Shown: piece after piece, positions 1 to 64,000 of the stretch
How positions within the stretch are numbered: the first letter of the stretch is position 1
Layout of the letters: every line of letters starts with the position of its first letter
Assembly (NCBI GenBank): GCA_905182785.1
Contig: CAJJDF010000034.1
Span: 20,953-84,952 of the forward strand
DNA from: an uncultured Flavobacteriales bacterium
GTDB lineage: Bacteria > Bacteroidota > Bacteroidia > Flavobacteriales_D > CAJJDF01
DNA: 64,000 bases
Reading direction: 5' to 3'
Notes under the pieces: model-generated
Told to the model about the DNA's origin: nothing
What the model saw: only the letters and a program-made list of their open reading frames with translations
The model's database searches: none
Program-made: the position numbers and the translations under genes

Positions 1-1
1 A

Positions 2-1000
2 AGAGTTGCCGAAAAAGAAACGGGTCGTTTGGTGAAAATGGCTGAAAATCTTAGAGGAACTGTAATTGGACAAGACGAAGCTATTAAAAAGGTGGTGAAG
101 GCGATTCAAAGAAATAGAGCCGGACTTAAAGATCCAAACAAACCAATTGGGTCATTTATATTTTTAGGACCAACAGGAGTTGGGAAAACACAATTAGCTA
201 AAGAATTGGCTAAATACATGTTTGATTCAGAAGAATCTCTTATTCGTATTGACATGAGTGAATACATGGAGAAATTTTCTATCTCTAGACTTGTAGGAGC
301 TCCTCCGGGATACGTAGGATATGAAGAAGGTGGTCAACTTACCGAGAAAGTAAGAAGAAAACCCTACTCTATTATTTTGCTGGATGAAATAGAAAAAGCA
401 CATCCAGATGTGTTTAATTTATTACTGCAAGCTTTAGATGACGGTCAATTGACTGACAGTCTAGGAAGAAAAGTTGATTTCAGAAATACGGTAATTATCA
501 TGACTTCAAACATTGGAGCAAGACAGTTACAAGATTTTGGAACAGGTGTAGGATTTGGTACAAAAGCAAAAACAGACAGTGTAGACAAAGACACGCAAAG
601 TGTTATTCAGACTGCTCTTAAAAAAGCTTTTGCTCCAGAATTCTTGAACAGAATTGACGACTTAGTCTTATTCAACTCTCTTGATAAAGCAGATATTCAT
701 AAGATTATTGATATTGAGTTATCTAAACTTTATGCAAGAATTGACGATTTAGGATTCAATATAGAATTGACTAACAAAGCCAAAGATTTTGTTGCAGATA
801 AAGGGTATGATGCTAAATATGGTGCGAGACCACTAAAAAGAGCAATCCAAAAATACTTGGAAGACCCTTTGGCAGAACAAATCATCCAACACGAAATTGG
901 AGATGGAGACATGCTTGTAATTGATTATGATGCAAAAAAAGAAGAAATCGTAATCAAACCTAAAAAAGTAAAGAAAAAGAAAAAATCTACTGAAGAGTAA
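2..1000 (+). CDS. Clp/Hsp100 AAA+ chaperone (ClpC/ClpB family), C-terminal D2 module; 5' end lies outside the window
   Basis: The reading frame is open to the window edge. Walker A GPTGVGKT, Walker B LLDEIEKAH, GAPPGYVGYEEGG and the ARPLKRAIQ sensor-2 region are present. ClpC cannot be separated from ClpB using D2 alone. Confidence 0.9.
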   Translation, partial: RVAEKETGRLVKMAENLRGTVIGQDEAIKKVVKAIQRNRAGLKDPNKPIGSFIFLGPTGVGKTQLAKELAKYMFDSEESLIRIDMSEYMEKFSISRLVGAPPGYVGYEEGGQLTEKVRRKPYSIILLDEIEKAHPDVFNLLLQALDDGQLTDSLGRKVDFRNTVIIMTSNIGARQLQDFGTGVGFGTKAKTDSVDKDTQSVIQTALKKAFAPEFLNRIDDLVLFNSLDKADIHKIIDIELSKLYARIDDLGFNIELTNKAKDFVADKGYDAKYGARPLKRAIQKYLEDPLAEQIIQHEIGDGDMLVIDYDAKKEEIVIKPKKVKKKKKSTEE

Positions 1001-1027
1001 CTATTCAGTTTCTTCTAAATACAAAAA

Positions 1028-1059
1028 GCCATCCTTCCTTTATGAGATGGCTTTTTTTT
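1028..1059 (+). terminator. Rho-independent terminator after the clp gene
   Basis: Stem GCCATC (1028-1033) pairs with GATGGC (1046-1051) and is followed by a T8 run. Confidence 0.7.
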
Positions 1060-1157
1060 ATGCTTTTTAATTTCCTTAATCGTCTTCTAGTTTTTAGTTC
1101 TTGATGCTTTTTTTTATCCTTTTTTTAGTAAATTCGAGTTCCAAAAATCAATAGATA

Positions 1158-3470
1158 TTGAAAGTCTGTATAGCTGAGAAACCAAGTGTAGCAAGAGAAA
1201 TTGCTAGTATATTAGGAGCCGATATAAAACGTAACGGCTACTATGAGGGGAATGGCTATGCGGTAACCTATACTTTTGGGCATTTGTGTACACTTTTGGA
1301 GCCTAGTGATTACCATCCACAATGGAAAAAATGGGATTTGAATATCTTACCCATGTTACCTGAGCGTTTTGACACCAAGGTAAATTCTAATGCGGGAATA
1401 AGAAAACAGTTTGACATTATAAAATCTTTATTCGACAAAGCGTCTGTGGTAATTAATTGCGGGGATGCAGGAACTGAAGGAGAGCTGATTCAAAGGTGGG
1501 TAATTAATCAATGTGAGTATAAAGGGGAAGTGAAAAGGCTATGGATTTCTTCGCTTACAGAAGAAGCTATCAAAGAAGGGTTTAAGAATTTGAAACCTTC
1601 TGCAAACTATGATAATTTGTATTATGCAGGTTTTTCTAGAGCGATTGGCGATTGGTTGTTGGGTTTAAATGCTACCCGTTTATTCACTGTGAAATACGGG
1701 GGATACAAACAAGTATTATCTGTGGGAAGAGTTCAAACTCCTACCCTAGCCATGTTGGTGAATCGATTTAAAGAAATTCAAAATTTTAAGCCACAACCTT
1801 ACTGGGAACTACAAACCACTTACCGAGATACATTGTTTAATTATGAAGACGGTCGTTTTCTTAAACAAGAAGATGGGCAAGTTTTAGCTGATAAAGTAAA
1901 GGAATCTGATTTTGAGATTATTTCTGTGAGCAAAAAGAAAGGAAAGGAATATGCTCCCAAACTGTTTGATTTAACTGGATTACAAGTGTATTGCAATACG
2001 AAATTTGGGTTTTCTGCTGATGAAACTTTAAAAACGGTTCAGAAGTTATATGAAATGAAAGTAGTTACTTACCCAAGAGTAGACACCACTTTTTTGCCTA
2101 ATGATGTTTACCCAAAGATTGAAGGAACCTTATCCAAATTAAATAATTACAGCCAGTTAACTCAACCCCTTTTAGGAGATAAAATAAGGAAGACTAAGCG
2201 TGTTTTTGATGATAAAAAGGTAACAGATCACCATGCCATTATACCAACTGGAATTCAGAATCATTTGCAACACAACCAACAATTGGTGTATGATATAATT
2301 ACACGAAGGTTTATTGGTGTGTTCTATCCAGAATCGGATGTTTCTAATTCCACTGTGATTGGCGAAGTAGCAGCTGTTCCTTTTAAAACCACAGGAAAAG
2401 AAATTTTGACCAAAGGCTGGCGAGTTGTATTTGAAACAGAAACGAGCAAAGACAAGGAGGAGCAACCTATTTTACCCACTTTTGTTAAAGGAGAAAAAGG
2501 ACCACACGAACCTTCTTTTTTAGAAAAAGAAACTAAACCACCAAGAAATTTCACAGAAGCTAGTTTGTTACGTGCCATGGAAACAGCAGGAAAACAAGTA
2601 GATGATGATGAAATGCGAGAGTTGATGAAAGAAAACGGAATTGGAAGACCGTCAACAAGGGCTAGTATTATTGAAACTTTATTTAGAAGAAAGTACATTG
2701 AACGCAAGAAAAAATTGGTTATTCCCACCGAAACAGGTGTTGGTTTAATTGATTTGATAGACAATGAACTGCTAAAGTCTGCTGAATTGACTGGACGTTG
2801 GGAAAAGCGATTGAAAGAAATTGAAAGAGGAGAATTTAAAGCGGGTACATTCATCCACAACATGAAAAAGATGGTGTATGAAATGGTGGAAGAAGTGAAA
2901 GCAAATAACACGGTAAAACGAATCACTTCCAATGTTCCTGAGAGCAAACCTGTGCAATCGTCAAAACCTGCCGTTAAAACAACAACAGTAAAATCGAAAA
3001 AAGAAGTGGTGGGAAAAACCTGCCTTAAATGTAAGAAAGGAAGCTTGATAAAAGGAGGAAGTGCTTATGGTTGTTCTGATTATAAAAACGGGTGTCAGTT
3101 TATCATTCCATTTAAGATTTACGGAAAGAAAATTTCTGAAAATCAATTGATACGATTGATTGACAAAGGAAGTACAACTAATTTGAAAGGGTTTACTATG
3201 GATTCTGGAAAGGTGGATGGATTAATAAAATTGGATGATAATTTTAATCTAACCTTAGAACCTAAAGTTTCGAAAACAATTGCTAAAAAATCGGAGACAA
3301 TCAGTTGCCCAAAATGTAAAAAAGGAACTATTTTGAAAGGAAAAACGGCCTACGGTTGTTCTCATTATAAAACAGGCTGTGATTTTGTGTTCACTTTTCA
3401 AAAGATTAAAGAAGTAGCTAACGGAAAAACATTAACTAAAGAGCTCGTTTTGGATATTATATCTAAATAA
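1158..3470 (+). CDS. topB: DNA topoisomerase III with two C-terminal C4 zinc ribbons
   Basis: TOPRIM N-terminus MKVCIAEKPSVA, GRVQTPTL, and the active-site region around YPRVDT. There are two CxxC...CxxxxxC ribbons near the C-terminus. The start is TTG because a TAG lies two codons upstream (1152-1154). Confidence 0.9.
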   Translation: MKVCIAEKPSVAREIASILGADIKRNGYYEGNGYAVTYTFGHLCTLLEPSDYHPQWKKWDLNILPMLPERFDTKVNSNAGIRKQFDIIKSLFDKASVVINCGDAGTEGELIQRWVINQCEYKGEVKRLWISSLTEEAIKEGFKNLKPSANYDNLYYAGFSRAIGDWLLGLNATRLFTVKYGGYKQVLSVGRVQTPTLAMLVNRFKEIQNFKPQPYWELQTTYRDTLFNYEDGRFLKQEDGQVLADKVKESDFEIISVSKKKGKEYAPKLFDLTGLQVYCNTKFGFSADETLKTVQKLYEMKVVTYPRVDTTFLPNDVYPKIEGTLSKLNNYSQLTQPLLGDKIRKTKRVFDDKKVTDHHAIIPTGIQNHLQHNQQLVYDIITRRFIGVFYPESDVSNSTVIGEVAAVPFKTTGKEILTKGWRVVFETETSKDKEEQPILPTFVKGEKGPHEPSFLEKETKPPRNFTEASLLRAMETAGKQVDDDEMRELMKENGIGRPSTRASIIETLFRRKYIERKKKLVIPTETGVGLIDLIDNELLKSAELTGRWEKRLKEIERGEFKAGTFIHNMKKMVYEMVEEVKANNTVKRITSNVPESKPVQSSKPAVKTTTVKSKKEVVGKTCLKCKKGSLIKGGSAYGCSDYKNGCQFIIPFKIYGKKISENQLIRLIDKGSTTNLKGFTMDSGKVDGLIKLDDNFNLTLEPKVSKTIAKKSETISCPKCKKGTILKGKTAYGCSHYKTGCDFVFTFQKIKEVANGKTLTKELVLDIISK

Positions 3471-3487
3471 AGTGAGTTTAATTTAGA

Positions 3488-4609
3488 TTAAAATAAACCG
3501 ATATTTTCCCCTCTCAACTCATTCATCACGCTAGTTTCCTTCAAAAACTGAGTCCAATATTTCTCCGGTAATTGTTCTTGGTTCATAAAGGCAATGCATT
3601 CCTTGAAAGACTCTATTACAGAGCTTTGAATAGTATTTACATTACACCACTCATAAAAAACAGCAAACTCCTCCTCTATTTGTCTTTTCTTTTCAATTGG
3701 AAAAGCTTTAATATTATAATAAAATGGCCTTTCAAGAATGTTGATGTAAAAGTCTTCGGTATTTATGATATTCTTCTCAATTCCAGTTTTATACAACTGA
3801 GGTAAATGAGCCAAATTAAGAATGGAGATTGTGGGAGCCAATTTGAAATTTATGTTCTCAAAACTTCTTATTTTCTCTCTGTTGGCAAGGAATAATTCCC
3901 AATTAAATTCCTTTCTTATGATTTCTCCTAGTTTTTCCGTGGCATCCACACTCCCTAAAACTTCTACTTTTTCGAACTGTTTCCAATACTCTAGAATATC
4001 ATATTCTTTAAATTTTAAGATAGAGAAATTGGTGTTGTATCTTAATTGTAAGTCGGTTATTCCATTTTCTATCAACCAATCTAGCAATAAATAATGTTCT
4101 TCGGTTACCAAAGGTTCGCCACCTGCAAAGTATATTTCTTTCGCTCCTTTTAATGCTTCTCCAGTTTCCGAAATGAATTGATTAAAATCATTTATGTTAT
4201 TGATAATAGCTTTTTCTCCTAAATTCCTTCCTAGTTTCTTAGCGTCTTGAAACCATTTAGAACTTGCGCCATGCCAACAAGTTCGGCATCTAAAATTACA
4301 AACGTTAGAGAATCGAATATCAAAATAAATTGGTTTCTCTTTTACTGTAATTTCTGTTGGAATTACCTCTGGGAATTTCTCGTAAGTTTCTTGCCTTATA
4401 CTCTTTCCTCCAGCTTCTTCAAGCTTATAGCAACCCGAACACCTTTTGTCTATTTCGCCTTTTAGGAATTTAGTTCTTAATTCCTGAATGGGTTCTCCAT
4501 TCCAAATTTCTTCAAACGAGTTTTCGTTTACATTTCCCAAAGGAATATTAGCAATACAACAAGCTTTTACTTTCCCATTGTCACTCACGTGATAATGAAT
4601 CCATGGCAT
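3488..4609 (-). CDS. Radical SAM enzyme with an N-terminal twitch/SPASM-like Cys-rich domain
   Basis: The CX3CX2C cluster motif CNFRCRTC and the GGEPL SAM-binding motif lie downstream of an N-terminal SPASM-like segment (GKVKACC...LGN...EEIWNG...RCSGC). Confidence 0.8.
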   Translation of the reverse strand: MPWIHYHVSDNGKVKACCIANIPLGNVNENSFEEIWNGEPIQELRTKFLKGEIDKRCSGCYKLEEAGGKSIRQETYEKFPEVIPTEITVKEKPIYFDIRFSNVCNFRCRTCWHGASSKWFQDAKKLGRNLGEKAIINNINDFNQFISETGEALKGAKEIYFAGGEPLVTEEHYLLLDWLIENGITDLQLRYNTNFSILKFKEYDILEYWKQFEKVEVLGSVDATEKLGEIIRKEFNWELFLANREKIRSFENINFKLAPTISILNLAHLPQLYKTGIEKNIINTEDFYINILERPFYYNIKAFPIEKKRQIEEEFAVFYEWCNVNTIQSSVIESFKECIAFMNQEQLPEKYWTQFLKETSVMNELRGENIGLF

Positions 4610-4639
4610 TAAGCAGTATGGTTTGGAGTTAGAAATAGA

Positions 4640-5875
4640 TTACTTCTTTTTTCTCTTCACTTTCTTATCAATATCTTCAATCTGCCCCATCAGTTCTTTG
4701 ATACTCAAATTTGTGTCTTCACTAAAATCTATTGTTTTTCTGTATTCATTTTGTTGTAATTCCAATACTTTAATTGGCTTTCCAACAAAATCTTCAATTT
4801 CTTTTAATAAAGGTTTTTCTTCTTTTGCACAAAATGAAACGGCATCTCCTTTCAATCTCCCTCTTCCTGTTCTACCAATCCTGTGTACGTAGTTTTCTGC
4901 TACATCTGGCATGTCATAATTCACAACATAATCCACATTAGCAATATCAATTCCACGAGCCGAAACATCTGTAGCTATCAGTATTTTTATTTCTCCTGTT
5001 CGGAATTTACCCATTACAGAAGTACGGGCTTTTTGTTCCTTATCTCCATGAATTGTTTCGGACACTACTTCCACTCTATCCATTGCTTTTTTAACTCTTT
5101 CTGCTCTTACTTTTGTTCGCACAAACACCAATATTTTCTTATCTGTATTTTCTTTGATTAATCGTTCCAAGAAAAAACGCTTGTCGTCCATTTTGATAAA
5201 AGCAACCGAGTGCTTTATATTTCTAGACACGGGATCTTTAGGTGCTATTTGAATACGAATAGCATTACTACGAATCAAATCGTAGGCAATCTTCTTAATC
5301 TTTTTGTTTATCGTAGCCGAGAAAAACAGAGTTTGTTTCATTTTTGGCATACGAGCAATTACATCTTCAATGTCTTTTATAAAACCTAAATCCAACATGT
5401 GATCGGCTTCATCCAACACCAAAGTATTTACTTTATCCAGATTTACATACTCTTGGTTGTGTAAATCAAACATACGTCCAGGAGTTGTGACCAGTACATC
5501 TACCCCGCTCAATAACCTGTCTATTTGTGATTCTTGCTCCACTCCTCCATACAAGGCAAGTGTTTTTACTTTTGTTCCTTTCCCTAATTTATTAAAAACT
5601 TCGGCAATTTGTTGTGCCAATTCTCTTGTAGGAACCATAACCAAAGCACGAATTACATTTTCTTTGTTGTTCTTTTTTTTCCTTTGAATGTAATTAATAA
5701 TAGGAATTGCAAAGGCAGCAGTCTTACCAGTTCCTGTTTGTGCAATTGCTAATAAATCTTCCCCCTTTACAATGGCAGGAATCGATTTGTATTGGATATC
5801 GGTAGGTTTTTTAAAACCCATCATTTCCAGATTTTTTATAATCTCTGGTGTAAAATTGTATTCGCTAAATTTCAT
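4640..5875 (-). CDS. DEAD-box ATP-dependent RNA helicase (RhlE-like) with a basic C-terminal tail
   Basis: Q-motif region (FKKPTDIQ), Walker A AQTGTGKT, DEAD box (VLDEADHM), SAT, and HRIGRTGR. Confidence 0.92.
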   Translation of the reverse strand: MKFSEYNFTPEIIKNLEMMGFKKPTDIQYKSIPAIVKGEDLLAIAQTGTGKTAAFAIPIINYIQRKKKNNKENVIRALVMVPTRELAQQIAEVFNKLGKGTKVKTLALYGGVEQESQIDRLLSGVDVLVTTPGRMFDLHNQEYVNLDKVNTLVLDEADHMLDLGFIKDIEDVIARMPKMKQTLFFSATINKKIKKIAYDLIRSNAIRIQIAPKDPVSRNIKHSVAFIKMDDKRFFLERLIKENTDKKILVFVRTKVRAERVKKAMDRVEVVSETIHGDKEQKARTSVMGKFRTGEIKILIATDVSARGIDIANVDYVVNYDMPDVAENYVHRIGRTGRGRLKGDAVSFCAKEEKPLLKEIEDFVGKPIKVLELQQNEYRKTIDFSEDTNLSIKELMGQIEDIDKKVKRKKK

Positions 5876-6037
5876 GGTGTAAAGGTAAGTTATAAAACCA
5901 TTATTCTATAATCGTAGATGAAGAATGTGAAAAGCAAAAATTATTTCGCAGGTATTTTTCTTATCTTACTGACGGTTAGACTAAAAATGATACAAAATAA
6001 CTGCATCTAGGCTAATCCCATTATTTTCAAAATTATA

Positions 6038-7570
6038 CTACCAACTAATCGGCATGTAATCTTTCAAAAACTTCCCACACCAATGCTTTCCAGTGATTAT
6101 TCCATCAATTAAAGGATCTAATACTCTGGCAGCTCCATCTACAATATCTAATGGAGGTTGAAAATCGTGTTCTTTTTGTTTCTTTTGAGATAATAAAACT
6201 GGATCTTCATCCGTAACCCAACCTGTATCCACAGCATTCATAAATACTCCATCTTTAGCAAATTCTGCCGCAGAAGTATGAGTTAGCATATTTAAAGCAG
6301 CTTTTGCCATGTTGGTGTGTGGATGTCTAGCAATTTTCTTAAACGTATGAAATTTACCTTCCATGGCCGAAACATTAATAATGTGTTTCATTCCTGTATT
6401 CTCTTCTCTCATCAGGTTACTCAAACGATTACACAATACAAATGGAGCAATAGAATTCACTAATTGAACCTCTATCATTTCAAGCGTTTCTATTTCTCCT
6501 AGTTTCAATCTCCAACTGTTCGTTTTTCTCAAATCTACTTGTTGTAAATCTGCATCCAACTGTCCTTCAGGAAATACTTCTTCGGGAGTTAAAGAATTAT
6601 CAAAACTATAAGGGATTTGCGATAATTTGGCCGAAGCTCTCAGTCCAATTCCTGGTTGACTTCCATGCCAAGTAACAGGTAAGTTTTTTTGGTCGGCAGT
6701 GTTTTCTGCAAAGGAATTCAATTCATTGATACACATTTCGTGATCTTTCAATAATCCTTGTGCAAACTGAGGTAATTCTTCAAACGATAATTCTTCCTTA
6801 TCCATCAAATGCTTAAAGAAACCGGCAGGTCTTCTTACAGTTTGAGCTGCATTATTAATTAAGATATCTAATCGTTTGTATTTGGATTCTATAAAATTAC
6901 AGAAGATTTCTACACTAGGAATATGTCTTAAATCCAATCCGTGAATGTGTAACCTATGTCCCCATTCAGTAAAATCTTCTTCTTTGGAAAAACGCAAAGC
7001 AGAATCTACAGGAAAACGAGTTGTAGCTACAACTTCGGCACCAGAACGCAATAGGATTAAAGTAATATGATACCCAATTTTTAATCTAGAACCAGTTACT
7101 ACTGCAACTTGCCCTTTCATGTCAGCAGTTTGAAAACGTTTGGCATAATTAAAATCCCCACACGATTCGCACATGGTATCGTAAAAATGGTGTAATTCGG
7201 TAAATTCTTCCTTACAAACGTAACAGTTCCTTGCTGACTCTAAGGATTTGTTTGTTCGCTCTTTTGGAATTTCTAGTAATTTAGGAGCAACAAAAACAGC
7301 ATCTTCTCTCGCACTTCTTATTCCCGTTTCTTTACGAGCGTGCTTTTCTCTTTCTCTTTTCTTTCTTGCTTCTGCTTTTTTAATCTCCTTTACCCTATTC
7401 TGTTTTTCTTTCTTATCTGGACGCGATAATTTTCCAGCCAAAATCATTAATTCTTCCCTTTTCTCTCTCGTCAAATCATATAACTGATCTGGGTTATCAA
7501 GAAAATTCGATAGCGTAGAAATTACCTTATCAATTTCTACTTTTGAAGCTGAGTTCTCTTTGTTTTCCAT
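6038..7570 (-). CDS. Atypical short-chain dehydrogenase/reductase with an N-terminal charged helix and a CxxC...CxxC zinc ribbon
   Basis: Rossmann motif [13 protein letters not shown] and NNAA are present. The expected YxxxK site reads T-N-M-A-K. The N-terminal part holds a [28 protein letters not shown] stretch followed by CYVCKEEF...CESCGDF. Confidence 0.75.
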
Positions 7571-7571
7571 A

Positions 7572-8222
7572 TTATCTACTTGCTACTTCTTTCAATACAT
7601 TTTGATATACCTCCTCTAAGTCTTTCACTTCTCTAAATCCATTAGAAATCATAAAAAACTCTTTACCCAATTTTACAACAACCGAAGGAAATCCTTTAAC
7701 TCCCATTTCTGAGGACAATTGAAAATCTGATTTAGTTGCATGTTTTGCTTCGTCAGTTTCAAACAACTCAGAAAATTTAGCAGTATCCAAGCCTAATTCT
7801 GTTGCTATTTCTAAGTGCGTAGCTAGTTTGGTTGTGTCTTTATTTTCTTTATAAAAAGCAGTTTGCACTTTTTTAAAAAACTCCCATTCCTTTGTTTTAT
7901 CCATCATTCTTACCACTACTACAGCTCTTGAAGCAGGTTCGGTATCAAGAAGGATATCAGGGTCTTCTAGAATATCATAAGAAAAAGATTGTCCTGTGCG
8001 TTCGTTTATTTCTATCCAATGCTTTCTTAAAAAATCAGCCATTTCGGTAATTTTCTCTGTTCCAAATGGCCTTAATCCACCTTGCACTAACCTCACCTTG
8101 AGCTCAGGATGTAGCTTAATAAATTGGTCCATTTCTGGAGCAAAACCATAACACCACGAACACATAGTGTCTCCCACATAAATTACGGAATTTTCTTCCT
8201 CTTGTATCCAATCTAAATTCAT
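7572..8222 (-). CDS. DsbA-family thioredoxin-fold protein, apparently cytoplasmic (no signal peptide)
   Basis: A CSWC active-site motif sits near the N-terminus. The size and helical insertion are typical of DsbA/FrnE-like proteins. The stop lies 1 nt from the start of the downstream SDR gene. Confidence 0.75.
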
Positions 8223-8261
8223 GATGTAAAATAATGTTATCCTCTAAATTATAATTGATTG

Positions 8262-8344
8262 TGCCCAGAAAGGGAGTCGAACCCTCACGCACAAAGTACA
8301 CACGCCCCTCAAGCGTGCCTGTCTACCAATTCCAGCATCTGGGC
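8262..8344 (-). tRNA. tRNA-Leu (anticodon GAG), class II with a long variable arm
   Basis: The reverse complement folds as a cloverleaf. Acceptor GCCCAGA pairs with TCTGGGC, the anticodon stem CACGC/GCGTG carries loop TTGAGGG, and the T-arm contains GGTTCGACTCC. CCA is not encoded. Confidence 0.9.
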
Positions 8345-8399
8345 AAATAGTTTTCAAAGATATAAAATTACTTTTGTTTTAAAATTATTATATTGAAAC

Positions 8400-9410
8400 A
8401 TGAAAAAAACAATTTTATTATTTTGCATAGCAACAGCAGTTGTTTCTTGCAAACCCGAGGCTCCTAAAGATTACGTAACACTTTCTGGAGCAGTTACAAA
8501 TCCTAACGAAGATTTATCCTTAGAGATAAGAAAAGGAAGAGACTACCTAAAAACAATTACGCTTAATGCGGACGGGACTTTCTCTGACACACTTAAAGTT
8601 CCTGAAGAAGGAAAGTACTACTTGATACACAATAAAGAAAATGCGGCTGTTTATTTGGCGAATGGAGCTGTCACCTCATTCACAATTAATACCGAAGAGT
8701 TTGATGAATCATTAAAATTTGAGGGTGGAAATGCAGATAAAAGCAATTTTTATGTAGCTAATTACATGTTGAACGAAACTAGTTTTGATGAAACTGCTTA
8801 TGAGAGTGAAGTTAATTTCTTAGCGAAATTCAATAAATATAAAAAAGGATATGATGAATTGAAAGCAACTTATAAATTGGATACTGGTTTTTATGCCAAA
8901 CAAGATGCTGAATTGGAACAAATGAGAAGCGGTACCCTTTCTTATATTCAAGAAAAAGAAAACCTAAAGAAGGAACTGACTGGAATACAATCTCCAAGTT
9001 TTGAAGGTTATGAAAATTACAAAGGAGGAACTTCTTCCTTGAGTGATTTTAAAGGGAAATATGTGTATGTAGATGTTTGGGCAACTTGGTGTGGACCTTG
9101 TAAAGCTGAAATTCCATCATTGAAAAAGGTAGAAAAGGCATACGAAGGAAAAAACATAGAATTCTTAAGTATATCAGTAGATGCTTTGAAAAACAAAGAA
9201 GCATGGAAAACAATGATTGCTGAAAAAGAAATGGGAGGTGTTCAATTATTCGCAACTAACAGTTGGGAATCTGATTTTGTAACTAATTATAAAATAAACG
9301 GTATTCCAAGGTTTATTTTGATTGGCCCAGACGGAATAATTATTACTCCAGATGCTCCAAGACCTAGTGATGCTAAGTTAATTGATTTATTTTTTAAGAA
9401 TAATATTTAA
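8400..9410 (+). CDS. TlpA-like thiol:disulfide oxidoreductase lipoprotein (thioredoxin fold)
   Basis: Lipoprotein signal ending VVSC, and a C-terminal thioredoxin domain with WATWCGPC. Confidence 0.85.
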   Translation: MKKTILLFCIATAVVSCKPEAPKDYVTLSGAVTNPNEDLSLEIRKGRDYLKTITLNADGTFSDTLKVPEEGKYYLIHNKENAAVYLANGAVTSFTINTEEFDESLKFEGGNADKSNFYVANYMLNETSFDETAYESEVNFLAKFNKYKKGYDELKATYKLDTGFYAKQDAELEQMRSGTLSYIQEKENLKKELTGIQSPSFEGYENYKGGTSSLSDFKGKYVYVDVWATWCGPCKAEIPSLKKVEKAYEGKNIEFLSISVDALKNKEAWKTMIAEKEMGGVQLFATNSWESDFVTNYKINGIPRFILIGPDGIIITPDAPRPSDAKLIDLFFKNNI

Positions 9411-9520
9411 CTATTAACTTAAATAAGATAAAAAAATAACTTTATAGTAATTTTAGCCCTGTTGCTTATTGTACAAATTACAATAATTATCATTATATTT
9501 GGAATTATAACTTTATAATT

Positions 9521-10906
9521 ATGAAGAATATTTTCATTTTACTACTTGTTATTTATTGCTTCAATTTGCAATCTCAAAATTATCATTTAACTGGTAACGC
9601 AATTGGTACATCTCCCTTTTCCAATTCTTGCCCTTCGGATACTTGCTTTACTCTAACACCTGATCTACTATGGCAACAAGGTGCAGTTTACAATAGTAAA
9701 CTATTTGATTTAACACTTCCTTTTGATGGTACTTTTTGTCTATTTTTAGGGACCAAAGATTTAAACGGAGCAGATGGCTTTGCATTTGTATTGAAAGATA
9801 CAACTATAACAATGCCAGGACTTGCAGGAGGAGGAATTGGATATGGATCTCTCACTCCTTCCATTGCAATAGAATTTGATACATGGGATAATGGTGGAGC
9901 AGATATTCCTGCAGATCATACTAGTTTAAATTACAATGGCAATTCATTTACACCAATAGTTCCTTCTATTCCATTAATACCTTCAGGTGCAAATGTAGAG
10001 GATGGAATGCCTCACACTGCAAGAATTATTTGGACCCCCCACGATACAACCTTATATATGTTTTTTGATAATATATTAAGATTTACACACAGAGTAGACT
10101 TAATTAATACAATATTTGGAGGGGATAAAAAGGTTAATTGGGGATTTACATCTTCTACTGGAGGTTCTTCAAATCTGCAACAAATTTGTTTTCCTGTGAA
10201 ACCCATAGATACCTTTCACGACACAATTTGTCAAGATATTTGTTTAAATTTTAATCAATTAAATTACGATCCAAATTACACTTACAGATGGAATAATGGA
10301 ATTACGGATACTTTACCAATTGTAATTTTGTGTACGAATATTTCAACATCATACTTACTTTTTAAAGAAAGTAAACTGACGAGAATTATAGATACAATAA
10401 CAGTTTTTGTAGAAGTAGAACAAAAACCAATTTTAGACTTAGGAAGGGAAATTATATTATGTGACGGAAGTATTGTTTTAGATGCAACTATTAATAATGG
10501 AAGATTCTATTTATGGAATGATGGGTCTCAGTTAAAAAAATTATCAGTTTCAGACACTGGTTTATATTGGGTAGAAGCTAGAACTAATTATTGTTTGGTA
10601 AGAGATTCTGTTACAATTAAATGTTATGAATTGCCAAACGTATTTTCTCCAAATAGTGATGGTATTAATGATCATTTCTCTCCTTTTAATAAATATGAAT
10701 TCTCTGAAGGAACTTTTTTAGTTTATAATAGATGGGGTTCATTAGTTATGGAGACTAATGATATTAATTTAATTAAAAAAGGATGGGATGGAAATTTTAA
10801 TGGTAAAATATGCTCAGAAGGAGTTTATTATTTCACCTTTTCTTATCAAATAAATAGGAATGATGAAACGATTAATATTAAAGGAGCTTTTCATTTATTT
10901 AGATAA
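9521..10906 (+). CDS. Secreted L-type (legume-like) lectin domain protein with a T9SS type B C-terminal sorting domain
   Basis: Signal peptide; lectin-like motifs ADGFAFVL, GGGIGYG and IAIEFDTWDN; C-terminal PNVFSPNSDGINDHF followed by the RWG...GVYYF pattern of the gliding-motility/CHU_C type domain. Confidence 0.8.
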   Translation: MKNIFILLLVIYCFNLQSQNYHLTGNAIGTSPFSNSCPSDTCFTLTPDLLWQQGAVYNSKLFDLTLPFDGTFCLFLGTKDLNGADGFAFVLKDTTITMPGLAGGGIGYGSLTPSIAIEFDTWDNGGADIPADHTSLNYNGNSFTPIVPSIPLIPSGANVEDGMPHTARIIWTPHDTTLYMFFDNILRFTHRVDLINTIFGGDKKVNWGFTSSTGGSSNLQQICFPVKPIDTFHDTICQDICLNFNQLNYDPNYTYRWNNGITDTLPIVILCTNISTSYLLFKESKLTRIIDTITVFVEVEQKPILDLGREIILCDGSIVLDATINNGRFYLWNDGSQLKKLSVSDTGLYWVEARTNYCLVRDSVTIKCYELPNVFSPNSDGINDHFSPFNKYEFSEGTFLVYNRWGSLVMETNDINLIKKGWDGNFNGKICSEGVYYFTFSYQINRNDETINIKGAFHLFR

Positions 10907-11017
10907 TTCTAACTTAAAATTATTATAAGTCAGTTAACTGACAATCTTATTGTAATTTGTACATTAAGTGTTTTTTTTGTATTATTAGTTAAAATTAAAT
11001 ACTAATAAAACAATATT

Positions 11018-11809
11018 ATGAAAAAAAAATACTTTACTGGGCTATTCTTAATGATGACGTCCATAGCTTTAACACAAAATGTTCCTGTAGATTTTGAAAC
11101 TGTTGGGCATGGTGCATCTTGGAGTTGGTCTGTGTTTGAAAACACAACAAATCCAGCATTACAAATTGTAGTAAACCCTAATCCATCTGGGATTAACACG
11201 TCTCCTACTGTAGCCAAATTTGTTGCATTACAAACTGGTAATCCTTGGGCTGGTTGTGAAACTATGCACGGTTCTGATATTGGTACATTTACTATTACTG
11301 CATCCAATGCAATTATTAGAATTATGGTTTACAAGACAAAGATTAGTGATGTAGGAATTAAATTAGTTACAAATTCAGCTTGGTCTACAGGTGAAATTAA
11401 AGTAGCAAATACATTAATTAATCAATGGGAGCAATTAACATTTGATTTCACTTCTCATATTGGTAATGGAAGAACTTACGATCAATTAGTTGTATTTCCA
11501 GATTTTGTAGCAAGAGCTGCTGATGACACTATCTATTTTGATAATGTATTTGGACAAGCTGCTTATTTAAGTACTCCTGAATTATCTATAGATGATGTTT
11601 CTATTTACCCAAATCCTACAAATGGATTAGTTAAAATAGAATCTGAAACTTTTATTAATGAAATAGAATTGTACAATATGGAAGGGAAACTTCTTTTTAC
11701 TGAAAGAAATTCATCTACAATTGATCTAAGTAGTTTTGATAATGGAGTTTATATTATCAGAACTAGACAAAATGATATAGTATCTAATCATAGAGTAATA
11801 AAAAATTAG
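11018..11809 (+). CDS. Secreted CBM-like beta-sandwich protein with a T9SS type A (Por_Secre_tail) sorting domain
   Basis: Signal peptide. The C-terminus SIYPNPTNGLVKIE...GVYIIRT... is a typical type A CTD. Confidence 0.8.
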   Translation: MKKKYFTGLFLMMTSIALTQNVPVDFETVGHGASWSWSVFENTTNPALQIVVNPNPSGINTSPTVAKFVALQTGNPWAGCETMHGSDIGTFTITASNAIIRIMVYKTKISDVGIKLVTNSAWSTGEIKVANTLINQWEQLTFDFTSHIGNGRTYDQLVVFPDFVARAADDTIYFDNVFGQAAYLSTPELSIDDVSIYPNPTNGLVKIESETFINEIELYNMEGKLLFTERNSSTIDLSSFDNGVYIIRTRQNDIVSNHRVIKN

Positions 11810-11842
11810 TTGTGCATTAGATTAAAAAACTAATTTAAAAAA

Positions 11843-11875
11843 GCCATTTCAATTTATATTGAAATGGCTTTTTTA
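11843..11875 (+). terminator. Rho-independent terminator after 11018..11809
   Basis: Stem GCCATTTCAA (11843-11852) pairs with TTGAAATGGC (11859-11868), followed by a T run. Confidence 0.75.
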
Positions 11876-11930
11876 TTTTTTACAAATCTCTAATATCAAT
11901 GAATTAATTAAATAGAAAATATAATGCATT

Positions 11931-11967
11931 AAAAAAGCCTTCTAAACTAATGCTTAGAAGGCTTTTT
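11931..11967. terminator. Bidirectional hairpin, likely terminator of tRNA-Lys copy 1
   Basis: Stem GCCTTCTAA (11937-11945) pairs with TTAGAAGGC (11954-11962), flanked by A6 and T5 runs. Confidence 0.65.
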
Positions 11968-11975
11968 GGCTGTTG

Positions 11976-12048
11976 TGATCCAGCTGGGATTCGAACCCAG
12001 GACCCACGCCTTAAAAGGGCGTTGCTCTACCAACTGAGCTACTGAATC
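11976..12048 (-). tRNA. tRNA-Lys (anticodon UUU), copy 1
   Basis: The reverse complement reads GATTCAG-TA-GCTC-AGTTGGTA-GAGC-A-ACGCC-CTTTTAA-GGCGT-GGGTC-CTGGG-TTCGAAT-CCCAG-CTGGATC-A, a canonical cloverleaf. Confidence 0.95.
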
Positions 12049-12060
12049 GCTAACGGTTTG

Positions 12061-12090
12061 CAAATATATAAATCTCTTTATTAAAAGCAA
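12061..12090 (-). promoter_or_regulatory. Bacteroidota sigma-A type promoter for tRNA-Lys copy 1
   Basis: On the minus strand, TTG (12088-12090), a 19-nt spacer, then TATATTTG (12061-12068). This matches the -33 TTG / -7 TAnnTTTG consensus and sits 12 nt upstream of the mature tRNA 5' end. Confidence 0.6.
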
Positions 12091-12315
12091 TGATTTTGAT
12101 AGAATAACTTGAAAGAAAATTAAACTTCTTTACTTTAGCTCTAAATTGAAATCATTTTAACTTAATTTTGAGAAAGGTTTATGGCTATTTTAATTTAGTT
12201 TTCATTCCTTTTTAATTTGAAAAACAGAAGGTTAATTATTTCATAACATCCTAAATTATTAGGAGAAATAGTCAAAATAAGGAGGTCTATCATTCTTCTT
12301 ATTTCCTTTAAAATA

Positions 12316-13320
12316 TTATTTATTGTAGGTTAAAAGAATATCACCTGATCTAGAAAAAGAAGAATCTTTACTTTTCATGGTAATAATTACATTTATAATA
12401 TCTCCAGGGTCTGTTGCAAATGATGCTAAATTAAGAGTTGTATATGTCCATAATATATTAGTCACATTTACAAGAGGAGTTATACTAGTTCCCTGTGTAA
12501 CGTTTTGAACCTCTACTGATATAGCTCCATTAACTTCACTCTGGTTTGCAATTGTGGTTATTCCCCAAGATTTATAATCTAGAGGGACTTTTAATCTAAG
12601 TTTTACATCATAATATTGATCTGTTGAACTTGGAGAATACCATTCGTAATGGTTCATATTTTGTATTGGACTATGATTAGATGTCATATAACCAAAATGT
12701 TCTCCTGCGGTTCCGTTAATAGTATCGAAAACAGCACCTGCATATTCTGCAGCAAAGTAAAGCTCTCCTTTTGGTAAAAAAAGTGAGTCTAAATCTAAAT
12801 ATCTAACTACACCTGTAGCTGGGTCTACAATAAGTAAGGCCGTATCATTTGCTTGTGCAGGTCGTAAACCTCCAATACGAATAGCGTCTGAACCTGCAGC
12901 TGGGACTACGTGTAAATTATTAAGAGGATTTAATACACCAATCCCAACATTTCCTTGAGTAAAAATATTATCATTGATATTATCTGCGCCAATACTTCCT
13001 CCTACTTCATGCCAACCATTTTCTTCATTAAGAGTAACATAAATTGTATCCTCCCCTTCTACTATAATAAGAGTATCACCTGTTATAAAAATAGTATCAA
13101 TCTTTTCATCTATTACATCTCCTATTTTTGCTAAAATACCAGTTGTTAAACCTATATAATAGTCATTATTTACTGTGTCTAGGTACATATCTCCTTCTCC
13201 TGCAGTTTTATTCGTATTAATTGCACTAATTTGTAATGAAGTATAATATTGTGAAAATACCATAGATGGTACAACAAATAAAATAACAAATAAAATAACC
13301 TTTCCTTTACTAATTCTCAT
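12316..13320 (-). CDS. Secreted hypothetical protein (surface/adhesin-like), partner gene in the ice-binding cassette
   Basis: Signal peptide ending VFSQ. Contains EGDMYLDTVNNDYYIG and GNVGIGVLNPLNNLHV, short motifs of the kind seen in Bacteroidota surface and tail-fibre-like proteins. No confident family assignment. Confidence 0.7.
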   Translation of the reverse strand: MRISKGKVILFVILFVVPSMVFSQYYTSLQISAINTNKTAGEGDMYLDTVNNDYYIGLTTGILAKIGDVIDEKIDTIFITGDTLIIVEGEDTIYVTLNEENGWHEVGGSIGADNINDNIFTQGNVGIGVLNPLNNLHVVPAAGSDAIRIGGLRPAQANDTALLIVDPATGVVRYLDLDSLFLPKGELYFAAEYAGAVFDTINGTAGEHFGYMTSNHSPIQNMNHYEWYSPSSTDQYYDVKLRLKVPLDYKSWGITTIANQSEVNGAISVEVQNVTQGTSITPLVNVTNILWTYTTLNLASFATDPGDIINVIITMKSKDSSFSRSGDILLTYNK

Positions 13321-13391
13321 ATATCTATTATTTAATAAATTTTTAATCTGTTATTCATTAAAGAAACGAACTATCATTAATGATTTTTAAT

Positions 13392-15494
13392 CTATAGGTT
13401 TTGAAGCCAAAAATAGGTTTTTTCCTTCCCATTAAAAAAGAACTTTCCGTGTCGCATCCTATCAAATTGAATATACATAAATGTGAAATATTCACCATCT
13501 GCTAGGTTTATATCACCTTGCCAAACACCATTAGTCTTATCCATTTTAGATAAGCGTAATTCTCCAGTTGAAAAATCTCCATCTTTATCTTCATCAATAA
13601 CTAAATAAAGCGGTTTGTCTACTCCCATTGGTGGGGTTGGTAAATCTGCACTGTCAATTTGAACCAACAATTCGCCCACATCATTATAGTTCTCTTCGAC
13701 TAACCATTCTCTTTTTAATCGATAAATGATGTTAAATCCTGCTTGAGTTTCACTATTAACCCAAGTATTTTTAGAACTGTCATTATTTGCCCACATTAGG
13801 GTAATTTTATCATTAGTAAATGGAGTTAGGTGTGCTAAATTGTTTACAGCAATATTCATTAAACCTATGGTTACCATGCCATCTGGATTAACGCTTTTAC
13901 TTTGTCTTTGATCTAAACCGTAAAAATCATCTTGCCCAATACCGGTAATGTCATGTATATAGGTTGTTGAAACTGAATCTTCCCAAGCTGATGTACTGTC
14001 AGACAAAGTATAATCGGTTCCCACTGTACCGTCATTGTCATTGTCGTTTATTTGGTCTAATGTTATCCCATATTTAATTGCTAAATATGATTCTATTATA
14101 TTTATTTCGTTTAGTAAAAATGTATTTCCTAAAACGTGTTCAACATTCATAATTTCAGCAATATTACCATCATAGTGTCGGTTAATATTATCTGAACCAA
14201 CAAAGGTCGTATCTCCATTCCCTTTTACAGTTCCACCGGATTTTGTTGATATTTCTAATCCGTTTCTAGAAATACTTTCGGCAGTATTGGATTGAATAAA
14301 TGACCATAAATAAGGTGTATTGAGTGTTCCTCCCCAAGCAACAGATTGTTCATTTTGTGTACCTGCGTCAAAATAAGATTTTCCATCTCCCGAAACATCA
14401 ACAACTCCAAAGCTATTAACACCTGATAAGGGCTCTTCCAATAAATATTGGTTTTTTATTGATTTAGGTATAGAAACTACAAATGATGTTTCGTGTAAAT
14501 TAAAACCTGTGATAATAGCCCCTCCTGGTTTTATCATTTTAGTAGTGGATCCATCAAATAATAAGGATGGATTGAAATTTATGGAATTAGATACATAAGT
14601 AGGCTCTTCTCCTGAAATAGTATACAAAGAATCATTTGGTAGATCTTGATTTTTCCATTTACTAACTAAAGGAGAGCCAACTAATCCATCGTCAGCTTTT
14701 ACCCAAAACCTTCTGAATACTTTTACACATGGAACTGGAGCTGTTATTGTAACTTGGTATACAGATACCGCTCCACTATTAGTAAGCATTCTTCCTTCTA
14801 CTGTTCCTCCAGCACCTATTGAAACTGCTCCTGCCCCAGAAATAAGCGTTCCTTTCATTTGTGTATTTGTCGCCATTGCTATAGCACCTCCAGATGCCCA
14901 AAACACATTACAAGGTAAAGCTCCGTTGATCAATACTATATTGGCACCTGCTCCTGTGGTAAATGCTCCTCCAAATTTAAATATAAAAACTGAACTGAAA
15001 TCTCCTTGGCCATCTAGTATTAGAGTTCCTGCCGCTGATCCAGCTCCTGCTTCGGCATATACTCCTGGCAAAACTGTTTCACCTCCACCAAATGCAGGTG
15101 TGTGACCAAAAATTGTTTGAGGAATAACAAGTAATTGATTGTATAGGTCTTGTACATCAATTACACCCTGAGCAGTTAAGGCATTAGCCGAATCTATTGT
15201 TCCTGTAACATTAGTTGGGGATCCAAATCCAGTTATTGCACCATTATTTGTACCTATATTTCCTCCGATAAAAGACGTTGCAGTATTACTCAATGCCCCA
15301 GAAGATGTAAATAGGGCAAACTGTTCCGTTACTCCTAAATTTAGTGACTGGGCAGAAATGTTAATTGAAAAAAATAATACTATAATAGGAGTTAATATTA
15401 TTACCGAAAAATGTATTTTAAATTTCGGTATACAATATTTAATGGTGTCTATATTTTTTTTAATTAGACTATTAAGTAGATTGGTTTCCTTCAT
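13392..15494 (-). CDS. DUF3494 ice-binding-family domain fused to a roughly 440-aa C-terminal region (LamG-like and Asp-rich segments)
   Basis: Residues about 50-255 follow the DUF3494 pattern: LGVTEQFALFTSSGALSNT...GNIGTNNGAITGF, VLPGVY, LDGQGD..SVFIFKFGGAFTT, INGALPCNVFW, and GRMLTNSGAVS...VTITAP. Confidence 0.85.
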   Translation of the reverse strand: MKETNLLNSLIKKNIDTIKYCIPKFKIHFSVIILTPIIVLFFSINISAQSLNLGVTEQFALFTSSGALSNTATSFIGGNIGTNNGAITGFGSPTNVTGTIDSANALTAQGVIDVQDLYNQLLVIPQTIFGHTPAFGGGETVLPGVYAEAGAGSAAGTLILDGQGDFSSVFIFKFGGAFTTGAGANIVLINGALPCNVFWASGGAIAMATNTQMKGTLISGAGAVSIGAGGTVEGRMLTNSGAVSVYQVTITAPVPCVKVFRRFWVKADDGLVGSPLVSKWKNQDLPNDSLYTISGEEPTYVSNSINFNPSLLFDGSTTKMIKPGGAIITGFNLHETSFVVSIPKSIKNQYLLEEPLSGVNSFGVVDVSGDGKSYFDAGTQNEQSVAWGGTLNTPYLWSFIQSNTAESISRNGLEISTKSGGTVKGNGDTTFVGSDNINRHYDGNIAEIMNVEHVLGNTFLLNEINIIESYLAIKYGITLDQINDNDNDGTVGTDYTLSDSTSAWEDSVSTTYIHDITGIGQDDFYGLDQRQSKSVNPDGMVTIGLMNIAVNNLAHLTPFTNDKITLMWANNDSSKNTWVNSETQAGFNIIYRLKREWLVEENYNDVGELLVQIDSADLPTPPMGVDKPLYLVIDEDKDGDFSTGELRLSKMDKTNGVWQGDINLADGEYFTFMYIQFDRMRHGKFFFNGKEKTYFWLQNL

Positions 15495-16013
15495 TTTATT
15501 TATTACTAAATTTATTTATGATGTAAAATATATGAAAAATCATCTCCAGCACTTTTATTCGCGGAAGGTTCCAACTAGCTTAGGATTATGTAAGTTCATC
15601 CAACAAAAAAATGAAGGTAGTCTAAAATACTTCTAAAGTACTATTATAGTTAGTTTTCTTTCTAATTATTAGGATTTTTAATCCTAATAAAACCAAGGTA
15701 TTCAAGGATGTTTTGGAGTCTATTTTCTAAATAAATTGATTACATCGTTTGTTTTAAAATTTAGTTAATCTTCTTTCAAAATAATACATTAAAGTTGTTG
15801 TTTAAAAAAAACAACTTTAATTGTTTAAAAGGGAATGAATTAAAATTGTATATAATATCTAATTATAGTGTTTTGCTAACACTGTTTTACAGTCTTGTAA
15901 GTAGTGTTAAATTATTCATCTATTTCTAGAATTATATTATTTAGTGCAAAAAGAATACTTTTAAAGTATAATTAATTAGTCTTTAAAATTGTTAAAAAAA
16001 GGCTTTAAACAAC

Positions 16014-16039
16014 AAAACCTCCTAGTAATAGGAGGTTTT
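16014..16039. terminator. Bidirectional hairpin, likely terminator of tRNA-Lys copy 2
   Basis: Stem AACCTCCT (16016-16023) pairs with AGGAGGTT (16030-16037), flanked by A and T runs. Confidence 0.65.
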
Positions 16040-16051
16040 GAATTGCTGTTG

Positions 16052-16124
16052 TGATCCAGCTGGGATTCGAACCCAGGACCCACGCCTTAAAAGGGCGTTG
16101 CTCTACCAACTGAGCTACTGAATC
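16052..16124 (-). tRNA. tRNA-Lys (anticodon UUU), copy 2
   Basis: Sequence is identical to copy 1. Confidence 0.95.
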
Positions 16125-16136
16125 GCTAACGGTTTG

Positions 16137-16166
16137 CAAATATATAAACCCCTTTATTAAAAGCAA
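16137..16166 (-). promoter_or_regulatory. Bacteroidota sigma-A type promoter for tRNA-Lys copy 2
   Basis: Same TTG-N19-TATATTTG arrangement as copy 1, with the -7 box at 16137-16144. Confidence 0.6.
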
Positions 16167-16183
16167 ACATATTGAGTAGTTTT

Positions 16184-17056
16184 TTAATTATTTAATAGTA
16201 TTAATAATTTTTCATTTACTTTTTTATTTACAGGAACCAAAGGAAGGCGTACGTTATTGCCCATAATATCCATTATTTTTAAAATTTCTTTTACTCCTCC
16301 AGGATTTCCATCTGCAAAGATTGCTTCAATTAATTCTAATAATTGATAGTGTGATTTTCTTGATGACATGAAATCTCCGTCTAGTGCTTTGGCAACTAAA
16401 TTCTTTGTAACTACTGGGTGAGAGTTTGCTATTACAGAGATTAATCCCTCTGCACCAGTTGATATCATTGGTAAAGTAAGTGCATCATCTCCTGAGATCA
16501 CAAGAAAGTCTTGTGGTTTTTTATTTATAATATGCATTACTTGACCTAAGTCTCCTGAGGCTTCTTTGATTGCAATTACATTTTTGAATTCTTCTGCAAT
16601 TCTAATTGTTGTTTCGGCTGTCATGTTGGAAGCTGTTCTTCCTGGTACGTTATAAAGTATAATGTCATGATTCATGTTCTTTGACAGAAACTTATAATGT
16701 TGATATATTCCTTCTTGACTTGGCTTGCTATAATAAGGACTTGCCGAAAGTATTGCAGAGACATCATCTAATTTAAAGTAATTATAATCATCTACCATTT
16801 TTATTGTATCGTTACCTCCTATTCCAAATACAATTGGTAACCTTTTGTTGTTAATTTTAATTACAAAATCTAATATTTCTTGTTTTTCTATCATAGAAAG
16901 GGTAGCAGCTTCTCCGGTTGTTCCCATCACAACTAAATAATCTACCCCTCCATCAATTAAGTAGTTGGTTAGTTTTTCTAATGCTGGATAGTCTATTTCT
17001 TTATTGACCTTGAAAGGAGTAACCATGGCAACTCCTAGTCCTTTTAAGTTGTTCAT
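16184..17056 (-). CDS. dapA: 4-hydroxy-tetrahydrodipicolinate synthase
   Basis: Shows GVAMVTPF, the GTTGEA motif, and the full-length DapA/NAL family pattern (290 aa). Confidence 0.92.
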   Translation of the reverse strand: MNNLKGLGVAMVTPFKVNKEIDYPALEKLTNYLIDGGVDYLVVMGTTGEAATLSMIEKQEILDFVIKINNKRLPIVFGIGGNDTIKMVDDYNYFKLDDVSAILSASPYYSKPSQEGIYQHYKFLSKNMNHDIILYNVPGRTASNMTAETTIRIAEEFKNVIAIKEASGDLGQVMHIINKKPQDFLVISGDDALTLPMISTGAEGLISVIANSHPVVTKNLVAKALDGDFMSSRKSHYQLLELIEAIFADGNPGGVKEILKIMDIMGNNVRLPLVPVNKKVNEKLLILLNN

Positions 17057-17057
17057 T

Positions 17058-17615
17058 TTAATTTGGTTTAACTTGTTTTAAAAATGTATTTACTTGATTA
17101 ATAAATTGACTTACGGGAGCTGTTTTTTCCATTTCTACCATAAAATCAAAATACTTTTCGTTCTCTTTGGAGTGTCTTCCAATTTTAAGCCCTGATTTAG
17201 AGCTTGCAATAATGTGTTTAATCGGATTTATATTATCTCTAGAGAAATCGATTAAAATTTCGAAATCATTTTTTATAAAATCTTTGACTTCTTTGGAGAT
17301 TCCGAAGTTATTCCTATTTAAATCACTTTTTGTGAAGTATTGATATTTTATGGATTGATTGATAATGAAATTGGGAATTTTTTTGGTATCACAATATCCA
17401 ATGGAAACAATAGATTTGAATCCAACCTCTTCTCTTAAGTAGTCGATAAATTTGTTTATAAAGTATTGATAATCTGTTGTAGTAACTGGATAAATCACTC
17501 CTATAGATTTTGCATTAGAATAATTAACAACTTTCAATCTTCTTTTATTTGATTGTAAAATTTTATCAATTTTCCTTTTGCCTAAAGCATTTTTTATGTT
17601 TTCTATTAATTTCAT
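17058..17615 (-). CDS. Hypothetical protein (conserved-looking, cytoplasmic)
   Basis: Clean 185-aa ORF packed 1 nt upstream of dapA. No recognisable motif. Confidence 0.65.
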   Translation of the reverse strand: MKLIENIKNALGKRKIDKILQSNKRRLKVVNYSNAKSIGVIYPVTTTDYQYFINKFIDYLREEVGFKSIVSIGYCDTKKIPNFIINQSIKYQYFTKSDLNRNNFGISKEVKDFIKNDFEILIDFSRDNINPIKHIIASSKSGLKIGRHSKENEKYFDFMVEMEKTAPVSQFINQVNTFLKQVKPN

Positions 17616-17658
17616 TTATTGTCACAAAATTACAAAGTAAAGTTGCTTTAAGTAATAA

Positions 17659-20325
<2,667 letters not shown>

Positions 20326-20338
<13 letters not shown>

Positions 20339-20970
20339 TCAGATTTTCGATATTCTTTGTTGGTGGTTATTTTCCAAACCTCACCTAAGAATATTTTTAC
20401 TCCAAATGAATAAAAAGGAGCATTTAGGGCTTTCCTAGTTCGTTTGTCTCCTGATAAAATAAAGTTATACCCTACTCCAGCTTGTAATCCAACCCATCTA
20501 ACTATTTTAAAATGGCTTTTAACCGAAATTATTACAGAAGTTACTCCTCTATCTAAAAATGGCTTGTAAATTCTTTTATCAGATAAGTACTCTCCTTTTA
20601 ATGACCCGAAATTCAAATAAAAAGGTGCTGTAATTTCCCATCTTTTTGAATGAAATAAGATTCTTTCATAATAGAAACTAATAAATCCATAATGGTATCG
20701 ATTTGTATCTGTTGCATCTAATGAATCTATTTTATTATCCATTGTAAGTACAGGTTTTCTTAAGCCATATAAACCTAAGCCAAACTTATGTCTTGAAATT
20801 CCTAATCCTAACTTAACTCCGTTAAACTTTACTGAATGACCAATAATTATAGAGTTTCTCATATCAAAACTTGCAACAAACTTATACTTATCCTTTTTAT
20901 CTGTATCTGTTTGAGAGTAAGCAGAAATAGCATAAATTAATATCACTATGGTAAAAATGTATCTTCTCAT
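20326..20970 (-). CDS. Secreted hypothetical protein, tandem paralog A
   Basis: Signal peptide ending AYSQ. Shares FDMRNSI, GVKLGLG, KRWEI, FYSFGVKIF and KEYRK blocks with 19655..20338. Confidence 0.7.
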
Positions 20971-21827
20971 TATATTCTAGTAGCTTTTACTATTCTGTCT
21001 TTACCATAGATGTCTTTTACTATTCCGATATCCTGAAAATTATTTTGCAATAATTCTGCTATTTCTTTTCCATATTGTTCATTTATTTCAAAATATAATT
21101 TTCCTTTAGGGTTTAAATATTCCAATGCAAATTCAATGATTTTAATATAAAATATCAAAGCATTATTGTTTTCAACAAACAAAGCCAAATGTGGTTCGTA
21201 ATCTAAAACATTACTATTCATCAACTCCTTTTCTTCCATCTTAACGTATGGTGGATTACTCACTATAATATCAAATTTATCTCCTTTGTAATCCGAATTT
21301 AATATGTCTTGATACAAAAATTCTACTTTAGAATTTAAAGCTATTTTATTCTTCTCTGCTTGTTTTAAAGCTTCATTAGAAACATCAAATGCAATTACTT
21401 TACTACTTGTTAGTTTTAAATCTAATGATATTGCTATAACGCCCGTACCTGTTCCTATATCTAATATTACTCCTTCAAAATCTTTATTTTCTTTAATAAT
21501 CAAATCTACTAGTTCCTCAGTTTCTGGTCTAGGAATTAAAGTATGTTCGTTTACGATAAATTCATTTTCATAGAAGTATTGATTACCTGTAATATATTGA
21601 ACTGGTTTTTCTAATTTTAAATCTTTAATTGCATAATGAAATAAAAGCATTTCTGATTCAGATATACTTTTGTTCATACTCAATAAGATCTCAGATTTTG
21701 AAAATCCTAAAAATTGCTCAGAAAGTAAATAAAAAAATGATTCAACCTCTGTTTTGTGGAAAACTGGAGTTAATTCATTAAAGAAATAATTTTTTATAGC
21801 TGATATTGTATTTTTGGTAACAAACAT
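20970..21827 (-). CDS. prmC: Peptide chain release factor N5-glutamine methyltransferase
   Basis: SAM-binding motif ILDIGTGTG and catalytic NPPY. Confidence 0.9.
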   Translation of the reverse strand: MFVTKNTISAIKNYFFNELTPVFHKTEVESFFYLLSEQFLGFSKSEILLSMNKSISESEMLLFHYAIKDLKLEKPVQYITGNQYFYENEFIVNEHTLIPRPETEELVDLIIKENKDFEGVILDIGTGTGVIAISLDLKLTSSKVIAFDVSNEALKQAEKNKIALNSKVEFLYQDILNSDYKGDKFDIIVSNPPYVKMEEKELMNSNVLDYEPHLALFVENNNALIFYIKIIEFALEYLNPKGKLYFEINEQYGKEIAELLQNNFQDIGIVKDIYGKDRIVKATRI

Positions 21828-21828
21828 A

Positions 21829-22869
21829 TTATATGATTACTCCATTTTTTGATTTAATAGGATCTGGTAAGTCCTGTTCGTCTAACATGTCTTTCAAATC
21901 TATTTCAATTGTACGAGCTAATGATGTAATTGGGACATCATTTCCTATACCTTCAAATGGATTTTCTGAGTAATCTCCAATTTTTTCCATAGTGAAAAAC
22001 ACCCATGAAACCATCATACTAAAAGGAACTGCAAACCACACTTTCCAATTATACACTTGTGAAATTTCATCTGTCTCAAATGCATCAAGCATTGCAAAGG
22101 GTAAAAGTATAACGAATAACATTACAAAATAATAACTAACACTAGTGTATTGCCTTGGCAAAGGAAAGTTTTTTATTCTCTCTGATTTTCCTTGTAGATT
22201 ATAAAACTCTTCCAAAATACGTGTGAAATCCATATGTCTAAAATCATCTAATAATCCTCTTTTTCTCAACTCTGAAATATCTTTAGATTGATTTTTTATC
22301 AAATTCGTAGCTGGATTTACTCTAGAAAGTACATCTTTCATTTCTTCATCTGATAGATACTCTTTTATTACTGAATCTATTGGTATGTCGTGCTCATCAA
22401 CTGAAAAATATAATTTATCTTTCATTTTATTAATATCCTTATGAAAAAAATGCTCCCATTCTTTAGGTACTCTAAGTTGATACCTTAAAGCTGTAAGCCA
22501 TGCAATATGACGATAAACCAATCTCTTTTTGATTTTTTTTAACTCTTCTTCTGAAATATCTCCATCTAAATGTAAATCACTTATATAATCAGAAACCATT
22601 ACAGTGAATGTTCTAGAATAATTGACAATTCCACCCCATATTTTTCGAGCTTCCCAACCTCTATCGTATGCATTGCTATTTTTAAAACCAATATTAAAAG
22701 CTACAGCTGTTCCAAGCAATGCAATTGGTAAAGATGGAATTACCATCCAATGCCATCCTGTGAAAAAATATAAAGTAACAGGAAAAATGGAGACAATGAA
22801 AAAGAATATAGTATCTTTTATTGTCCAAAAGAACATCTGTTTTTTTGTAAATCGTCTAAATGTATACAT
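21829..22869 (-). CDS. Bestrophin-family (UPF0187/YneE-like) membrane channel protein
   Basis: N-terminal transmembrane pairs and a YDRGWEARKIWGGIVNYSR segment resembling the bestrophin family signature. Confidence 0.7.
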   Translation of the reverse strand: MYTFRRFTKKQMFFWTIKDTIFFFIVSIFPVTLYFFTGWHWMVIPSLPIALLGTAVAFNIGFKNSNAYDRGWEARKIWGGIVNYSRTFTVMVSDYISDLHLDGDISEEELKKIKKRLVYRHIAWLTALRYQLRVPKEWEHFFHKDINKMKDKLYFSVDEHDIPIDSVIKEYLSDEEMKDVLSRVNPATNLIKNQSKDISELRKRGLLDDFRHMDFTRILEEFYNLQGKSERIKNFPLPRQYTSVSYYFVMLFVILLPFAMLDAFETDEISQVYNWKVWFAVPFSMMVSWVFFTMEKIGDYSENPFEGIGNDVPITSLARTIEIDLKDMLDEQDLPDPIKSKNGVII

Positions 22870-22881
22870 AAGTTATTTTTT

Positions 22882-23691
22882 TTATACGGCTAAATTATTA
22901 TCTCTCAAAGCATCATTAAGAGAAGTCTTAAGGTCTGTACTAGCTTTTCTTTCACCAATTATCAATGCGCATGGAACATTATATTCTCCAGCAGCAAATT
23001 TCTTTGGATAAGTTCCTGGGATTACAACTTTTCTTGGAGGTACTTCGCCTCTATATTCAATTGGAGTTTCTCCAGTTATATCAATTATTTTTGTAGATTT
23101 TGTTAGAACAACACCTGCACCAAGTACTGCCTCTTTTCCTACTTTCACTCCTTCTACTACAATACACCTTGAGCCAATAAATGCTCCGTCTTCGATGATT
23201 ACTGGAGAAGCTTGTAATGGCTCTAGAACTCCACCAATACCTACCCCTCCACTCAAATGTACATTTTTACCAATTTGAGCACAAGAACCAACTGTTGCCC
23301 AAGTGTCTACCATTGTTCCTTCGTCTACGTATGCTCCAATATTTACATAAGAAGGCATTAAAATAACTCCTTTACTCAAGTAAGCTCCGTATCTTGCAAC
23401 TGCATGAGGAACAACTCTTACTCCTAGTTCAGCATAATTTTTCTTAAGCGCCATTTTATCATGAAACTCTAAAGGTCCCATTTCAATCGTTTCCATTTTA
23501 CGAATAGGAAAGTACATTACAACTGCTTTTTTTACCCATTCGTTCACTTGCCAATCTCCATTTAATAAAGGTTCTGCAACTCTTAATCTTCCTTTGTCTA
23601 TTTCTTCAATTACCGCTTCAATTGCTTTTCTTGTCGATTCTTCTTTTAACATTTCACGGTTATCCCATGCTTTTTCAATTATATCTCTCAT
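22882..23691 (-). CDS. dapD: 2,3,4,5-tetrahydropyridine-2,6-dicarboxylate N-succinyltransferase
   Basis: Left-handed beta-helix hexapeptide repeats and the DapD N-terminal domain. The start is chosen at MRDIIEKAW (23691), which matches the usual N-terminus; the ORF also allows an ATG at 23739. Confidence 0.88.
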   Translation of the reverse strand: MRDIIEKAWDNREMLKEESTRKAIEAVIEEIDKGRLRVAEPLLNGDWQVNEWVKKAVVMYFPIRKMETIEMGPLEFHDKMALKKNYAELGVRVVPHAVARYGAYLSKGVILMPSYVNIGAYVDEGTMVDTWATVGSCAQIGKNVHLSGGVGIGGVLEPLQASPVIIEDGAFIGSRCIVVEGVKVGKEAVLGAGVVLTKSTKIIDITGETPIEYRGEVPPRKVVIPGTYPKKFAAGEYNVPCALIIGERKASTDLKTSLNDALRDNNLAV

Positions 23692-23785
23692 ACTATTATT
23701 TTCTTTTTTATGAATTAATTCTGTGCTATTTTCTAGCATTAGAATTAATTATTATCTTAATTAACAACTTATTAAATTCAGTATA

Positions 23786-25276
23786 TTATATTCTAACCAA
23801 AGTTTGAACAAATGCAATGGATTTCTTCATTTCAAGATGAAGTTCAACATCATTTTCTATAAACGCTATTTTCTCTCTGTATATTTGTTTCAGATTCTCA
23901 ATAGCTAAAGAAGATTTTAATTCTTTTCTAAATTCCATAGCTTGAAAACCAGCAAGTAATTCAATTCCTAGTACTTTTTCCATGTTTTCAAATACCTTGA
24001 AACATTTAGTAGCTCCATTTGCTCCCATGCTCACATGATCTTCTTGTCCATTTGAAGAGTCAATAGTATCTACAACAGCTGGAGTGCAATATTGTTTGTT
24101 TTGACTCACCACACTAGCAGCTGTGTATTGAGCAATCATAAATCCTGAGTTTAATCCCGGATTTTTAACTAAAAAAGCAGGTAAATCTCTAAATCCACCA
24201 ATCAATTTATAAATTCTTCTTTCACTAATACTTCCAAGTTCTGCCAAAGCCAAAGCTAGTGAGTCTAAAGTAATTGCTAATGGCTGTCCATGAAAATTCC
24301 CTGCAGAGATAATTAAATCTTCATCAGGAAAAATAGTTGGGTTATCAGTAACTGAGTTTATTTCAGTTTCAAAAATAGTTGTTACGTAGTCAATCATATC
24401 CTTACTAGCCCCATGAACTTGTGGAATACACCTGAAAGAATAAGGATCTTGTACGTCTTGTTTTTTTTGATTTAGAATTTCACTTCCTTCCAAAAAATTA
24501 AGGATATTTTCTGCTGTTGCAGCTTGTCCTTTTTGATTTCTAACTTTATGAATCAATGGATTGAATGGTGATTTGTGACCGTTATAACCTTCCAAAGAAA
24601 CAGCTGCAATCAAATCTGCTATTGATTTGTATTTATTTGCTTTAGTTAAAATATGTACTCCAAAAGCTTGCATAAACTGAGTTCCATTCAATAATGCTAA
24701 TCCTTCTTTGGATTGCAATTGAACTGGTTTTAATCCCAATTCATTTAGTACGTCTATTGATTTTCTTCTTTCGTTTTTGTAGTTCACTTCTCCCATTCCA
24801 ATTAAGGTTAAAGATATGTGAGCTAAAGGTGCTAAATCTCCACTTGCACCCAAGCTTCCCTGAGAATAAACAACTGGAAATACTTGATTATTAAATAATT
24901 CAATCAATAAAGTTAAAGTATTAATTGATATTCCTGAATGACCGTAGGATAGTCCTTGAATCTTTAATAAAAGCATTAATTGTACAATTTCTTCTGGTAC
25001 TTCTTCGCCCAAACCACAAGCATGTGACATTACTAAATTATGTTGTAATTGGCCTAGTTCATCTCTAGAAACTACTGTATTACACAAAGAACCAAAACCA
25101 GTATTAATTCCATAAATTACTTCTTGTCCAGAAGCCATTCTATCGTCCAAATATTGACGGCATTTTTGTACTTTTTGTTTAGCTGAATCTGACAATTCAA
25201 CTTTTTTATTATTTTTAATTATTTCTTCTATCGTAGATAGAGTAATAGTATCGGATGAAATTTGATGTCTGTTCAT
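23786..25276 (-). CDS. hutH: Histidine ammonia-lyase
   Basis: MIO-forming GASGDLAPLAH motif. The selectivity position in LQHNLVMSHACGLG is Ser-His, as in HAL, rather than His-Leu (TAL) or Phe-Leu (PAL). Confidence 0.85.
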   Translation of the reverse strand: MNRHQISSDTITLSTIEEIIKNNKKVELSDSAKQKVQKCRQYLDDRMASGQEVIYGINTGFGSLCNTVVSRDELGQLQHNLVMSHACGLGEEVPEEIVQLMLLLKIQGLSYGHSGISINTLTLLIELFNNQVFPVVYSQGSLGASGDLAPLAHISLTLIGMGEVNYKNERRKSIDVLNELGLKPVQLQSKEGLALLNGTQFMQAFGVHILTKANKYKSIADLIAAVSLEGYNGHKSPFNPLIHKVRNQKGQAATAENILNFLEGSEILNQKKQDVQDPYSFRCIPQVHGASKDMIDYVTTIFETEINSVTDNPTIFPDEDLIISAGNFHGQPLAITLDSLALALAELGSISERRIYKLIGGFRDLPAFLVKNPGLNSGFMIAQYTAASVVSQNKQYCTPAVVDTIDSSNGQEDHVSMGANGATKCFKVFENMEKVLGIELLAGFQAMEFRKELKSSLAIENLKQIYREKIAFIENDVELHLEMKKSIAFVQTLVRI

Positions 25277-25279
25277 TTA

Positions 25280-26656
25280 TTAAAATCTTGTTGCATTAAA
25301 AAAAATAACCAATTCCTTAATTGTATAACTGTTTTGGTCTCCAGTCTCCATATTTTTTAATGTTATTGAATTATTTGCCAATTCATTTTCTCCCACTAAA
25401 GCTACAAATGGAATGTTTTTGTTGTTGGCATAAGTCATTTGTTTTTTCATCTTAGAATTATCTGGATAAATTTCCGAAGGTATTCCATGAGCTCTTAATT
25501 CTTTCAACCATTTCATTGATTGTTTTGCTTCTAATTTTCCAAAATTTGCAAACATAAGCTGAGTAGAGGATAATAGTTCTTTAGGGAATAAATCTAATTC
25601 TTCAAGCACGTCAAAAATCCTATCAGCACCAAAGGAAACTCCAACTCCAGATAAGTCTTTCATTCCAAAAATACTAGTTAAGTCGTCATAACGACCACCT
25701 CCACAAATACTTCCAATGTTCACATTATTGGCTTTTACTTCAAATATTGCTCCTGTGTAATAGTTTAATCCTCTAGCAAGCGAAGGGTCAAATTCTAGTT
25801 TTGCTTTGTCTAATCCTAATGATTTTACCATTTCTAGCACTTCTGTAAGTTCTTCAATTCCTTTTACTCCAATTTCTGAAGAAGAAACTATTAAACTTAC
25901 TGCTTCCAATAAGTTTTCATTAGATCCCGAAATTGTTAAAATTGGTTTTAGTTTTTCAATAGCAGATTCGGAAACTTCTTTCTCTCTTAATTCCTTTACA
26001 ACTCCTTCCTCTCCTATTTTATCTAATTTATCAATAGCCACAGTAATAGGAATCAATTTGTCTGATTCTCCTACTACTTCTACCAGCCCAGAAAGGATTT
26101 TTCTGTTATTTATTTTAATTGTAAAATCCTCTAGTTTTAAGCTAGATAATACTTTATCAAATATCTGAATCAATTCTACTTCATACAATAAAGATTCGCT
26201 TCCAACCACATCTACATCACATTGGTAAAATTCTCTGTATCTACCTCTTTGTGGTCTGTCAGCTCTCCAAACAGGTTGAATCTGATATCTTTTGAACGGT
26301 AAATCTATTTCATTTCTGTTTTGAACTACGAATCGTGCAAAGGGAACAGTCAGGTCATAACGCAATGCTTTTTCTACTATAGAATTAGCAAAACGTATAG
26401 AATTATTATCAGTAAAAGCTTCTTTGTTTGATTTATTAAGAAATTCTCCAGAATTAAGCACTTTAAAAATTAGTCTATCCCCTTCTTCTCCATATTTACC
26501 CATTAGAGTTTCAGTCTTCTCCATGGTTGGAGTTTCTATAGGTAAGTAACCAAAAGTTTGAAAAACTGATTTAATAGTATCAAAAATATAGTTTCTTTTT
26601 ACCATTACTTGTGGTAAAAAATCCCTTGTTCCTTTTGGTATGGATGGTTTAGACAT
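25280..26656 (-). CDS. hisS: Histidine--tRNA ligase
   Basis: Class II aaRS motifs ([21 protein letters not shown]) and a C-terminal anticodon-binding domain. Confidence 0.95.
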
Positions 26657-26879
26657 TATTTTTGTTTAGAATTATCTTGTTCTAACAAAAATAGGAATAG
26701 TTAAGAGAAAGGAGTAATATTTGTCAATTAAAATGATTTAAACAAGGTTTGTAAATCTGTTCTCGATAATTGAAAATAAAAAACAGCAGAAATGTTGATA
26801 TAATATAGCTCTGTAAAACATTAACTTTTATCTTTCAGTCAAAAGTAAGTTTACAAAAAAGTCTGATATCGGAATTTAT

Positions 26880-28085
26880 TTACTCAAAATCCTCATACAA
26901 TAAATAATTACTTCTCATTAATTTGTATTCTTTTAATCCATCTTCCCATGAATTATGAATTTCTTCCTCAGATTTCCCTTCCTTAATTTGACTTCTTAAT
27001 GTGCTAGTTCCAGACAATTTATCAAAAAATGAAGTTCTAGTAATAAAATCTTTTCCTTTTGTTTTTTCGTTCATTCCCAATAACCATTGCAAATACATTT
27101 TTTTAGTATTTCTTATGTATAACAAACCAAAAAGACTCAAGTTGTATCCGTTACATTTTACGTCCTTGTATTTTGGGTTTTTAGAACCAATATTAGGTGA
27201 TGGTATGAATGAATAAGAGGTTTCTAAAACATAAGGTGAGCCAATTATTTGAAATGGAAAATCCGTTCCTCTTCCAACACTTACTGAGGTTCCTTCGAAA
27301 AAACAAATAGATGGATACAAATAAACCGAAGACATATTAGGTAAATTAGGAGAAGGTGCAATTGGTAATTTGTAATAATCTTTGTGAGAATAATTAATAC
27401 ATTCTATCACTTCCAATTCGCATTTAACTTTTCCTTTTAACCAGCCTTCTCCATTTATCATTTTTGCCAATTCCCCTACAGTTAATCCATGAACCACAGG
27501 AATTGGATGCATTCCAACAAATGATTTGTGTTTTTCTTCTAAAATTGGTCCATCTACATAAAATCCATTAGGATTGGGGCGATCCAATATTAATACCTTT
27601 TTTTTGTTTTCTGCACATGCTTCCATTATGTAGTGCATAGTCGAAATGTAAGTGTAAAACCTTGCTCCAACATCTTGTATGTCAAAAATAATAATATCGA
27701 TATCAGCTAATTGTACTGCAGTAGGTTTTCTGTTTGTTCCGTACAATGAGACTAAAGGTAAGCCTGTTTTTACATCCATGGATGATTTTACATGTTCCCC
27801 TGCAGATGCATTTCCTCTAAATCCATGCTCGGGTGAAAATACTTTTTTTACATTAATACCCAACGACAAAAGTGAATCGACCAAATGAGTATTTTTAATT
27901 GATGAAGTCTGATTTGCTACAATTGCAACTCTTTTTCCTTTTAATTTATTTAGGTAGAAATCTACTCTTTCAGCTCCAGTAATTATTGATGTATCGTAAG
28001 ATACTTTGAATAACATTTCTTGTGATTTCCCTTGTAAAAATGCAAATTGTAAAAAAGAAAAAAGAAGGAGAGTACGAATCATCAT
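26880..28085 (-). CDS. DUF1343 family protein (NamZ-like exo-beta-N-acetylmuramidase)
   Basis: Signal peptide, then VAIVANQTS...FSPEHGFRG..., typical of DUF1343/YzbB/NamZ. Confidence 0.75.
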   Translation of the reverse strand: MMIRTLLLFSFLQFAFLQGKSQEMLFKVSYDTSIITGAERVDFYLNKLKGKRVAIVANQTSSIKNTHLVDSLLSLGINVKKVFSPEHGFRGNASAGEHVKSSMDVKTGLPLVSLYGTNRKPTAVQLADIDIIIFDIQDVGARFYTYISTMHYIMEACAENKKKVLILDRPNPNGFYVDGPILEEKHKSFVGMHPIPVVHGLTVGELAKMINGEGWLKGKVKCELEVIECINYSHKDYYKLPIAPSPNLPNMSSVYLYPSICFFEGTSVSVGRGTDFPFQIIGSPYVLETSYSFIPSPNIGSKNPKYKDVKCNGYNLSLFGLLYIRNTKKMYLQWLLGMNEKTKGKDFITRTSFFDKLSGTSTLRSQIKEGKSEEEIHNSWEDGLKEYKLMRSNYLLYEDFE

Positions 28086-28129
28086 ATTTTATGTAATTTT
28101 AGAGCAACTAATTAAAAAACAATTATCCC

Positions 28130-29779
28130 TTGACGAGTAAATTTATTTCAAAAAAACTTAGAAAAGAACTGAGCTCAGGAAATAAATTTTCTAAACCTAT
28201 CATCAAGGTAGCAATTACTAGTATAACAATAAGTATGCTAGTTATGTTAATTTCTATTTCTGTTGTAAAAGGGTTCCAGAGGGAAATAAAGAATAAGGTC
28301 GTCAATTTCTCTTCGCATATTCAAATAACTGATGGGGGAACTAATTACACCCTCGAAACTTCTCCAATAAAAATTAATCAACCGTTTTATCCTAACATAG
28401 AGAAAGAAGAGGGAATTGAACACATTCAAACGTTTGCAACCAAAGCAGGAATTATTCAATCCAATGCCGACACAGTTGTTTATGAAGACGAAACTAAGAT
28501 AAATCGAGACATTGAAGGAATCGTTTTCAAAGGAATAAACCATGATTTTAATTGGGAGAACTTAAACGATAAAATTATTGAAGGAAATTATTTTTCTGTT
28601 ACTAAAGATGAACTGAGTAATGAAATATTGATTTCTAATTTTATTGCCAAACGACTTAAGTTGAAAGTAAACGATAAAGTAAGGTGTTACTTTTTTAATG
28701 GTAAAAAACCTATTCCTAGAAAATTTATTGTCTCAGGTATTTTCGAAACTGGATTAGAAGAATTTGATAATCAGTTCGTTTTTATTGATATAAAACACAC
28801 TCAAAAATTGAATGGTTGGGGTGTTTTCTCTTCTTTATTTTTGGAAACAAGACCAAGAAATAATGAGATTGTAATCTCTGGAAATGCTACCGGAGGAAAT
28901 GAAAATTACCGTTACAAATTTGGAGATAGGGCTTTTTCAACATTTAATAAAATAAAATTTTGCGCAAATAAAGACACCGTTATTCAGATGGTAGTGAATG
29001 ATTTTAGCATTAATACTGTGACTTTAGATGTGGAGCCTATTTCTATTGCTGATACAGCTTGGCTGGATATAAAAGTGGATAGTAAAGATGGGAACTGCAT
29101 TATAACTGACACAGAATTTGAGTATGAATCGATCAATGATTCAGTGAGGCAGTATATAGGGAAAAATGGAACAATTACTACTACTCTTTCTACAACTGGG
29201 GGAAGTATGAAATACTACGTAGGGGGTTTCGAATTATTCATTTCTGATTTTACTACTCTGAATGAAAAAGAACTGACAATTAGTCGAATGTCTGATCCAT
29301 TTTTAAAAGTCTCTAAAATAACTGATTTACAAAGTGAAATTTTTGGTTGGCTAAATGTTTTAGACATGAATGCAATAATAATTATTGTACTGATGATTAT
29401 GGTGGCAATAATCAATATTATTTCTTTATTATTAGTTCTAATAGTTGAAAAAATAAGCATGATAGGAATCCTTAAATCATTTGGAGCACAAAACAATATG
29501 GTTAGAAATATTTTTATACGTTTAGGTACAGATATTTTGATAAAAGGAATACTACTTGGAAATGCGATAGCCTTTGTTATAATTGGTTTACAAAGTGAAT
29601 TTGGCTTTATAAAACTACCTCAAGATAAGTACTATTTATCTAAAGTACCTCTTGGTTTTGAATGGAATGAATTCATAATTATCAATGCTATAACTGTAAT
29701 TATTGGCTTATCAATTTTGTATTTCACTTCTATTTTTGTAGCCCGAATTACTCCAGTAAAAGCGATAAAATTCGAATAG
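28130..29779 (+). CDS. FtsX/LolC/E-like ABC transporter permease with an enlarged periplasmic domain
   Basis: The N-terminal transmembrane helix is followed by GFQREIKNKV and a MacB-like periplasmic domain. The C-terminus carries the three-TM FtsX module (ILKSFGAQN). TTG start, with a stop at 28109-28111 upstream. Confidence 0.8.
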   Translation: MTSKFISKKLRKELSSGNKFSKPIIKVAITSITISMLVMLISISVVKGFQREIKNKVVNFSSHIQITDGGTNYTLETSPIKINQPFYPNIEKEEGIEHIQTFATKAGIIQSNADTVVYEDETKINRDIEGIVFKGINHDFNWENLNDKIIEGNYFSVTKDELSNEILISNFIAKRLKLKVNDKVRCYFFNGKKPIPRKFIVSGIFETGLEEFDNQFVFIDIKHTQKLNGWGVFSSLFLETRPRNNEIVISGNATGGNENYRYKFGDRAFSTFNKIKFCANKDTVIQMVVNDFSINTVTLDVEPISIADTAWLDIKVDSKDGNCIITDTEFEYESINDSVRQYIGKNGTITTTLSTTGGSMKYYVGGFELFISDFTTLNEKELTISRMSDPFLKVSKITDLQSEIFGWLNVLDMNAIIIIVLMIMVAIINIISLLLVLIVEKISMIGILKSFGAQNNMVRNIFIRLGTDILIKGILLGNAIAFVIIGLQSEFGFIKLPQDKYYLSKVPLGFEWNEFIIINAITVIIGLSILYFTSIFVARITPVKAIKFE

Positions 29780-29879
29780 CTGCTAAGTATTCTTATTTTT
29801 AATTTTTTGAGATGTTGAATCACTTTGAATTGGGTTAGTCGTATTTTTTTAACTCATTCCTTTTTAATTTATAAATTAT

Positions 29880-30905
29880 ATGAAAGCAATATTTTTAGTA
29901 AAAAACACAACTTCTGACAAAGCATTTGAGCTGAGAGAAACTCCAATGCCAATTGTGGAAAAAGGGGAAGTATTGATCCAATGCGAAGGTTTTGGATTAA
30001 ATTATGCTGATGTAATGGCGCGTCAAGGTTTATACAAAGGAGCACCTCCTATTCCTTGTGTAATTGGATATGATGTAGTAGGTAAAATCACAGAAGTATT
30101 TGATGAGAAAGACAAAGGGTTGATTGGAAAAAGAGTAGTCGGACTTACAAAATTTGGAGGATATGCCCAATTTGCCAAAACAGATGTAACTGCCATTACA
30201 GAAATAGACGATACCCTATCTATTTCTGAAGCTACAGCTATTGCTACACAATATTGCACAGCTTATTTCGCAAGTAGTTACATTACTAATTTACATAAAG
30301 GAGACAAAGTCTTAATTCATGCAGCAGCTGGAGGAGTTGGTACAGCTTTGACACAAATTGCCAAAGCAAAAGGATGTGAAACTTATGGTTTAACTAGTTC
30401 TAACAAAAAAATTGATTATTTAAAATCGAATGGATTGGATCATCCAATCAATTTGAAAGAAACGGATTGCCAGGATCAATTCATGAAATTATCAAATGGA
30501 ATAAAAGCGGATGTTATTTTCAATTCTATGGGGGGAGAATCCATACAAAAAGACATGAAAATACTTTCTGTGGGTGGAAGGTTAATAAATTATGGAGCTG
30601 CCAGTATCTCTGGTAAAAAACCAAATTTATTTACTTTACTTTCTTTGTTAAGAAAGACAGGAAAATTAAAACCGCTTCAGTTACTAGGTAAATCAGCTGG
30701 AATTATAGGAGTAAATATGCTTTCTATTGCAGATAAAAAACCAGAAATAATAGGTGAATGTTTGACAGCTGTAGTAAAACTCATGAAAGAAAACAAGAAT
30801 ATTAAGCCAATTTCTGGAGGAGAATTTAGTGTAGATAATATTGCCGAAGCTCATGCTTTGCTAGAAAGCAGAAAATCTACTGGGAAGATTGGAGTGAAAT
30901 GGTGA
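29880..30905 (+). CDS. Medium-chain dehydrogenase/reductase (quinone oxidoreductase-like, zeta-crystallin type)
   Basis: GroES-like N-terminal domain and AAGGVG nucleotide-binding motif. No structural zinc Cys cluster. Confidence 0.85.
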   Translation: MKAIFLVKNTTSDKAFELRETPMPIVEKGEVLIQCEGFGLNYADVMARQGLYKGAPPIPCVIGYDVVGKITEVFDEKDKGLIGKRVVGLTKFGGYAQFAKTDVTAITEIDDTLSISEATAIATQYCTAYFASSYITNLHKGDKVLIHAAAGGVGTALTQIAKAKGCETYGLTSSNKKIDYLKSNGLDHPINLKETDCQDQFMKLSNGIKADVIFNSMGGESIQKDMKILSVGGRLINYGAASISGKKPNLFTLLSLLRKTGKLKPLQLLGKSAGIIGVNMLSIADKKPEIIGECLTAVVKLMKENKNIKPISGGEFSVDNIAEAHALLESRKSTGKIGVKW

Positions 30906-30908
30906 TTA

Positions 30909-32312
30909 TTAAAATGCAGGACAATCCAATGATTTCCTTTTAGATTGTAGTAATTTAGATTTAACACTTCGTGATTTTTTGTTTCTTCCCAAACGATCTT
31001 TGCAGTTAGGATTTTTAAAAAACGTATGTTTCAAACTAAAGTAAATATCTCCAGCCTTAATTTCATCATGCTTGAAAAATAACGGTAAAAAATTATCTGA
31101 TCCAATTGTAATATTCGCAATTCTAATTGCCAATCCTATTTGGGGATTCACATAATTATTTAAGGACAATGGGATTCCTACCCCTAAGTAATTAGTTTCA
31201 TACCTTGCAGAAACTGCCAAAGTATTGGCTCTTTCAACTCCGTAAGTGTTTGCTGTAGGAAAATTCTGAATGATTGTTCCGTTAAAATAAATTCTATCAT
31301 TTAAATTATAATCTACTTGCAAAGAGGCAGCTGCAGGTAACCAAGCCTTGTAACTTGATCCAGCCTGATTTGATTGTGATTCTGCACTTAAATCATTTAA
31401 AGAATTCACATCATCCACTGCTGTATTTTCATCAAAATCTCCATAATAAGAGTTATTATCAAAGTTTATATACCCAATATCAAGCAAAGAAACTCCAATT
31501 TTGTATTTATAATTTATTTGTTCGCAACCGCTCCTTGTAGAATGAGGAATATAACTCGTTACGTCTTCCTTCATTTTCTTGTAAGTTAATCCAAGGCTAG
31601 TCCCCCAGCCTTTTCCAGCACTAAATTCCGGTTCTGTATAAGAATATTTTCCATTCGTTTGTATCAATATTTGGCTCTCTAGAGTTGGTACTCTTACCAA
31701 GGCATCATCTACCAAAATAGCCGTATTTTGAAACCCAAACAATCGTTTTACAGAAATAGCTCCAGTCAGCATGTTGTCGTTAGTTGCAATTAGTATTTTA
31801 CCGTAAGTAATTCCAATTTCTCCCCATACCATTGATTTTACCCTGGCGTTATTAATATTGTATGTACCGGTATCGGCAAGAGTTAATCCTTCACTGCCTT
31901 TAAGTTTACCTAATACACCAGGAATATTTTTTGCATTTACTACTCCCCTAACATTTGAAAATACAGAAAAAGAATGTCGGCCAATGCCAATACTTGCTGA
32001 AGGTCCTGTGATTTCAAAATCACCAAAGGCTTTTATCTTGTCTAAACTCATCTTGTAACTAGGGTCCGTATCGTATTGGTCAAAGTTGAGTAAGGTTGAA
32101 TTTGGATAAAATGCAAAGTTATTTCTCAAATACGCACTTGCTCCTACAATATTTATATCCAACCAAGGTTTGGCATCTACAATATTAGATGGATTTAATA
32201 ATTGACCATTTACCGGATTGTAATTGTCGTTTCTCATTCCTAGGTTTTCTTGTGCTGTTACTGAACCAATAAGACACAATGAGAATACAGTAAGTTGTGA
32301 TAGCTTTTTCAT
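30909..32312 (-). CDS. Hypothetical outer-membrane beta-barrel-like protein with a basic C-terminal tail
   Basis: Signal peptide ending VTAQ, Gly/aromatic-rich alternating segments, and a terminal Phe. Family not confidently recognised (possibly DUF5723-like). Confidence 0.65.
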   Translation of the reverse strand: MKKLSQLTVFSLCLIGSVTAQENLGMRNDNYNPVNGQLLNPSNIVDAKPWLDINIVGASAYLRNNFAFYPNSTLLNFDQYDTDPSYKMSLDKIKAFGDFEITGPSASIGIGRHSFSVFSNVRGVVNAKNIPGVLGKLKGSEGLTLADTGTYNINNARVKSMVWGEIGITYGKILIATNDNMLTGAISVKRLFGFQNTAILVDDALVRVPTLESQILIQTNGKYSYTEPEFSAGKGWGTSLGLTYKKMKEDVTSYIPHSTRSGCEQINYKYKIGVSLLDIGYINFDNNSYYGDFDENTAVDDVNSLNDLSAESQSNQAGSSYKAWLPAAASLQVDYNLNDRIYFNGTIIQNFPTANTYGVERANTLAVSARYETNYLGVGIPLSLNNYVNPQIGLAIRIANITIGSDNFLPLFFKHDEIKAGDIYFSLKHTFFKNPNCKDRLGRNKKSRSVKSKLLQSKRKSLDCPAF

Positions 32313-32500
32313 AATTAATGAGTTTAGAGGTGTTCAAAATTTCTTTTTCTCTTTTCAAAAGAGAAATACTTTATGTAAATGGTAGAAATTTTTTCATATC
32401 TATATTAATTATGCTTGGCTTTATTAAAACTAACCTACACTAATAGAACGAAATATTTCACAAATAGTGTGCTTTTGAGAAATAAATATGAATTAGGCAT

Positions 32501-32535
32501 AAAAAAAGCCTCTTCAAATTTTTCAAGAGGCTTTT
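32501..32535 (-). terminator. Rho-independent terminator after the TPR gene
   Basis: Stem GCCTCTT (32508-32514) pairs with AAGAGGC (32525-31). The A7 run on the plus strand gives a U run on the minus strand. Confidence 0.7.
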
Positions 32536-32553
32536 AGAAATTAGAAATGAATC

Positions 32554-33684
32554 TTATTTCATAATCTTATCGTTTTGCTTAGTTATTGAGTAAAAATTAT
32601 TCAGAATTTTTTTAATCAATGGCTCTTCTTGTTCATTAAATGTTTTTTCTATAAATGGTAACACACTATTTATGAAATCATTTCTTTCTAATTTTGCTTT
32701 GTCGTATTTGGCAGTTTCGTTATAAGGAATAGCATTTACGATATCATTCATTTTTACTACCATGTTATTATATACAACACTAAGATTATATTTAGAGTTA
32801 AAATCTGTAGGATTTAATTCCAAAGCTTTTTTATAAGCTATAACAGCAGTAGTATACATTTCCATTTCATTATAGGTAATTCCTGCAGCATATTGCAATG
32901 AAAAGTTATTAGCATATTTAATCAATGCTTTTTCTAATTCTACTTTTGCCTCAGCTGGTTTACCTCCAGACAATAGTGTTTTAACCCCACTCAAAATAAT
33001 GTTGACATTGTTTGGAAACTTAGCTTTTGCTATTTCCATAACTTTAGATGCTTCTTCTTGATTTTCAGCTTTGTTGTAAGCTTCAGTTAAATTCAAGTAT
33101 AAATCTGCTCCTCCATATTGTATCTCAACACATTTTTTGTAATACAAAATAGCATTGTCATAATCTTTCAAGATATCTGCTGTTCTTCCTGTATAGTAGA
33201 TTCCAGCACTGTCAGTCATTCCGATTAATTTTGCATACTCTTGAGAAGTAACAAAGTTTTTGTAAGCGACCTCATATTCCTTGTTATTAAATGAAGTCGA
33301 TGCTAAATTTCTTGTTACATCATACATTGGAGCAGCTAAGTTTTTCAAATCTCTTCTATAATAACCTTTTGTATCTAGCTTACTTGTCATTTTCATGGCT
33401 TCCATTACTTCTGAAACAACATCCATTTTTCCTCTTAATTCTTTGGCAGCAGCCGATTTACTATTAGATAAACCTGCATATATATTAGCTCTCCATAACC
33501 ACGTTTTAGCATCTTCTTTTGTATTTTCGTGTATTGTCGCTTTATCTATATAACTTTTTGCTTTTACAAAATTTGGCTTTTTAGCTTTTGCAATCATGAT
33601 AGCACTAGTAAGGTTTTTCTTTTGTGAAAAACTAACTGTAGTTGCAATAGCAAAAATTGTTAGTATTAATAAATTCTTTTTCAT
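32554..33684 (-). CDS. Tetratricopeptide-repeat protein, secreted
   Basis: Signal peptide plus repeated A..Y/A..A..P TPR-like helical repeats (for example AVIAYKKALELNPTDFNSKYNLS). Confidence 0.75.
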   Translation of the reverse strand: MKKNLLILTIFAIATTVSFSQKKNLTSAIMIAKAKKPNFVKAKSYIDKATIHENTKEDAKTWLWRANIYAGLSNSKSAAAKELRGKMDVVSEVMEAMKMTSKLDTKGYYRRDLKNLAAPMYDVTRNLASTSFNNKEYEVAYKNFVTSQEYAKLIGMTDSAGIYYTGRTADILKDYDNAILYYKKCVEIQYGGADLYLNLTEAYNKAENQEEASKVMEIAKAKFPNNVNIILSGVKTLLSGGKPAEAKVELEKALIKYANNFSLQYAAGITYNEMEMYTTAVIAYKKALELNPTDFNSKYNLSVVYNNMVVKMNDIVNAIPYNETAKYDKAKLERNDFINSVLPFIEKTFNEQEEPLIKKILNNFYSITKQNDKIMK

Positions 33685-33893
33685 TGTGTTTATTTTATGT
33701 ATAATTAATAGTTAGATGCAAAATGTCACCAATTTGCATAAATATATTTCCAATTACTTTGCCAAACTTGTCTTTTTCTAAATTATTATGAAAAACTTAA
33801 CATTTTTAAGACATTGTAAATGTAACAATGTTAAATAAAAATGCAAAATAAAAGTGGGTAGCAATGTTTAATTTAATAAGCAGCAGTAGTTAA

Positions 33894-36299
33894 CTAGAAA
33901 TCATCTAATTCCTGCTGCCTTTTCATTGTTTTACTGTAATTATTTAATTTAAGAGAAACAGTCAGCATAAAAACTGGGGATGCCGGATTATTATTTTGAT
34001 AAACAGTCAAGTTATTGATAGAACTGGTGTAAATATTTCTTCTTGTAGAGAGAACATTATTTACAGTAAAAATAAAAGCCAGTTTATTCTTCATAAATGA
34101 CTTGCGAAGTGAAACATCAAACCCATAATTATCTTCCATAAAACCAAGAGCAGAAGCTGTTTTACTTCGGTATTTGGAAACTAATTGCAATTTATAATTA
34201 TCCAAAAACGTAAATGAATTTATCCAATTTATGTTGTAATTAAATGATTCATTTTTTCTTTCTCTCACATCAAGATTAGAATTTACTGAATAATAAAACA
34301 AGCTAACTCCTAAGTTTGTATTCCACCAATCTTTTAGATAATAAATAAAAGTTGGATCTACTCCTATTGAAGTAGAATTCCCAGCATTCTCAGGAGAGTT
34401 TATTACCACATTAGTGTCATAAACAGCTGGAACTCTATTTATCATATTATTCAATAGTTTAGCATAAGCCTCTAAAGAAATACTTCCTTTATTTCCTAAT
34501 TGTTTTATATAACTCGCTTCAAGAGAATTGATGTATTCTGGCAATAAATTTGCATTTCCTTTTCTTACAGAATATGGACTTTCCCATGTAATAAAAGGCT
34601 CAAAATAATACGACCTTGGTCTATTTATTCTTCTCGAATAACTGAATAATAATTGCTGATTTTTGGGTAGTTTATATGAGAAATGTGCCGAAGGGAAAAA
34701 GTCAATTCGGTTTATATTCTGAAATGAATTCGGAAGGTTTGTTGCCTCTATTTTTCTTTGAGTATACTCAGTTCTTAGTCCAATTTGATAACCTAATTTC
34801 TTAGTTTTACCTTTTAATAAAGAGTATGCAGAATGAATGTTTCTATTATATTGAACATCTGTAGAGTATAAGTCTACTCTGTCATTCTCTCTTGTTGTAG
34901 TATTGTATTCATAACTATCTCTGTCATCTTTACTAATCCCAAATTGAGTTTGAACACCTGCTTCTAAAACCAATTTATTCTTAAACGTTTTTAAATAATC
35001 AACATCAAACCGCAACACATTTGAAGGACCAAATTCTGTTCCATAGTTACCTCCTATTTTCGTTTCGTTTTCATTATAAAAATCATTGTAGGTATACTCG
35101 TCTACCGATCTCAAGTTATAAATTGCCTTTAAGTTAATGTGTTGACTTTTATCTCTTTCAATATTATATCGATAAGACAAAGAGTTGGATAGAGATTTAA
35201 TTGTAATCTCATTAGAAAATCTATTTTCAAAACTATTCACCAAAGAGTCGTTATAAAACTCTTCGTAAAAGGAATTGTTATAAGGATTCATATCCATTTT
35301 ACCAACTCTAGAACTAACGGATAAAACATGAGCACTATTTGGCGTATAAATCCATTCTCCCCCCACATTCATTCCACCATATTTCCATGAGCTTTCTCCA
35401 TTTTGCAATACTTTAGTTTGATAAGTGTCATAATCAGAAATTCGTTCTTCTACTGAATATTTCGGCCTATTTCTTTGGTTGTAAGAAGCATTAAGATTAA
35501 AAGCATGTTTTTTCTCTCTATAGTTTATTGCTAAATTACCTCCATATCTATCAAAATTTCCTCCAGAAACATTGACTAACATACTCATTCCCTCTAGCTT
35601 ATTTTTCTTAGTTATTATATTAATAATTCCTCCTACTCCCTCTGCTTGTTCTCTGGCTGATGGATTCGTAACAATTTCAATGTTCTTAATTGTACTAGCG
35701 GGAATTGCCTGTAAAGCATCCGAAGCATCCATAGCAGTAGGTACTCCATTTATTAATAAAGTAAAACTTCCACTTCCTCTCAACTGAATATTCCCTTCAT
35801 TATCAACTTGTATAGAAGGCGTGTTTTGTAATACTTCTACTGCCGATTGACCTGCTGTAGTGTTCATATCCTCCACATTCACTATCTTTTTATCAATCTC
35901 ATAAGTTACTTTTGGAATATCACCATTTATTAAAACTTCTTTCAATTGTACAGAGTTATCTAGTTTTATTTTTTTAAAATCATAAATAGTTTTTTCGTTA
36001 CTAATAGTTACATTATTTATAGTTCTAGTTTGATACCCAACAAATGAAATCGTTAGGTAATAATTCCCTGAAGTAATTTTAGTTATATTAAACTTTCCTT
36101 TGCTATTCGTGATTCCGCCATTAACAACAATACTATCTTTTTTATTATAAAGTGCTACACTCACATACTCCATTGGAGTTGAAGTACCTGATTCCACAAC
36201 TACTCCAAAAACTTCTCCTTTTGCTCCTACTGTATTGTTTCCTTGACCAAAATCAGTTAAGGGAAATAATATAAATACAATAATTATTAATCTTACCAT
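33894..36299 (-). CDS. TonB-dependent receptor with an N-terminal carboxypeptidase-regulatory-like domain
   Basis: CarbopepD_reg-like segment (VVESGTSTPMEYVSVAL...), plug domain (LRGSGSFTLLINGVP), and a long beta-barrel ending in Phe. Confidence 0.88.
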   Translation of the reverse strand: MVRLIIIVFILFPLTDFGQGNNTVGAKGEVFGVVVESGTSTPMEYVSVALYNKKDSIVVNGGITNSKGKFNITKITSGNYYLTISFVGYQTRTINNVTISNEKTIYDFKKIKLDNSVQLKEVLINGDIPKVTYEIDKKIVNVEDMNTTAGQSAVEVLQNTPSIQVDNEGNIQLRGSGSFTLLINGVPTAMDASDALQAIPASTIKNIEIVTNPSAREQAEGVGGIINIITKKNKLEGMSMLVNVSGGNFDRYGGNLAINYREKKHAFNLNASYNQRNRPKYSVEERISDYDTYQTKVLQNGESSWKYGGMNVGGEWIYTPNSAHVLSVSSRVGKMDMNPYNNSFYEEFYNDSLVNSFENRFSNEITIKSLSNSLSYRYNIERDKSQHINLKAIYNLRSVDEYTYNDFYNENETKIGGNYGTEFGPSNVLRFDVDYLKTFKNKLVLEAGVQTQFGISKDDRDSYEYNTTTRENDRVDLYSTDVQYNRNIHSAYSLLKGKTKKLGYQIGLRTEYTQRKIEATNLPNSFQNINRIDFFPSAHFSYKLPKNQQLLFSYSRRINRPRSYYFEPFITWESPYSVRKGNANLLPEYINSLEASYIKQLGNKGSISLEAYAKLLNNMINRVPAVYDTNVVINSPENAGNSTSIGVDPTFIYYLKDWWNTNLGVSLFYYSVNSNLDVRERKNESFNYNINWINSFTFLDNYKLQLVSKYRSKTASALGFMEDNYGFDVSLRKSFMKNKLAFIFTVNNVLSTRRNIYTSSINNLTVYQNNNPASPVFMLTVSLKLNNYSKTMKRQQELDDF

Positions 36300-36358
36300 G
36301 CTAAATTTTATATTTTAAATGCAAAAATAACTATTTTTGGATTATAAAATAGAGAAGA

Positions 36359-37564
36359 ATGAAAATTGGAGTAATAAGAGAGACTAAAAACCCACCAGAT
36401 AAAAGAGTACCACTATCTCCTGAGAAATGTGCTAAACTAAAACAAAACTTTCCTGAAGTGGAACTTGTTGTTCAGTCTAGTAACATTAGAGCCTTTAAGG
36501 ATGAAGAGTATTCTGAATTAGGAGTAAACATTGTACAAGATGTTTCTGATTGTGATGTATTATTGGGAGTAAAAGAAGTTAAAAAAGAAGAATTACTACC
36601 CCATAAAACATATTTTTTCTTTTCACATACAATTAAAGAACAACCTTATAACAGAGATTTATTGCAAAAAATACTTGATTTAAAAATCAAGATGATTGAT
36701 TATGAGGCTTTAACATACCCTAAGAATGGAAGGATTTTAGGGTTTGGGAGGTATGCAGGAATAGTAGGTGCTTACAATGCATTTTTAGCTTTTGGAATAA
36801 AATCGAATTCGTATAATTTGAAACCAGCTAATGAATGCCATGACTACAAAGAGTTGAAACAAGAACTTAAAAAAGTAAAGCTCCCTAATGATTATAAAAT
36901 AATAATCTCGGGAGACGGAAGAGTTGGAAAAGGGGCCGAAGAAATAATTCATGCCATAGGAATTTACGAAGTCTCTCCTTTAGATTTCTTAACTAGCACA
37001 AGAAACGAACCTATTTATACACAATTATCTATAAAAGAATATAACAAAAGGAAAGACGGGCAACTATTTACTAAAGATGATTTTTACACTAATCCTGAAT
37101 TGTTTGAATCAAATTTTAAACGTTTCTCGGACATAGGAGATATGTACATAGCTTGCCATTATTGGGATGCAAATGCACCTTTTGTATTCTCAAGAGAAGA
37201 TATAAAAGCTGATTCTTTTAAACTTAAAATTGTAGCAGACATTAGTTGTGACATTGATGGACCAGTTGCTTCAACACTTCGTCCTTCAACAATAGACGAA
37301 CCTCTTTATGGATATGATCCAAAAACAGAGAGCGAAGTAGATTTTATGAATGAAAACGCAATTGGCGTAATGGCAGTAGATAATTTACCTTGTGAGTTAC
37401 CAAGAGATGCCTCAGAAGATTTTGGAAATGAATTACTAACCAAAGTACTACCAAGTATTATTGGAGAAGATATAGATACAATTATAGAAAGAGCTTCTAT
37501 CTGTGAAAACGGAAAGCTTACCTCCTATTATTCTTATTTACAAGATTATTTAGACGGGGTTTAG
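36359..37564 (+). CDS. AlaDH/PNT-family enzyme resembling lysine-forming saccharopine dehydrogenase / lysine-ketoglutarate reductase
   Basis: N-terminus IRETKNPPDKRVPLSP, FFFSHTIKEQPYN, and GFGRYAGIVGA, as in LKR/SDH-type proteins. Confidence 0.7.
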   Translation: MKIGVIRETKNPPDKRVPLSPEKCAKLKQNFPEVELVVQSSNIRAFKDEEYSELGVNIVQDVSDCDVLLGVKEVKKEELLPHKTYFFFSHTIKEQPYNRDLLQKILDLKIKMIDYEALTYPKNGRILGFGRYAGIVGAYNAFLAFGIKSNSYNLKPANECHDYKELKQELKKVKLPNDYKIIISGDGRVGKGAEEIIHAIGIYEVSPLDFLTSTRNEPIYTQLSIKEYNKRKDGQLFTKDDFYTNPELFESNFKRFSDIGDMYIACHYWDANAPFVFSREDIKADSFKLKIVADISCDIDGPVASTLRPSTIDEPLYGYDPKTESEVDFMNENAIGVMAVDNLPCELPRDASEDFGNELLTKVLPSIIGEDIDTIIERASICENGKLTSYYSYLQDYLDGV

Positions 37565-37611
37565 TCTTTATTAATAAGTCCTTAGTCGCAAGTAATATAG
37601 ACAATACAAAT

Positions 37612-37695
37612 AACTTCCTCTCTTAACGGGAGGATTGAGGTGGGTCACCTATTCATTTGAAAAGTCACCTCCCTAGCCCTCCTCAAGGAGGGAAA
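37612..37695 (+). promoter_or_regulatory. GC-rich structured intergenic element built from GGAGG/CCTCC blocks
   Basis: Hairpins 37616-22/37628-34 and 37677-82/37687-92. Alternative pairings are 37637-42 with 37666-71, 37638-42 with 37646-50, and 37628-33 with 37668-73. The direct repeat GTCACCT occurs at 37644 and 37664. Confidence 0.5.
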
Positions 37696-37705
37696 CTAAA
37701 ATGAA

Positions 37706-38050
37706 ATGGAAGATAAAGTAAATCAAAACATATCAGAAAAAGAGAATCAAAAACTTGAAAAAATAGCTTTTATATCTATTCTTTTGGCTTTGGTTTATAT
37801 TTTTTTAAAGTTCTTTAATTATATTTATACATCTTCTTTTATACTTGATTCAGTATTAATTCCTGATTATACTATTAAATTTGCATTAAAAGAATCATTT
37901 TATTCTGGCTTAATTTTGAGTTTCGGAATCATAATAACTTTTTACCTTTATAAAAGAAAAAAATATTTTTTAGTTATAATGTTGAATGCTATATTTATAG
38001 TACAAAGTCTTGCATTACCCTATATATTACACATTGCGAACAACTATTAA
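37706..38050 (+). CDS. Small hypothetical membrane protein
   Basis: 114 aa with three hydrophobic helices after a charged N-terminus. No recognisable motif. Confidence 0.55.
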   Translation: MEDKVNQNISEKENQKLEKIAFISILLALVYIFLKFFNYIYTSSFILDSVLIPDYTIKFALKESFYSGLILSFGIIITFYLYKRKKYFLVIMLNAIFIVQSLALPYILHIANNY

Positions 38051-38080
38051 CTATTTACTAATCACTTTTCACAAAACGAA

Positions 38081-39571
38081 ATGAATAAAATACTTATCGC
38101 CAACCGTGGAGAAATTGCATTGAGAGTAATGCGTTCTGCTAAAGAAATGAATATTAAAACTGTTGCAATCTATTCAGAAGCTGATAGAAATGCACCTTTT
38201 GTGAGGTATGCAGATGAAGCAGTTTGTGTTGGACCTCCACCAAGTGCTGAGAGTTATTTGTTAGGAGATAAAATTATTCAAATTTGTAAAGACTTAAATG
38301 TAGATGGAATTCATCCTGGTTATGGATTTTTATCAGAAAACTCTGAGTTTGTACAAAAAGCTACAGATGCTGGAATTACATTCATTGGTCCATCCCCAAA
38401 ATCAATAGAATTGATGGGAGATAAATTAAAAGCAAAAGATACCGTAAAAGCATATGATATTCCTATGGTTCCTGGAACAGATCATGCTATTTCTGATATT
38501 CCTGCAGCTAAGAAAATTGCGAAAGAAATTGGATTTCCTATTTTGATAAAAGCATCTGCTGGTGGTGGTGGAAAAGGAATGAGAGTTGTAGAAAACGAAG
38601 AAGAATTTGAAGAACAAATGGACAGAGCAGTTTCTGAAGCCATTTCTAGTTTTGGAAACGGAGAAGTTTTTATTGAGAAATACGTAGGTTCACCCAAACA
38701 CATAGAAATTCAATTAATTGCTGATACACACGGAAATGTAGTGTATTTATTTGACAGAGAATGTTCTATTCAAAGGAGACACCAAAAAGTAATTGAAGAA
38801 GCACCAAGTGCCTCAGTATTTCCAGAATTAAGAAAACAAATGGGTGAAGCAGCTTGTGATGTTGCAAGAAGTTGCGATTATTATGGAGTTGGGACTGTAG
38901 AGTTTTTGATGGATGAAAACAAAAACTTCTATTTCCTTGAGATGAATACAAGGCTGCAAGTTGAGCATCCTGTAAGTGAAATGATAACTGGTATTGATTT
39001 GGTAAAAGAACAAATTAATGTTGCTAGAGGAGAAAAATTGAGTTTTACTCAAGAAGATTTATCAATAAATGGACATTCTCTTGAAGTAAGAGTTTATGCA
39101 GAGAATCCTAGAAATAATTTTTTACCAGATATTGGTAAACTAGAAACGTACAGAAGACCACAAGGTAATGGAGTTCGTGTAGATGATGGATTGGAAGAAG
39201 GAATGGATATTCCAATTTATTACGACCCTATGATTGCCAAATTGGTTACACACGGTAAAGACCGTGAGGAAGCAATTCGAAGAATGACAAAAGCTATAGA
39301 TGAGTATGTTATTACTGGAGTAGAAACTACTTTGGCTTTTTGTAAATACACGATTAATCACGAGAAATTTAAAGACGGTACTTTTGATACTAATTTTGTA
39401 AAAAATTACTTTTCAGATCCCTCAGTGTTAGATAATTTTGATCCGGAAGAAGAGAAAGTTGCGGCTATGTTTGCTGCTATACTATTTGATGGATTAAACG
39501 AAGGAAATCAAGCTTCAAATTCTGGAAGTTCTAAAAGTTCGTGGAAAGCGAATAGAGCTAAAATGAACTAA
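38081..39571 (+). CDS. accC: Biotin carboxylase subunit of an acyl-CoA carboxylase
   Basis: ATP-grasp glycine loop (KASAGGGGKGMR), EMNTRLQVEHP, and the biotin carboxylase C-terminal domain. It also has an extra roughly 45-aa tail. Confidence 0.92.
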   Translation: MNKILIANRGEIALRVMRSAKEMNIKTVAIYSEADRNAPFVRYADEAVCVGPPPSAESYLLGDKIIQICKDLNVDGIHPGYGFLSENSEFVQKATDAGITFIGPSPKSIELMGDKLKAKDTVKAYDIPMVPGTDHAISDIPAAKKIAKEIGFPILIKASAGGGGKGMRVVENEEEFEEQMDRAVSEAISSFGNGEVFIEKYVGSPKHIEIQLIADTHGNVVYLFDRECSIQRRHQKVIEEAPSASVFPELRKQMGEAACDVARSCDYYGVGTVEFLMDENKNFYFLEMNTRLQVEHPVSEMITGIDLVKEQINVARGEKLSFTQEDLSINGHSLEVRVYAENPRNNFLPDIGKLETYRRPQGNGVRVDDGLEEGMDIPIYYDPMIAKLVTHGKDREEAIRRMTKAIDEYVITGVETTLAFCKYTINHEKFKDGTFDTNFVKNYFSDPSVLDNFDPEEEKVAAMFAAILFDGLNEGNQASNSGSSKSSWKANRAKMN

Positions 39572-39620
39572 TTTTTAAATTGGAACTGTTTTTGTATCTA
39601 TCTAATTTAAAAAAAATAAC

Positions 39621-40313
39621 ATGAAATTTAGACTTCTATTTTTTCTTGGTTTAGTTACTTCATTTCCCTCATTGTCTCAGATAAGAAAAACGGACTCAAT
39701 AGGAGATACGAATAAAAACAGAGCTCTTTATATAATTGAAAAAGGAGATACAATTCCTGTTTTTATTTTGAAAGAGTTTAATTATACTGACCCTGATTTT
39801 GCTAGAGAATGGAATCGTACAGTATTCTTTACAAAAAGAATGTACACCTATGCCAAAATTATAGACTCTATAGTAAAATCACATGATACGAAACTTGCTG
39901 AGATTGAAAAAAATGGATCTAAAAAAAGGCGAAAATCAAAAAAAACAAACAAAGCACTAAAAAAAACTTTGTGGGATGAATATTCATATGAAATAAAAAA
40001 CCTAACCAATACAAGGGGAGATTATTTAACAAGATTAGTTCATAGAGAGACTGGATCTACTGCTTATGAACTAATAAAAAAATACAAGAATGGAAGAACT
40101 GCTTTCTTCTGGAATTCTGTATTATGGTCGTTTGGAAGTACTAATTTGAAAAACAAATTTGACCCAAAAGAAGATTGGATGCTAAAACTTGTGGTAGATG
40201 ATATTGAGGCTGGTAAAATAATACCCTATACCAGAGCTCAATTGATACAAGAAATGAAAGCAAGAGAAGCAAGAGATAAGGCACGAAAAAAAAAGAATAA
40301 CAAAAGAAATTAA
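39621..40313 (+). CDS. Secreted hypothetical protein (DUF4294-like), Lys/Arg-rich
   Basis: Signal peptide and a LVHRETGSTAYELIKKYKNGRTAFFW block that I associate with DUF4294. This assignment comes from memory only. Confidence 0.65.
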   Translation: MKFRLLFFLGLVTSFPSLSQIRKTDSIGDTNKNRALYIIEKGDTIPVFILKEFNYTDPDFAREWNRTVFFTKRMYTYAKIIDSIVKSHDTKLAEIEKNGSKKRRKSKKTNKALKKTLWDEYSYEIKNLTNTRGDYLTRLVHRETGSTAYELIKKYKNGRTAFFWNSVLWSFGSTNLKNKFDPKEDWMLKLVVDDIEAGKIIPYTRAQLIQEMKAREARDKARKKKNNKRN

Positions 40314-40320
40314 TAATAAA

Positions 40321-40503
40321 ATAGTAGGCTACCAATCAATTAAAACCAATGATATGTGCATAAAATGTCATGGTGATATTGAAAATGAGATCAATAAAAA
40401 AACAAGATTTAATATTGATGATTTATACCCAGATGACAAAGCTATAGGATATTCTTCGAATTAAATAAGAGGAATTTGGGTGGTGAAAATGGATAAAAAG
40501 TAA
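40321..40503 (+). pseudogene. Remnant of a CXXCH heme-c protein (C-terminal part, DUF3365-like) with an in-frame stop
   Basis: The frame reads ...GYQSIKTNDMCIKCHGDIENEINKKTRFNIDDLYPDDKAIGYSSN*IRGIWVVKMDKK*. The premature TAA is at 40462-40464. There is no N-terminal part and no start codon. Confidence 0.6.
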
Positions 40504-40593
40504 TTAGATTATTGGTGTTAATAAGATTTAGAGCAAGTTCTCGTTATCCCATAGTATTTCCATAATTTTGATTTATAATCATTGAGATAATTT

Positions 40594-41589
40594 ATGCTGA
40601 AAATTGGAGTTCTTGGAGCAGGCCATTTAGGAAAAATACACATAAACTGTATTCAACAGATATCTGACTACGAACTTGTTGGTTTTTATGATACAGATAA
40701 AACTGTCTCAAAAGAAGTCGAGAAAGCTTATGGAATAAAATCATTTGACAGCATTGAAGATTTAATAAAGTCTGTGGATGTTGTGGATATAGTAACTCCA
40801 ACTCTTTCTCATTTCGATTGTGCAAAGAAATCTATCATTGCATCCAAACATATTTTTATTGAGAAACCAATCACTAATACGACTGACGAAGCTAAAACTT
40901 TAATTAGTTTATCTGCTGAGGCAAATGTAAAAGTTCAGATTGGACACGTAGAGAGGTTTAATCCAGCTTTTTTATCCATTCAAGATAAAATAGAAAACCC
41001 AATGTTTGTTGAAAGTCACAGACTTGCTGAGTTTAATCCAAGAGGTACAGATGTTTCTGTGATTCATGATTTAATGATTCACGACATTGATATTATATTA
41101 AGTATTGTAAAATCTAATGTAAAAAGGATAAGTGCCAATGGGGTAGCAATTGTAAGTGAGACACCTGATATTGCAAATGCAAGAATAGAGTTTGATAATG
41201 GTTGTGTGGCAAACTTAACTGCCAGTAGAGTTTCTCTTAAAAACATGAGAAAAACTAGAATTTTTCAGAAAAATGCATACATCAGTGTTGATTTTTCTAA
41301 CAAAGATGCTGCCTTACTTCAAATGAAAAATGTAGAAGGAGATGCTGACCCTTTTTCTGTAATACTTGACTTGGGTAAAGAGAAAGGAAAAAAAGAAATA
41401 GTATTCGAAAAGCCAACTATCAAAGAAAACAATGCAATAAAAGATGAATTACAAGCTTTTGCTAATTCTATCAATAATAACACTCAACCACTTGTAACAG
41501 TAGAAGATGGGTATAACGCATTGAGAATAGCTTCAATTATAATAGAAAAGATGAAGTTTTCGGGAGATAAATTCTTGCCAAATTTGTAA
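40594..41589 (+). CDS. Gfo/Idh/MocA family NAD(P)-dependent oxidoreductase
   Basis: N-terminal Rossmann motif LKIGVLGAGHLGKIH, the EKP motif (IFIEKPI), and the C-terminal alpha/beta domain. Confidence 0.88.
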   Translation: MLKIGVLGAGHLGKIHINCIQQISDYELVGFYDTDKTVSKEVEKAYGIKSFDSIEDLIKSVDVVDIVTPTLSHFDCAKKSIIASKHIFIEKPITNTTDEAKTLISLSAEANVKVQIGHVERFNPAFLSIQDKIENPMFVESHRLAEFNPRGTDVSVIHDLMIHDIDIILSIVKSNVKRISANGVAIVSETPDIANARIEFDNGCVANLTASRVSLKNMRKTRIFQKNAYISVDFSNKDAALLQMKNVEGDADPFSVILDLGKEKGKKEIVFEKPTIKENNAIKDELQAFANSINNNTQPLVTVEDGYNALRIASIIIEKMKFSGDKFLPNL

Positions 41590-41672
41590 ACTTTAACACA
41601 CTATTTATTATAATTATTACGTTTATATTAAATTAGTGCTTTCTAAAGAATTTAACACTTGCCAAACCATTT

Positions 41673-42527
41673 ATGAAAAATTATTTTCTAGTTATTTTTG
41701 CCTTGTTAATTACGGTTTCTTCTTGTAAACTATACGATCCAGAAGAGATTATTCCTTCTTATATTTATATTGATGATATTGTTGTAAGTGCAAAAACAAA
41801 CGAAGGTACAAGTATTGATAATATTATAGATGCTTGGGTTTATGTAGATGGATCACTTATTGGCGTATATGAATTGCCAAGCAAAGTTCCGATTCATGTA
41901 GAAGGGAATTACAACTTACAAGTTTATGGGGGAATAAAGAAAAGTGGTTCTTCCTCGGTAAGAAAAAGACACGATTTTTTCAATTCTTTTGAAACCACAC
42001 TTAATTCAATTCCTCAAAACATAGATACAATAACCCCAGTGATAGAATACGAATCAGGAATCACAATTTGGATAGAGGATTTTGAAGATCCAGGAATTAA
42101 ATTTTCAAGTTTATCTTACAGTGATACAAATATGAACATTACTCTTGATCCTTCAGAAGTATTGGAAGGAAATGGTTCCGGGAAAATAATTTTTGATGCC
42201 ACTCATCTATTATTTGAAGCTAAAACAAATGAATCACTTTTCAATTCATTTCCAAAAGCTGGAACTCCAGTATATTTAGAGTTTGATTATAAATCAACTG
42301 AAGTTTTAACCACAGGTATTTATCACAATAACACTTCTGCTGCAACTGCAAAAGAAGAGTATTATAATCTTAACCCGACTAATACGTGGAAAAAAGCGTA
42401 TTTAGAATTAACAGATGTTATTAGTCCTCAATTATCAGCAACAGTGTTTGATATTTATTTTGAGGTAGCTAAAGATAAGTCTTCACTTCCATTGGTCTAT
42501 ATCGATAATATTAAAGTTATTTTCTAA
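41673..42527 (+). CDS. Hypothetical lipoprotein
   Basis: Lipobox TVSSC. Beta-rich, with no recognised family. Its stop lies 6 nt before the sugar transferase start. Confidence 0.7.
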   Translation: MKNYFLVIFALLITVSSCKLYDPEEIIPSYIYIDDIVVSAKTNEGTSIDNIIDAWVYVDGSLIGVYELPSKVPIHVEGNYNLQVYGGIKKSGSSSVRKRHDFFNSFETTLNSIPQNIDTITPVIEYESGITIWIEDFEDPGIKFSSLSYSDTNMNITLDPSEVLEGNGSGKIIFDATHLLFEAKTNESLFNSFPKAGTPVYLEFDYKSTEVLTTGIYHNNTSAATAKEEYYNLNPTNTWKKAYLELTDVISPQLSATVFDIYFEVAKDKSSLPLVYIDNIKVIF

Positions 42528-42533
42528 TATAAC

Positions 42534-43931
42534 ATGAAAAAAAAGAGCTCGACAAAATATATATTTTTAGTTTTTGATTATTTATCAGCTTTATTGTCAT
42601 GGTCTGTATTTTTCTATTTTAGAAAAACACAGATAGAAAATATTCCTTTTGAATTTACCGAGCGTTTTTATCTTGGATTAATTATAATTCCTTTGCTTTG
42701 GGTAATTGCATATTGGTTGTTTGGGGCTTATGATAATGTGTATCGAAAACACAGGATGCAAGTATTCTCAAAAACATTAATTTTTTCATTTACAGGAGTT
42801 CTTTGTTTATTTTTTCTTTTTATATTGGATGATACAGTAACTGAATATTCAGATTATTACACTTCCTTTATTGTATTATTTTGTTTACATTTTATCCTCA
42901 CTTTATTAACTAGGTTTATCTTAACTACTAGTATAGTAAAGAACATTCATCAAAAAAAAATAGGCTTTAATACTATTATAATTGGTGGAAACGAGAAAGC
43001 TTTCGAAACGTTTAATGAAATAAATGACGGAAAAAACTACGGAGGAAATATTTTTAAAGGCTACATAAGAGTCAATGGGAAAGATACTATTCTCAAAGAA
43101 TACATTCCTGAATTAGGGACTTTACCGGATTTACATTTTGCAATCCAAAACAATGATATTGAAGAAATTATTATTGCGGTAGAATCAAACGAACATAAGA
43201 TTCTGGAGACTATAATTAATGAAATTGAAGGCTATGATCTTATCATAAAAATCATTCCAGACACATATGATATTCTTTCTAGTAGTGTAAAAACTAGCAG
43301 TATATTTGGAACTCCATTTATGGAGTTGAAAACAGATATCTTACCAAAATGGCAGAAAAGAATAAAAAGAGGAATAGATATTTTCCTTTCTATTATCGCC
43401 ATTCTTATTTTAATTCCAGCCTATATTGTCATACCGTTTTTAATTAAAAAAAGTTCTGAAGGGCCGGTTTTATTTAAGCAAATAAGAATCGGATTACACG
43501 GAGATGAATTTGAAATATATAAATTCAGAACTATGAAACTAAATTCTGAAAAAAATGGCCCACAGTTATCAAGTGAAAATGATCCAAGAATCACTAAAAT
43601 TGGTAAATTTTTAAGAAAAACAAGGTTAGATGAAATTCCACAGTTCATAAATGTATTAAAAGGAGAAATGTCCTTAGTTGGTCCGAGGCCAGAAAGACAA
43701 TTTTTTATTGATAAAATAATTTCAGAAGCTCCTCATTATAAACATTTACATAAAGTACAGCCTGGAATTACATCTTGGGGACAAGTGAAATATGGGTATG
43801 CCGAAAACGTAAATGAAATGGTTCAGAGGCTAAAATATGATATGCTTTATATCAAGAATCAATCTCTCTCTCTTGATTTCAAAATTTTATTATACACGGT
43901 AATTATTGTACTGAAAAGAAAAGGTAAATAA
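42534..43931 (+). CDS. Polyprenyl-phosphate glycosyl-1-phosphate transferase (WbaP/EpsB-type bacterial sugar transferase)
   Basis: Four N-terminal transmembrane helices and a C-terminal Bac_transf domain (KFRTM...DPRITKIGKFLRKTRLDEIPQFINVLKGEMSLVGPRP). Confidence 0.9.
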   Translation: MKKKSSTKYIFLVFDYLSALLSWSVFFYFRKTQIENIPFEFTERFYLGLIIIPLLWVIAYWLFGAYDNVYRKHRMQVFSKTLIFSFTGVLCLFFLFILDDTVTEYSDYYTSFIVLFCLHFILTLLTRFILTTSIVKNIHQKKIGFNTIIIGGNEKAFETFNEINDGKNYGGNIFKGYIRVNGKDTILKEYIPELGTLPDLHFAIQNNDIEEIIIAVESNEHKILETIINEIEGYDLIIKIIPDTYDILSSSVKTSSIFGTPFMELKTDILPKWQKRIKRGIDIFLSIIAILILIPAYIVIPFLIKKSSEGPVLFKQIRIGLHGDEFEIYKFRTMKLNSEKNGPQLSSENDPRITKIGKFLRKTRLDEIPQFINVLKGEMSLVGPRPERQFFIDKIISEAPHYKHLHKVQPGITSWGQVKYGYAENVNEMVQRLKYDMLYIKNQSLSLDFKILLYTVIIVLKRKGK

Positions 43932-43979
43932 GACCTATTTACCAACCGTTAACTAGATTCTAAATAATTAATACTGCAG

Positions 43980-44279
43980 TTAATTCAAAAATTCTTGAAT
44001 TTCACCTATCAATTGATCTGAGGATAAAACTCCCGATTTTCTCCAAATAACTTTCCCTTTTTTAAATAAAATTAAAGTAGGAACTCCTCTTACATTAAAT
44101 TTACCTGCAGCATCTTGATTTTTATCTACATCAATTTTTACAATAGTAATTTTATCTTCGAGCTTACTTTTTGTTTCTATTAAGACTGGGGACATTGTTT
44201 TACAAGGACCACACCAAGTAGCAAAAAAATCTGCTAAGACTGGCTTTTCGCCATTTATTAATTTAATAAAATTTCCCAT
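43980..44279 (-). CDS. trxA: Thioredoxin
   Basis: WCGPC active site and thioredoxin length when started at MGNFIKL (44279). The ORF also allows an ATG at 44309. Confidence 0.9.
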   Translation of the reverse strand: MGNFIKLINGEKPVLADFFATWCGPCKTMSPVLIETKSKLEDKITIVKIDVDKNQDAAGKFNVRGVPTLILFKKGKVIWRKSGVLSSDQLIGEIQEFLN

Positions 44280-44316
44280 AATTAGTATGTAATTTTTCCA
44301 ACCATACAATTGACAT

Positions 44317-44349
44317 AAAAAAACACCAACTTAAATTCATAAGTTGGTG
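44317..44349 (-). terminator. Rho-independent terminator after the Lys/Cys-rich small gene
   Basis: Stem CACCAACTTA (44324-33) pairs with TAAGTTGGTG (44340-49). The A7 run on the plus strand gives a U7 run on the minus strand. Confidence 0.75.
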
Positions 44350-44372
44350 ATAAAATATTAAATATTTATATA

Positions 44373-44720
44373 CTAGTTAGCTTTAATCTCTGTCGCTTTA
44401 TTTTCCATTGTTGCTTCCTTTACTTTCATCTTTGATTTACAACAAGCTTTTTTTCCTTTAGTACAAGATTTTCCTGTAGTTACTTTTGCTTCTTGCTTAG
44501 TTCCTTTTACATCAGATGATTTAGATGAAGAACATTTTTTAGCACAAGATTTTTTAGAATTAGATTTTACACATGTTTTTTTAGAGTCTTTTTCACATTT
44601 GTGAGCTACTTCTAAAGCTTCTGTTTTGTTTGCATCTATTGCAGCAGTTTGAGAAATTCCATTGAAAGAAATAGCTATTGCTGCAACCGATAAACCTAGT
44701 GTTAAAAGTATTTTTTTCAT
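44373..44720 (-). CDS. Small secreted Lys/Ser/Cys-rich protein, function unknown
   Basis: Signal peptide, then a low-complexity mature region with 7 Cys in K-rich contexts (KSCAKKC, KKACCKSK). Confidence 0.6.
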   Translation of the reverse strand: MKKILLTLGLSVAAIAISFNGISQTAAIDANKTEALEVAHKCEKDSKKTCVKSNSKKSCAKKCSSSKSSDVKGTKQEAKVTTGKSCTKGKKACCKSKMKVKEATMENKATEIKAN

Positions 44721-44790
44721 TTTTTTTTGTATTTAAATTAATTTATATCCAAATATAGACAATAATTGTTCCACAAATATTTAATTTTTG

Positions 44791-45444
44791 TTAAAATTCT
44801 GCTATTGTTGATAATGATCCTTGAGTTTTATCTCCAATCTTAGCAATAATTTTGGAGTCTAGTGGTAAAAATAAGTCGATTCTTGAACCAAATTTAATAA
44901 ATCCAAACTCTTGGCCTTGATCACAATCTTGCCCCTCTTCCGAATAAGTAACTATTCTTCTTGCAACTGCTCCTGCAATTTGTCTTACCAATATCTCTAT
45001 ACCTTTTTCATTTTCTAGAACTAAAGTACTTCTTTCATTCAAGGTAGATGATTTTGGATGCCAAGCTACCAAGTATTTTCCTGGATGATATTTATAGTAC
45101 TTTACCTTTCCTTTTATTGGATACCATTGTGCGTGAACATTAAGAGGTGACATAAAAATAGAGACTTGTATTCTTTCGTCATTAAAATATTCGGGTTCGT
45201 GTACTTTTTCAATAATAACTACTTTTCCATCAGATGGAGCGATAATTTTATTTATATCCATTACTGGAGTTCTTGGTGGCATTCTAAAGAACCAAATAAT
45301 AAGAAAGAACAAAACACCTCCCATTAGTCCTAGGATTGTTACAATCCATTGTATTGGAATAAGATAATCTAAAATCCATAACAAACCAGCAATAATAAGA
45401 GCTGAAACCAAAATAATGATATATCCTTCTTTGTTTATCTTCAT
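44791..45444 (-). CDS. psd: Phosphatidylserine decarboxylase proenzyme
   Basis: Short-form Psd with an N-terminal transmembrane pair and the FGSR self-cleavage motif near the C-terminus. Confidence 0.9.
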   Translation of the reverse strand: MKINKEGYIIILVSALIIAGLLWILDYLIPIQWIVTILGLMGGVLFFLIIWFFRMPPRTPVMDINKIIAPSDGKVVIIEKVHEPEYFNDERIQVSIFMSPLNVHAQWYPIKGKVKYYKYHPGKYLVAWHPKSSTLNERSTLVLENEKGIEILVRQIAGAVARRIVTYSEEGQDCDQGQEFGFIKFGSRIDLFLPLDSKIIAKIGDKTQGSLSTIAEF

Positions 45445-45448
45445 GGTA

Positions 45449-46297
45449 TTATATAAATAATAGATAAGTTAATATGATTGGGGAACTAAAAAATATACCG
45501 TCAAATCTATCTAAAACTCCTCCGTGTCCTGGCAATAAACTTCCAGAATCTTTTACTCCTCCACTTCTTTTTAATAAGGACTCACTTAAATCTCCTAGCA
45601 TTCCAAAAACACTAATTATTAGTGACATAACTATCCAATGTAAAGATGCATTAATAGTTGAATCGGCTTGAACATCTTTGGTCACTAAAGAATAGATATA
45701 TCCTGCAATAACTGCAAAAAAAACACCCCCTATAAATCCTTCCCAAGTTTTTCCTGGCGATATTCTAGGAAATAATTTATGCTTCCCGAATTTTCTTCCA
45801 ACCAAATATGCCATAGAGTCACTTGTCCAAAGAATGATAAAAAATCCTGTCAATAAACTCCAATTTCCTGACAAACCAATTTTTGAATAAAATTCTTCGT
45901 TAAATGAAATGTAATTTAAAGCTGCAAATGGTAAAGTAATGTATAGAATCCCAAATAAAGTACTGCTTATATTTTGATAAGGAATGGTATCCTTCATGAA
46001 TAATTCTTGAACTACAAGAATTAACAGTAACGGAACTATTAAAAACAAAAAACGATAATCAATAATTTCTATAAACGCCAAAGTAAGGAGCGAGTAAACT
46101 ACTACATTAACAAAAGGACCATACTTTGTATTATTGGATAATTCTTTTTTATTAAGAATTTGATAAAATTCTACCGTACCTAAGGTAGAAAAAACCAAAA
46201 ACAATAATCCAGCACTGTACTTATTCCATGAAATACACAGAATAATGGTGGCTACAAATAGCACACCCGTAATTGATCTTAATACTAAGTTACTCAA
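45449..46297 (-). CDS. cdsA: Phosphatidate cytidylyltransferase
   Basis: Polytopic membrane protein with the CTP_transf_1 signature SLLKRSGGVKDSGSLLPGHGGVLDRFD. Confidence 0.9.
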   Translation of the reverse strand: MSNLVLRSITGVLFVATIILCISWNKYSAGLLFLVFSTLGTVEFYQILNKKELSNNTKYGPFVNVVVYSLLTLAFIEIIDYRFLFLIVPLLLILVVQELFMKDTIPYQNISSTLFGILYITLPFAALNYISFNEEFYSKIGLSGNWSLLTGFFIILWTSDSMAYLVGRKFGKHKLFPRISPGKTWEGFIGGVFFAVIAGYIYSLVTKDVQADSTINASLHWIVMSLIISVFGMLGDLSESLLKRSGGVKDSGSLLPGHGGVLDRFDGIFFSSPIILTYLLFI

Positions 46298-46319
46298 TAG
46301 TTTTTTTAGTTAAAGTTGG

Positions 46320-48350
46320 TTATTCTTCTTCCTTATTCTCTTCTTTCTCTTCTTCTACTGTATTTTCCTCTTTTATTTCGTCTACTTCTTTAGCTTTTTT
46401 CTCTAATGAAGCTAAAGGCTCTTCTTTTTTAAAAGGTCTTTCTCCTAAAACTTTCTCTAAATCCGCTTTAAATATCACTTCTTTTTCAAGTAGTAATTCT
46501 GCAATTTGAGCTAATTTATCTTTGTTTTTGGTTAGTATCTTTTGAGCTCTCGTATATTGGGATTCGATCAATTTACTTACTTCTTCGTCTATAGTTTGTG
46601 CTGTACTCTCACTGTAAGGTTTTGTGAATCCATTATCTTGAGAATTATAGAAACTGATGTTTCCTAATTTTTCATTCAAGCCATAAACACTTACCATAGC
46701 ATAAGCTTGTTTAGTAGCTTTTTCTAAGTCACTTAATGCTCCTGTAGAAATCTCACCAAATATCACTTTCTCTGCAGCTCTTCCTCCCATTGTGGCACAC
46801 ATTTCATCTAACATGTGATTAGTTGTAGTTAATTGTCTTTCTTCTGGTAAATACCATGCAGCTCCAAGACTTTTTCCTCTAGGTACAATAGTCACCTTAA
46901 TGAGTGGCGAAGCAAATTCTGTCAACCAACTTACTGTTGCGTGACCTGCTTCGTGGTAAGCTATTTTTTCTTTTTCTGATTGTGTAATTAACTTGTTTTT
47001 CTTTTCCAATCCACCAATCAATCTATCTACAGCATCAAGAAAATCTTGTTTTTCTACTACATTTTTCTTCTTACGAGCTGCTATTAAAGCAGCTTCGTTA
47101 CATAAATTTGCAATGTCTGCTCCAGAAAATCCAGGAGTTTGTTTTGCCATAAACTCAATATCAAATCCTTTTTCAAGTTTCAATGGTTTCAAATGAACTT
47201 CAAAAATCTCTCTTCTTTCATTTAAGTCAGGCATGTCTACATGAATTTGCCTATCAAATCTTCCTGCTCTCATCAAGGCTTTATCCAAGATGTCAGCTCT
47301 GTTTGTTGCAGCCAAAATAATTACTCCACTGTTAGTTCCAAAACCATCCATTTCTGTCAATAATTGATTCAGAGTATTTTCTCTTTCGTCATTACTTCCC
47401 ATGTTAGGATTGTTTCCCCTTGCTTTTCCTATTGCATCAATTTCATCAATAAATATAATACAAGGCGCTTTTTCTTTTGCTTGTTTAAATAAATCTCTAA
47501 CTCTAGAAGCTCCAACTCCTACGAACATCTCAACGAAATCAGACCCTGACATAGAAAAGAAAGGTACTTTTGCTTCCCCTGCTACAGCTTTTGCCAATAA
47601 TGTTTTTCCTGTTCCAGGTAAGCCAACTAATAAGGCTCCTTTTGGAATTTTTGCTCCCAATGCAGTATATTTCTTAGGATTTTTAAGAAAATCTACTATT
47701 TCTTGTATCTCTTCTTTCGCTCCTTCTAATCCTGCAACATCTTTAAATGATACATCTACGTTCTTTCCTTTTTCGAATAATTTAGCTTTAGATTTTCCAA
47801 TATTAAATATTTGACCTCCTCCACCACCTCCTCCAGATCCGCCACCTGACATTCTTCTCATAATGAAAAACCACAAGGCAATTATTCCAACAAAGAACAA
47901 TAAACTAGTTAACCAACTATAATCTTCTTGCATACCAAATGCTATGTTAAATTGCTTATCTATAGGTAACTTATCATTTATTTCTTTAAGTTCCTTATAG
48001 AATTCCTCGTTTGGCGGTGCGTTAAAAGTATAATTTACACTTGATTTATTGAATATACTTTGACTTCTAAACTTACTATATTCTTCATTGTTGTTGATAG
48101 CATCACGTTTCAAATTAACCTCTGCTAAACCAGTATTTTTAACGTAAGTAATTGTTTCTACATGACCTTTCTCAGCCATTTCTTGAAATTTACTAAAATT
48201 TATTTCTCTATTTCCTGAAGGTGCATTGCCAAATAAGCTAAATCCTATGATAGCTGCAATTGCAATTCCGTAAATCCAATAAAAATTGAATTTTGGCATT
48301 CCTGACTTTGCATTTTTTTTATTTGAAGTTGGTTTTTTTTTATCTGCCAT
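46320..48350 (-). CDS. ftsH: ATP-dependent zinc metalloprotease FtsH
   Basis: Two transmembrane helices, AAA+ Walker A GLPGTGKT, Walker B IIFIDEID, the SRH, and the HEAGH zinc site. Confidence 0.97.
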
Positions 48351-48357
48351 ATTTTTC

Positions 48358-48726
48358 TTAGTCTTCTATATTTATAATTTTCGCATCAGCCCAAAGTCCT
48401 TCTATGTCATAATGATCTCTTGTTTCTTTATAGAAAACATGAACCATTACATCAATATAATCCATTAGTATCCAAAGCGAATTATCTGATCCTTCTTTGT
48501 GTAATGGCTTTTCTTGAAGTTGTTCTGAGGTAACTTTTTCTACCGATTTTGCTATTGAATCTACTTGCGTAGTTGATTCTCCGTGACAAACTACAAAATA
48601 GCTAGTAACTGAATTATGAATTTCCCTTAAGTCTACAACTCTTATGTCATGTGCCTTAATATCTTGCATTCCTTCTACTATACTATCTACAAGTTGCTTG
48701 GTATACGTTTCTGATTGTTTATTCAT
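48358..48726 (-). CDS. rsfS: Ribosome silencing factor
   Basis: Size and the pattern DYFVVCHGESTTQV...WILMDYIDVMVHVF are typical of RsfS/Iojap. Confidence 0.88.
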   Translation of the reverse strand: MNKQSETYTKQLVDSIVEGMQDIKAHDIRVVDLREIHNSVTSYFVVCHGESTTQVDSIAKSVEKVTSEQLQEKPLHKEGSDNSLWILMDYIDVMVHVFYKETRDHYDIEGLWADAKIINIED

Positions 48727-48842
48727 TGATTTTTTTTACGAGTTGTAAACTTACTACATTTTTTTATGTTGTGCATTTAAGATTTTTCTTTTTTATCATC
48801 TATTTTTCATTAAATGATTTTAAATTAGCGCAAACAAAAAGA

Positions 48843-49625
48843 ATGGAGGCTAACTTATTTATTGGAAAAAAAGTAATTGAACTTAAATCTGTTGATTCTA
48901 CTAACAATTATCTATCCAAATACATAAATGAGACAAATGTGTTAAATGGCTCTGTTATTTTGGCACATAATCAGACAAAAGGCCGTGGACAAAGAGAAAA
49001 TCACTGGGAAAGTGAGGCTGGGAAGAATTTAACTTTCAGTATTTACCTCAAAACTAATTTTATTTTTGTTCATAATAATTTTTTATTGAGTATGGCTGTT
49101 TGCAATGCTTTACACGAATTGGTGTCGCAACAGTGTAAGAATACACAAATAAAATGGCCGAATGACCTCTTTGTTTCTGGTAAAAAAATTGCAGGTATTT
49201 TAATTGAAAATACACTTAAAGGAGCTAGCTTAAATTATTCTATTATAGGGATAGGATTAAACGTAAACCAAGGTATTTTTATTGAAAATAATAACGCTAC
49301 TTCCATTTTTTTAGAGTCTAATAATGAATTAGATATATCAACTTTATTAAATCAATTTTATAAGTTATTGGAAGTGCAAATACGTAGACTAGAATTGAAT
49401 AAATTAGAAGAAATAAAAGGGTATTACTTCTCAAAACTTATTGGTTACCAAATCGAATTAGATTACTTGATTGTAAAAGAAAACAGGCAGGTTAAAGGCG
49501 AAATAATTGAGGTGAAAAATAATGGTTTTTTGGTCATGAAAATTAACCAAGAAGAGATTAGAGAATTTGAAATGAAAGAAATTAAGTTAGTCAATTCATT
49601 TAATAAAAAAATCCCCAACTGCTAA
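48843..49625 (+). CDS. birA: Biotin--[acetyl-CoA-carboxylase] ligase (group I, no HTH)
   Basis: GRGQRENHW (GRGRxGRxW-type) biotin-binding loop and KWPNDL. The start is taken at MEANLF (48843). The upstream 39 codons are hydrophobic and low-complexity, and overlap the rsfS start region. Confidence 0.85.
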   Translation: MEANLFIGKKVIELKSVDSTNNYLSKYINETNVLNGSVILAHNQTKGRGQRENHWESEAGKNLTFSIYLKTNFIFVHNNFLLSMAVCNALHELVSQQCKNTQIKWPNDLFVSGKKIAGILIENTLKGASLNYSIIGIGLNVNQGIFIENNNATSIFLESNNELDISTLLNQFYKLLEVQIRRLELNKLEEIKGYYFSKLIGYQIELDYLIVKENRQVKGEIIEVKNNGFLVMKINQEEIREFEMKEIKLVNSFNKKIPNC

Positions 49626-49664
49626 TTGCAATTGAGGATTAAAATTAAAATTTATTTTATTGAT

Positions 49665-51053
49665 TTACAAGTGAATTACTTCACCGTAAGCAGCCGCTGC
49701 CGCTTCCATTATAGCTTCACTCATTGTTGGGTGAGGATGTACAGTTTTAATGATATCATGACCTGTCGTTTCTAACTTTCTTAATGCTACCAGTTCTGCA
49801 ACCATTTCGGTTACGTTACTTCCAATCATGTGACCTCCTAATAATTCTCCGTATTTGGCATCAAAAATAAGCTTTACAAAACCATCTTTATGTCCTGCTG
49901 CACTTGCTTTACCAGAGGCAGAAAATGGAAATTTACCAACTTTAATTTCGTATCCAGCTTCTAATGCTTGTGTTTCTGTCATACCTACAGAAGAAACTTC
50001 TGGTGAACAGTAAGTACAACCAGGGATATTTCCGTAATCAAGAGCGTCAGGGTTTTTACCTGCAATTCCTTCTACACAAATAATTCCTTCAGCTGATGCT
50101 ACGTGAGCTAAGGCTGCTCCTGGAGTACAATCTCCTATTGCATAATATCCTGGGATATTAGTTTGGTAATTCTCACTGACCAAAATCTTTCCTTTGTCAG
50201 TTGCAATTCCTACTCCTTCCAATCCAATATTTTCTATGTTAGAAATAATTCCAACAGCAGAAAGAACAACATCACATTCTATTTTTTCTTCTCCTTTTTT
50301 AGTTTTTATCGTTACGGAACAACCATTAGCAGTAACATCAACCTTTTCTACAGAAGAATTTGTCATTACTTTAATTCCTTGCTTCTTGAAACTTTTTTCT
50401 AGTTGTTTAGAAACGTCAATGTCTTCTACAGGAACAATGTTTGGCATGTATTCAACCACAGTAACTTCTGTTCCCATTGCATTATAAAAATAAGCGAACT
50501 CCACTCCAATTGCTCCAGAACCAACTACTACCAATCTCTTTGGCTGTTTTGGTAAAGTCATTGCGTCTCTGTATCCAATAATGTTTTTACCGTCTTGAGG
50601 TAAGTTGGGCAATTGTCTAGATCTTGCTCCTGTTGCAATAATTATACTCGTGGCAGAATATTCTGTAGTAGCTCCTTTTGAATCAGTTACAGCTATTTTT
50701 TTACCTGGCATAACTGTCCCAGCTCCTTCAATTACATCAATTTTATTCTTTTTCATCAAGAATTTCACTCCTCCACTCATTCCTTCTGCTACTCCTCTAC
50801 TTCTTTTTACTATTGCATCAAAATCATGTTTTGCTTCTTTTACAGTAATTCCGTAATCTGCTGCATGGTTGATGTATTCAAAAACATTTGCACTTTTTAG
50901 TAATGCCTTTGTTGGGATACATCCCCAGTTAAGACAAATTCCACCTAAACTTTCTTTTTCTATTACAGCAACTTTTAGACCTAATTGTGAAGCTCTTATA
51001 GCTGCAACATATCCTCCTGGTCCAGTTCCTAATATTAATACGTCATAATTCAT
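49665..51053 (-). CDS. lpdA: Dihydrolipoyl dehydrogenase
   Basis: FAD motif GTGPGGY, redox-active disulfide GGICLNWGCIPTK, NAD-binding motif, and the HPHPT dimerisation/His-Glu region. Confidence 0.95.
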   Translation of the reverse strand: MNYDVLILGTGPGGYVAAIRASQLGLKVAVIEKESLGGICLNWGCIPTKALLKSANVFEYINHAADYGITVKEAKHDFDAIVKRSRGVAEGMSGGVKFLMKKNKIDVIEGAGTVMPGKKIAVTDSKGATTEYSATSIIIATGARSRQLPNLPQDGKNIIGYRDAMTLPKQPKRLVVVGSGAIGVEFAYFYNAMGTEVTVVEYMPNIVPVEDIDVSKQLEKSFKKQGIKVMTNSSVEKVDVTANGCSVTIKTKKGEEKIECDVVLSAVGIISNIENIGLEGVGIATDKGKILVSENYQTNIPGYYAIGDCTPGAALAHVASAEGIICVEGIAGKNPDALDYGNIPGCTYCSPEVSSVGMTETQALEAGYEIKVGKFPFSASGKASAAGHKDGFVKLIFDAKYGELLGGHMIGSNVTEMVAELVALRKLETTGHDIIKTVHPHPTMSEAIMEAAAAAYGEVIHL

Positions 51054-51130
51054 GTGTGTTCTATTTTAGATTGTGTTTGCTAAATTAATAAATCTGTTAT
51101 TAATACGTGTAAGGATTTAGAAGTAATTAT

Positions 51131-51553
51131 TTAAAATTCTCGCTTATCTATCTTTTTTCTTGATTTCTTGATTTCACCTTTCTGTTTCTTAGTCTTAATT
51201 CTTTTTTCCTTAACCGACCTAGGAACTCTTGATTTTTTCCTTAGCTTATCCACTTTAAAAGCTTCTTCTAAAATACTTTTAAGTTTATAAATCGATTTCT
51301 TTTTGTTCTTGATTTGAGAACGATTTTCTTCTGTAGAGATTCGAATTAAATTGCCAGAAATGTATGTTTTCACTTTACTTACAATCAATTCTTTTTCCTT
51401 CTCAGAAATCAAATTAGAATCAGTAAAACTCCAAACCAAAGTAACTCGTGATTCAGTTTTATTCACGTGCTGACCTCCTTTCCCACTACTTCGTGATGTT
51501 TCGAAAACAAGTTCTTTTTTAATTTCTTCTATAAGAAGGAATATATTTTTCAT
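51131..51553 (-). CDS. arfB: Alternative ribosome-rescue factor / peptidyl-tRNA hydrolase ArfB
   Basis: RF-1 domain with GGQ (SGKGGQHVNKTES) and a basic C-terminal tail, 140 aa in total. Confidence 0.88.
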   Translation of the reverse strand: MKNIFLLIEEIKKELVFETSRSSGKGGQHVNKTESRVTLVWSFTDSNLISEKEKELIVSKVKTYISGNLIRISTEENRSQIKNKKKSIYKLKSILEEAFKVDKLRKKSRVPRSVKEKRIKTKKQKGEIKKSRKKIDKREF

Positions 51554-51556
51554 AAT

Positions 51557-52141
51557 TTAATGTATTGCACTTCTCCATTCCAATCCTTCACAAATCTTTC
51601 CTTCTATTTCGTTCAATTCACTCAGTCGTTTGTAGATAACATCCTCCTCCCAATACATCAATGCTAGTTTCACAAACATAGTTCCGTGCTTTGCTTCTGA
51701 GGTCCAAATCTCCTTGTAAAATTGTTTTAAATCTGGATCTTCTAGCACTTCACTTATTAGTTTAAAACGCTCCATCCCTCTCATTTCTACAATACTGGCG
51801 ATAAGTACTCTGTCAATTAATCTTTCTTCCTGGCCAGAACGAATAGAACCAATTAACTGCTTCATGTATTTGTCCTCAGCCATTTTTTGAGGTAATTGTA
51901 CTCCTCTTTTTTCCATGAATCTATAAACACCCTCAAAATGTTCTAACTCCTCAATTGCTGTTTCAATTAATTCTGGAATCCATTTTATCCTATCCGGACA
52001 TTTTGCAATTAATCCCAAAGCCATAGCTGACACTTTTCTTTCATTATCGGCATGATCTTGCAATAAAGAATCCATATCCTTTATTGCATTTTCTGCCCAT
52101 TCCCTAGGTGTTTCGTAAGTTAAATCTATCGAATATTTCAT
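51557..52141 (-). CDS. miaE: tRNA-(ms2io6A)-hydroxylase (ferritin-like diiron)
   Basis: MiaE-like pattern LLQDHADNERKVSAMA...ELEHFE...EAKH, with paired E..H iron ligands. Confidence 0.75.
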   Translation of the reverse strand: MKYSIDLTYETPREWAENAIKDMDSLLQDHADNERKVSAMALGLIAKCPDRIKWIPELIETAIEELEHFEGVYRFMEKRGVQLPQKMAEDKYMKQLIGSIRSGQEERLIDRVLIASIVEMRGMERFKLISEVLEDPDLKQFYKEIWTSEAKHGTMFVKLALMYWEEDVIYKRLSELNEIEGKICEGLEWRSAIH

Positions 52142-52212
52142 ATTACTTTAATTATTACTCAAAAATAAGGAATACAACACTTAAATATAAATTAAACCAT
52201 GTATTTTTGTAA

Positions 52213-52668
52213 ATGAAACTGAATAAAGAGAATTACTTAACTGCTTGTATCAATTTTTTGAAAGAAAAAATAAAAGGCATTAATGATATAATGAATGAAA
52301 CACAAACTTCTGCAAACTCTGACACAAAAAGTTCTGCAGGAGACAAACATGAAACATCTAGAGCAATGGCTCACCTAGAAAATGAAAGACTAGGTGGGCA
52401 ATTGGAAGTTTTGAATTTACAATTAGAAAAAATATATTCTATTAATCCTGAATCTACTAACACCAAAATTACTTTTGGAAGTATTGTAGAATGTACAAAT
52501 TTTACATTTTTTATTTCTTCAGGATTGGGGAAACTAAAACTTGTAAATAATTCTCTGTTTTATGCTATAGCAATTGAATCTCCTATTAGCAAACAATTGG
52601 TTACTAAAAAAATAGGTGATGAAATTTTGGTTGGTAAAAATTCTCAAACTATCATTAAAATTTTATAA
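52213..52668 (+). CDS. Hypothetical protein with an N-terminal coiled coil and a GreA/GreB C-terminal-like domain
   Basis: The SSAGDKHETSRAM block is followed by a roughly 70-aa C-terminal beta domain (FGSIVE...SPISKQLVTKKIGDEI) resembling the Gre factor C-terminal fold. Confidence 0.6.
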   Translation: MKLNKENYLTACINFLKEKIKGINDIMNETQTSANSDTKSSAGDKHETSRAMAHLENERLGGQLEVLNLQLEKIYSINPESTNTKITFGSIVECTNFTFFISSGLGKLKLVNNSLFYAIAIESPISKQLVTKKIGDEILVGKNSQTIIKIL

Positions 52669-52677
52669 ATTTGGGAT

Positions 52678-53409
52678 ATGAAATTAATTTTAATTATTTT
52701 TGGGGTTTGTTTGTCTTTTCTTTCGATAGGACAAGACACTAATAATTTTTACTTAAACTCCGTTCATTTGGAATACAGCTTTTCAGGAAGGGTCAGTAGA
52801 AGTACAACACTTCCAAATCAAGTAAAAGACAATGGGTTTTACCAATATTATTTTGGAGAATATGGAGTTCCTGATAGAGTGATAAATAATATATACGTTA
52901 GTAATCAATTTGGTGTAAATTTTGGATTTATATTTGATTCCTATTCAAAGAAAAAAAATCACGAATTATTAATAGGATTTGGTTATCAAAATTCTGGGGA
53001 ATATACCGACAGACTAACAAGAAATAATTATCCGAAAGATTCAACAAATTACACCAAAAATTTAGCTGAAATTACTATTGATCAAAAATACAGAGAAATC
53101 TATCTGAATGGAGCTTGGTTATTCAAAACTAAAGGAAAAAAAATTAGTTTTCACTCAGGCTTAGGGTTTAATTTTGCAATTGCAAATCCAGACTATCTCG
53201 TTAGTGAATTTGAAAACGGAATACAAATAAATCAATATAATGTGAGAGATGGTATTAAAACATATACCAATTTCTATATCCCAATTGGTTTTGAAGTAAA
53301 AAGAAATAAAAAAAGAGGAAAAGGTTTTGTTTTTGGATTTGATTATTCCGTTCGATTTTTAACCCATATCTACTCGTCATTTTCAATATCTTTAGGTTAT
53401 AAATATTAA
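52678..53409 (+). CDS. Hypothetical secreted beta-rich protein (possible small outer-membrane barrel)
   Basis: Signal peptide. Gly/Phe/Tyr-rich alternating strands. The ending LGYKY is compatible with an OMP terminus. Confidence 0.65.
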   Translation: MKLILIIFGVCLSFLSIGQDTNNFYLNSVHLEYSFSGRVSRSTTLPNQVKDNGFYQYYFGEYGVPDRVINNIYVSNQFGVNFGFIFDSYSKKKNHELLIGFGYQNSGEYTDRLTRNNYPKDSTNYTKNLAEITIDQKYREIYLNGAWLFKTKGKKISFHSGLGFNFAIANPDYLVSEFENGIQINQYNVRDGIKTYTNFYIPIGFEVKRNKKRGKGFVFGFDYSVRFLTHIYSSFSISLGYKY

Positions 53410-53415
53410 AAAATT

Positions 53416-53991
53416 ATGATAAAAAAAATATTAGGATTATTATTTTTACCTTATTTACTTTTCATGTTTTTAGAAGGTTGCTTCAGGAATTATTGCGACA
53501 GAAAAGAAACTAGAAACATTACAAAAATTGAGATGTATCATGAGAAAGATACAGTAAGTCTAAATGAAACAATTTTATTGGAAATGGAATACGAAAGTTA
53601 CTTTGTAAATAATTTTAAACTTGATATTTTACCAAAAGCATCTTCAAAAAGTGTCAGTTTCGACCCTTGTTTTGAAGGGTTTTCAAATCCAATACAAGTA
53701 GTTTCAATTATTTCATCTAGCAACTTTAATGCTGGTCATATGGCTGGAAGCGAACTAAATAGTTTGTTTGGTCAAAGTAACTCAAGAGATAATCTGGATG
53801 AATTTAATTACCAACCTAATGAATATAGTTATTGGGAGGATAATAAAATTAATTTTTACAATGACGACCTTCCTACCCTAGACTCCATTCACACCCTATA
53901 TTTTAATATTTACTGTGCAGATGGAAAAACTTACCGAGATACTTTGCCCAATGTAAATTTGAATAGGACTAGAACTAGGTATCATTATTAA
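53416..53991 (+). CDS. Hypothetical exported protein
   Basis: N-terminal hydrophobic segment ending in EGC (possible lipobox). No known motif. Confidence 0.6.
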   Translation: MIKKILGLLFLPYLLFMFLEGCFRNYCDRKETRNITKIEMYHEKDTVSLNETILLEMEYESYFVNNFKLDILPKASSKSVSFDPCFEGFSNPIQVVSIISSSNFNAGHMAGSELNSLFGQSNSRDNLDEFNYQPNEYSYWEDNKINFYNDDLPTLDSIHTLYFNIYCADGKTYRDTLPNVNLNRTRTRYHY

Positions 53992-54015
53992 ATAATATCT
54001 CCTTAACTTTACACC

Positions 54016-54666
54016 ATGTCAGATATCAACAAAAAAATATCAAGCGAAAGAAGAGATTTTGATTACGGGACTCTAGACGAATCTAATGTTCCTGAAAGCC
54101 CCAAACAATTGTTTGAAGCCTGGTTCAAAGAAGCCTTAGACAAAATGGTAATGGAGCCTTATGCTTTTCATATTGCAACAGTCTCTAAAGACAATATTCC
54201 TTCTACTCGTGTTGTTTACCTAAGAAGTATAGAAGAAAATGGATTTGTATTTTTCACCAATTACAAAGGAAAAAAAGGACAAGACATTAGTTACAACCCT
54301 AATGTTTGCGCCAATTTCTTTTGGGCAGAAAAAGAAAGACAAATAAGAATTTATGGAGTTGCAGAAAAAATAGATTCAGAATTTTCTGATGCTTATTTTG
54401 CAAACCGACCAAGAGAAAGTCAGTTAGGCGCTTGGGCATCTCACCAAAGTGAAGAACTTGAGAATCATAAAGAATTGACCGATAGATTAACTGAGTTAGA
54501 TTTGAAATATAAAGATCAAGAAGTTCCAAGACCGCCACATTGGGGTGGTTATATTATTAAGCCAAATTACTATGAATTTTGGCAAGGAAGAGCTAAACGA
54601 TTACACGATAGAATTACTTACAAAAAACAAAATGACAGTTGGCAAATAAAAAGAGTGAATCCATGA
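54016..54666 (+). CDS. pdxH: Pyridoxamine 5'-phosphate oxidase
   Basis: FMN-binding split barrel with RVVYLR, FFTNY.G.KG, and the C-terminal FWQGRAKRLHDR. Confidence 0.93.
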   Translation: MSDINKKISSERRDFDYGTLDESNVPESPKQLFEAWFKEALDKMVMEPYAFHIATVSKDNIPSTRVVYLRSIEENGFVFFTNYKGKKGQDISYNPNVCANFFWAEKERQIRIYGVAEKIDSEFSDAYFANRPRESQLGAWASHQSEELENHKELTDRLTELDLKYKDQEVPRPPHWGGYIIKPNYYEFWQGRAKRLHDRITYKKQNDSWQIKRVNP

Positions 54667-55784
54667 TTTTTTTGAATTTAAAAAGAAGGAACCTTATTTA
54701 TCTTTTTGCCCTAATTTTTATGTTTGGTTGTTCAGAAAATAGTTCGGATGAAAAAGGAATCAATTTTGAAGGATTAATTGAATTCAATTATGCCAAAGGA
54801 TTAAAAATTTATAAAACAAATGAAGGATATGTAGTTACTATTTCTAATCCAAGTAATGGCGAAATAGTCGATCATTTTTTGGTGTCAAACAAAAATAATA
54901 GCAATTTACAGAACATTAAAATCATAAAAACTCCTTTATCCAGTATTCTTGCTTATTCCTCTACTTATATTTCGTTTATAGACGCATTAGGAGAAATAGA
55001 AAAAATAAAAGGTGTAACTTATTCTCAAGGACTTTACAACAAAAAAATTAAAGATCAATTAGACTCAAAATACACAATTGACGTAGGGAATGACCAAGAA
55101 CCTGATAAAGAATTAATTGTTTCGCTTAAACCAAATGTGGCATTAATTTATCCAAGTAATGGAAATCACGATTGGTTTAATTCCTTCAATATTCCTACTA
55201 TTTCTAATGTAGAATATATGGAAACTCATCCACTAGCACAAGCAGAGTGGATAAAATTATATGGAATCTTATTTAAAAAAGAAAAGGAGGCTGATTCTAT
55301 TTTTAAATATATTGAACAACAATACAACTCGGAAATTGTGGCAAGCTCAACTGCAATAAAACCAACAGTATTGTGTGGGGAACTGTATGACAATGTATGG
55401 ACTTTACCTGGAGGAAAAAGTCTGACAGCCCAATTAATAAAAGATGCTGGAGGTGATTATTTTTACTCAAATGACAGTACTACAGGATCCAAGAAACTAG
55501 ATTTTGAATACATCCTGCAACACGATACCGGATTGGATTATTGGTTATTGTTAACTTACAGTAACAAGCCAGTTACGTTACAAACTTTGAAAGAGAAAAA
55601 CGAACGCAATAAATACCTCTCTGTTTTCAATAAAGAAAAAATAGGCGTTTGTAATACAGCTGTAACTCCTTATTTTGAAAAAGGATTGATAGAACCGCAT
55701 ATTTTATTAAAAGAAATAAAAAACTTGCTTAAAACAGGCCTAAAGCTCGATTCTTTGGTTTATGTGAATGAGCTTGGGGAGTAA
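54663..55784 (+). CDS. Periplasmic-binding-protein lipoprotein of an ABC transporter (BtuF/siderophore type)
   Basis: Lipobox MFGCS. Class III PBP layout (IIKTPLSSILAYSSTYISFIDALG...). ATGA overlap with the pdxH stop. No permease or ATPase is adjacent. Confidence 0.75.
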   Translation: MIFLNLKRRNLIYLFALIFMFGCSENSSDEKGINFEGLIEFNYAKGLKIYKTNEGYVVTISNPSNGEIVDHFLVSNKNNSNLQNIKIIKTPLSSILAYSSTYISFIDALGEIEKIKGVTYSQGLYNKKIKDQLDSKYTIDVGNDQEPDKELIVSLKPNVALIYPSNGNHDWFNSFNIPTISNVEYMETHPLAQAEWIKLYGILFKKEKEADSIFKYIEQQYNSEIVASSTAIKPTVLCGELYDNVWTLPGGKSLTAQLIKDAGGDYFYSNDSTTGSKKLDFEYILQHDTGLDYWLLLTYSNKPVTLQTLKEKNERNKYLSVFNKEKIGVCNTAVTPYFEKGLIEPHILLKEIKNLLKTGLKLDSLVYVNELGE

Positions 55785-55954
55785 ATTCTCAGTAGGTTGT
55801 ACAATTGCTTTAATAACTAACCTAACCTTTTTATAATTTTATTCGTTTATTTATTAAGTACTTAAGCTATTTCAGGATGACTTGAGTTAGTTAAACAATG
55901 AGCTTTTTATCTAAATAATATATTTGATAAAAAAATAATCCAACAATACCCAAA

Positions 55955-55992
55955 TAAAAAAGCGAATCAACTTCAAAGTCGATTCGCTTTTT
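55955..55992. terminator. Bidirectional terminator between convergent genes
   Basis: Stem AGCGAATC (55961-68) pairs with GATTCGCT (55981-88), flanked by A and T runs. Confidence 0.75.
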
Positions 55993-56046
55993 AAATTTTC
56001 ATCAGTAATTAACTATTCACCCTTTATTAATCACTCTTTAATCAGT

Positions 56047-57258
56047 TTATTTTATCCCTAATTTCTTTCTTAATTTCTTTGGTAAAGCATCTTTATGAAT
56101 TTGAATATTCATTGTCTTATACCTTACGTAAGGAAAAGAAGCATAAAAATAACCATCACACTGGTTATAATCTCCCCAAGAATTTTTTACAACAAAATAC
56201 TTAGTTCCTTTTTGGTCTTTTACTATTCCTGTAATATGCATTCCGTGATCATCTGTAGTTGTTTGCTCATCAAAAGCTTGTTGTCTCTCTGCTTGAGTTA
56301 CAATTCTTTCTTCTACAGGTGTCATAAACGCATTACTAATTTTCTCTTCTCCAGCATCACTAAAGTGCTTGTTATTTTTACCTTTTACTCTAATTGTTGA
56401 TGCATCTTTTGGTAAGATTGCTAAAGCATCTCTTGCAGAGAATCCTTTTTCAGAGATATCTGCTCCCCAAGCAAACGTATAACCGTCCATGATTGCATTT
56501 TCCATTACTTCCATAAACTCATCTAAAGGTAAGTTGTAACAAGACTGTAAAGCCCAGTTGTCTTGTACTTCGATAACGAAATCTTGGTAAAATGGGTGGT
56601 GCGTGTATGAAGTTAACGAAATATAATCGTCCATGTCCATATCTAGGTGTTTTGCAAAAGTTTTTGGCGTGTAGCTTGCTCCTTTGTAATCAAATGTGAA
56701 ATTTTCCATTGTATCTGGTAAATCTCCCAAATAAGCATCTGTTACTCCTGTAAATGCTTTTTTCCAAGACTTAGTTAATTTTCCTCCTTGTGGTTTTTTA
56801 GCCAATACTTCAACCATAGATTTCAACATTCCACTCATCTCAGAGTGATTGTGAGTTTCAGATCCATAATTTAATCCTTTGTAAGCTGATTCTGGAACAA
56901 TTCCATATCTTCTGATTACCCAAGGAATATCATGAAATGCTCCTCCAGGACCAAAATTAAATGTTCCGTAATACCTCAAATAATTTTCTGCCTTTCCTAT
57001 GTAAGCATTTCTTACAATAAACATTTCAGATAAATCATGTTCTCCTTTTTCTTTTCTTATTAATTCAGACTCTAAGAATGAAAGTGCTGAAAAACTCCAA
57101 CAAGTTCCTGTTCTGTTTTGATTTTGAACTGAAGTTTCATCTAAGTTTTTTAATTCAGTAAACATATAATCACTCCCTTTTTTGTTCGTGATTGTATCTT
57201 GGGCAAAGTTTGTTACCGTCATTGCTAAAGCAATTACAGAAAATATTATTTTTTTCAT
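56047..57258 (-). CDS. C1-family cysteine aminopeptidase (PepC/bleomycin hydrolase-like), secreted
   Basis: Signal peptide, QNRTGTCWSFSA catalytic Cys motif, the later His (HGMHITG) and the NSWG motif. Confidence 0.88.
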   Translation of the reverse strand: MKKIIFSVIALAMTVTNFAQDTITNKKGSDYMFTELKNLDETSVQNQNRTGTCWSFSALSFLESELIRKEKGEHDLSEMFIVRNAYIGKAENYLRYYGTFNFGPGGAFHDIPWVIRRYGIVPESAYKGLNYGSETHNHSEMSGMLKSMVEVLAKKPQGGKLTKSWKKAFTGVTDAYLGDLPDTMENFTFDYKGASYTPKTFAKHLDMDMDDYISLTSYTHHPFYQDFVIEVQDNWALQSCYNLPLDEFMEVMENAIMDGYTFAWGADISEKGFSARDALAILPKDASTIRVKGKNNKHFSDAGEEKISNAFMTPVEERIVTQAERQQAFDEQTTTDDHGMHITGIVKDQKGTKYFVVKNSWGDYNQCDGYFYASFPYVRYKTMNIQIHKDALPKKLRKKLGIK

Positions 57259-57298
57259 GTGTGTTGTTTATGTTTTATTTTTATATTAATTCTCTAAG

Positions 57299-58636
57299 TT
57301 AAGGAACATATTCAAAACTTCCAATATCTGCAGGATTACTTCTTGTATTTTCATCAATATCTAAAAACAACAAGAAATTATTATCTGCCGCACCTATAGC
57401 TGAAGAAGTATTAGAAATAGTCATTCTACTGAATGAAGAGAATAATGGATCTACATTTTTTTGTATAGAAACATACTTTCCATTTGTAGGTTGATCAGTC
57501 TTAATAAGGCAATGATTGAATAAATAATTGACAGATGGCCCAGGAACTGTATCTAAGGTAATTTCATTGTCATTATTACCATAAATAATTGAGTTATGGA
57601 AAATTGCTTTATCAAATGGCCTAGTACCTCCATCATAATAATTATTCAAAACTAAAGCAGGTGTAGTTCTCGCAGAATGATTCCAATAATTACTAATAGT
57701 ACAATGATTAAAATAATAATTACCTCCCAACCTCAAAGCCACAGAATTATTTCCAGAACGGCTAAACATGCAATTCTCTGCATTGATATGAGCACCTTGG
57801 GCCAATAACGAAGCATAACTGTGATTCAATGATTCTACATTTCTTAACTTGATAGAATCTCCAGAATTTGCTCCACCAAAAGCAGTATCGGCATATATTC
57901 CTACTGTTCCGTTTTTAATTATAGCGTGTTCAATTTTACTGTTTTGAGCAATAGCAAATCGTATCCCAAACCATTGTCCCGGTTCATTTGCAAAACTAGC
58001 TTCTCTCCTATCTCCCTGGAAAACTACTTTGCTGCTTTGTGTTCCATTCACAATCAATTTACTTTTGTACACATACAATACAGCTCCAGAATGAGCATAT
58101 ATTCTTGCTCCTTGGTTTATTGTTAAGGTACATCCAGAATCTATTCCTGGGAAACCAACTGCCGAAACTCCATATAAAACATGGGGTTTGTCGTCATTCC
58201 AAATTTCACCACATACCAATTCATTGTAATGAAAATAAGCATCTTGTCCCCAAGCTGCTAAATGCACATTGCTAGTGTTTCCGTTCAAAGTAAAGAAGAT
58301 ATCGTCTTCTACCACAAATGGATTTAATCCACTAGTTGGGTCAATGGTGACTTCTACAAATACGTATACACTGTCTTTTGGTAAAATCTCCGTATCTGTT
58401 ATGGTTGTTCCTGGAACTCCATCTACATTTATTCTAAACTGTGAAGCAGTTCCTTTCCCTAATCTTATATTGGAGATGAAAATAGTTGTATTTTGAGGAT
58501 TATGAATCGTAAATCGCTCGTAAGTTGAACCAATTGTAGTAAAAACTGTGTCAAAAACGATTGTATCCTTTGAGAATTCTATCTTTGCACTAGAATCGGT
58601 TAATATATTTTCTTTACGGCAATTGGATAACCCCAA
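57299..58636 (-). CDS. Right-handed beta-helix (pectin-lyase-fold-like) lipoprotein; the true start is probably upstream of the annotated TTG
   Basis: Repeated beta-helix turn signatures (NCMFSRSGNN, NHCTISNYW, HNSIIYGNN). The in-frame upstream codons 58637-58699 encode the missing signal peptide IHFIKQIKLTYFSVLIGVSIL. Confidence 0.7.
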   Translation of the reverse strand: MGLSNCRKENILTDSSAKIEFSKDTIVFDTVFTTIGSTYERFTIHNPQNTTIFISNIRLGKGTASQFRINVDGVPGTTITDTEILPKDSVYVFVEVTIDPTSGLNPFVVEDDIFFTLNGNTSNVHLAAWGQDAYFHYNELVCGEIWNDDKPHVLYGVSAVGFPGIDSGCTLTINQGARIYAHSGAVLYVYKSKLIVNGTQSSKVVFQGDRREASFANEPGQWFGIRFAIAQNSKIEHAIIKNGTVGIYADTAFGGANSGDSIKLRNVESLNHSYASLLAQGAHINAENCMFSRSGNNSVALRLGGNYYFNHCTISNYWNHSARTTPALVLNNYYDGGTRPFDKAIFHNSIIYGNNDNEITLDTVPGPSVNYLFNHCLIKTDQPTNGKYVSIQKNVDPLFSSFSRMTISNTSSAIGAADNNFLLFLDIDENTRSNPADIGSFEYVP

Positions 58637-58799
58637 AAGGATTGAAACTCCTATTAATACTGAGAAATATGTAAGTTTTATTTGTTTGATAAAATGGATT
58701 GTTTAGTTCGATACTCTGTTTAGATGATGAAAATACGTGTTTTTTACTTATTTAGTATAAAAACTAAGGGTTAATTCTTTTTTACTCAAAAGAATTTAG

Positions 58800-58807
58800 T
58801 AAATTTG
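58800..58807 (+). promoter_or_regulatory. Candidate -7 box (TAAATTTG) for rpmE
   Basis: Matches the Bacteroidota TAnnTTTG -7 consensus, 61 nt upstream of the ATG. Confidence 0.4.
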
Positions 58808-58868
58808 CAACCGAATTAAATGATAACAATAAATCCTGCTACATTAGGTAGGGCTAACAAAAATTAAA

Positions 58869-59123
58869 ATGAAAAAAGACATTCACCCAGAAAACTACAG
58901 ATTAGTTGTGTTTAAAGACATGAGTAACGATTACATGTTCTTAACTAAATCTTGTGCAAACACAGAAGATACAGTTGAATTTGAAGGAAAAGAATATCCT
59001 CTAATCAAATCAGAGATATCTCACAAATCTCACCCATTTTACACTGGTAAACAAAACTTTGTAGATACAGCAGGTAGGATTGATAAATTCAAAACAAGAT
59101 ACGCAAGACACATCAAAAAATAA
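58869..59123 (+). CDS. rpmE: 50S ribosomal protein L31, type B (no zinc-binding CxxC pairs)
   Basis: [10 protein letters not shown]..., HPFYTGKQ...GRIDKF. Confidence 0.93.
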
Positions 59124-59141
59124 GTGTCACTTTATTATACT

Positions 59142-59177
59142 AAAAAAACCATTTGCTTTGCAAATGGTTTTTTTTTG
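59142..59177. terminator. Bidirectional terminator after rpmE and the convergent gene
   Basis: Stem CCATTTG (59149-55) pairs with CAAATGG (59161-67), flanked by an A7 run and a T9 run. Confidence 0.8.
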
Positions 59178-59201
59178 GTCTAATCTAAATTATTCTATTT
59201 G

Positions 59202-60158
59202 CTATTCTATAGAAAAAATTTTCAATTCATAATCCATAAGAGCAAATTTCACTGTTTTCCTTTCCCTGTAATAATTCATGCACATTTGAATACTTTTAAA
59301 ACTTGATTTAAATTCTGTAATTATTTTAGTTTGGATTATCGATAACTCCTTTCCTTCGTTTTGTAATCTTATTAAGGCTTCTACTCCATATACTTTTACA
59401 ACCAAAATATCACAACTTATCCATTTATCAAAATAGTCTAACCTATTAATTAGCGTATCTTTCATCAATTGCTCTACTACGCCTCTCAAATAAGGCATTT
59501 CTGATGGGTAACCACACAATCTACCAAACAAATAAGCATCATCTCTCTTTGCTATTTTATGCTCAAAATAACTGTTTGCTAACCAACTTTTTCTTTTCGA
59601 AAGAGCTTCTTTGTCTTCAGATGTACTCTCTATTAGATAATCTATATAAACATCAGACTCGTTCCATTTATAATTCATTATAAGGATACTATCAAAATTT
59701 GAAGCCATTTTATTGTAAAAAGTATCTGTTGTAGCGACATAATTACTATCGATAATTTTATCGTAAACTTTTGATCTCAAAAAATCAGACAATAAAATTT
59801 CTGTGTAAATCCCTTTCGGATAACTTACTACCTTTTCTTTATTTTGAACAGAACGAATATAAAAACTTTCTATCTCCTTATCTTGTCTATCCAATAATGC
59901 TAAATAGATATATCCTTTAACTATTTCACTGGTATCATTGGTGAAATAAAGTAATTCTTCCTTGGAAGCATTATTCAATAGTTTTATATAATTAAAATAT
60001 TGAGGAGATCTTAAACCATTGTTATTAATGTCATTATATCTAATTTCATCTATCGTTCTTATACTATTTATAATATTAGTCGTGTTTTTAGAAACAACTT
60101 GCGAATAGGTATTACAGATTAATAAACTTAAGATTAAACTTAATAGATTTTTTTTCAT
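59202..60158 (-). CDS. Hypothetical secreted protein (helical)
   Basis: Signal peptide ending TYSQ, 318 aa, no recognised motif. Confidence 0.65.
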   Translation of the reverse strand: MKKNLLSLILSLLICNTYSQVVSKNTTNIINSIRTIDEIRYNDINNNGLRSPQYFNYIKLLNNASKEELLYFTNDTSEIVKGYIYLALLDRQDKEIESFYIRSVQNKEKVVSYPKGIYTEILLSDFLRSKVYDKIIDSNYVATTDTFYNKMASNFDSILIMNYKWNESDVYIDYLIESTSEDKEALSKRKSWLANSYFEHKIAKRDDAYLFGRLCGYPSEMPYLRGVVEQLMKDTLINRLDYFDKWISCDILVVKVYGVEALIRLQNEGKELSIIQTKIITEFKSSFKSIQMCMNYYRERKTVKFALMDYELKIFSIE

Positions 60159-60160
60159 AA

Positions 60161-60832
60161 TTATTTATTCTTTACGTAAAATTCTTTTAATTGATTATCC
60201 ATTTGTTCCACAACTTGTCTGTAAGACAGTTTCTTAATAGGAGTTGGATGAAACCAAACTGTATAAGGAAAAGGTCTTTTTAATTGTTTTAAATCACTAT
60301 CTCTTAAAAACATACACTTCTTATTTGTATTGCTATTCCCTCCTCTGTATTTTTTAACTTTAGTCCTGCCAGTCTTGTTACTTTCATCATTATCTGAACT
60401 AGTAGCATTTTCATTTTTTAATACTCCAAAATCTGCTACATAGAAATTTGATCCTATTGATAAAGCGTCTTTTTTAATTCCTGAGTCAGTATATAGTTCA
60501 ACCTTGGAGTACTCTTTGGATAAAATATAAGAAGAATTATCGCTAAAAAAAAAATATACCTCACAAAAAGTAAAATTGATGAAAGAAGATATTATTTCTT
60601 TATTTAAACTTTCCTGCTTGTCTTTAACAGCATTTGCTCGACTAGCCATTCCCTTGGTTTCTAAAGCAGCTATTACATTCTTTTTGTTGTAAAGCCTGAC
60701 CAATAATACACCCGATTTTAACTGTTGGATTTGATTTTGAGCTATTTCTATCGCTTCTTGCTTTTTCTGGTTTTGAGAAAAAAAAGAAAAAGGCAGTATC
60801 AGTAGCAGTATTATAATTATATTTTTCATCAA
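60161..60832 (-). CDS. Hypothetical secreted protein
   Basis: Signal peptide ending FFSQ, 223 aa. Its stop lies 2 nt from the start of the downstream gene. Confidence 0.65.
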   Translation of the reverse strand: MMKNIIIILLLILPFSFFSQNQKKQEAIEIAQNQIQQLKSGVLLVRLYNKKNVIAALETKGMASRANAVKDKQESLNKEIISSFINFTFCEVYFFFSDNSSYILSKEYSKVELYTDSGIKKDALSIGSNFYVADFGVLKNENATSSDNDESNKTGRTKVKKYRGGNSNTNKKCMFLRDSDLKQLKRPFPYTVWFHPTPIKKLSYRQVVEQMDNQLKEFYVKNK

Positions 60833-60894
60833 ATTTTAGTTATTTTGTTCTTATACTAATATAACAAACAAAATTTGTTTCATATTTTATTTTA

Positions 60895-60927
60895 ATAAAA
60901 AACCCTAACATAATTATGAAAGGGTTT
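60895..60927 (-). terminator. Rho-independent terminator after gap
   Basis: On the minus strand, stem AACCCT pairs with AGGGTT (60901-06/60921-26), followed by a U run. Confidence 0.6.
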
Positions 60928-60955
60928 CTATGTTAATTATTCGGTCAATTAATTA

Positions 60956-62416
60956 TTAATAATATAATAATCTACGAACTCCAGCCACATGTTTTGCAAG
61001 TCTTATCACTTGTTTTGTGTAACCAAACTCATTGTCATACCATACATATAAAACTACGTTTTTCTTGTCTTCCGATACTATTGTAGCATAACTATCAAAT
61101 ACTGAACAACAAGAATTTCCAATGATATCGTTAGAAACTAATTCCTCTTCTATCGAAAATTTAATTTGATTTACTAAGTCACCTTCCATAGCATATTTTT
61201 TCACCATACTATTTACATCTTCAAGATTCACTTCTTTGTTGACACTTAAATTCATAATTGCCAAGGATCCATTAGGGGTTGGTACTCTCACTGCATTTGC
61301 AGTTAATTTTCCTGCCAAACTTGGTATAACTTTAGTTACAGCTTTTCCTGCTCCTGTAGATGTAATTACCATGTTTACAGCTGCAGACCTTCCTCTTCTT
61401 GGTTTTTTGTGGTAGTTATCCAATAAGTTTTGGTCATTGGTATAAGCATGCACAGTTTCAATGTGACCTTTTTCTACTCCGTAATTATCTTCTATTACTT
61501 TAAGAATAGGAGAAATTGCATTTGTAGTACAAGATGCAGCAGAAAAAATATCATAATCTGCAACATCAAACTCTTTTTGGTTAATTCCATACACAATGTT
61601 TGGAATTTCTTTTCCTGGAGCTGTCAATAATACTTTTTTAACTCCTTTCGATTTTAAATGGTTTGATAAAGCTTCTTTATCAGTAAAAACTCCTGTGTTA
61701 TCAATTACTAAAGCATCATTTATTCCATATTGAGTATAATCAATTTCTGAAGGATGACTAGCTTGAATAATATTAATTAACTGTCCGTTAATATTTAAAG
61801 TTTTGTTTTCGTAGTCTTCAATGATTGTTCCAGGAAAAGGGCCATGAACAGAATCCATTCTTAGCAGAGAGGCTCTTTTCTTGATTTGATCTTTCGAGTT
61901 ATTTCTTACAATAATTGCTCTCAATCTCAATTGTTGACCTTTGCCAGCTTGTTTTATAAGTTCTCTAGCAGCAAGTCTTCCAATTCTACCAAAACCATAT
62001 AGTACAACATCTCTTGGTTCAAAAGATTGGTTATCTTCAATTTTGAAAGCTCCTAACTTACTATTTAAGAATTCTGTAATAGAACTAAAATTGTTCTTTT
62101 CATTACTCCATTCAGAGGCTAATTTTCCAATATCAATTTTAGATGGTGCAATATTAATGTTTACTAGCTCTTTGGCAAGTGCCGAAGAGTCTTCGACAGT
62201 AATTTTGTTCCCAGTAACCTCTCCAGTGGATTGATGTAAACTAAGAATTTCCGAAACACTCTGATCTACTAGAGGATTTCGGAAAAGAACTAATTCTATT
62301 GATTTTTCATAAAGTAAGTTCCCTATCGAAGAGATTAAACTAATTGCTGATTTTTCTTTATTTACCCAGTCATTTAATTCCGACTCGTAAAATGCTTTAG
62401 AAGCGATTTGACTCAT
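60956..62416 (-). CDS. gap: Glyceraldehyde-3-phosphate dehydrogenase, long (about 480 aa) form with an N-terminal extension
   Basis: GFGRIGR NAD motif and catalytic ASCTTN, preceded by about 130 extra N-terminal residues. Confidence 0.9.
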   Translation of the reverse strand: MSQIASKAFYESELNDWVNKEKSAISLISSIGNLLYEKSIELVLFRNPLVDQSVSEILSLHQSTGEVTGNKITVEDSSALAKELVNINIAPSKIDIGKLASEWSNEKNNFSSITEFLNSKLGAFKIEDNQSFEPRDVVLYGFGRIGRLAARELIKQAGKGQQLRLRAIIVRNNSKDQIKKRASLLRMDSVHGPFPGTIIEDYENKTLNINGQLINIIQASHPSEIDYTQYGINDALVIDNTGVFTDKEALSNHLKSKGVKKVLLTAPGKEIPNIVYGINQKEFDVADYDIFSAASCTTNAISPILKVIEDNYGVEKGHIETVHAYTNDQNLLDNYHKKPRRGRSAAVNMVITSTGAGKAVTKVIPSLAGKLTANAVRVPTPNGSLAIMNLSVNKEVNLEDVNSMVKKYAMEGDLVNQIKFSIEEELVSNDIIGNSCCSVFDSYATIVSEDKKNVVLYVWYDNEFGYTKQVIRLAKHVAGVRRLLYY

Positions 62417-62451
62417 TCTTTTTTATTTATTATTTATGTATAGCTTTTATG

Positions 62452-63315
62452 TTAACCTAAATAAGTTTTCAATAATTTACTCCTTGATGTCTGTCTTAAT
62501 CTTCTAATTGCTTTCTCTTTAATTTGTCTTACTCTTTCTCTAGTTAAGTCAAATTTAGTTCCAATCTCTTCCAAAGTAAGTCCATGTTTCATTCCTATTC
62601 CAAAAAATAAGATGATTACTTCTCTTTCTCTTTCTGATAAAGTAGATAAAGATCTTTTAATTTCTCTTTGTAATGATTCTATCATTAAATCTGTATCTGC
62701 AGTAGGCGAATCAGAATTAATTAATACATCTAATAGCGAATTATCTTCTCCTTCTTGGAAAGGCGCATCCACAGACACGTGTCTTCCTCCTACTCTAAGT
62801 GTATCAGCAACTTTAGAATTTGTTACTTCCAATTCATCTGCCAATTCATGTTCACTTGGAGCTCTTTCATATTGTTGCTCAAGTCTAGAAAATGTTTTAT
62901 TCAGTTTATTCAATGAACCAACTTGATTCAAAGGCAATCTTACAATTCTACTTTGTTCTGCTAAAGCTTGCAAGATAGACTGTCGAATCCACCATACGGC
63001 ATAAGAAATAAATTTAAATCCTCTTGTTTCATCAAATCTTTGTGCTGCCTTTATCAAACCTAAATTACCTTCATTAATTAAATCAGGTAAAGTCAACCCT
63101 TGGTTTTGGTATTGTTTCGCTACCGAAATAACAAACCTTAAGTTAGATTTAATTAATTTTTCCAAAGCCACTTGGTCTCCTTCCTTTATTCTTTGTGCTA
63201 ATAGCACCTCCTCTTCTGCTGTAATAAGTGTCTCTTTACTTATTTCCTGTAGGTACTTGTCAAGTGATTGACTCTCCCTGTTGGTGATGGATTTGGTAAT
63301 TTTTAGTTGTCTCAT
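62452..63315 (-). CDS. rpoD: Primary RNA polymerase sigma factor (Bacteroidota sigma-A, short form)
   Basis: Regions 1.2 to 4 are present: [23 protein letters not shown], and [23 protein letters not shown]. The 287-aa length is typical of Bacteroidota. Confidence 0.95.
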
Positions 63316-63645
63316 GTATTGGATTTAGGTATTATTTTAATGCGAAAATAGGTTGTTTAATTCCTTTTATTAACCCCTTTTACGAAAGGTACTGAAAATA
63401 GTTACGTTCAGAGGTGTTTTTTTTTAAAAAAAAGGGAATTGTTTTGTAAAATATTAGAAGTCAATTTGTAAAAAGTCAACCTTATTTTATTTGAAGAGAA
63501 ATTAACTAAAATATATAGTAAAAAAAACTCTCTATTTTTATTGTCATTCCTATAAAAAGATTTTTTTGTATTGTATTTGATTCTCAATTTAAGATCACCA
63601 ACTTCCTGCGAATGTCAGTAAAATTAAAGGAAATAAAAATAAGCT

Positions 63646-64000
63646 TTACTTAATATTTAAACTAATCAATTTTTCTCCTTCAAGAAATCCTTCAAGCTTA
63701 TCCCCTATTGATATTGGACCAACTCCGGCAGGAGTTCCTGTATAAATAATGTCACCAATCTTCAATGTCATAAACTGCGAAACATAGGAAATTATTTTAT
63801 CAATCGTAAAAATCATGTCTTTGGAGTTTCCTTTTTGAACTTCTTTCCCGTTTTTATTTAAACTAAAATTTATATCTTGAACAGATTCAAATTTTTCTTT
63901 ATCAAAAAACTGAGTCCCAATTATTGCCGAACCATCAAATCCCTTAGCTTTTTCCCAAGGCAAACCTTTGCTTTTGCACTCTTGTTGTATGTCTCTAGCT
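63646..64000 (-). CDS. Fumarylacetoacetate hydrolase (FAH) family protein, C-terminal part; the 5' end lies outside the window
   Basis: The frame is open to the window edge. KGFDGSA...GDIIYTGTPAGVGPI is the FAH-family C-terminal signature. Confidence 0.85.
   Translation of the reverse strand, partial: ARDIQQECKSKGLPWEKAKGFDGSAIIGTQFFDKEKFESVQDINFSLNKNGKEVQKGNSKDMIFTIDKIISYVSQFMTLKIGDIIYTGTPAGVGPISIGDKLEGFLEGEKLISLNIK

Follow-up and report, generated by a model that had tools for sequence, protein, structure and literature searches.

A radical SAM protein with an N-terminal twitch domain and a probable ATT start in an uncultured Flavobacteriales bacterium

The window analyzed here is a stretch of 64,000 nucleotides from an uncultured Flavobacteriales bacterium, and it carries on its minus strand a radical SAM (rSAM) gene that belongs to the NCBIfam family NF033640, which is already catalogued and unstudied. 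On the reading of its codons the locus probably encodes an intact, expressed protein of 382 amino acids, and its product is very probably a member of this family that holds two iron-sulfur clusters. The explanation that we prefer as a whole, with slightly less than even confidence, is an intact two-cluster enzyme that starts at an ATT codon and acts on a carbohydrate-type substrate, and whose adjacency to an RNA helicase gene is not functional.

The features of the locus are as follows; residues are counted from the ATT, and conservation refers to 125 diverse family members with 30–82% identity to the window protein.

1158–3470, plus strand: DNA topoisomerase III gene (topB), convergent on the rSAM gene (NF005829 659 bits, cutoff 597; TIGR01056 580 bits, cutoff 515.75)
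3488–4636, minus strand: full coding region of the N-terminal-twitch rSAM protein, 382 amino acids plus stop, ATT to TAA (NF033640 match; in-frame upstream conservation in 78 loci)
3491–3721, minus strand: C-terminal three-helix domain, residues 306–382 (helices 314–333, 338–351, 358–375 in the AlphaFold2 model)
3722–4339, minus strand: partial (beta/alpha)6 radical SAM barrel, residues about 100–305 (AlphaFold2 strand/helix pattern; Foldseek superposition)
4115–4123, minus strand: GGE motif, residues 172–174, SAM-binding element after beta-strand 2 (invariant; strand 167–170 in the model)
4277–4300, minus strand: radical SAM cluster motif C113-x3-C117-x2-C120, CNFRCRTC (invariant; Pfam Radical_SAM)
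4376–4636, minus strand: N-terminal twitch (half-SPASM) domain, residues 1–87, beta-hairpin plus helices (Pfam SPASM, AlphaFold2, alignment with the SkfB twitch)
4430–4441, minus strand: Cys66-x2-Cys69 (CSGC), the CX2C pair of the twitch motif (invariant)
4556–4561, minus strand: Cys26-Cys27 codons TGT TGT, after the beta-hairpin (kept in 99% and 97%)
4613–4615, minus strand: Cys8 codon TGC, first cysteine of the CX12GX4C motif (kept in 91%; in frame in 78 of 78 loci)
4634–4636, minus strand: inferred non-canonical start codon ATT, the sole start candidate, 3 nt after the helicase stop
4640–5875, minus strand: DEAD-box RNA helicase gene, RhlE/CshA-like, upstream and co-oriented, undemonstrated as a partner (NCBIfam about 380 bits, below equivalog cutoffs)

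Family membership and domain order

The minus-strand open reading frame at 3488–4609, read from ATG to stop, gives 373 amino acids. In the NCBIfam search its residues 1–370 matched positions 7–387 of the 398 positions of the NF033640 (N_Twi_rSAM) profile with 348.7 bits (E=4.5e-104), twice the curated cutoff of 170 bits. The earlier note had named an NCBI family of rSAM proteins with an N-terminal twitch domain and no assigned substrate, and it proves right on both counts: the family, named “twitch domain-containing radical SAM protein,” is matched over the full length and is uncharacterized. A literature search on the family and on SPASM or twitch domains at the N-terminus yielded generic reviews and no paper on the family. 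NF033640 is large, with 1063 clusters at 50% identity (E <= 1e-30), and has no known reaction, solved structure or literature. Of 185,579 species genomes no more than about 243 carry the rSAM gene, and therefore it does not serve a housekeeping function. Recent horizontal transfer was considered and rejected, the GC content (0.333) and third-position GC being ordinary for the region.

The domain order is reversed, as the earlier note had suggested from the letters alone. In the numbering of the 373-residue frame, Pfam SPASM (residues 2–61, 47.9 bits) precedes Radical_SAM (residues 99–248), and in NCBIfam residues 8–78 align to SPASM regions that lie at the C-termini of NirJ2, AhbC, AhbD and others. 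In the canonical SPASM/twitch subgroup (SFLD subgroup 17) the auxiliary domain follows the barrel, and reviews (PMC9012708 among them) describe both SPASM and twitch as extensions at the C-terminus. The window protein agrees with NF033640 in its domain order, in every cysteine motif and in its helical C-terminal domain, and shows no structural difference from the family. The patterns CX9-15GX4C...CX2C, CX3CX2C and GGE are all present, the first of them with Cys8 only if the start is the ATT, and CNFRCRTC and GGEPL lie in the same protein.

The AlphaFold2 model (pLDDT 96.9, pTM 0.93) places strands at 14–17, 22–24 and 32–35 and helices at 41–45, 48–58 and 64–74 in the N-terminal domain, to which the SkfB twitch aligns, and the motif C8-x12-G21-x4-C26...C66-x2-C69 matches the SPASM/twitch pattern. 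The earlier note had made its claim depend on conserved N-terminal cysteines, and these are conserved, from 91% for C8 to 100% for C66 and C69. A full SPASM domain has seven or eight cysteines and two auxiliary clusters, whereas here only five cysteines besides those of the SAM motif are conserved and the CX2CX5CX3C block is absent; thus the domain is of twitch type, with one predicted auxiliary cluster. The C-terminal three-helix domain has no Pfam match and carries a family motif, D/N372-x2-R375-x-E377. Arginines 54, 81, 108, 118, 241 and 375 are conserved family-wide, and so many conserved arginines would fit an anionic substrate.

No close relative was found among solved structures, either by sequence (best E=0.005) or by fold in Foldseek (best TM 0.44). 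The closest solved barrel cores, which also give the best sequence-level core matches, are those of a viperin-like enzyme, BlsE and MoaA. They act on nucleotides or nucleoside-sugars (CTP, cytosylglucuronic acid and GTP, respectively) and superpose over about 210 columns at 3.7–4.5 Å. Their query-normalized TM is only 0.37–0.40, and the family scores are far under the cutoffs (for MoaA, TIGR02666, 18.8 bits against 284). Moreover, viperin has no auxiliary cluster, and MoaA and BlsE carry their auxiliary domains at the C-terminus. One could nevertheless read the protein as a viperin-like, nucleotide-modifying enzyme of antiviral defense or counter-defense, since viperin itself ranks first by sequence among solved structures, NCBIfam viperin_w_prok is matched at E=3e-7 and PADLOC pVip at 30.6 bits, the barrels of viperin-like enzymes superpose among the best, and phages very commonly carry the family. 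Such an identity is highly improbable, however, because these matches are limited to the cluster-binding region, the score of 29.9 bits stands against a cutoff of 180 (pVip; NF038283), viperins have no auxiliary cluster domain, and the neighbors (ClpB, TopB, the helicase and an SDR protein) form no defense-island context. Membership in a defense system was likewise rejected, PADLOC giving weak matches to the pVip core only.

The start codon

From the helicase stop (TAA, 4640–4642) to the ATG there are 10 codons, which in frame spell S-I-S-N-S-K-P-Y-C-L, and the consensus start of the family is MxxxxPYCLMPW; it follows that the coding region is 3488–4636 and not 3488–4609. The first twitch cysteine lies three codons 5' of the ATG, outside the ATG-delimited frame, and the earlier note had overlooked that this frame lacks the first cluster ligand. 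It had also given a gap of 30 bp to the helicase gene, which shrinks to 3 nt once the coding region is extended to the ATT. The in-frame upstream stretch is kept in all 78 relatives that have upstream DNA, where the P-Y-C-L codons differ synonymously (TAC/TAT, TGC/TGT, TTA/CTA/CTC/CTT).

The window has no ATG, GTG or TTG from the helicase stop up to the conserved PYC codons. At the start position (codon -9 relative to the ATG) most loci carry ATG, L071 has GTG and L077 has TTG; the window, L001, L003–L007 and L075 have ATT, and L064 has ATA. All loci without a canonical start have an isoleucine codon there (seven ATT including the window, one ATA), and L003 likewise has isoleucine. On this comparison, translation most probably starts at the near-cognate ATT at 4634–4636. 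Initiation at ATT would keep expression low, and its position 3 nt past the helicase stop suggests probable coupling to helicase translation. A fusion of helicase and rSAM protein through stop-codon readthrough was considered and rejected, as the TAA, in frame in three loci (the window, L001 and L006), is out of frame in two others (L003 and L004).

The same junction might instead mark a gene damaged in this lineage, which would start at the ATG (4607–4609) and give 373 residues without Cys8, or would not be translated at all. There is no canonical start codon upstream of Cys8, the window lacks 1127 nt, including the ATG start, that are present in a relative with 99% protein identity, and gene callers began four family proteins (P0009, P0012, P0028 and P0115) at MPW. 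Damage is nonetheless very unlikely. The same ATT junction occurs in eight loci whose proteins are 51–82% identical to that of the window, the codons from ATT to ATG keep their amino acids and change synonymously, and the Met encoded by the ATG is a conserved internal residue in members with upstream starts. Also in the gene body, the comparison with the closest relative gives 19 synonymous and 3 nonsynonymous codon differences. With regard to annotation, callers in this clade either cut the protein at the internal Met, by which a cluster ligand is lost, or run into the helicase gene.

Gene neighborhood and the helicase

The earlier note had placed the gene downstream of a co-oriented DEAD-box helicase gene and convergent on topB, and both neighbors are there, with the stops of topB and the rSAM gene 17 nt apart. 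It had also conceived of a role in RNA modification linked to the helicase. We compared the window with 80 related loci (81 in total) by tblastn of the window neighbors, and the helicase is adjacent in 7 of the 80, and topB was found in 7 of the 80. Neither gene was therefore retained as a conserved partner across the family; their adjacency is a lineage-specific gene order and not a functional module. Helicase adjacency is not unique to this genome (8 of 81 loci including the window, the related ones all being Flavobacteriales metagenome-assembled genomes), but it is confined to one Flavobacteriales subclade and absent in Saprospiraceae, Marinifilaceae, Crocinitomicaceae and others.

Modification of RNA or another nucleic acid together with the helicase, perhaps with topoisomerase III as well, draws on several observations. 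In the clade the rSAM start lies 1–3 nt past the helicase stop, except in L005 and L007 (about 50 nt), which suggests translational coupling. topB lies next to the rSAM gene in the Flavobacteriales clade and also, with the same orientation, in L037 and L046, two Saprospiraceae loci; the conserved arginines would suit a phosphate backbone, and MiaB, TYW1 and QueE are among the weak Foldseek matches (TM 0.28–0.37 for MiaB and TYW1). Yet such a role is quite improbable, given how local the adjacency is. In the strain whose protein is 99% identical, the pair is split by an insertion of 1.1 kb that holds another gene and a terminator-like hairpin, and the rSAM gene has its own ATG there. L075 has the ATT start and no helicase. 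Among the NCBIfam models for RlmN/Cfr, MiaB/RimO, TYW1 and QueE only QueE appears, with 14.7 bits against a cutoff of 260, so that no RNA-modifying rSAM family rises above noise, and the narrow carriage of the gene does not suit a housekeeping role. Neither the functional link to the helicase nor the RNA role built on it is supported.

De novo clustering of 1047 ORFs found no neighbor family in more than 16 of the 81 loci, and the rSAM gene is a true orphan. The neighbors are heterogeneous, and names read from their ORF sequences, which are not database matches, include Dus, NiSOD, YaaA, SppA, PPK2, a DnaJ-domain protein, an S41 peptidase, an endonuclease-I-like protein and an aminotransferase. 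No riboswitch or other Rfam element was found upstream of the orthologues in the window and seven loci; a TPP riboswitch in L017 is part of another operon. Sigma-70 promoter-like sites number 22 against a shuffle mean of 18.9, with a consensus unsuited to Bacteroidota, and terminator-like sites number 6 against 2.6 in shuffles, none of which bears on the rSAM gene.

Substrate, mechanism and the wider family

C113, C117 and C120 are predicted to hold the SAM-cleaving [4Fe-4S] cluster, and C8, C26 or C27, C66 and C69 one auxiliary [4Fe-4S] cluster in the twitch domain. By analogy with twitch enzymes, SAM would be reductively cleaved, and the 5'-deoxyadenosyl radical would abstract hydrogen from a substrate other than a peptide. 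The auxiliary cluster might then accept an electron from the substrate radical, as in the dehydrogenation by BtrN; alternatively, the cysteine left over in the conserved CC pair might give a hydrogen atom back, which would be an epimerization. The role given here to the auxiliary cluster is modeled on BtrN, SuiB and MoaA (PMC9012708). Our best guess for the reaction is a BtrN-like radical oxidation or epimerization of a carbohydrate-type substrate.

BtrN (2-deoxy-scyllo-inosamine dehydrogenase, PDB 4M7T) is the prototype twitch enzyme and has a carbohydrate-type small-molecule substrate. The two proteins share a single auxiliary [4Fe-4S] cluster, predicted in the window protein, and the half-SPASM succession of Cys, beta-hairpin, Cys, helix and CX2C. 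They differ in that the BtrN twitch follows the barrel, BtrN has no C-terminal three-helix domain, and the fifth conserved cysteine of the CC pair is found only in the window protein; sequence similarity is marginal (E about 0.6).

A carbohydrate- or nucleotide-type substrate, that is a nucleotide-sugar, nucleotide or glycoconjugate, is possible rather than probable. In the wider family there are fusions to GT2 glycosyltransferase and FkbM methyltransferase, and loci that hold GT2, GT4, GT8, sugar-1-phosphate nucleotidyltransferase and NAD epimerase/dehydratase genes; a NodU/CmcH-type carbamoyltransferase occurs in 27 of 80 phage loci. These carbohydrate-linked members are paralogues at 23–38% identity to the window protein. 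Many NF033640 members sit in glycosyltransferase-rich or multi-rSAM clusters, whereas the orthologue group of the window (51–99% identity) consists of solitary genes, with no glycosyltransferase or sugar-enzyme neighbor in the 81 loci. Other members also speak against a carbohydrate, as their TPR and Sel1 fusions and a cassette that contains PqqD point to peptide or protein substrates.

Most SPASM/twitch enzymes modify a peptide or protein, and the present one might do so with a target encoded elsewhere in the genome. Its N-terminal domain is homologous to the SPASM domains of maturases (WgkB, StsB, SkfB, ScmE/F and PapB in NCBIfam), SkfB is the top Foldseek match, the TPR or Sel1 repeats fused to other members bind proteins, and the cassette of some members runs PqqD, ScmC-like, GT2, rSAM, GT2, NTP_transf_5. 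We still regard a peptide substrate as unlikely, because Pfam finds no RRE/PqqD domain in the protein, the named maturase families are all far under their cutoffs in NCBIfam, and the nearest barrel cores are those of nucleotide or nucleoside enzymes and not of maturases. The absence of a RiPP-type context claimed for the window extends to the 80 related loci as well: no precursor-like ORF, PqqD, protease or exporter recurs in them, and the gaps flanking the gene in the window are 3 nt and 17 nt.

Relatives in phages number at least 584 in IMG/VR. The fold of the whole protein is shared with phage proteins (Foldseek BFVD, TM 0.6–0.87), and fused double and triple copies exist in the family. Marine T4-like phages (pelagimyophages and KVP40-like vibriophages) share the N-terminal twitch and the CX3CX2C motif, in host-recognition clusters, and PMC7029224 mentions radical SAM cassettes of this kind beside GT8 glycosyltransferases. 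The phage genes are only 23–38% identical to the window protein, and their loci typically hold 3–5 paralogues with glycosyltransferase-like, carbamoyltransferase and B12-rSAM genes, whereas the window gene is single and stands among housekeeping genes.

At this locus, a helicase link that was suggestive of an RNA enzyme turns out to be local synteny only. An auxiliary-cluster domain that comes before the barrel tests current ideas on how a second cluster is positioned, and the window protein is a clean example. As a speculation with only a small chance of being right, the N-terminal-twitch family may represent an undescribed radical tailoring of sugars or glycoconjugates. Marine T4-like phages would use arrays of paralogues in their host-recognition regions, and in marine Bacteroidota a single domesticated copy would serve the envelope or metabolite chemistry of the cell, with the ATT start and the coupling to the helicase keeping it at a very low, condition-dependent level. 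In that case the reversal of the domains would be a true circular permutation, possibly derived from tandem arrays like those that survive as fused double and triple copies.

Family, domain order and gene start

The radical SAM gene lies between topB and a helicase gene, arranged as follows.

1158-3470 (+): topB, DNA topoisomerase III, convergent with the radical SAM gene, 17 nt between the stops
3488-4609 (-): radical SAM ORF of 373 aa by ORF reading (start ATG 4607-4609, stop codon 3488-3490)
4640-5875 (-): DEAD-box RNA helicase of the RhlE/CshA type, upstream and co-oriented

By Pfam, aa 2-61 of the 373-aa ORF form a SPASM iron-sulfur domain and aa 99-248 the Radical_SAM domain, thus the auxiliary-cluster domain stands ahead of the barrel. 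In the NCBIfam search the protein matched NF033640 (N_Twi_rSAM), "twitch domain-containing radical SAM protein", over its full length with 348.7 bits (curated cutoff 170), and every other family scored far under its own cutoff; the C-terminal SPASM parts of NirJ2, AhbC, AhbD and GeoRSP radical SAM proteins align to its N-terminal 70 residues. An earlier note made from the sequence alone had therefore read the reversed domain order correctly, and the N-terminal-twitch family that it mentioned, to be sought by such a search, is NF033640. SPASM and twitch domains are defined in reviews as C-terminal extensions (PMC9012708), and the RadicalSAM.org paper (PMC9477430) goes no further than remarking that in some proteins of its SPASM/twitch megacluster conserved cysteines precede the barrel, with no structures given. 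An N-terminal twitch packed where C-terminal ones lie would make the protein a true circular permutation. The protein adds a member to a family already known and named but not characterised.

Alignment with 19 relatives gives the family N-terminus as MxxxxPYCLMPWIHYHV, with a conserved Cys three residues ahead of the Met at which the 373-aa ORF begins. From the helicase stop (TAA, 4640-4642) to this ATG, the window has ten codons in the radical SAM frame that translate as S-I-S-N-S-K-P-Y-C-L, and none is ATG, GTG or TTG. The Cys of this upstream PYC opens the SPASM/twitch signature C8-x12-G21-x4-C26 (residues are numbered from the ATT codon, that is, ORF numbering + 9). Start codons were compared across 80 related loci from species-representative genomes, 78 of which have upstream DNA, and all 78 encode (P/T)-(Y/F/H/V/T)-C in frame. 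Most carry an ATG exactly nine codons ahead of the internal Met; that codon is GTG in L071 and TTG in L077. The window and seven loci have an open frame without any canonical start, each with an Ile codon exactly at the family start position; this codon is ATA in L064 and ATT in the others, namely the window, L001, L004-L007 and L075. ATT also stands at this position in L003, whose annotated ATG lies further upstream, overlapping the helicase gene. In five loci the ATT/ATA position falls 1-3 nt past the helicase stop. Between ATT and ATG the third codon positions vary (TAC/TAT, TGC/TGT, TTA/CTA/CTC/CTT) and the amino acids are kept, which argues that the stretch is translated. The coding region thus probably spans 3488-4636 and encodes 382 aa from an ATT located 3 nt past the helicase stop. 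Public gene calls in the ATT clade, which belongs to Flavobacteriales, are cut at the internal Met of MPW (P0009, P0012) or run into the helicase gene (P0006), and calls that start at the internal Met drop a cluster ligand.

Conservation and predicted fold

A phmmer search of 1.84 billion representative proteins returned 11,405 relatives at E <= 1e-3, 1063 of them at E <= 1e-30. Among 125 single-domain members, 30-82% identical to the window protein, C66, C69, C113, C117, C120, G172-G173-E174, N111, S125, N203, S229, D231 and R241 are invariant, and C8, C26, C27, R54, S79, R81, D106, R108, R118, W128, H181, Y200, R375 and E377 are at least 90% conserved. The N-terminal cysteines, whose conservation the earlier note had counted among the points to be checked, are accordingly retained: C66 and C69 in all members, C8, C26 and C27 in at least 90%. 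Codon differences from the closest relative (99% protein identity) are 19 synonymous and 3 nonsynonymous, and by this sequence measure the gene is under purifying selection. The AlphaFold2 model built from the 125-member alignment (pLDDT 96.9, pTM 0.93) is composed of three parts.

aa 1-87: twitch domain, beta-hairpin and helices
after the twitch domain: barrel, a partial (beta/alpha)6
C-terminal: domain of three helices

The family match, intact motifs, purifying selection and confident fold are established, and the protein shows every feature to be expected of a working radical SAM enzyme that carries a single auxiliary [4Fe-4S] cluster. Five cysteines are conserved for that cluster against four ligand positions; speculatively, the additional Cys in the CC pair could serve as a reserve ligand or donate a hydrogen atom. 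By analogy with BtrN, SuiB and MoaA (PMC9012708), the enzyme would cleave SAM and then abstract hydrogen from its substrate, and the auxiliary cluster may act as electron acceptor or donor, or as substrate anchor.

Solved structures are distant. The best sequence match to a PDB chain is viperin (E=0.005), and in Foldseek against the PDB no query-normalised TM exceeded 0.44. The cleanest superpositions, over about 210 barrel columns at 3.7-4.5 A, are with a viperin-like enzyme with CTP, BlsE and MoaA; their substrates are nucleotides or nucleoside-sugars, and the likeness concerns the barrel core.

Genomic context of the gene

The neighbourhood was surveyed by tblastn of the window's neighbours and then by de novo clustering of all 1047 flanking ORFs from 81 loci. 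The most frequent neighbour family reaches at most 16 of the 81 loci, and the recurrent neighbours are lineage-specific synteny. Adjacent genes, named by reading ORF sequences, are functionally unrelated: tRNA-dihydrouridine synthase, Ni superoxide dismutase, YaaA, SppA, polyphosphate kinase 2, a DnaJ-domain protein, S41 peptidase, an endonuclease-I-like protein and ornithine aminotransferase. Neither a precursor peptide nor an RRE, a protease or an exporter recurs in the orthologue loci, and Rfam gave no known riboswitch upstream of the gene in 7 loci. "Orphan", as the gene had been called, is a fair description, and the absence of RiPP-type surroundings noted for the window extends to the gene's orthologues.

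The co-oriented helicase and convergent topB were also described as they stand, whereas the suggested RNA role linked to the helicase is not supported. A helicase lies directly upstream only in the window, L001, L003-L007 and L064, all Flavobacteriales MAGs. On L086, the contig of the 99%-identical protein, the gene order is that of the window with 1127 nt added between helicase and radical SAM gene; this insert (4913-6039) holds a gene whose 332-aa product has a type IX secretion tail domain (Por_Secre_tail), and a hairpin with a T-run, and on L086 the radical SAM gene starts with its own ATG (MSQNSDKPYCL...). In the window, 8 nt (4625-4632) replace this segment, the two strains being 98-99% identical in nucleotides. 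Both junction types occur among relatives of 80-99% identity and thus represent an indel polymorphism. L075 has the ATT start without a helicase nearby. The adjacency is thus recent, local and dispensable, and lends no support to an RNA-related function. In the clade with the helicase, topB converges on the radical SAM gene; in two Saprospiraceae loci (L037, L046) it follows that gene in the same orientation, about 100 nt downstream. Its presence in two separate lineages may reflect chance or leftover ancient synteny, and is too sparse a pattern for any conclusion.

Several other features were observed. L054, on a contig binned as Desulfobacterales, shares the radical SAM gene and five flanking gene families with L072, a Flavobacteriales MAG; L054 may be mis-binned, which makes the family's apparent occurrence in Desulfobacterales doubtful. 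The Marinifilum chromosome L020 carries a group II intron in two copies downstream of the gene (14849-15025, 18074-18250, 18492-18573). In the window, 6038-7570 (-) encodes an SDR-family protein of 510 aa with an N-terminal extension of about 145 aa, in which a Lys/Glu-rich part precedes a Cys-rich segment ([25 protein letters not shown]); it is conserved throughout the clade alongside a DsbA-like gene. Rfam detected two tRNA genes in the window and nothing else: the tRNA-Lys(UUU) genes at 11975-12048 and 16051-16124 (-), with identical Rfam scores and 4 kb apart, bracket two ORFs of 334 and 700 aa and may mark a duplication or an integration site.

Distant relatives and the putative substrate

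P0122, the closest outgroup at 45% identity, is likewise a solitary gene. Among the more distant members, some consist of two or three copies in tandem; in others the protein is joined to TPR or Sel1 repeats, to an FkbM-type methyltransferase (P0188) or to a GT2 glycosyltransferase (P0246). Glycan enzymes abound in the loci of these distant members.

one locus: GT4, two GT2, ABC exporter, PqqD, NTP_transf_5, methyltransferase, sulfatase
L082 8726-15333 and L089 1068-6766, recurring cassette: PqqD, ScmC-like, GT2, N-twitch radical SAM, GT2, NTP_transf_5; also an ABC exporter in L082
another locus: three GT2, GT4, B12-radical SAM, TPR and GDSL genes
L084/L085 164-15736: a run of radical SAM genes, about ten in succession, with a sugar-1-phosphate nucleotidyltransferase at its head

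The run in L084/L085 includes a 1106-aa protein of two N-twitch radical SAM units with TPR repeats between them, and the PqqD/GT2 cassette looks like a glycosylating, peptide-type biosynthetic cluster.

Phages carry the family in abundance. Twenty-four BFVD models match (query-normalised TM 0.5-0.87), including proteins of Vibrio phages KVP40 and phi-pp2, and a PHROG family matches at E=6.5e-15. In the KVP40-like Vibrio phage K566 (L081 5717-13456) four paralogues lie interspersed among two GT8 genes and a GT4-like gene, such glycosyltransferases being among the companions of phage paralogue arrays. IMG/VR holds at least 584 relatives; the 80 best loci encode 311 ORFs with the full N-terminal twitch and CX3CX2C motif, three to five copies per 13 kb in 69 of the 80 (range 1-7). 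Companions in these 80 loci are NodU/CmcH-type carbamoyltransferase (27), B12-radical SAM genes (15) and NAD-dependent sugar epimerase/dehydratase (9), together with four families without Pfam match in 33-49 loci. The hypervariable host-recognition cluster of pelagimyophages is described as containing "radical SAM cassettes" and GT8 glycosyltransferases (PMC7029224).

The paralogue context (relatives at 23-38% identity), the nearest structural cores and the many conserved arginines hint, tentatively, at a carbohydrate- or nucleotide-type substrate rather than peptide or RNA. A peptide or protein substrate is kept alive by the TPR, Sel1 and PqqD associations in relatives.

Beyond the earlier note, the gene is shown to be a true orphan, its start is corrected to what is probably an ATT codon, and its family emerges as very large, rich in phage members and linked to genes of glycan tailoring. 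In kind the protein is no surprise, and for radical SAM specialists it is a target for first characterisation.

Follow-up and report, generated by a model that had tools for sequence, protein, structure and literature searches.

A strain-variable ice-binding gene islet, probably of long residence, between two tRNA-Lys(UUU) genes of a polar marine flavobacterium

Additive flexible islands at tRNA hotspots, as found in Alteromonas and Prochlorococcus, usually involve integrases or larger cassettes. Among ice-binding proteins (IBPs), MpIBP of Marinomonas primoryensis is a giant RTX adhesin with type I export, in which an ice-binding domain is combined with ligand- or sugar-binding modules. In the sea-ice Flavobacteriaceae species Psychroflexus torquis, putative ice-binding genes reside in variable tRNA-flanked genomic islands (PMC3914696). 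The locus explored in this study, from an uncultured polar marine member of the Flavobacteriaceae with ~31% GC, resembles these islands in that ice-binding genes of polar Flavobacteriaceae vary between strains or species. It differs from them in being an islet of ~4 kb without transposase, integrase, pseudogenes or atypical composition, and in that each of the two flanking tRNA genes is complete, has a promoter of its own and, as judged from a related species, predates the cassette. We analysed a window of 64,000 nt, meaning the whole stretch of DNA under study, and propose with a probability of roughly 0.7 that the locus is a strain-variable chromosomal islet which has long resided within an older tandem pair of tRNA-Lys(UUU) genes downstream of dapA. 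Such an islet is an already known kind of feature.

The tRNA units and the operon between them

The locus is flanked by dapA and a gene for a T9SS-CTD protein and comprises the following features:

11932..11967, minus strand: terminator hairpin 2, 3' of K2, AAAAAGCCUUCUAAGC...GUUUAGAAGGCUUUUU
11969..12090, minus strand: K2 unit, with tRNA-Lys(UUU) at 11976-12048, TTG at 12090-12088 and -7 box at 12068-12061
12091..12315, minus strand: trailer, from the partner stop codon to the K2 promoter; from 12287 downwards kept in the cassette-free allele
12288..15642, no strand: part absent from cassette-free alleles, 3,355 bp, with TACC in its place
12316..13320, minus strand: partner gene, 334 aa, with an N-terminal signal-like segment
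13392..15494, minus strand: IBP-DUF8202 gene, 700 aa, Pfam Ice_binding 117 bits
15495..16012, minus strand: IBP leader, AT-rich, upstream of the IBP gene
15666..15690, minus strand: perfect 11-bp hairpin, UUAUUAGGAUU-AAA-AAUCCUAAUAA, ~25 nt outside the left deletion junction
16013..16040, minus strand: terminator hairpin 1, 3' of K1, CAAAACCTCCTATTACTAGGAGGTTTTG followed by a T-rich tail
16045..16166, minus strand: K1 unit (dapA-proximal), with tRNA-Lys(UUU) at 16052-16124, TTG at 16166-16164, -7 box at 16144-16137 and a 12-nt leader

The initial annotation had described two near-identical promoter plus tRNA-Lys(UUU) repeats with two mismatches, and this description was confirmed by a repeat search of the window, ARAGORN and Rfam. 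The direct repeat extends over 131 nt at 96% identity (11969-12099 and 16045-16175), its core over 122 nt (11969-12090 and 16045-16166) at ~98% identity with two mismatches in total. While identity of the tRNA bodies alone is expected for two gene copies of the same isoacceptor, a repeat of 131 nt at 96% identity in AT-rich DNA far exceeds chance. tRNA-Lys(ttt) was called by ARAGORN at 11975-12048 and 16051-16124, both on the minus strand, and tRNA-Lys by Rfam at 11976-12048 and 16052-16124 (73 nt, 74.2 bits). The promoter elements noted earlier could likewise be located in each unit: a Bacteroidetes-type -7 box, TATATTTG, at 16144-16137 (K1) and 12068-12061 (K2), a TTG 19 nt upstream of it (16166 and 12090), and the 12-nt leader CAAACCGTTAGC directly before the tRNA. 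The promoter spacers carry a K1-type variant, AAAGGGGTTT, and a K2-type variant, AAAGAGATTT; the two core mismatches are paralogue-specific (GGGG in K1, GAGA in K2) and are kept in the window and in contigs L013 and L031. Folding energies also bore out a different hairpin after each copy: the two are unlike in sequence and both strong, one at -19.1 kcal/mol (z = -5.8) and the other at -21.9 kcal/mol (z = -6.4), and the one after K1 was additionally scored as an intrinsic terminator. The two tRNA genes do not share control elements: each has a separate promoter of Bacteroidetes type and a separate intrinsic terminator.

Between the repeats only two credible genes are present, both on the minus strand, in agreement with the DUF3494 fusion and secreted partner first annotated there. 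In the fusion protein an N-terminal hydrophobic signal or anchor is followed by DUF3494 (aa 64-251) and DUF8202 (~aa 255-700). The PF11999 match scored 117.1 bits against a cut-off of 28.7, and among solved structures IBPv 5UYT is the nearest in sequence (E = 1.9e-68, aa 49-257), with FfIBP 4NU2 matched at E = 1.6e-8. The structure model of DUF8202 (pLDDT 89.7) displays a LamG/ConA-like, lectin-like jelly roll and a second beta domain. Neither the fusion nor the partner matched the T9SS CTD families (type A TIGR04183/PF18962, type B PF13585) even at E <= 1. The neighbouring genes 11018-11809 and 9521-10906 do bear a T9SS CTD, and this C-terminal sorting domain is present in most of the Bacteroidota IBPs recovered. 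Only four 90%-identity clusters with the IBP-DUF8202 architecture were found among 5.8 billion proteins. For the 334-aa partner a Pfam scan returned no family, while its middle segment matches a repeat from giant multi-repeat proteins; its homologues elsewhere adjoin NHL/Big_9-DUF8202 proteins, with NHL-DUF8202 neighbours in contigs L021 and L022. The module of IBP-DUF8202 and partner is rare and has no prior characterisation. The operon would encode a DUF3494 ice-binding domain, either secreted or anchored, that is joined to the lectin-like DUF8202 module, together with a partner that appears always to accompany the CTD-less DUF8202 subfamily. The products would most likely act as a surface-displayed ice-binding or ice-adhesion complex.

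Neither a canonical TAnnTTTG box nor an Rfam match was found in the leader (15495..16012), and no promoter of the IBP gene was identified in it. Its portion at ~15495-15669 has a conserved counterpart before each of the IBP-DUF8202 genes found, even the one that lies in an unrelated context, and ~300 nt in the middle of the leader are specific to the window's species. The hairpin at 15666..15690 is degenerate in most cassette-free alleles and intact in cassette-free L042.

Related species and the age of the locus

The initial annotation had considered a cassette trapped between duplicated tRNA units, which fits the arrangement in a related species. Contig L031 (DapA 82% identical, flank 82.6% identical at the nucleotide level) has the order dapA-K1-hairpin2-K2-hairpin2 with a spacing of 211 nt and carries no cassette between K1 and K2, a call that covers the sequence up to the K2 terminator, inside which the contig stops. 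The tandem tRNA-Lys pair therefore appears to be older than the cassette, the polarity of insertion resting on three species. In the sister species (L013-L016) an orthologous cassette is found at the same site in the order dapA-K1-IBP-partner-K2, with 83% nucleotide identity to the window in the cassette, 85% in the core flank and 86% in each of the IBP and partner genes. Going by this comparison, the cassette is a long-term resident.

A recent foreign origin, which the earlier interpretation would have allowed, found no backing in composition. Codon-usage distances of the two cassette genes (0.108 and 0.124) compare with a window mean of 0.128 (sd 0.029) and their GC contents (0.349 and 0.320) with 0.317 (sd 0.027), so that codon usage and GC are native, and divergence from the sister species is core-like. 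A relative sharing the arrangement and a core-like composition had been named beforehand among the observations that would together count against an accessory cassette; these two were found, but variability between strains is nonetheless real, as described below.

The absence of integrase, transposase and partial-tRNA scar noted at the outset was substantiated. A search of the whole 64 kb at up to 3 mismatches yielded no partial tRNA-Lys copy of the att-like 3'-fragment type, no integrase or transposase domain was detected in the flanking genes scanned, no recombinase domain in the two inter-tRNA ORFs, and no match among the viral contigs searched. The repeat is a whole promoter and tRNA unit, unlike the 3'-fragment repeats of attL/attR, and none of the three hallmarks of an integrase island (recombinase gene at one end, 3'-tRNA direct repeat, deviant composition) was found. 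These results bear on the possibility that an integrase-mediated island once integrated at the tRNA-Lys 3' end and has decayed to the present cassette. Compared with the cassette-free pair of L031, the inserted DNA does start 7-9 nt past the K1 3' end, the classical position for tRNA integrases, and in the unrelated context of L020 a 70%-identical IBP-DUF8202 gene has as neighbours a Fic gene and fragments of a DDE transposase and a type I restriction-modification system. However, besides the lack of integrase gene, att-like repeat and viral match, the second tRNA carries a conserved promoter variant distinct from that of the first and is present in L031 without a cassette, and we regard such an origin as improbable.

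Alleles in wild strains

The survey covered a few dozen metagenome contigs, with assembly breaking at repeats, and alleles were compared where the DapA protein is identical (100%) and the flanks are 98-99.9% identical at the nucleotide level. The expectation of a cassette variably present among strains was borne out, since between the same flanks zero, one or two IBP genes are observed, the presence/absence and copy-number pattern of a strain-variable islet. The one-cassette allele is represented by the window and at least 12 contigs, the cassette-free allele by at least nine (L008, L009, L012, L024, L029, L042-L045). Every cassette-free contig keeps both tRNA units, 721 or 725 nt apart, as well as ~650 nt of leader and trailer, and all of them have one identical internal junction in common. 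The missing segment contains the IBP gene with 148 nt upstream and the partner gene with 28 nt downstream.

The empty allele is a deletion and not a pre-insertion site, because in each of the three cassette-bearing lineages conserved sequence runs without a break across both deletion junctions and the upstream homology of the L020 IBP gene runs past the left junction. The opposite direction, in which the 721-nt cassette-free spacer is ancestral within the species and the 3,355 bp are a recent insertion, could draw on the low cassette diversity, only 0-2 SNPs per 3.3 kb even where strains differ by ~1% elsewhere, and on a junction that shows neither repeat nor target-site duplication in whichever direction it is read. 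Low diversity, however, spans ~9 kb in cassette-bearing and cassette-free alleles alike, what the empty allele retains on either side is IBP leader and partner trailer, both continuous with the genes, and in the sister species, too, a cassette occupies this site. We consider recent insertion very improbable.

The two-IBP allele was found on three contigs (L017, L018 and L019), with a third tRNA unit, K(mid), between the IBP genes. L017 and L018 display the order partner-K(mid)-IBP2-K-T9SS, while L019 begins within K(mid). This unit is a K2/K1 hybrid, having a K2-type upstream flank, a K1-type promoter variant and the K1-type terminator (hairpin 1). The join of the two-IBP allele is present in two independent samples and shares only TTGC, so a de Bruijn assembly chimera is impossible. 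We infer the full structure of this allele, dapA being linked to it on no contig. The switch from K2 to K1 in K(mid) is located at the extreme left edge of homology, which is unusual for a simple crossover, and later gene conversion could be an alternative source of its position. The flanks likewise display the recombination expected of a flexible islet, with shuffled haplotypes and a shared lectin allele in addition to the hybrid unit: the same deletion junction is found on different flanking haplotypes, L042 combines the deletion with a cassette-type left hairpin, and a diverged lectin allele is common to cassette-bearing L007 and cassette-free L008.

It had been suggested that RecA recombination between the 122-nt promoter-tRNA repeats cleanly gains or loses a mobile accessory cassette, with an empty site of one tRNA and perhaps a circle as products. 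Repeat length and the ~98% identity favour this, and the hybrid K(mid) indicates that units do recombine, the reciprocal product of which would be a single-tRNA allele. Such an allele was absent among the contigs spanning the site, of which the at least nine empty ones keep two units instead of one hybrid; within this limited sample a rare one could be missed, as assemblers break at repeats. With the one internal junction, the synteny and core-like divergence in the sister species and the native composition also standing against it, we judge clean exchange of this kind unlikely. That the tRNA units take part in rearrangement is supported by the hybrid unit of the two-IBP allele, but clean loss is not, because the 3,355-bp gap lies within the spacer and both tRNA units are kept. 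The tRNA repeats bound the observed gain, but not the observed loss.

Proposed history and comparison with known systems

We propose a model in which the tRNA pair predates the species and the two-gene operon probably entered immediately 3' of the first tRNA at a time preceding the split from the ~85%-identical sister species, to persist thereafter as a strain-variable islet. The variation seen in nature comprises loss, by a single-origin 3,355-bp deletion within the spacer that now resides on several flanking haplotypes, exchange, by recombination with diverged cassette alleles, and gain, by a second IBP module joined via the hybrid K2/K1 unit. The ~122-nt units therefore serve as homology that can be carried along in recombination, whether unequal or between lineages. 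More speculatively, and with considerable doubt, promoter-tRNA-Lys-terminator units might be integrase-free 'homology handles' that stack, swap and dose IBP modules of diverged lineages at one site, a tRNA-punctuated cassette array tuning IBP copy number in polar flavobacterial populations, with IBP-DUF8202 and partner forming an undescribed, CTD-independent surface ice-adhesion complex.

The locus provides a sequence-resolved case in which members of a single wild population of marine bacteria differ in the copy number (0, 1 or 2) of a cold-adaptation gene. Since exact junctions are known for the loss and gain alleles, metagenomes could yield allele frequencies directly, for comparison with exposure to sea ice. 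The analysis further sets right a mechanism that is attractive but lacks support, clean excision between tRNA repeats, and draws attention to a rare IBP architecture in which DUF3494-DUF8202 comes with a dedicated partner and without a T9SS sorting domain.

With Alteromonas/Prochlorococcus-type islands the locus shares a fixed chromosomal site, variable gene content, core flanks and allele shuffling by recombination. Here, however, no substrate for recombination is recognisable other than the duplicated promoter-tRNA-terminator unit, and the loss observed took place by illegitimate deletion inside the spacer. Like integron arrays, it stacks short gene modules in variable number at one site, but IntI integrase was not found in the window genes scanned, attC sites are not apparent, each module brings an upstream region of its own, and functional tRNA genes serve as separators. 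At the protein level, the N-terminal domain is of the DUF3494 / IBP-1 fold (PF11999), as in IBPv of Flavobacteriaceae 3519-10 (5UYT) and FfIBP (4NU2), while, in contrast to most Bacteroidota IBPs recovered, DUF8202 takes the place of the T9SS CTD and a dedicated partner gene is added. MpIBP is unrelated in folds and size, yet similar in concept, in that ice-binding combined with ligand- or sugar-binding modules would hold cells at ice, an adhesin role suggested here by the modelled lectin-like fold of DUF8202 alone.

The tRNA-Lys pair and the genes between its members

The locus lies between dapA and a gene for a T9SS-CTD protein, where two promoter-tRNA-Lys(UUU) units, K1 on the dapA side (16045-16166) and K2 on the T9SS side (11969-12090), enclose a cassette of two genes, both on the minus strand: an ice-binding protein (IBP) fusion and a partner. 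The features are as follows.

16184-17056, dapA, flank of the K1 side
16144-16137, minus strand, Bacteroidetes-type -7 box TATATTTG upstream of the K1 tRNA
16051-16124 (ARAGORN) or 16052-16124 (Rfam), minus strand, K1 tRNA-Lys(UUU); Rfam 73 nt, 74.2 bits
13392-15494, minus strand, IBP fusion, 700 aa; Ice_binding/DUF3494 at aa 64-251, 117 bits (Pfam)
12316-13320, minus strand, partner, 334 aa; no Pfam or NCBIfam family
12068-12061, minus strand, -7 box TATATTTG upstream of the K2 tRNA
11975-12048 (ARAGORN) or 11976-12048 (Rfam), minus strand, K2 tRNA-Lys(UUU); Rfam 73 nt, 74.2 bits
11018-11809, T9SS-CTD protein gene, flank of the K2 side

From a repeat search of the window we obtained a 131-nt direct repeat (11969-12099 versus 16045-16175, 96% identity), which, together with the agreement of the ARAGORN and Rfam calls, confirms that the two promoter-tRNA repeats described in the initial annotation are real. 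A 12-nt leader lies directly 5' of each tRNA-Lys, and a TTG is located 19 nt upstream of each -7 box. The hairpins 3' of K1 and K2 (hairpins 1 and 2) differ in sequence and are both very stable, with folding energies of -19.1 and -21.9 kcal/mol (z = -5.8 and -6.4), and the hairpin after K1 was also scored as an intrinsic terminator. At gathering as well as permissive thresholds, the two tRNA-Lys were the only Rfam matches, and the 550-nt leader gave no credible hit. In agreement with the initial annotation, we found neither an integrase nor a transposase among the window genes scanned, and the tRNA-copy search of the window returned no partial tRNA-Lys. The other large genes scanned are ordinary housekeeping genes, including those for ClpB, TopA, LigA, HisS and FtsH. 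ARAGORN additionally placed a tRNA-Leu(GAG) at 8261-8344, which is absent from the Rfam gathering-threshold list. Two terminator hairpins at 11836-11875 and 11929-11967, 94 nt apart, have a common 39-nt frame with 74% identity (TTAAAAAAGCC…GGCTTTTT), of which the former separates the T9SS-CTD gene from K2 and is bidirectional.

A TAnnTTTG scan of the AT-rich IBP leader (15495-16012) gave no canonical -7 box, and a sigma-70 promoter scan is uninformative for Bacteroidota. IBP transcription by read-through from K1 was considered unlikely, given the strong K1 terminator and the conserved IBP upstream region of L020, a contig that carries a distant homologue without a tRNA. A GCTAGTTGGAACCTTCCGCGAATAAAAGTGCTGGAGATGAT block (~15540-15600), located some 50-90 nt before the IBP start codon and conserved in three lineages and partly in L020, may be a site for a regulator or an alternative sigma factor. 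The middle of the leader (15680-15958) comprises ~300 nt without counterpart in the leaders of the sister species (contigs L013-L016) or of IBP2, the second IBP gene of a two-gene allele, those two being mutually colinear; this species-specific part has extra palindromes at 15788-15821 and 15959-15988, with no Rfam match there. A MITE-like repeated element was dismissed, since no copies of leader or trailer (12091-12315, between partner stop and K2 promoter) were found elsewhere in the window.

Three alleles in natural populations

Exact-protein look-ups yielded conspecific contigs, named at source 'Flavobacteriales bacterium' or 'Urechidicola sp.', with flanks 98-99.9% identical in nucleotide sequence and DapA 100% identical. 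Among these metagenome and MAG contigs (L handles) the locus is strain-variable, with alleles carrying 0, 1 or 2 IBP genes, as the initial annotation had anticipated for the cassette.

Allele A, one cassette: K1-K2 spacing 4073-4077 nt; window, L001-L003, L007, L010, L011, L030 (partial: L004-L006, L023, L025, L046); left junction CTAACTATAAT followed by AGTACTTTAG, right junction GAATGATA followed by GACCTCC
Allele B, no cassette: K1-K2 spacing 721 or 725 nt; L008, L009, L012, L024, L042-L045 (partial: L029); junction CTATAAT-TACC-GACCTCC
Allele C, two IBP genes: contigs L017-L019, recovered in three JGI samples; T9SS-side flank 98% identical to the window; junction CAAAATCATTGC followed by ATTTAATAAAGGGG
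Hypothetical single-unit junction: dapA-side ACTCAATATGTTTGC, one tRNA unit, CAACAGCCAAAAAGCCTTCTAAGC

In allele B, window positions 12288-15642 (3,355 bp) are missing with TACC in their place, which removes both genes together with 148 nt upstream of IBP and 28 nt downstream of the partner, while K1, K2 and terminator hairpin 1 are kept, as are ~370 nt of IBP leader and ~200 nt of partner trailer. Loss thus proceeded by one internal deletion sparing both tRNA genes, which arose once, since the junction is identical in all B contigs. Clean RecA-mediated excision between the 122-nt repeats, proposed earlier as the route of loss, is therefore unsupported, and the single tRNA-Lys between dapA and the T9SS-CTD gene that was to be looked for did not occur among the contigs compared. 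The B junction displays no target-site duplication or long repeat, just AAT microhomology and weak AT-rich similarity. That allele B is a deletion and not a surviving pre-insertion site is indicated by sequence comparison on three counts: the flanks it retains are IBP leader and partner trailer, both junction positions are continuous and conserved in the window, the sister-species contig L013 and the allele C contig L017, and the homology upstream of the L020 IBP gene runs ~30 nt past the left junction. The B junction is carried on different flanking haplotypes, and L042 pairs it with the A-type hairpin 15666-15690, from which it follows that the population recombines.

Allele C reads ...IBP1-partner-trailer-K(mid)-hairpin1-leader-IBP2-trailer-K-hairpin2-T9SS gene, in which K(mid) is a hybrid with a K2-type upstream flank (…CAAAATCATTGC), then K1-type sequence (ATTTAATAAAGGGG…) and then hairpin 1. 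The gain of a second module is accordingly bounded by a hybrid tRNA unit, and we infer that the tRNA units act as portable homology. An assembly chimera was ruled out as the source of this allele: the K2/K1 join shares only TTGC (4 nt), which makes a k-mer assembly chimera impossible, and recurs in independent samples, L017 and L018 each spanning it independently with partner genes that are 99.6% identical and hence not the same sequence. IBP2 has no partner gene, yet the trailer behind it is that of cassette 1. At the nucleotide level IBP2 shares 87% identity with its window counterpart and 86% with that of the sister species, and its leader aligns colinearly with the sister-species leader and not with that of the window. 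Compared to the window, the first cassette of the C lineage shows 94.8% nucleotide identity in the partner and 90% at the IBP1 3' end, against 98% in the flank. Among A contigs the cassette shows almost no diversity, although this is part of a ~9-kb low-diversity tract common to A and B. Taken together, the low diversity of A and the diverged C cassette suggest that old cassette alleles were exchanged by recombination and did not simply descend vertically within the species.

Other segments vary among the conspecific contigs. Window 10016-10515, within the lectin/CHU_C gene 9521-10906, displays 65 mismatches in 500 nt between conspecifics otherwise ~99% identical; the diverged lectin allele is common to cassette-bearing L007 and cassette-free L008, L009 and L012 and is therefore unlinked to the IBP indel. 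An import tract tied to cassette absence was rejected accordingly, the flank divergence being this hypervariable segment in both contig classes. L009 and L012 carry, at 19182-20180, an extra 332-aa T9SS-CTD (Por_Secre_tail) gene between DEAD-box helicase and radical-SAM/SPASM genes, which, being missing from the window (site ~4610-4640), constitutes a second small presence/absence islet. Window 26511-27000, from the hisS-namZ intergenic region into the namZ 3' end, differs from L008, L009 and L012 by 84 mismatches in 462 nt plus indels, neighbouring segments by ~1-2%.

History of the locus across species

The sister species (L013-L016; core flank 85.4% nucleotide identity, DapA 83% identical to the window) has the arrangement dapA-K1-IBP-partner-K2, as in the window. 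Its cassette is 83.2% identical to that of the window, with IBP and partner genes at ~86% each, so that cassette divergence approximates core divergence and fits co-descent. Codon-usage distances of the cassette genes (0.108 and 0.124, versus 0.128 ± 0.029 for the window) and a GC content within 1.2 sd of the window mean are native, and a recent foreign origin finds no support in them; the operon is probably a long-term resident.

A third species, L031 (82.6% nucleotide identity to the window, 82.5% to L013), shows the order dapA-K1-hairpin2-(promoter)-K2-hairpin2 with 211 nt between the tRNA starts and no cassette. The two K1/K2 mismatches are paralogue-specific (K1 AAAGGGGTTT, K2 AAAGAGATTT) and are kept in the window, L013 and L031, so the tandem pair pre-dates the species and most probably came first. 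The simplest history would then comprise duplication of a promoter-tRNA-hairpin 2 unit, and subsequent insertion of a hairpin 1-leader-IBP-partner-trailer segment 7-9 nt past the K1 3' end in an ancestor shared by the window species and L013. Alternatively, the cassette could have been lost in L031, a reading to which the L031 contig lends some room, as it ends inside the K2 terminator; the scan of metagenome contigs gave only three loci, L031 included. Duplication followed by insertion remains the simplest account.

The most distant full-length IBP-DUF8202 gene, on L020 (1-10783), encodes a protein of 70% amino acid identity and has neither partner gene nor tRNA; its neighbours, a Fic gene and fragments of a DDE transposase and of type I restriction-modification (EcoR124_C), resemble the setting of a mobile element or defence island. 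An IBP protein query of viral contigs gave no match. Queries with the single protein and with a two-species alignment found a best DapA match of just 49% identity in isolate and species-representative genomes, so no such genome of the lineage is usable for synteny. In L032 (6401-6845), a distant Flavobacteriaceae MAG with DapA 49% identical, a tRNA cluster Thr-Tyr-Gly-Thr follows dapA in place of tRNA-Lys; the presence of a tRNA gene after dapA may be more widespread in the family. On the other side of the locus, sister-species contig L014 (4524-9816, versus window 8400-11809) lacks, downstream of K2, both the T9SS-CTD and the lectin gene, has the tRNA-Leu in reversed orientation and a T9SS-CTD gene placed elsewhere, which marks the whole K1-to-tRNA-Leu stretch, with its secreted and surface proteins, as a variable zone.

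Encoded proteins and comparison with known tRNA-site islets

The DUF3494 domain matches solved IBPs, the best being IBPv of Flavobacteriaceae 3519-10 (5UYT, E = 1.9e-68), and the N-terminal hydrophobic segment and the …INISAQ motif are kept in 4/4 full-length homologues. In most related IBPs of Bacteroidota a T9SS sorting domain is present; here the C-terminus is DUF8202, as seen from precomputed Pfam matches of identical proteins, the Pfam and NCBIfam libraries searched locally containing neither a DUF8202 model nor any match to the partner. DUF8202 is widespread in Bacteroidota, often with LamG and T9SS CTDs, and its combination with an IBP is rare (4 clusters at 90% identity among 5.8 billion proteins). 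Its AlphaFold model (pLDDT 89.7, pTM 0.90) consists of a jelly roll and, C-terminal to it, a second beta domain; its best Foldseek matches are botulinum neurotoxin receptor-binding domains and arabinanase AbnA (carbohydrate-binding domain 4). The partner, modelled poorly (pLDDT 52), belongs to a family of 9 clusters only in a word-indexed search; in a profile search its middle segment matches a repeat of giant multi-repeat proteins and its C-terminal ~150 aa recur at the extreme C-terminus of larger proteins. Distant family members directly adjoin NHL/Big_9-DUF8202 proteins, in one of which the DUF8202 part is 65% identical to that of the window; the conserved unit is thus a variable head plus DUF8202 together with the partner, the IBP being a head swap. 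The cassette might serve as a surface-displayed ice-binding or adhesion complex.

Related arrangements have been described before. The sea-ice flavobacterium Psychroflexus torquis has tRNA-flanked islands with putative IBP genes, one such region being flanked by two tRNA-Val genes (PMC3914696), and Arctic metagenomes provide documented cases of IBP genes in tandem, of domain shuffling and of DUF3494 moving by horizontal transfer (PMC9957290). DUF8202 is not mentioned in the literature searched. Compared to known flexible tRNA-site islets, the present locus differs in having no integrase and in the uncharacterised architecture of its IBP-DUF8202 protein; it adds a cleanly resolved case to the flexible islets already known from tRNA sites.
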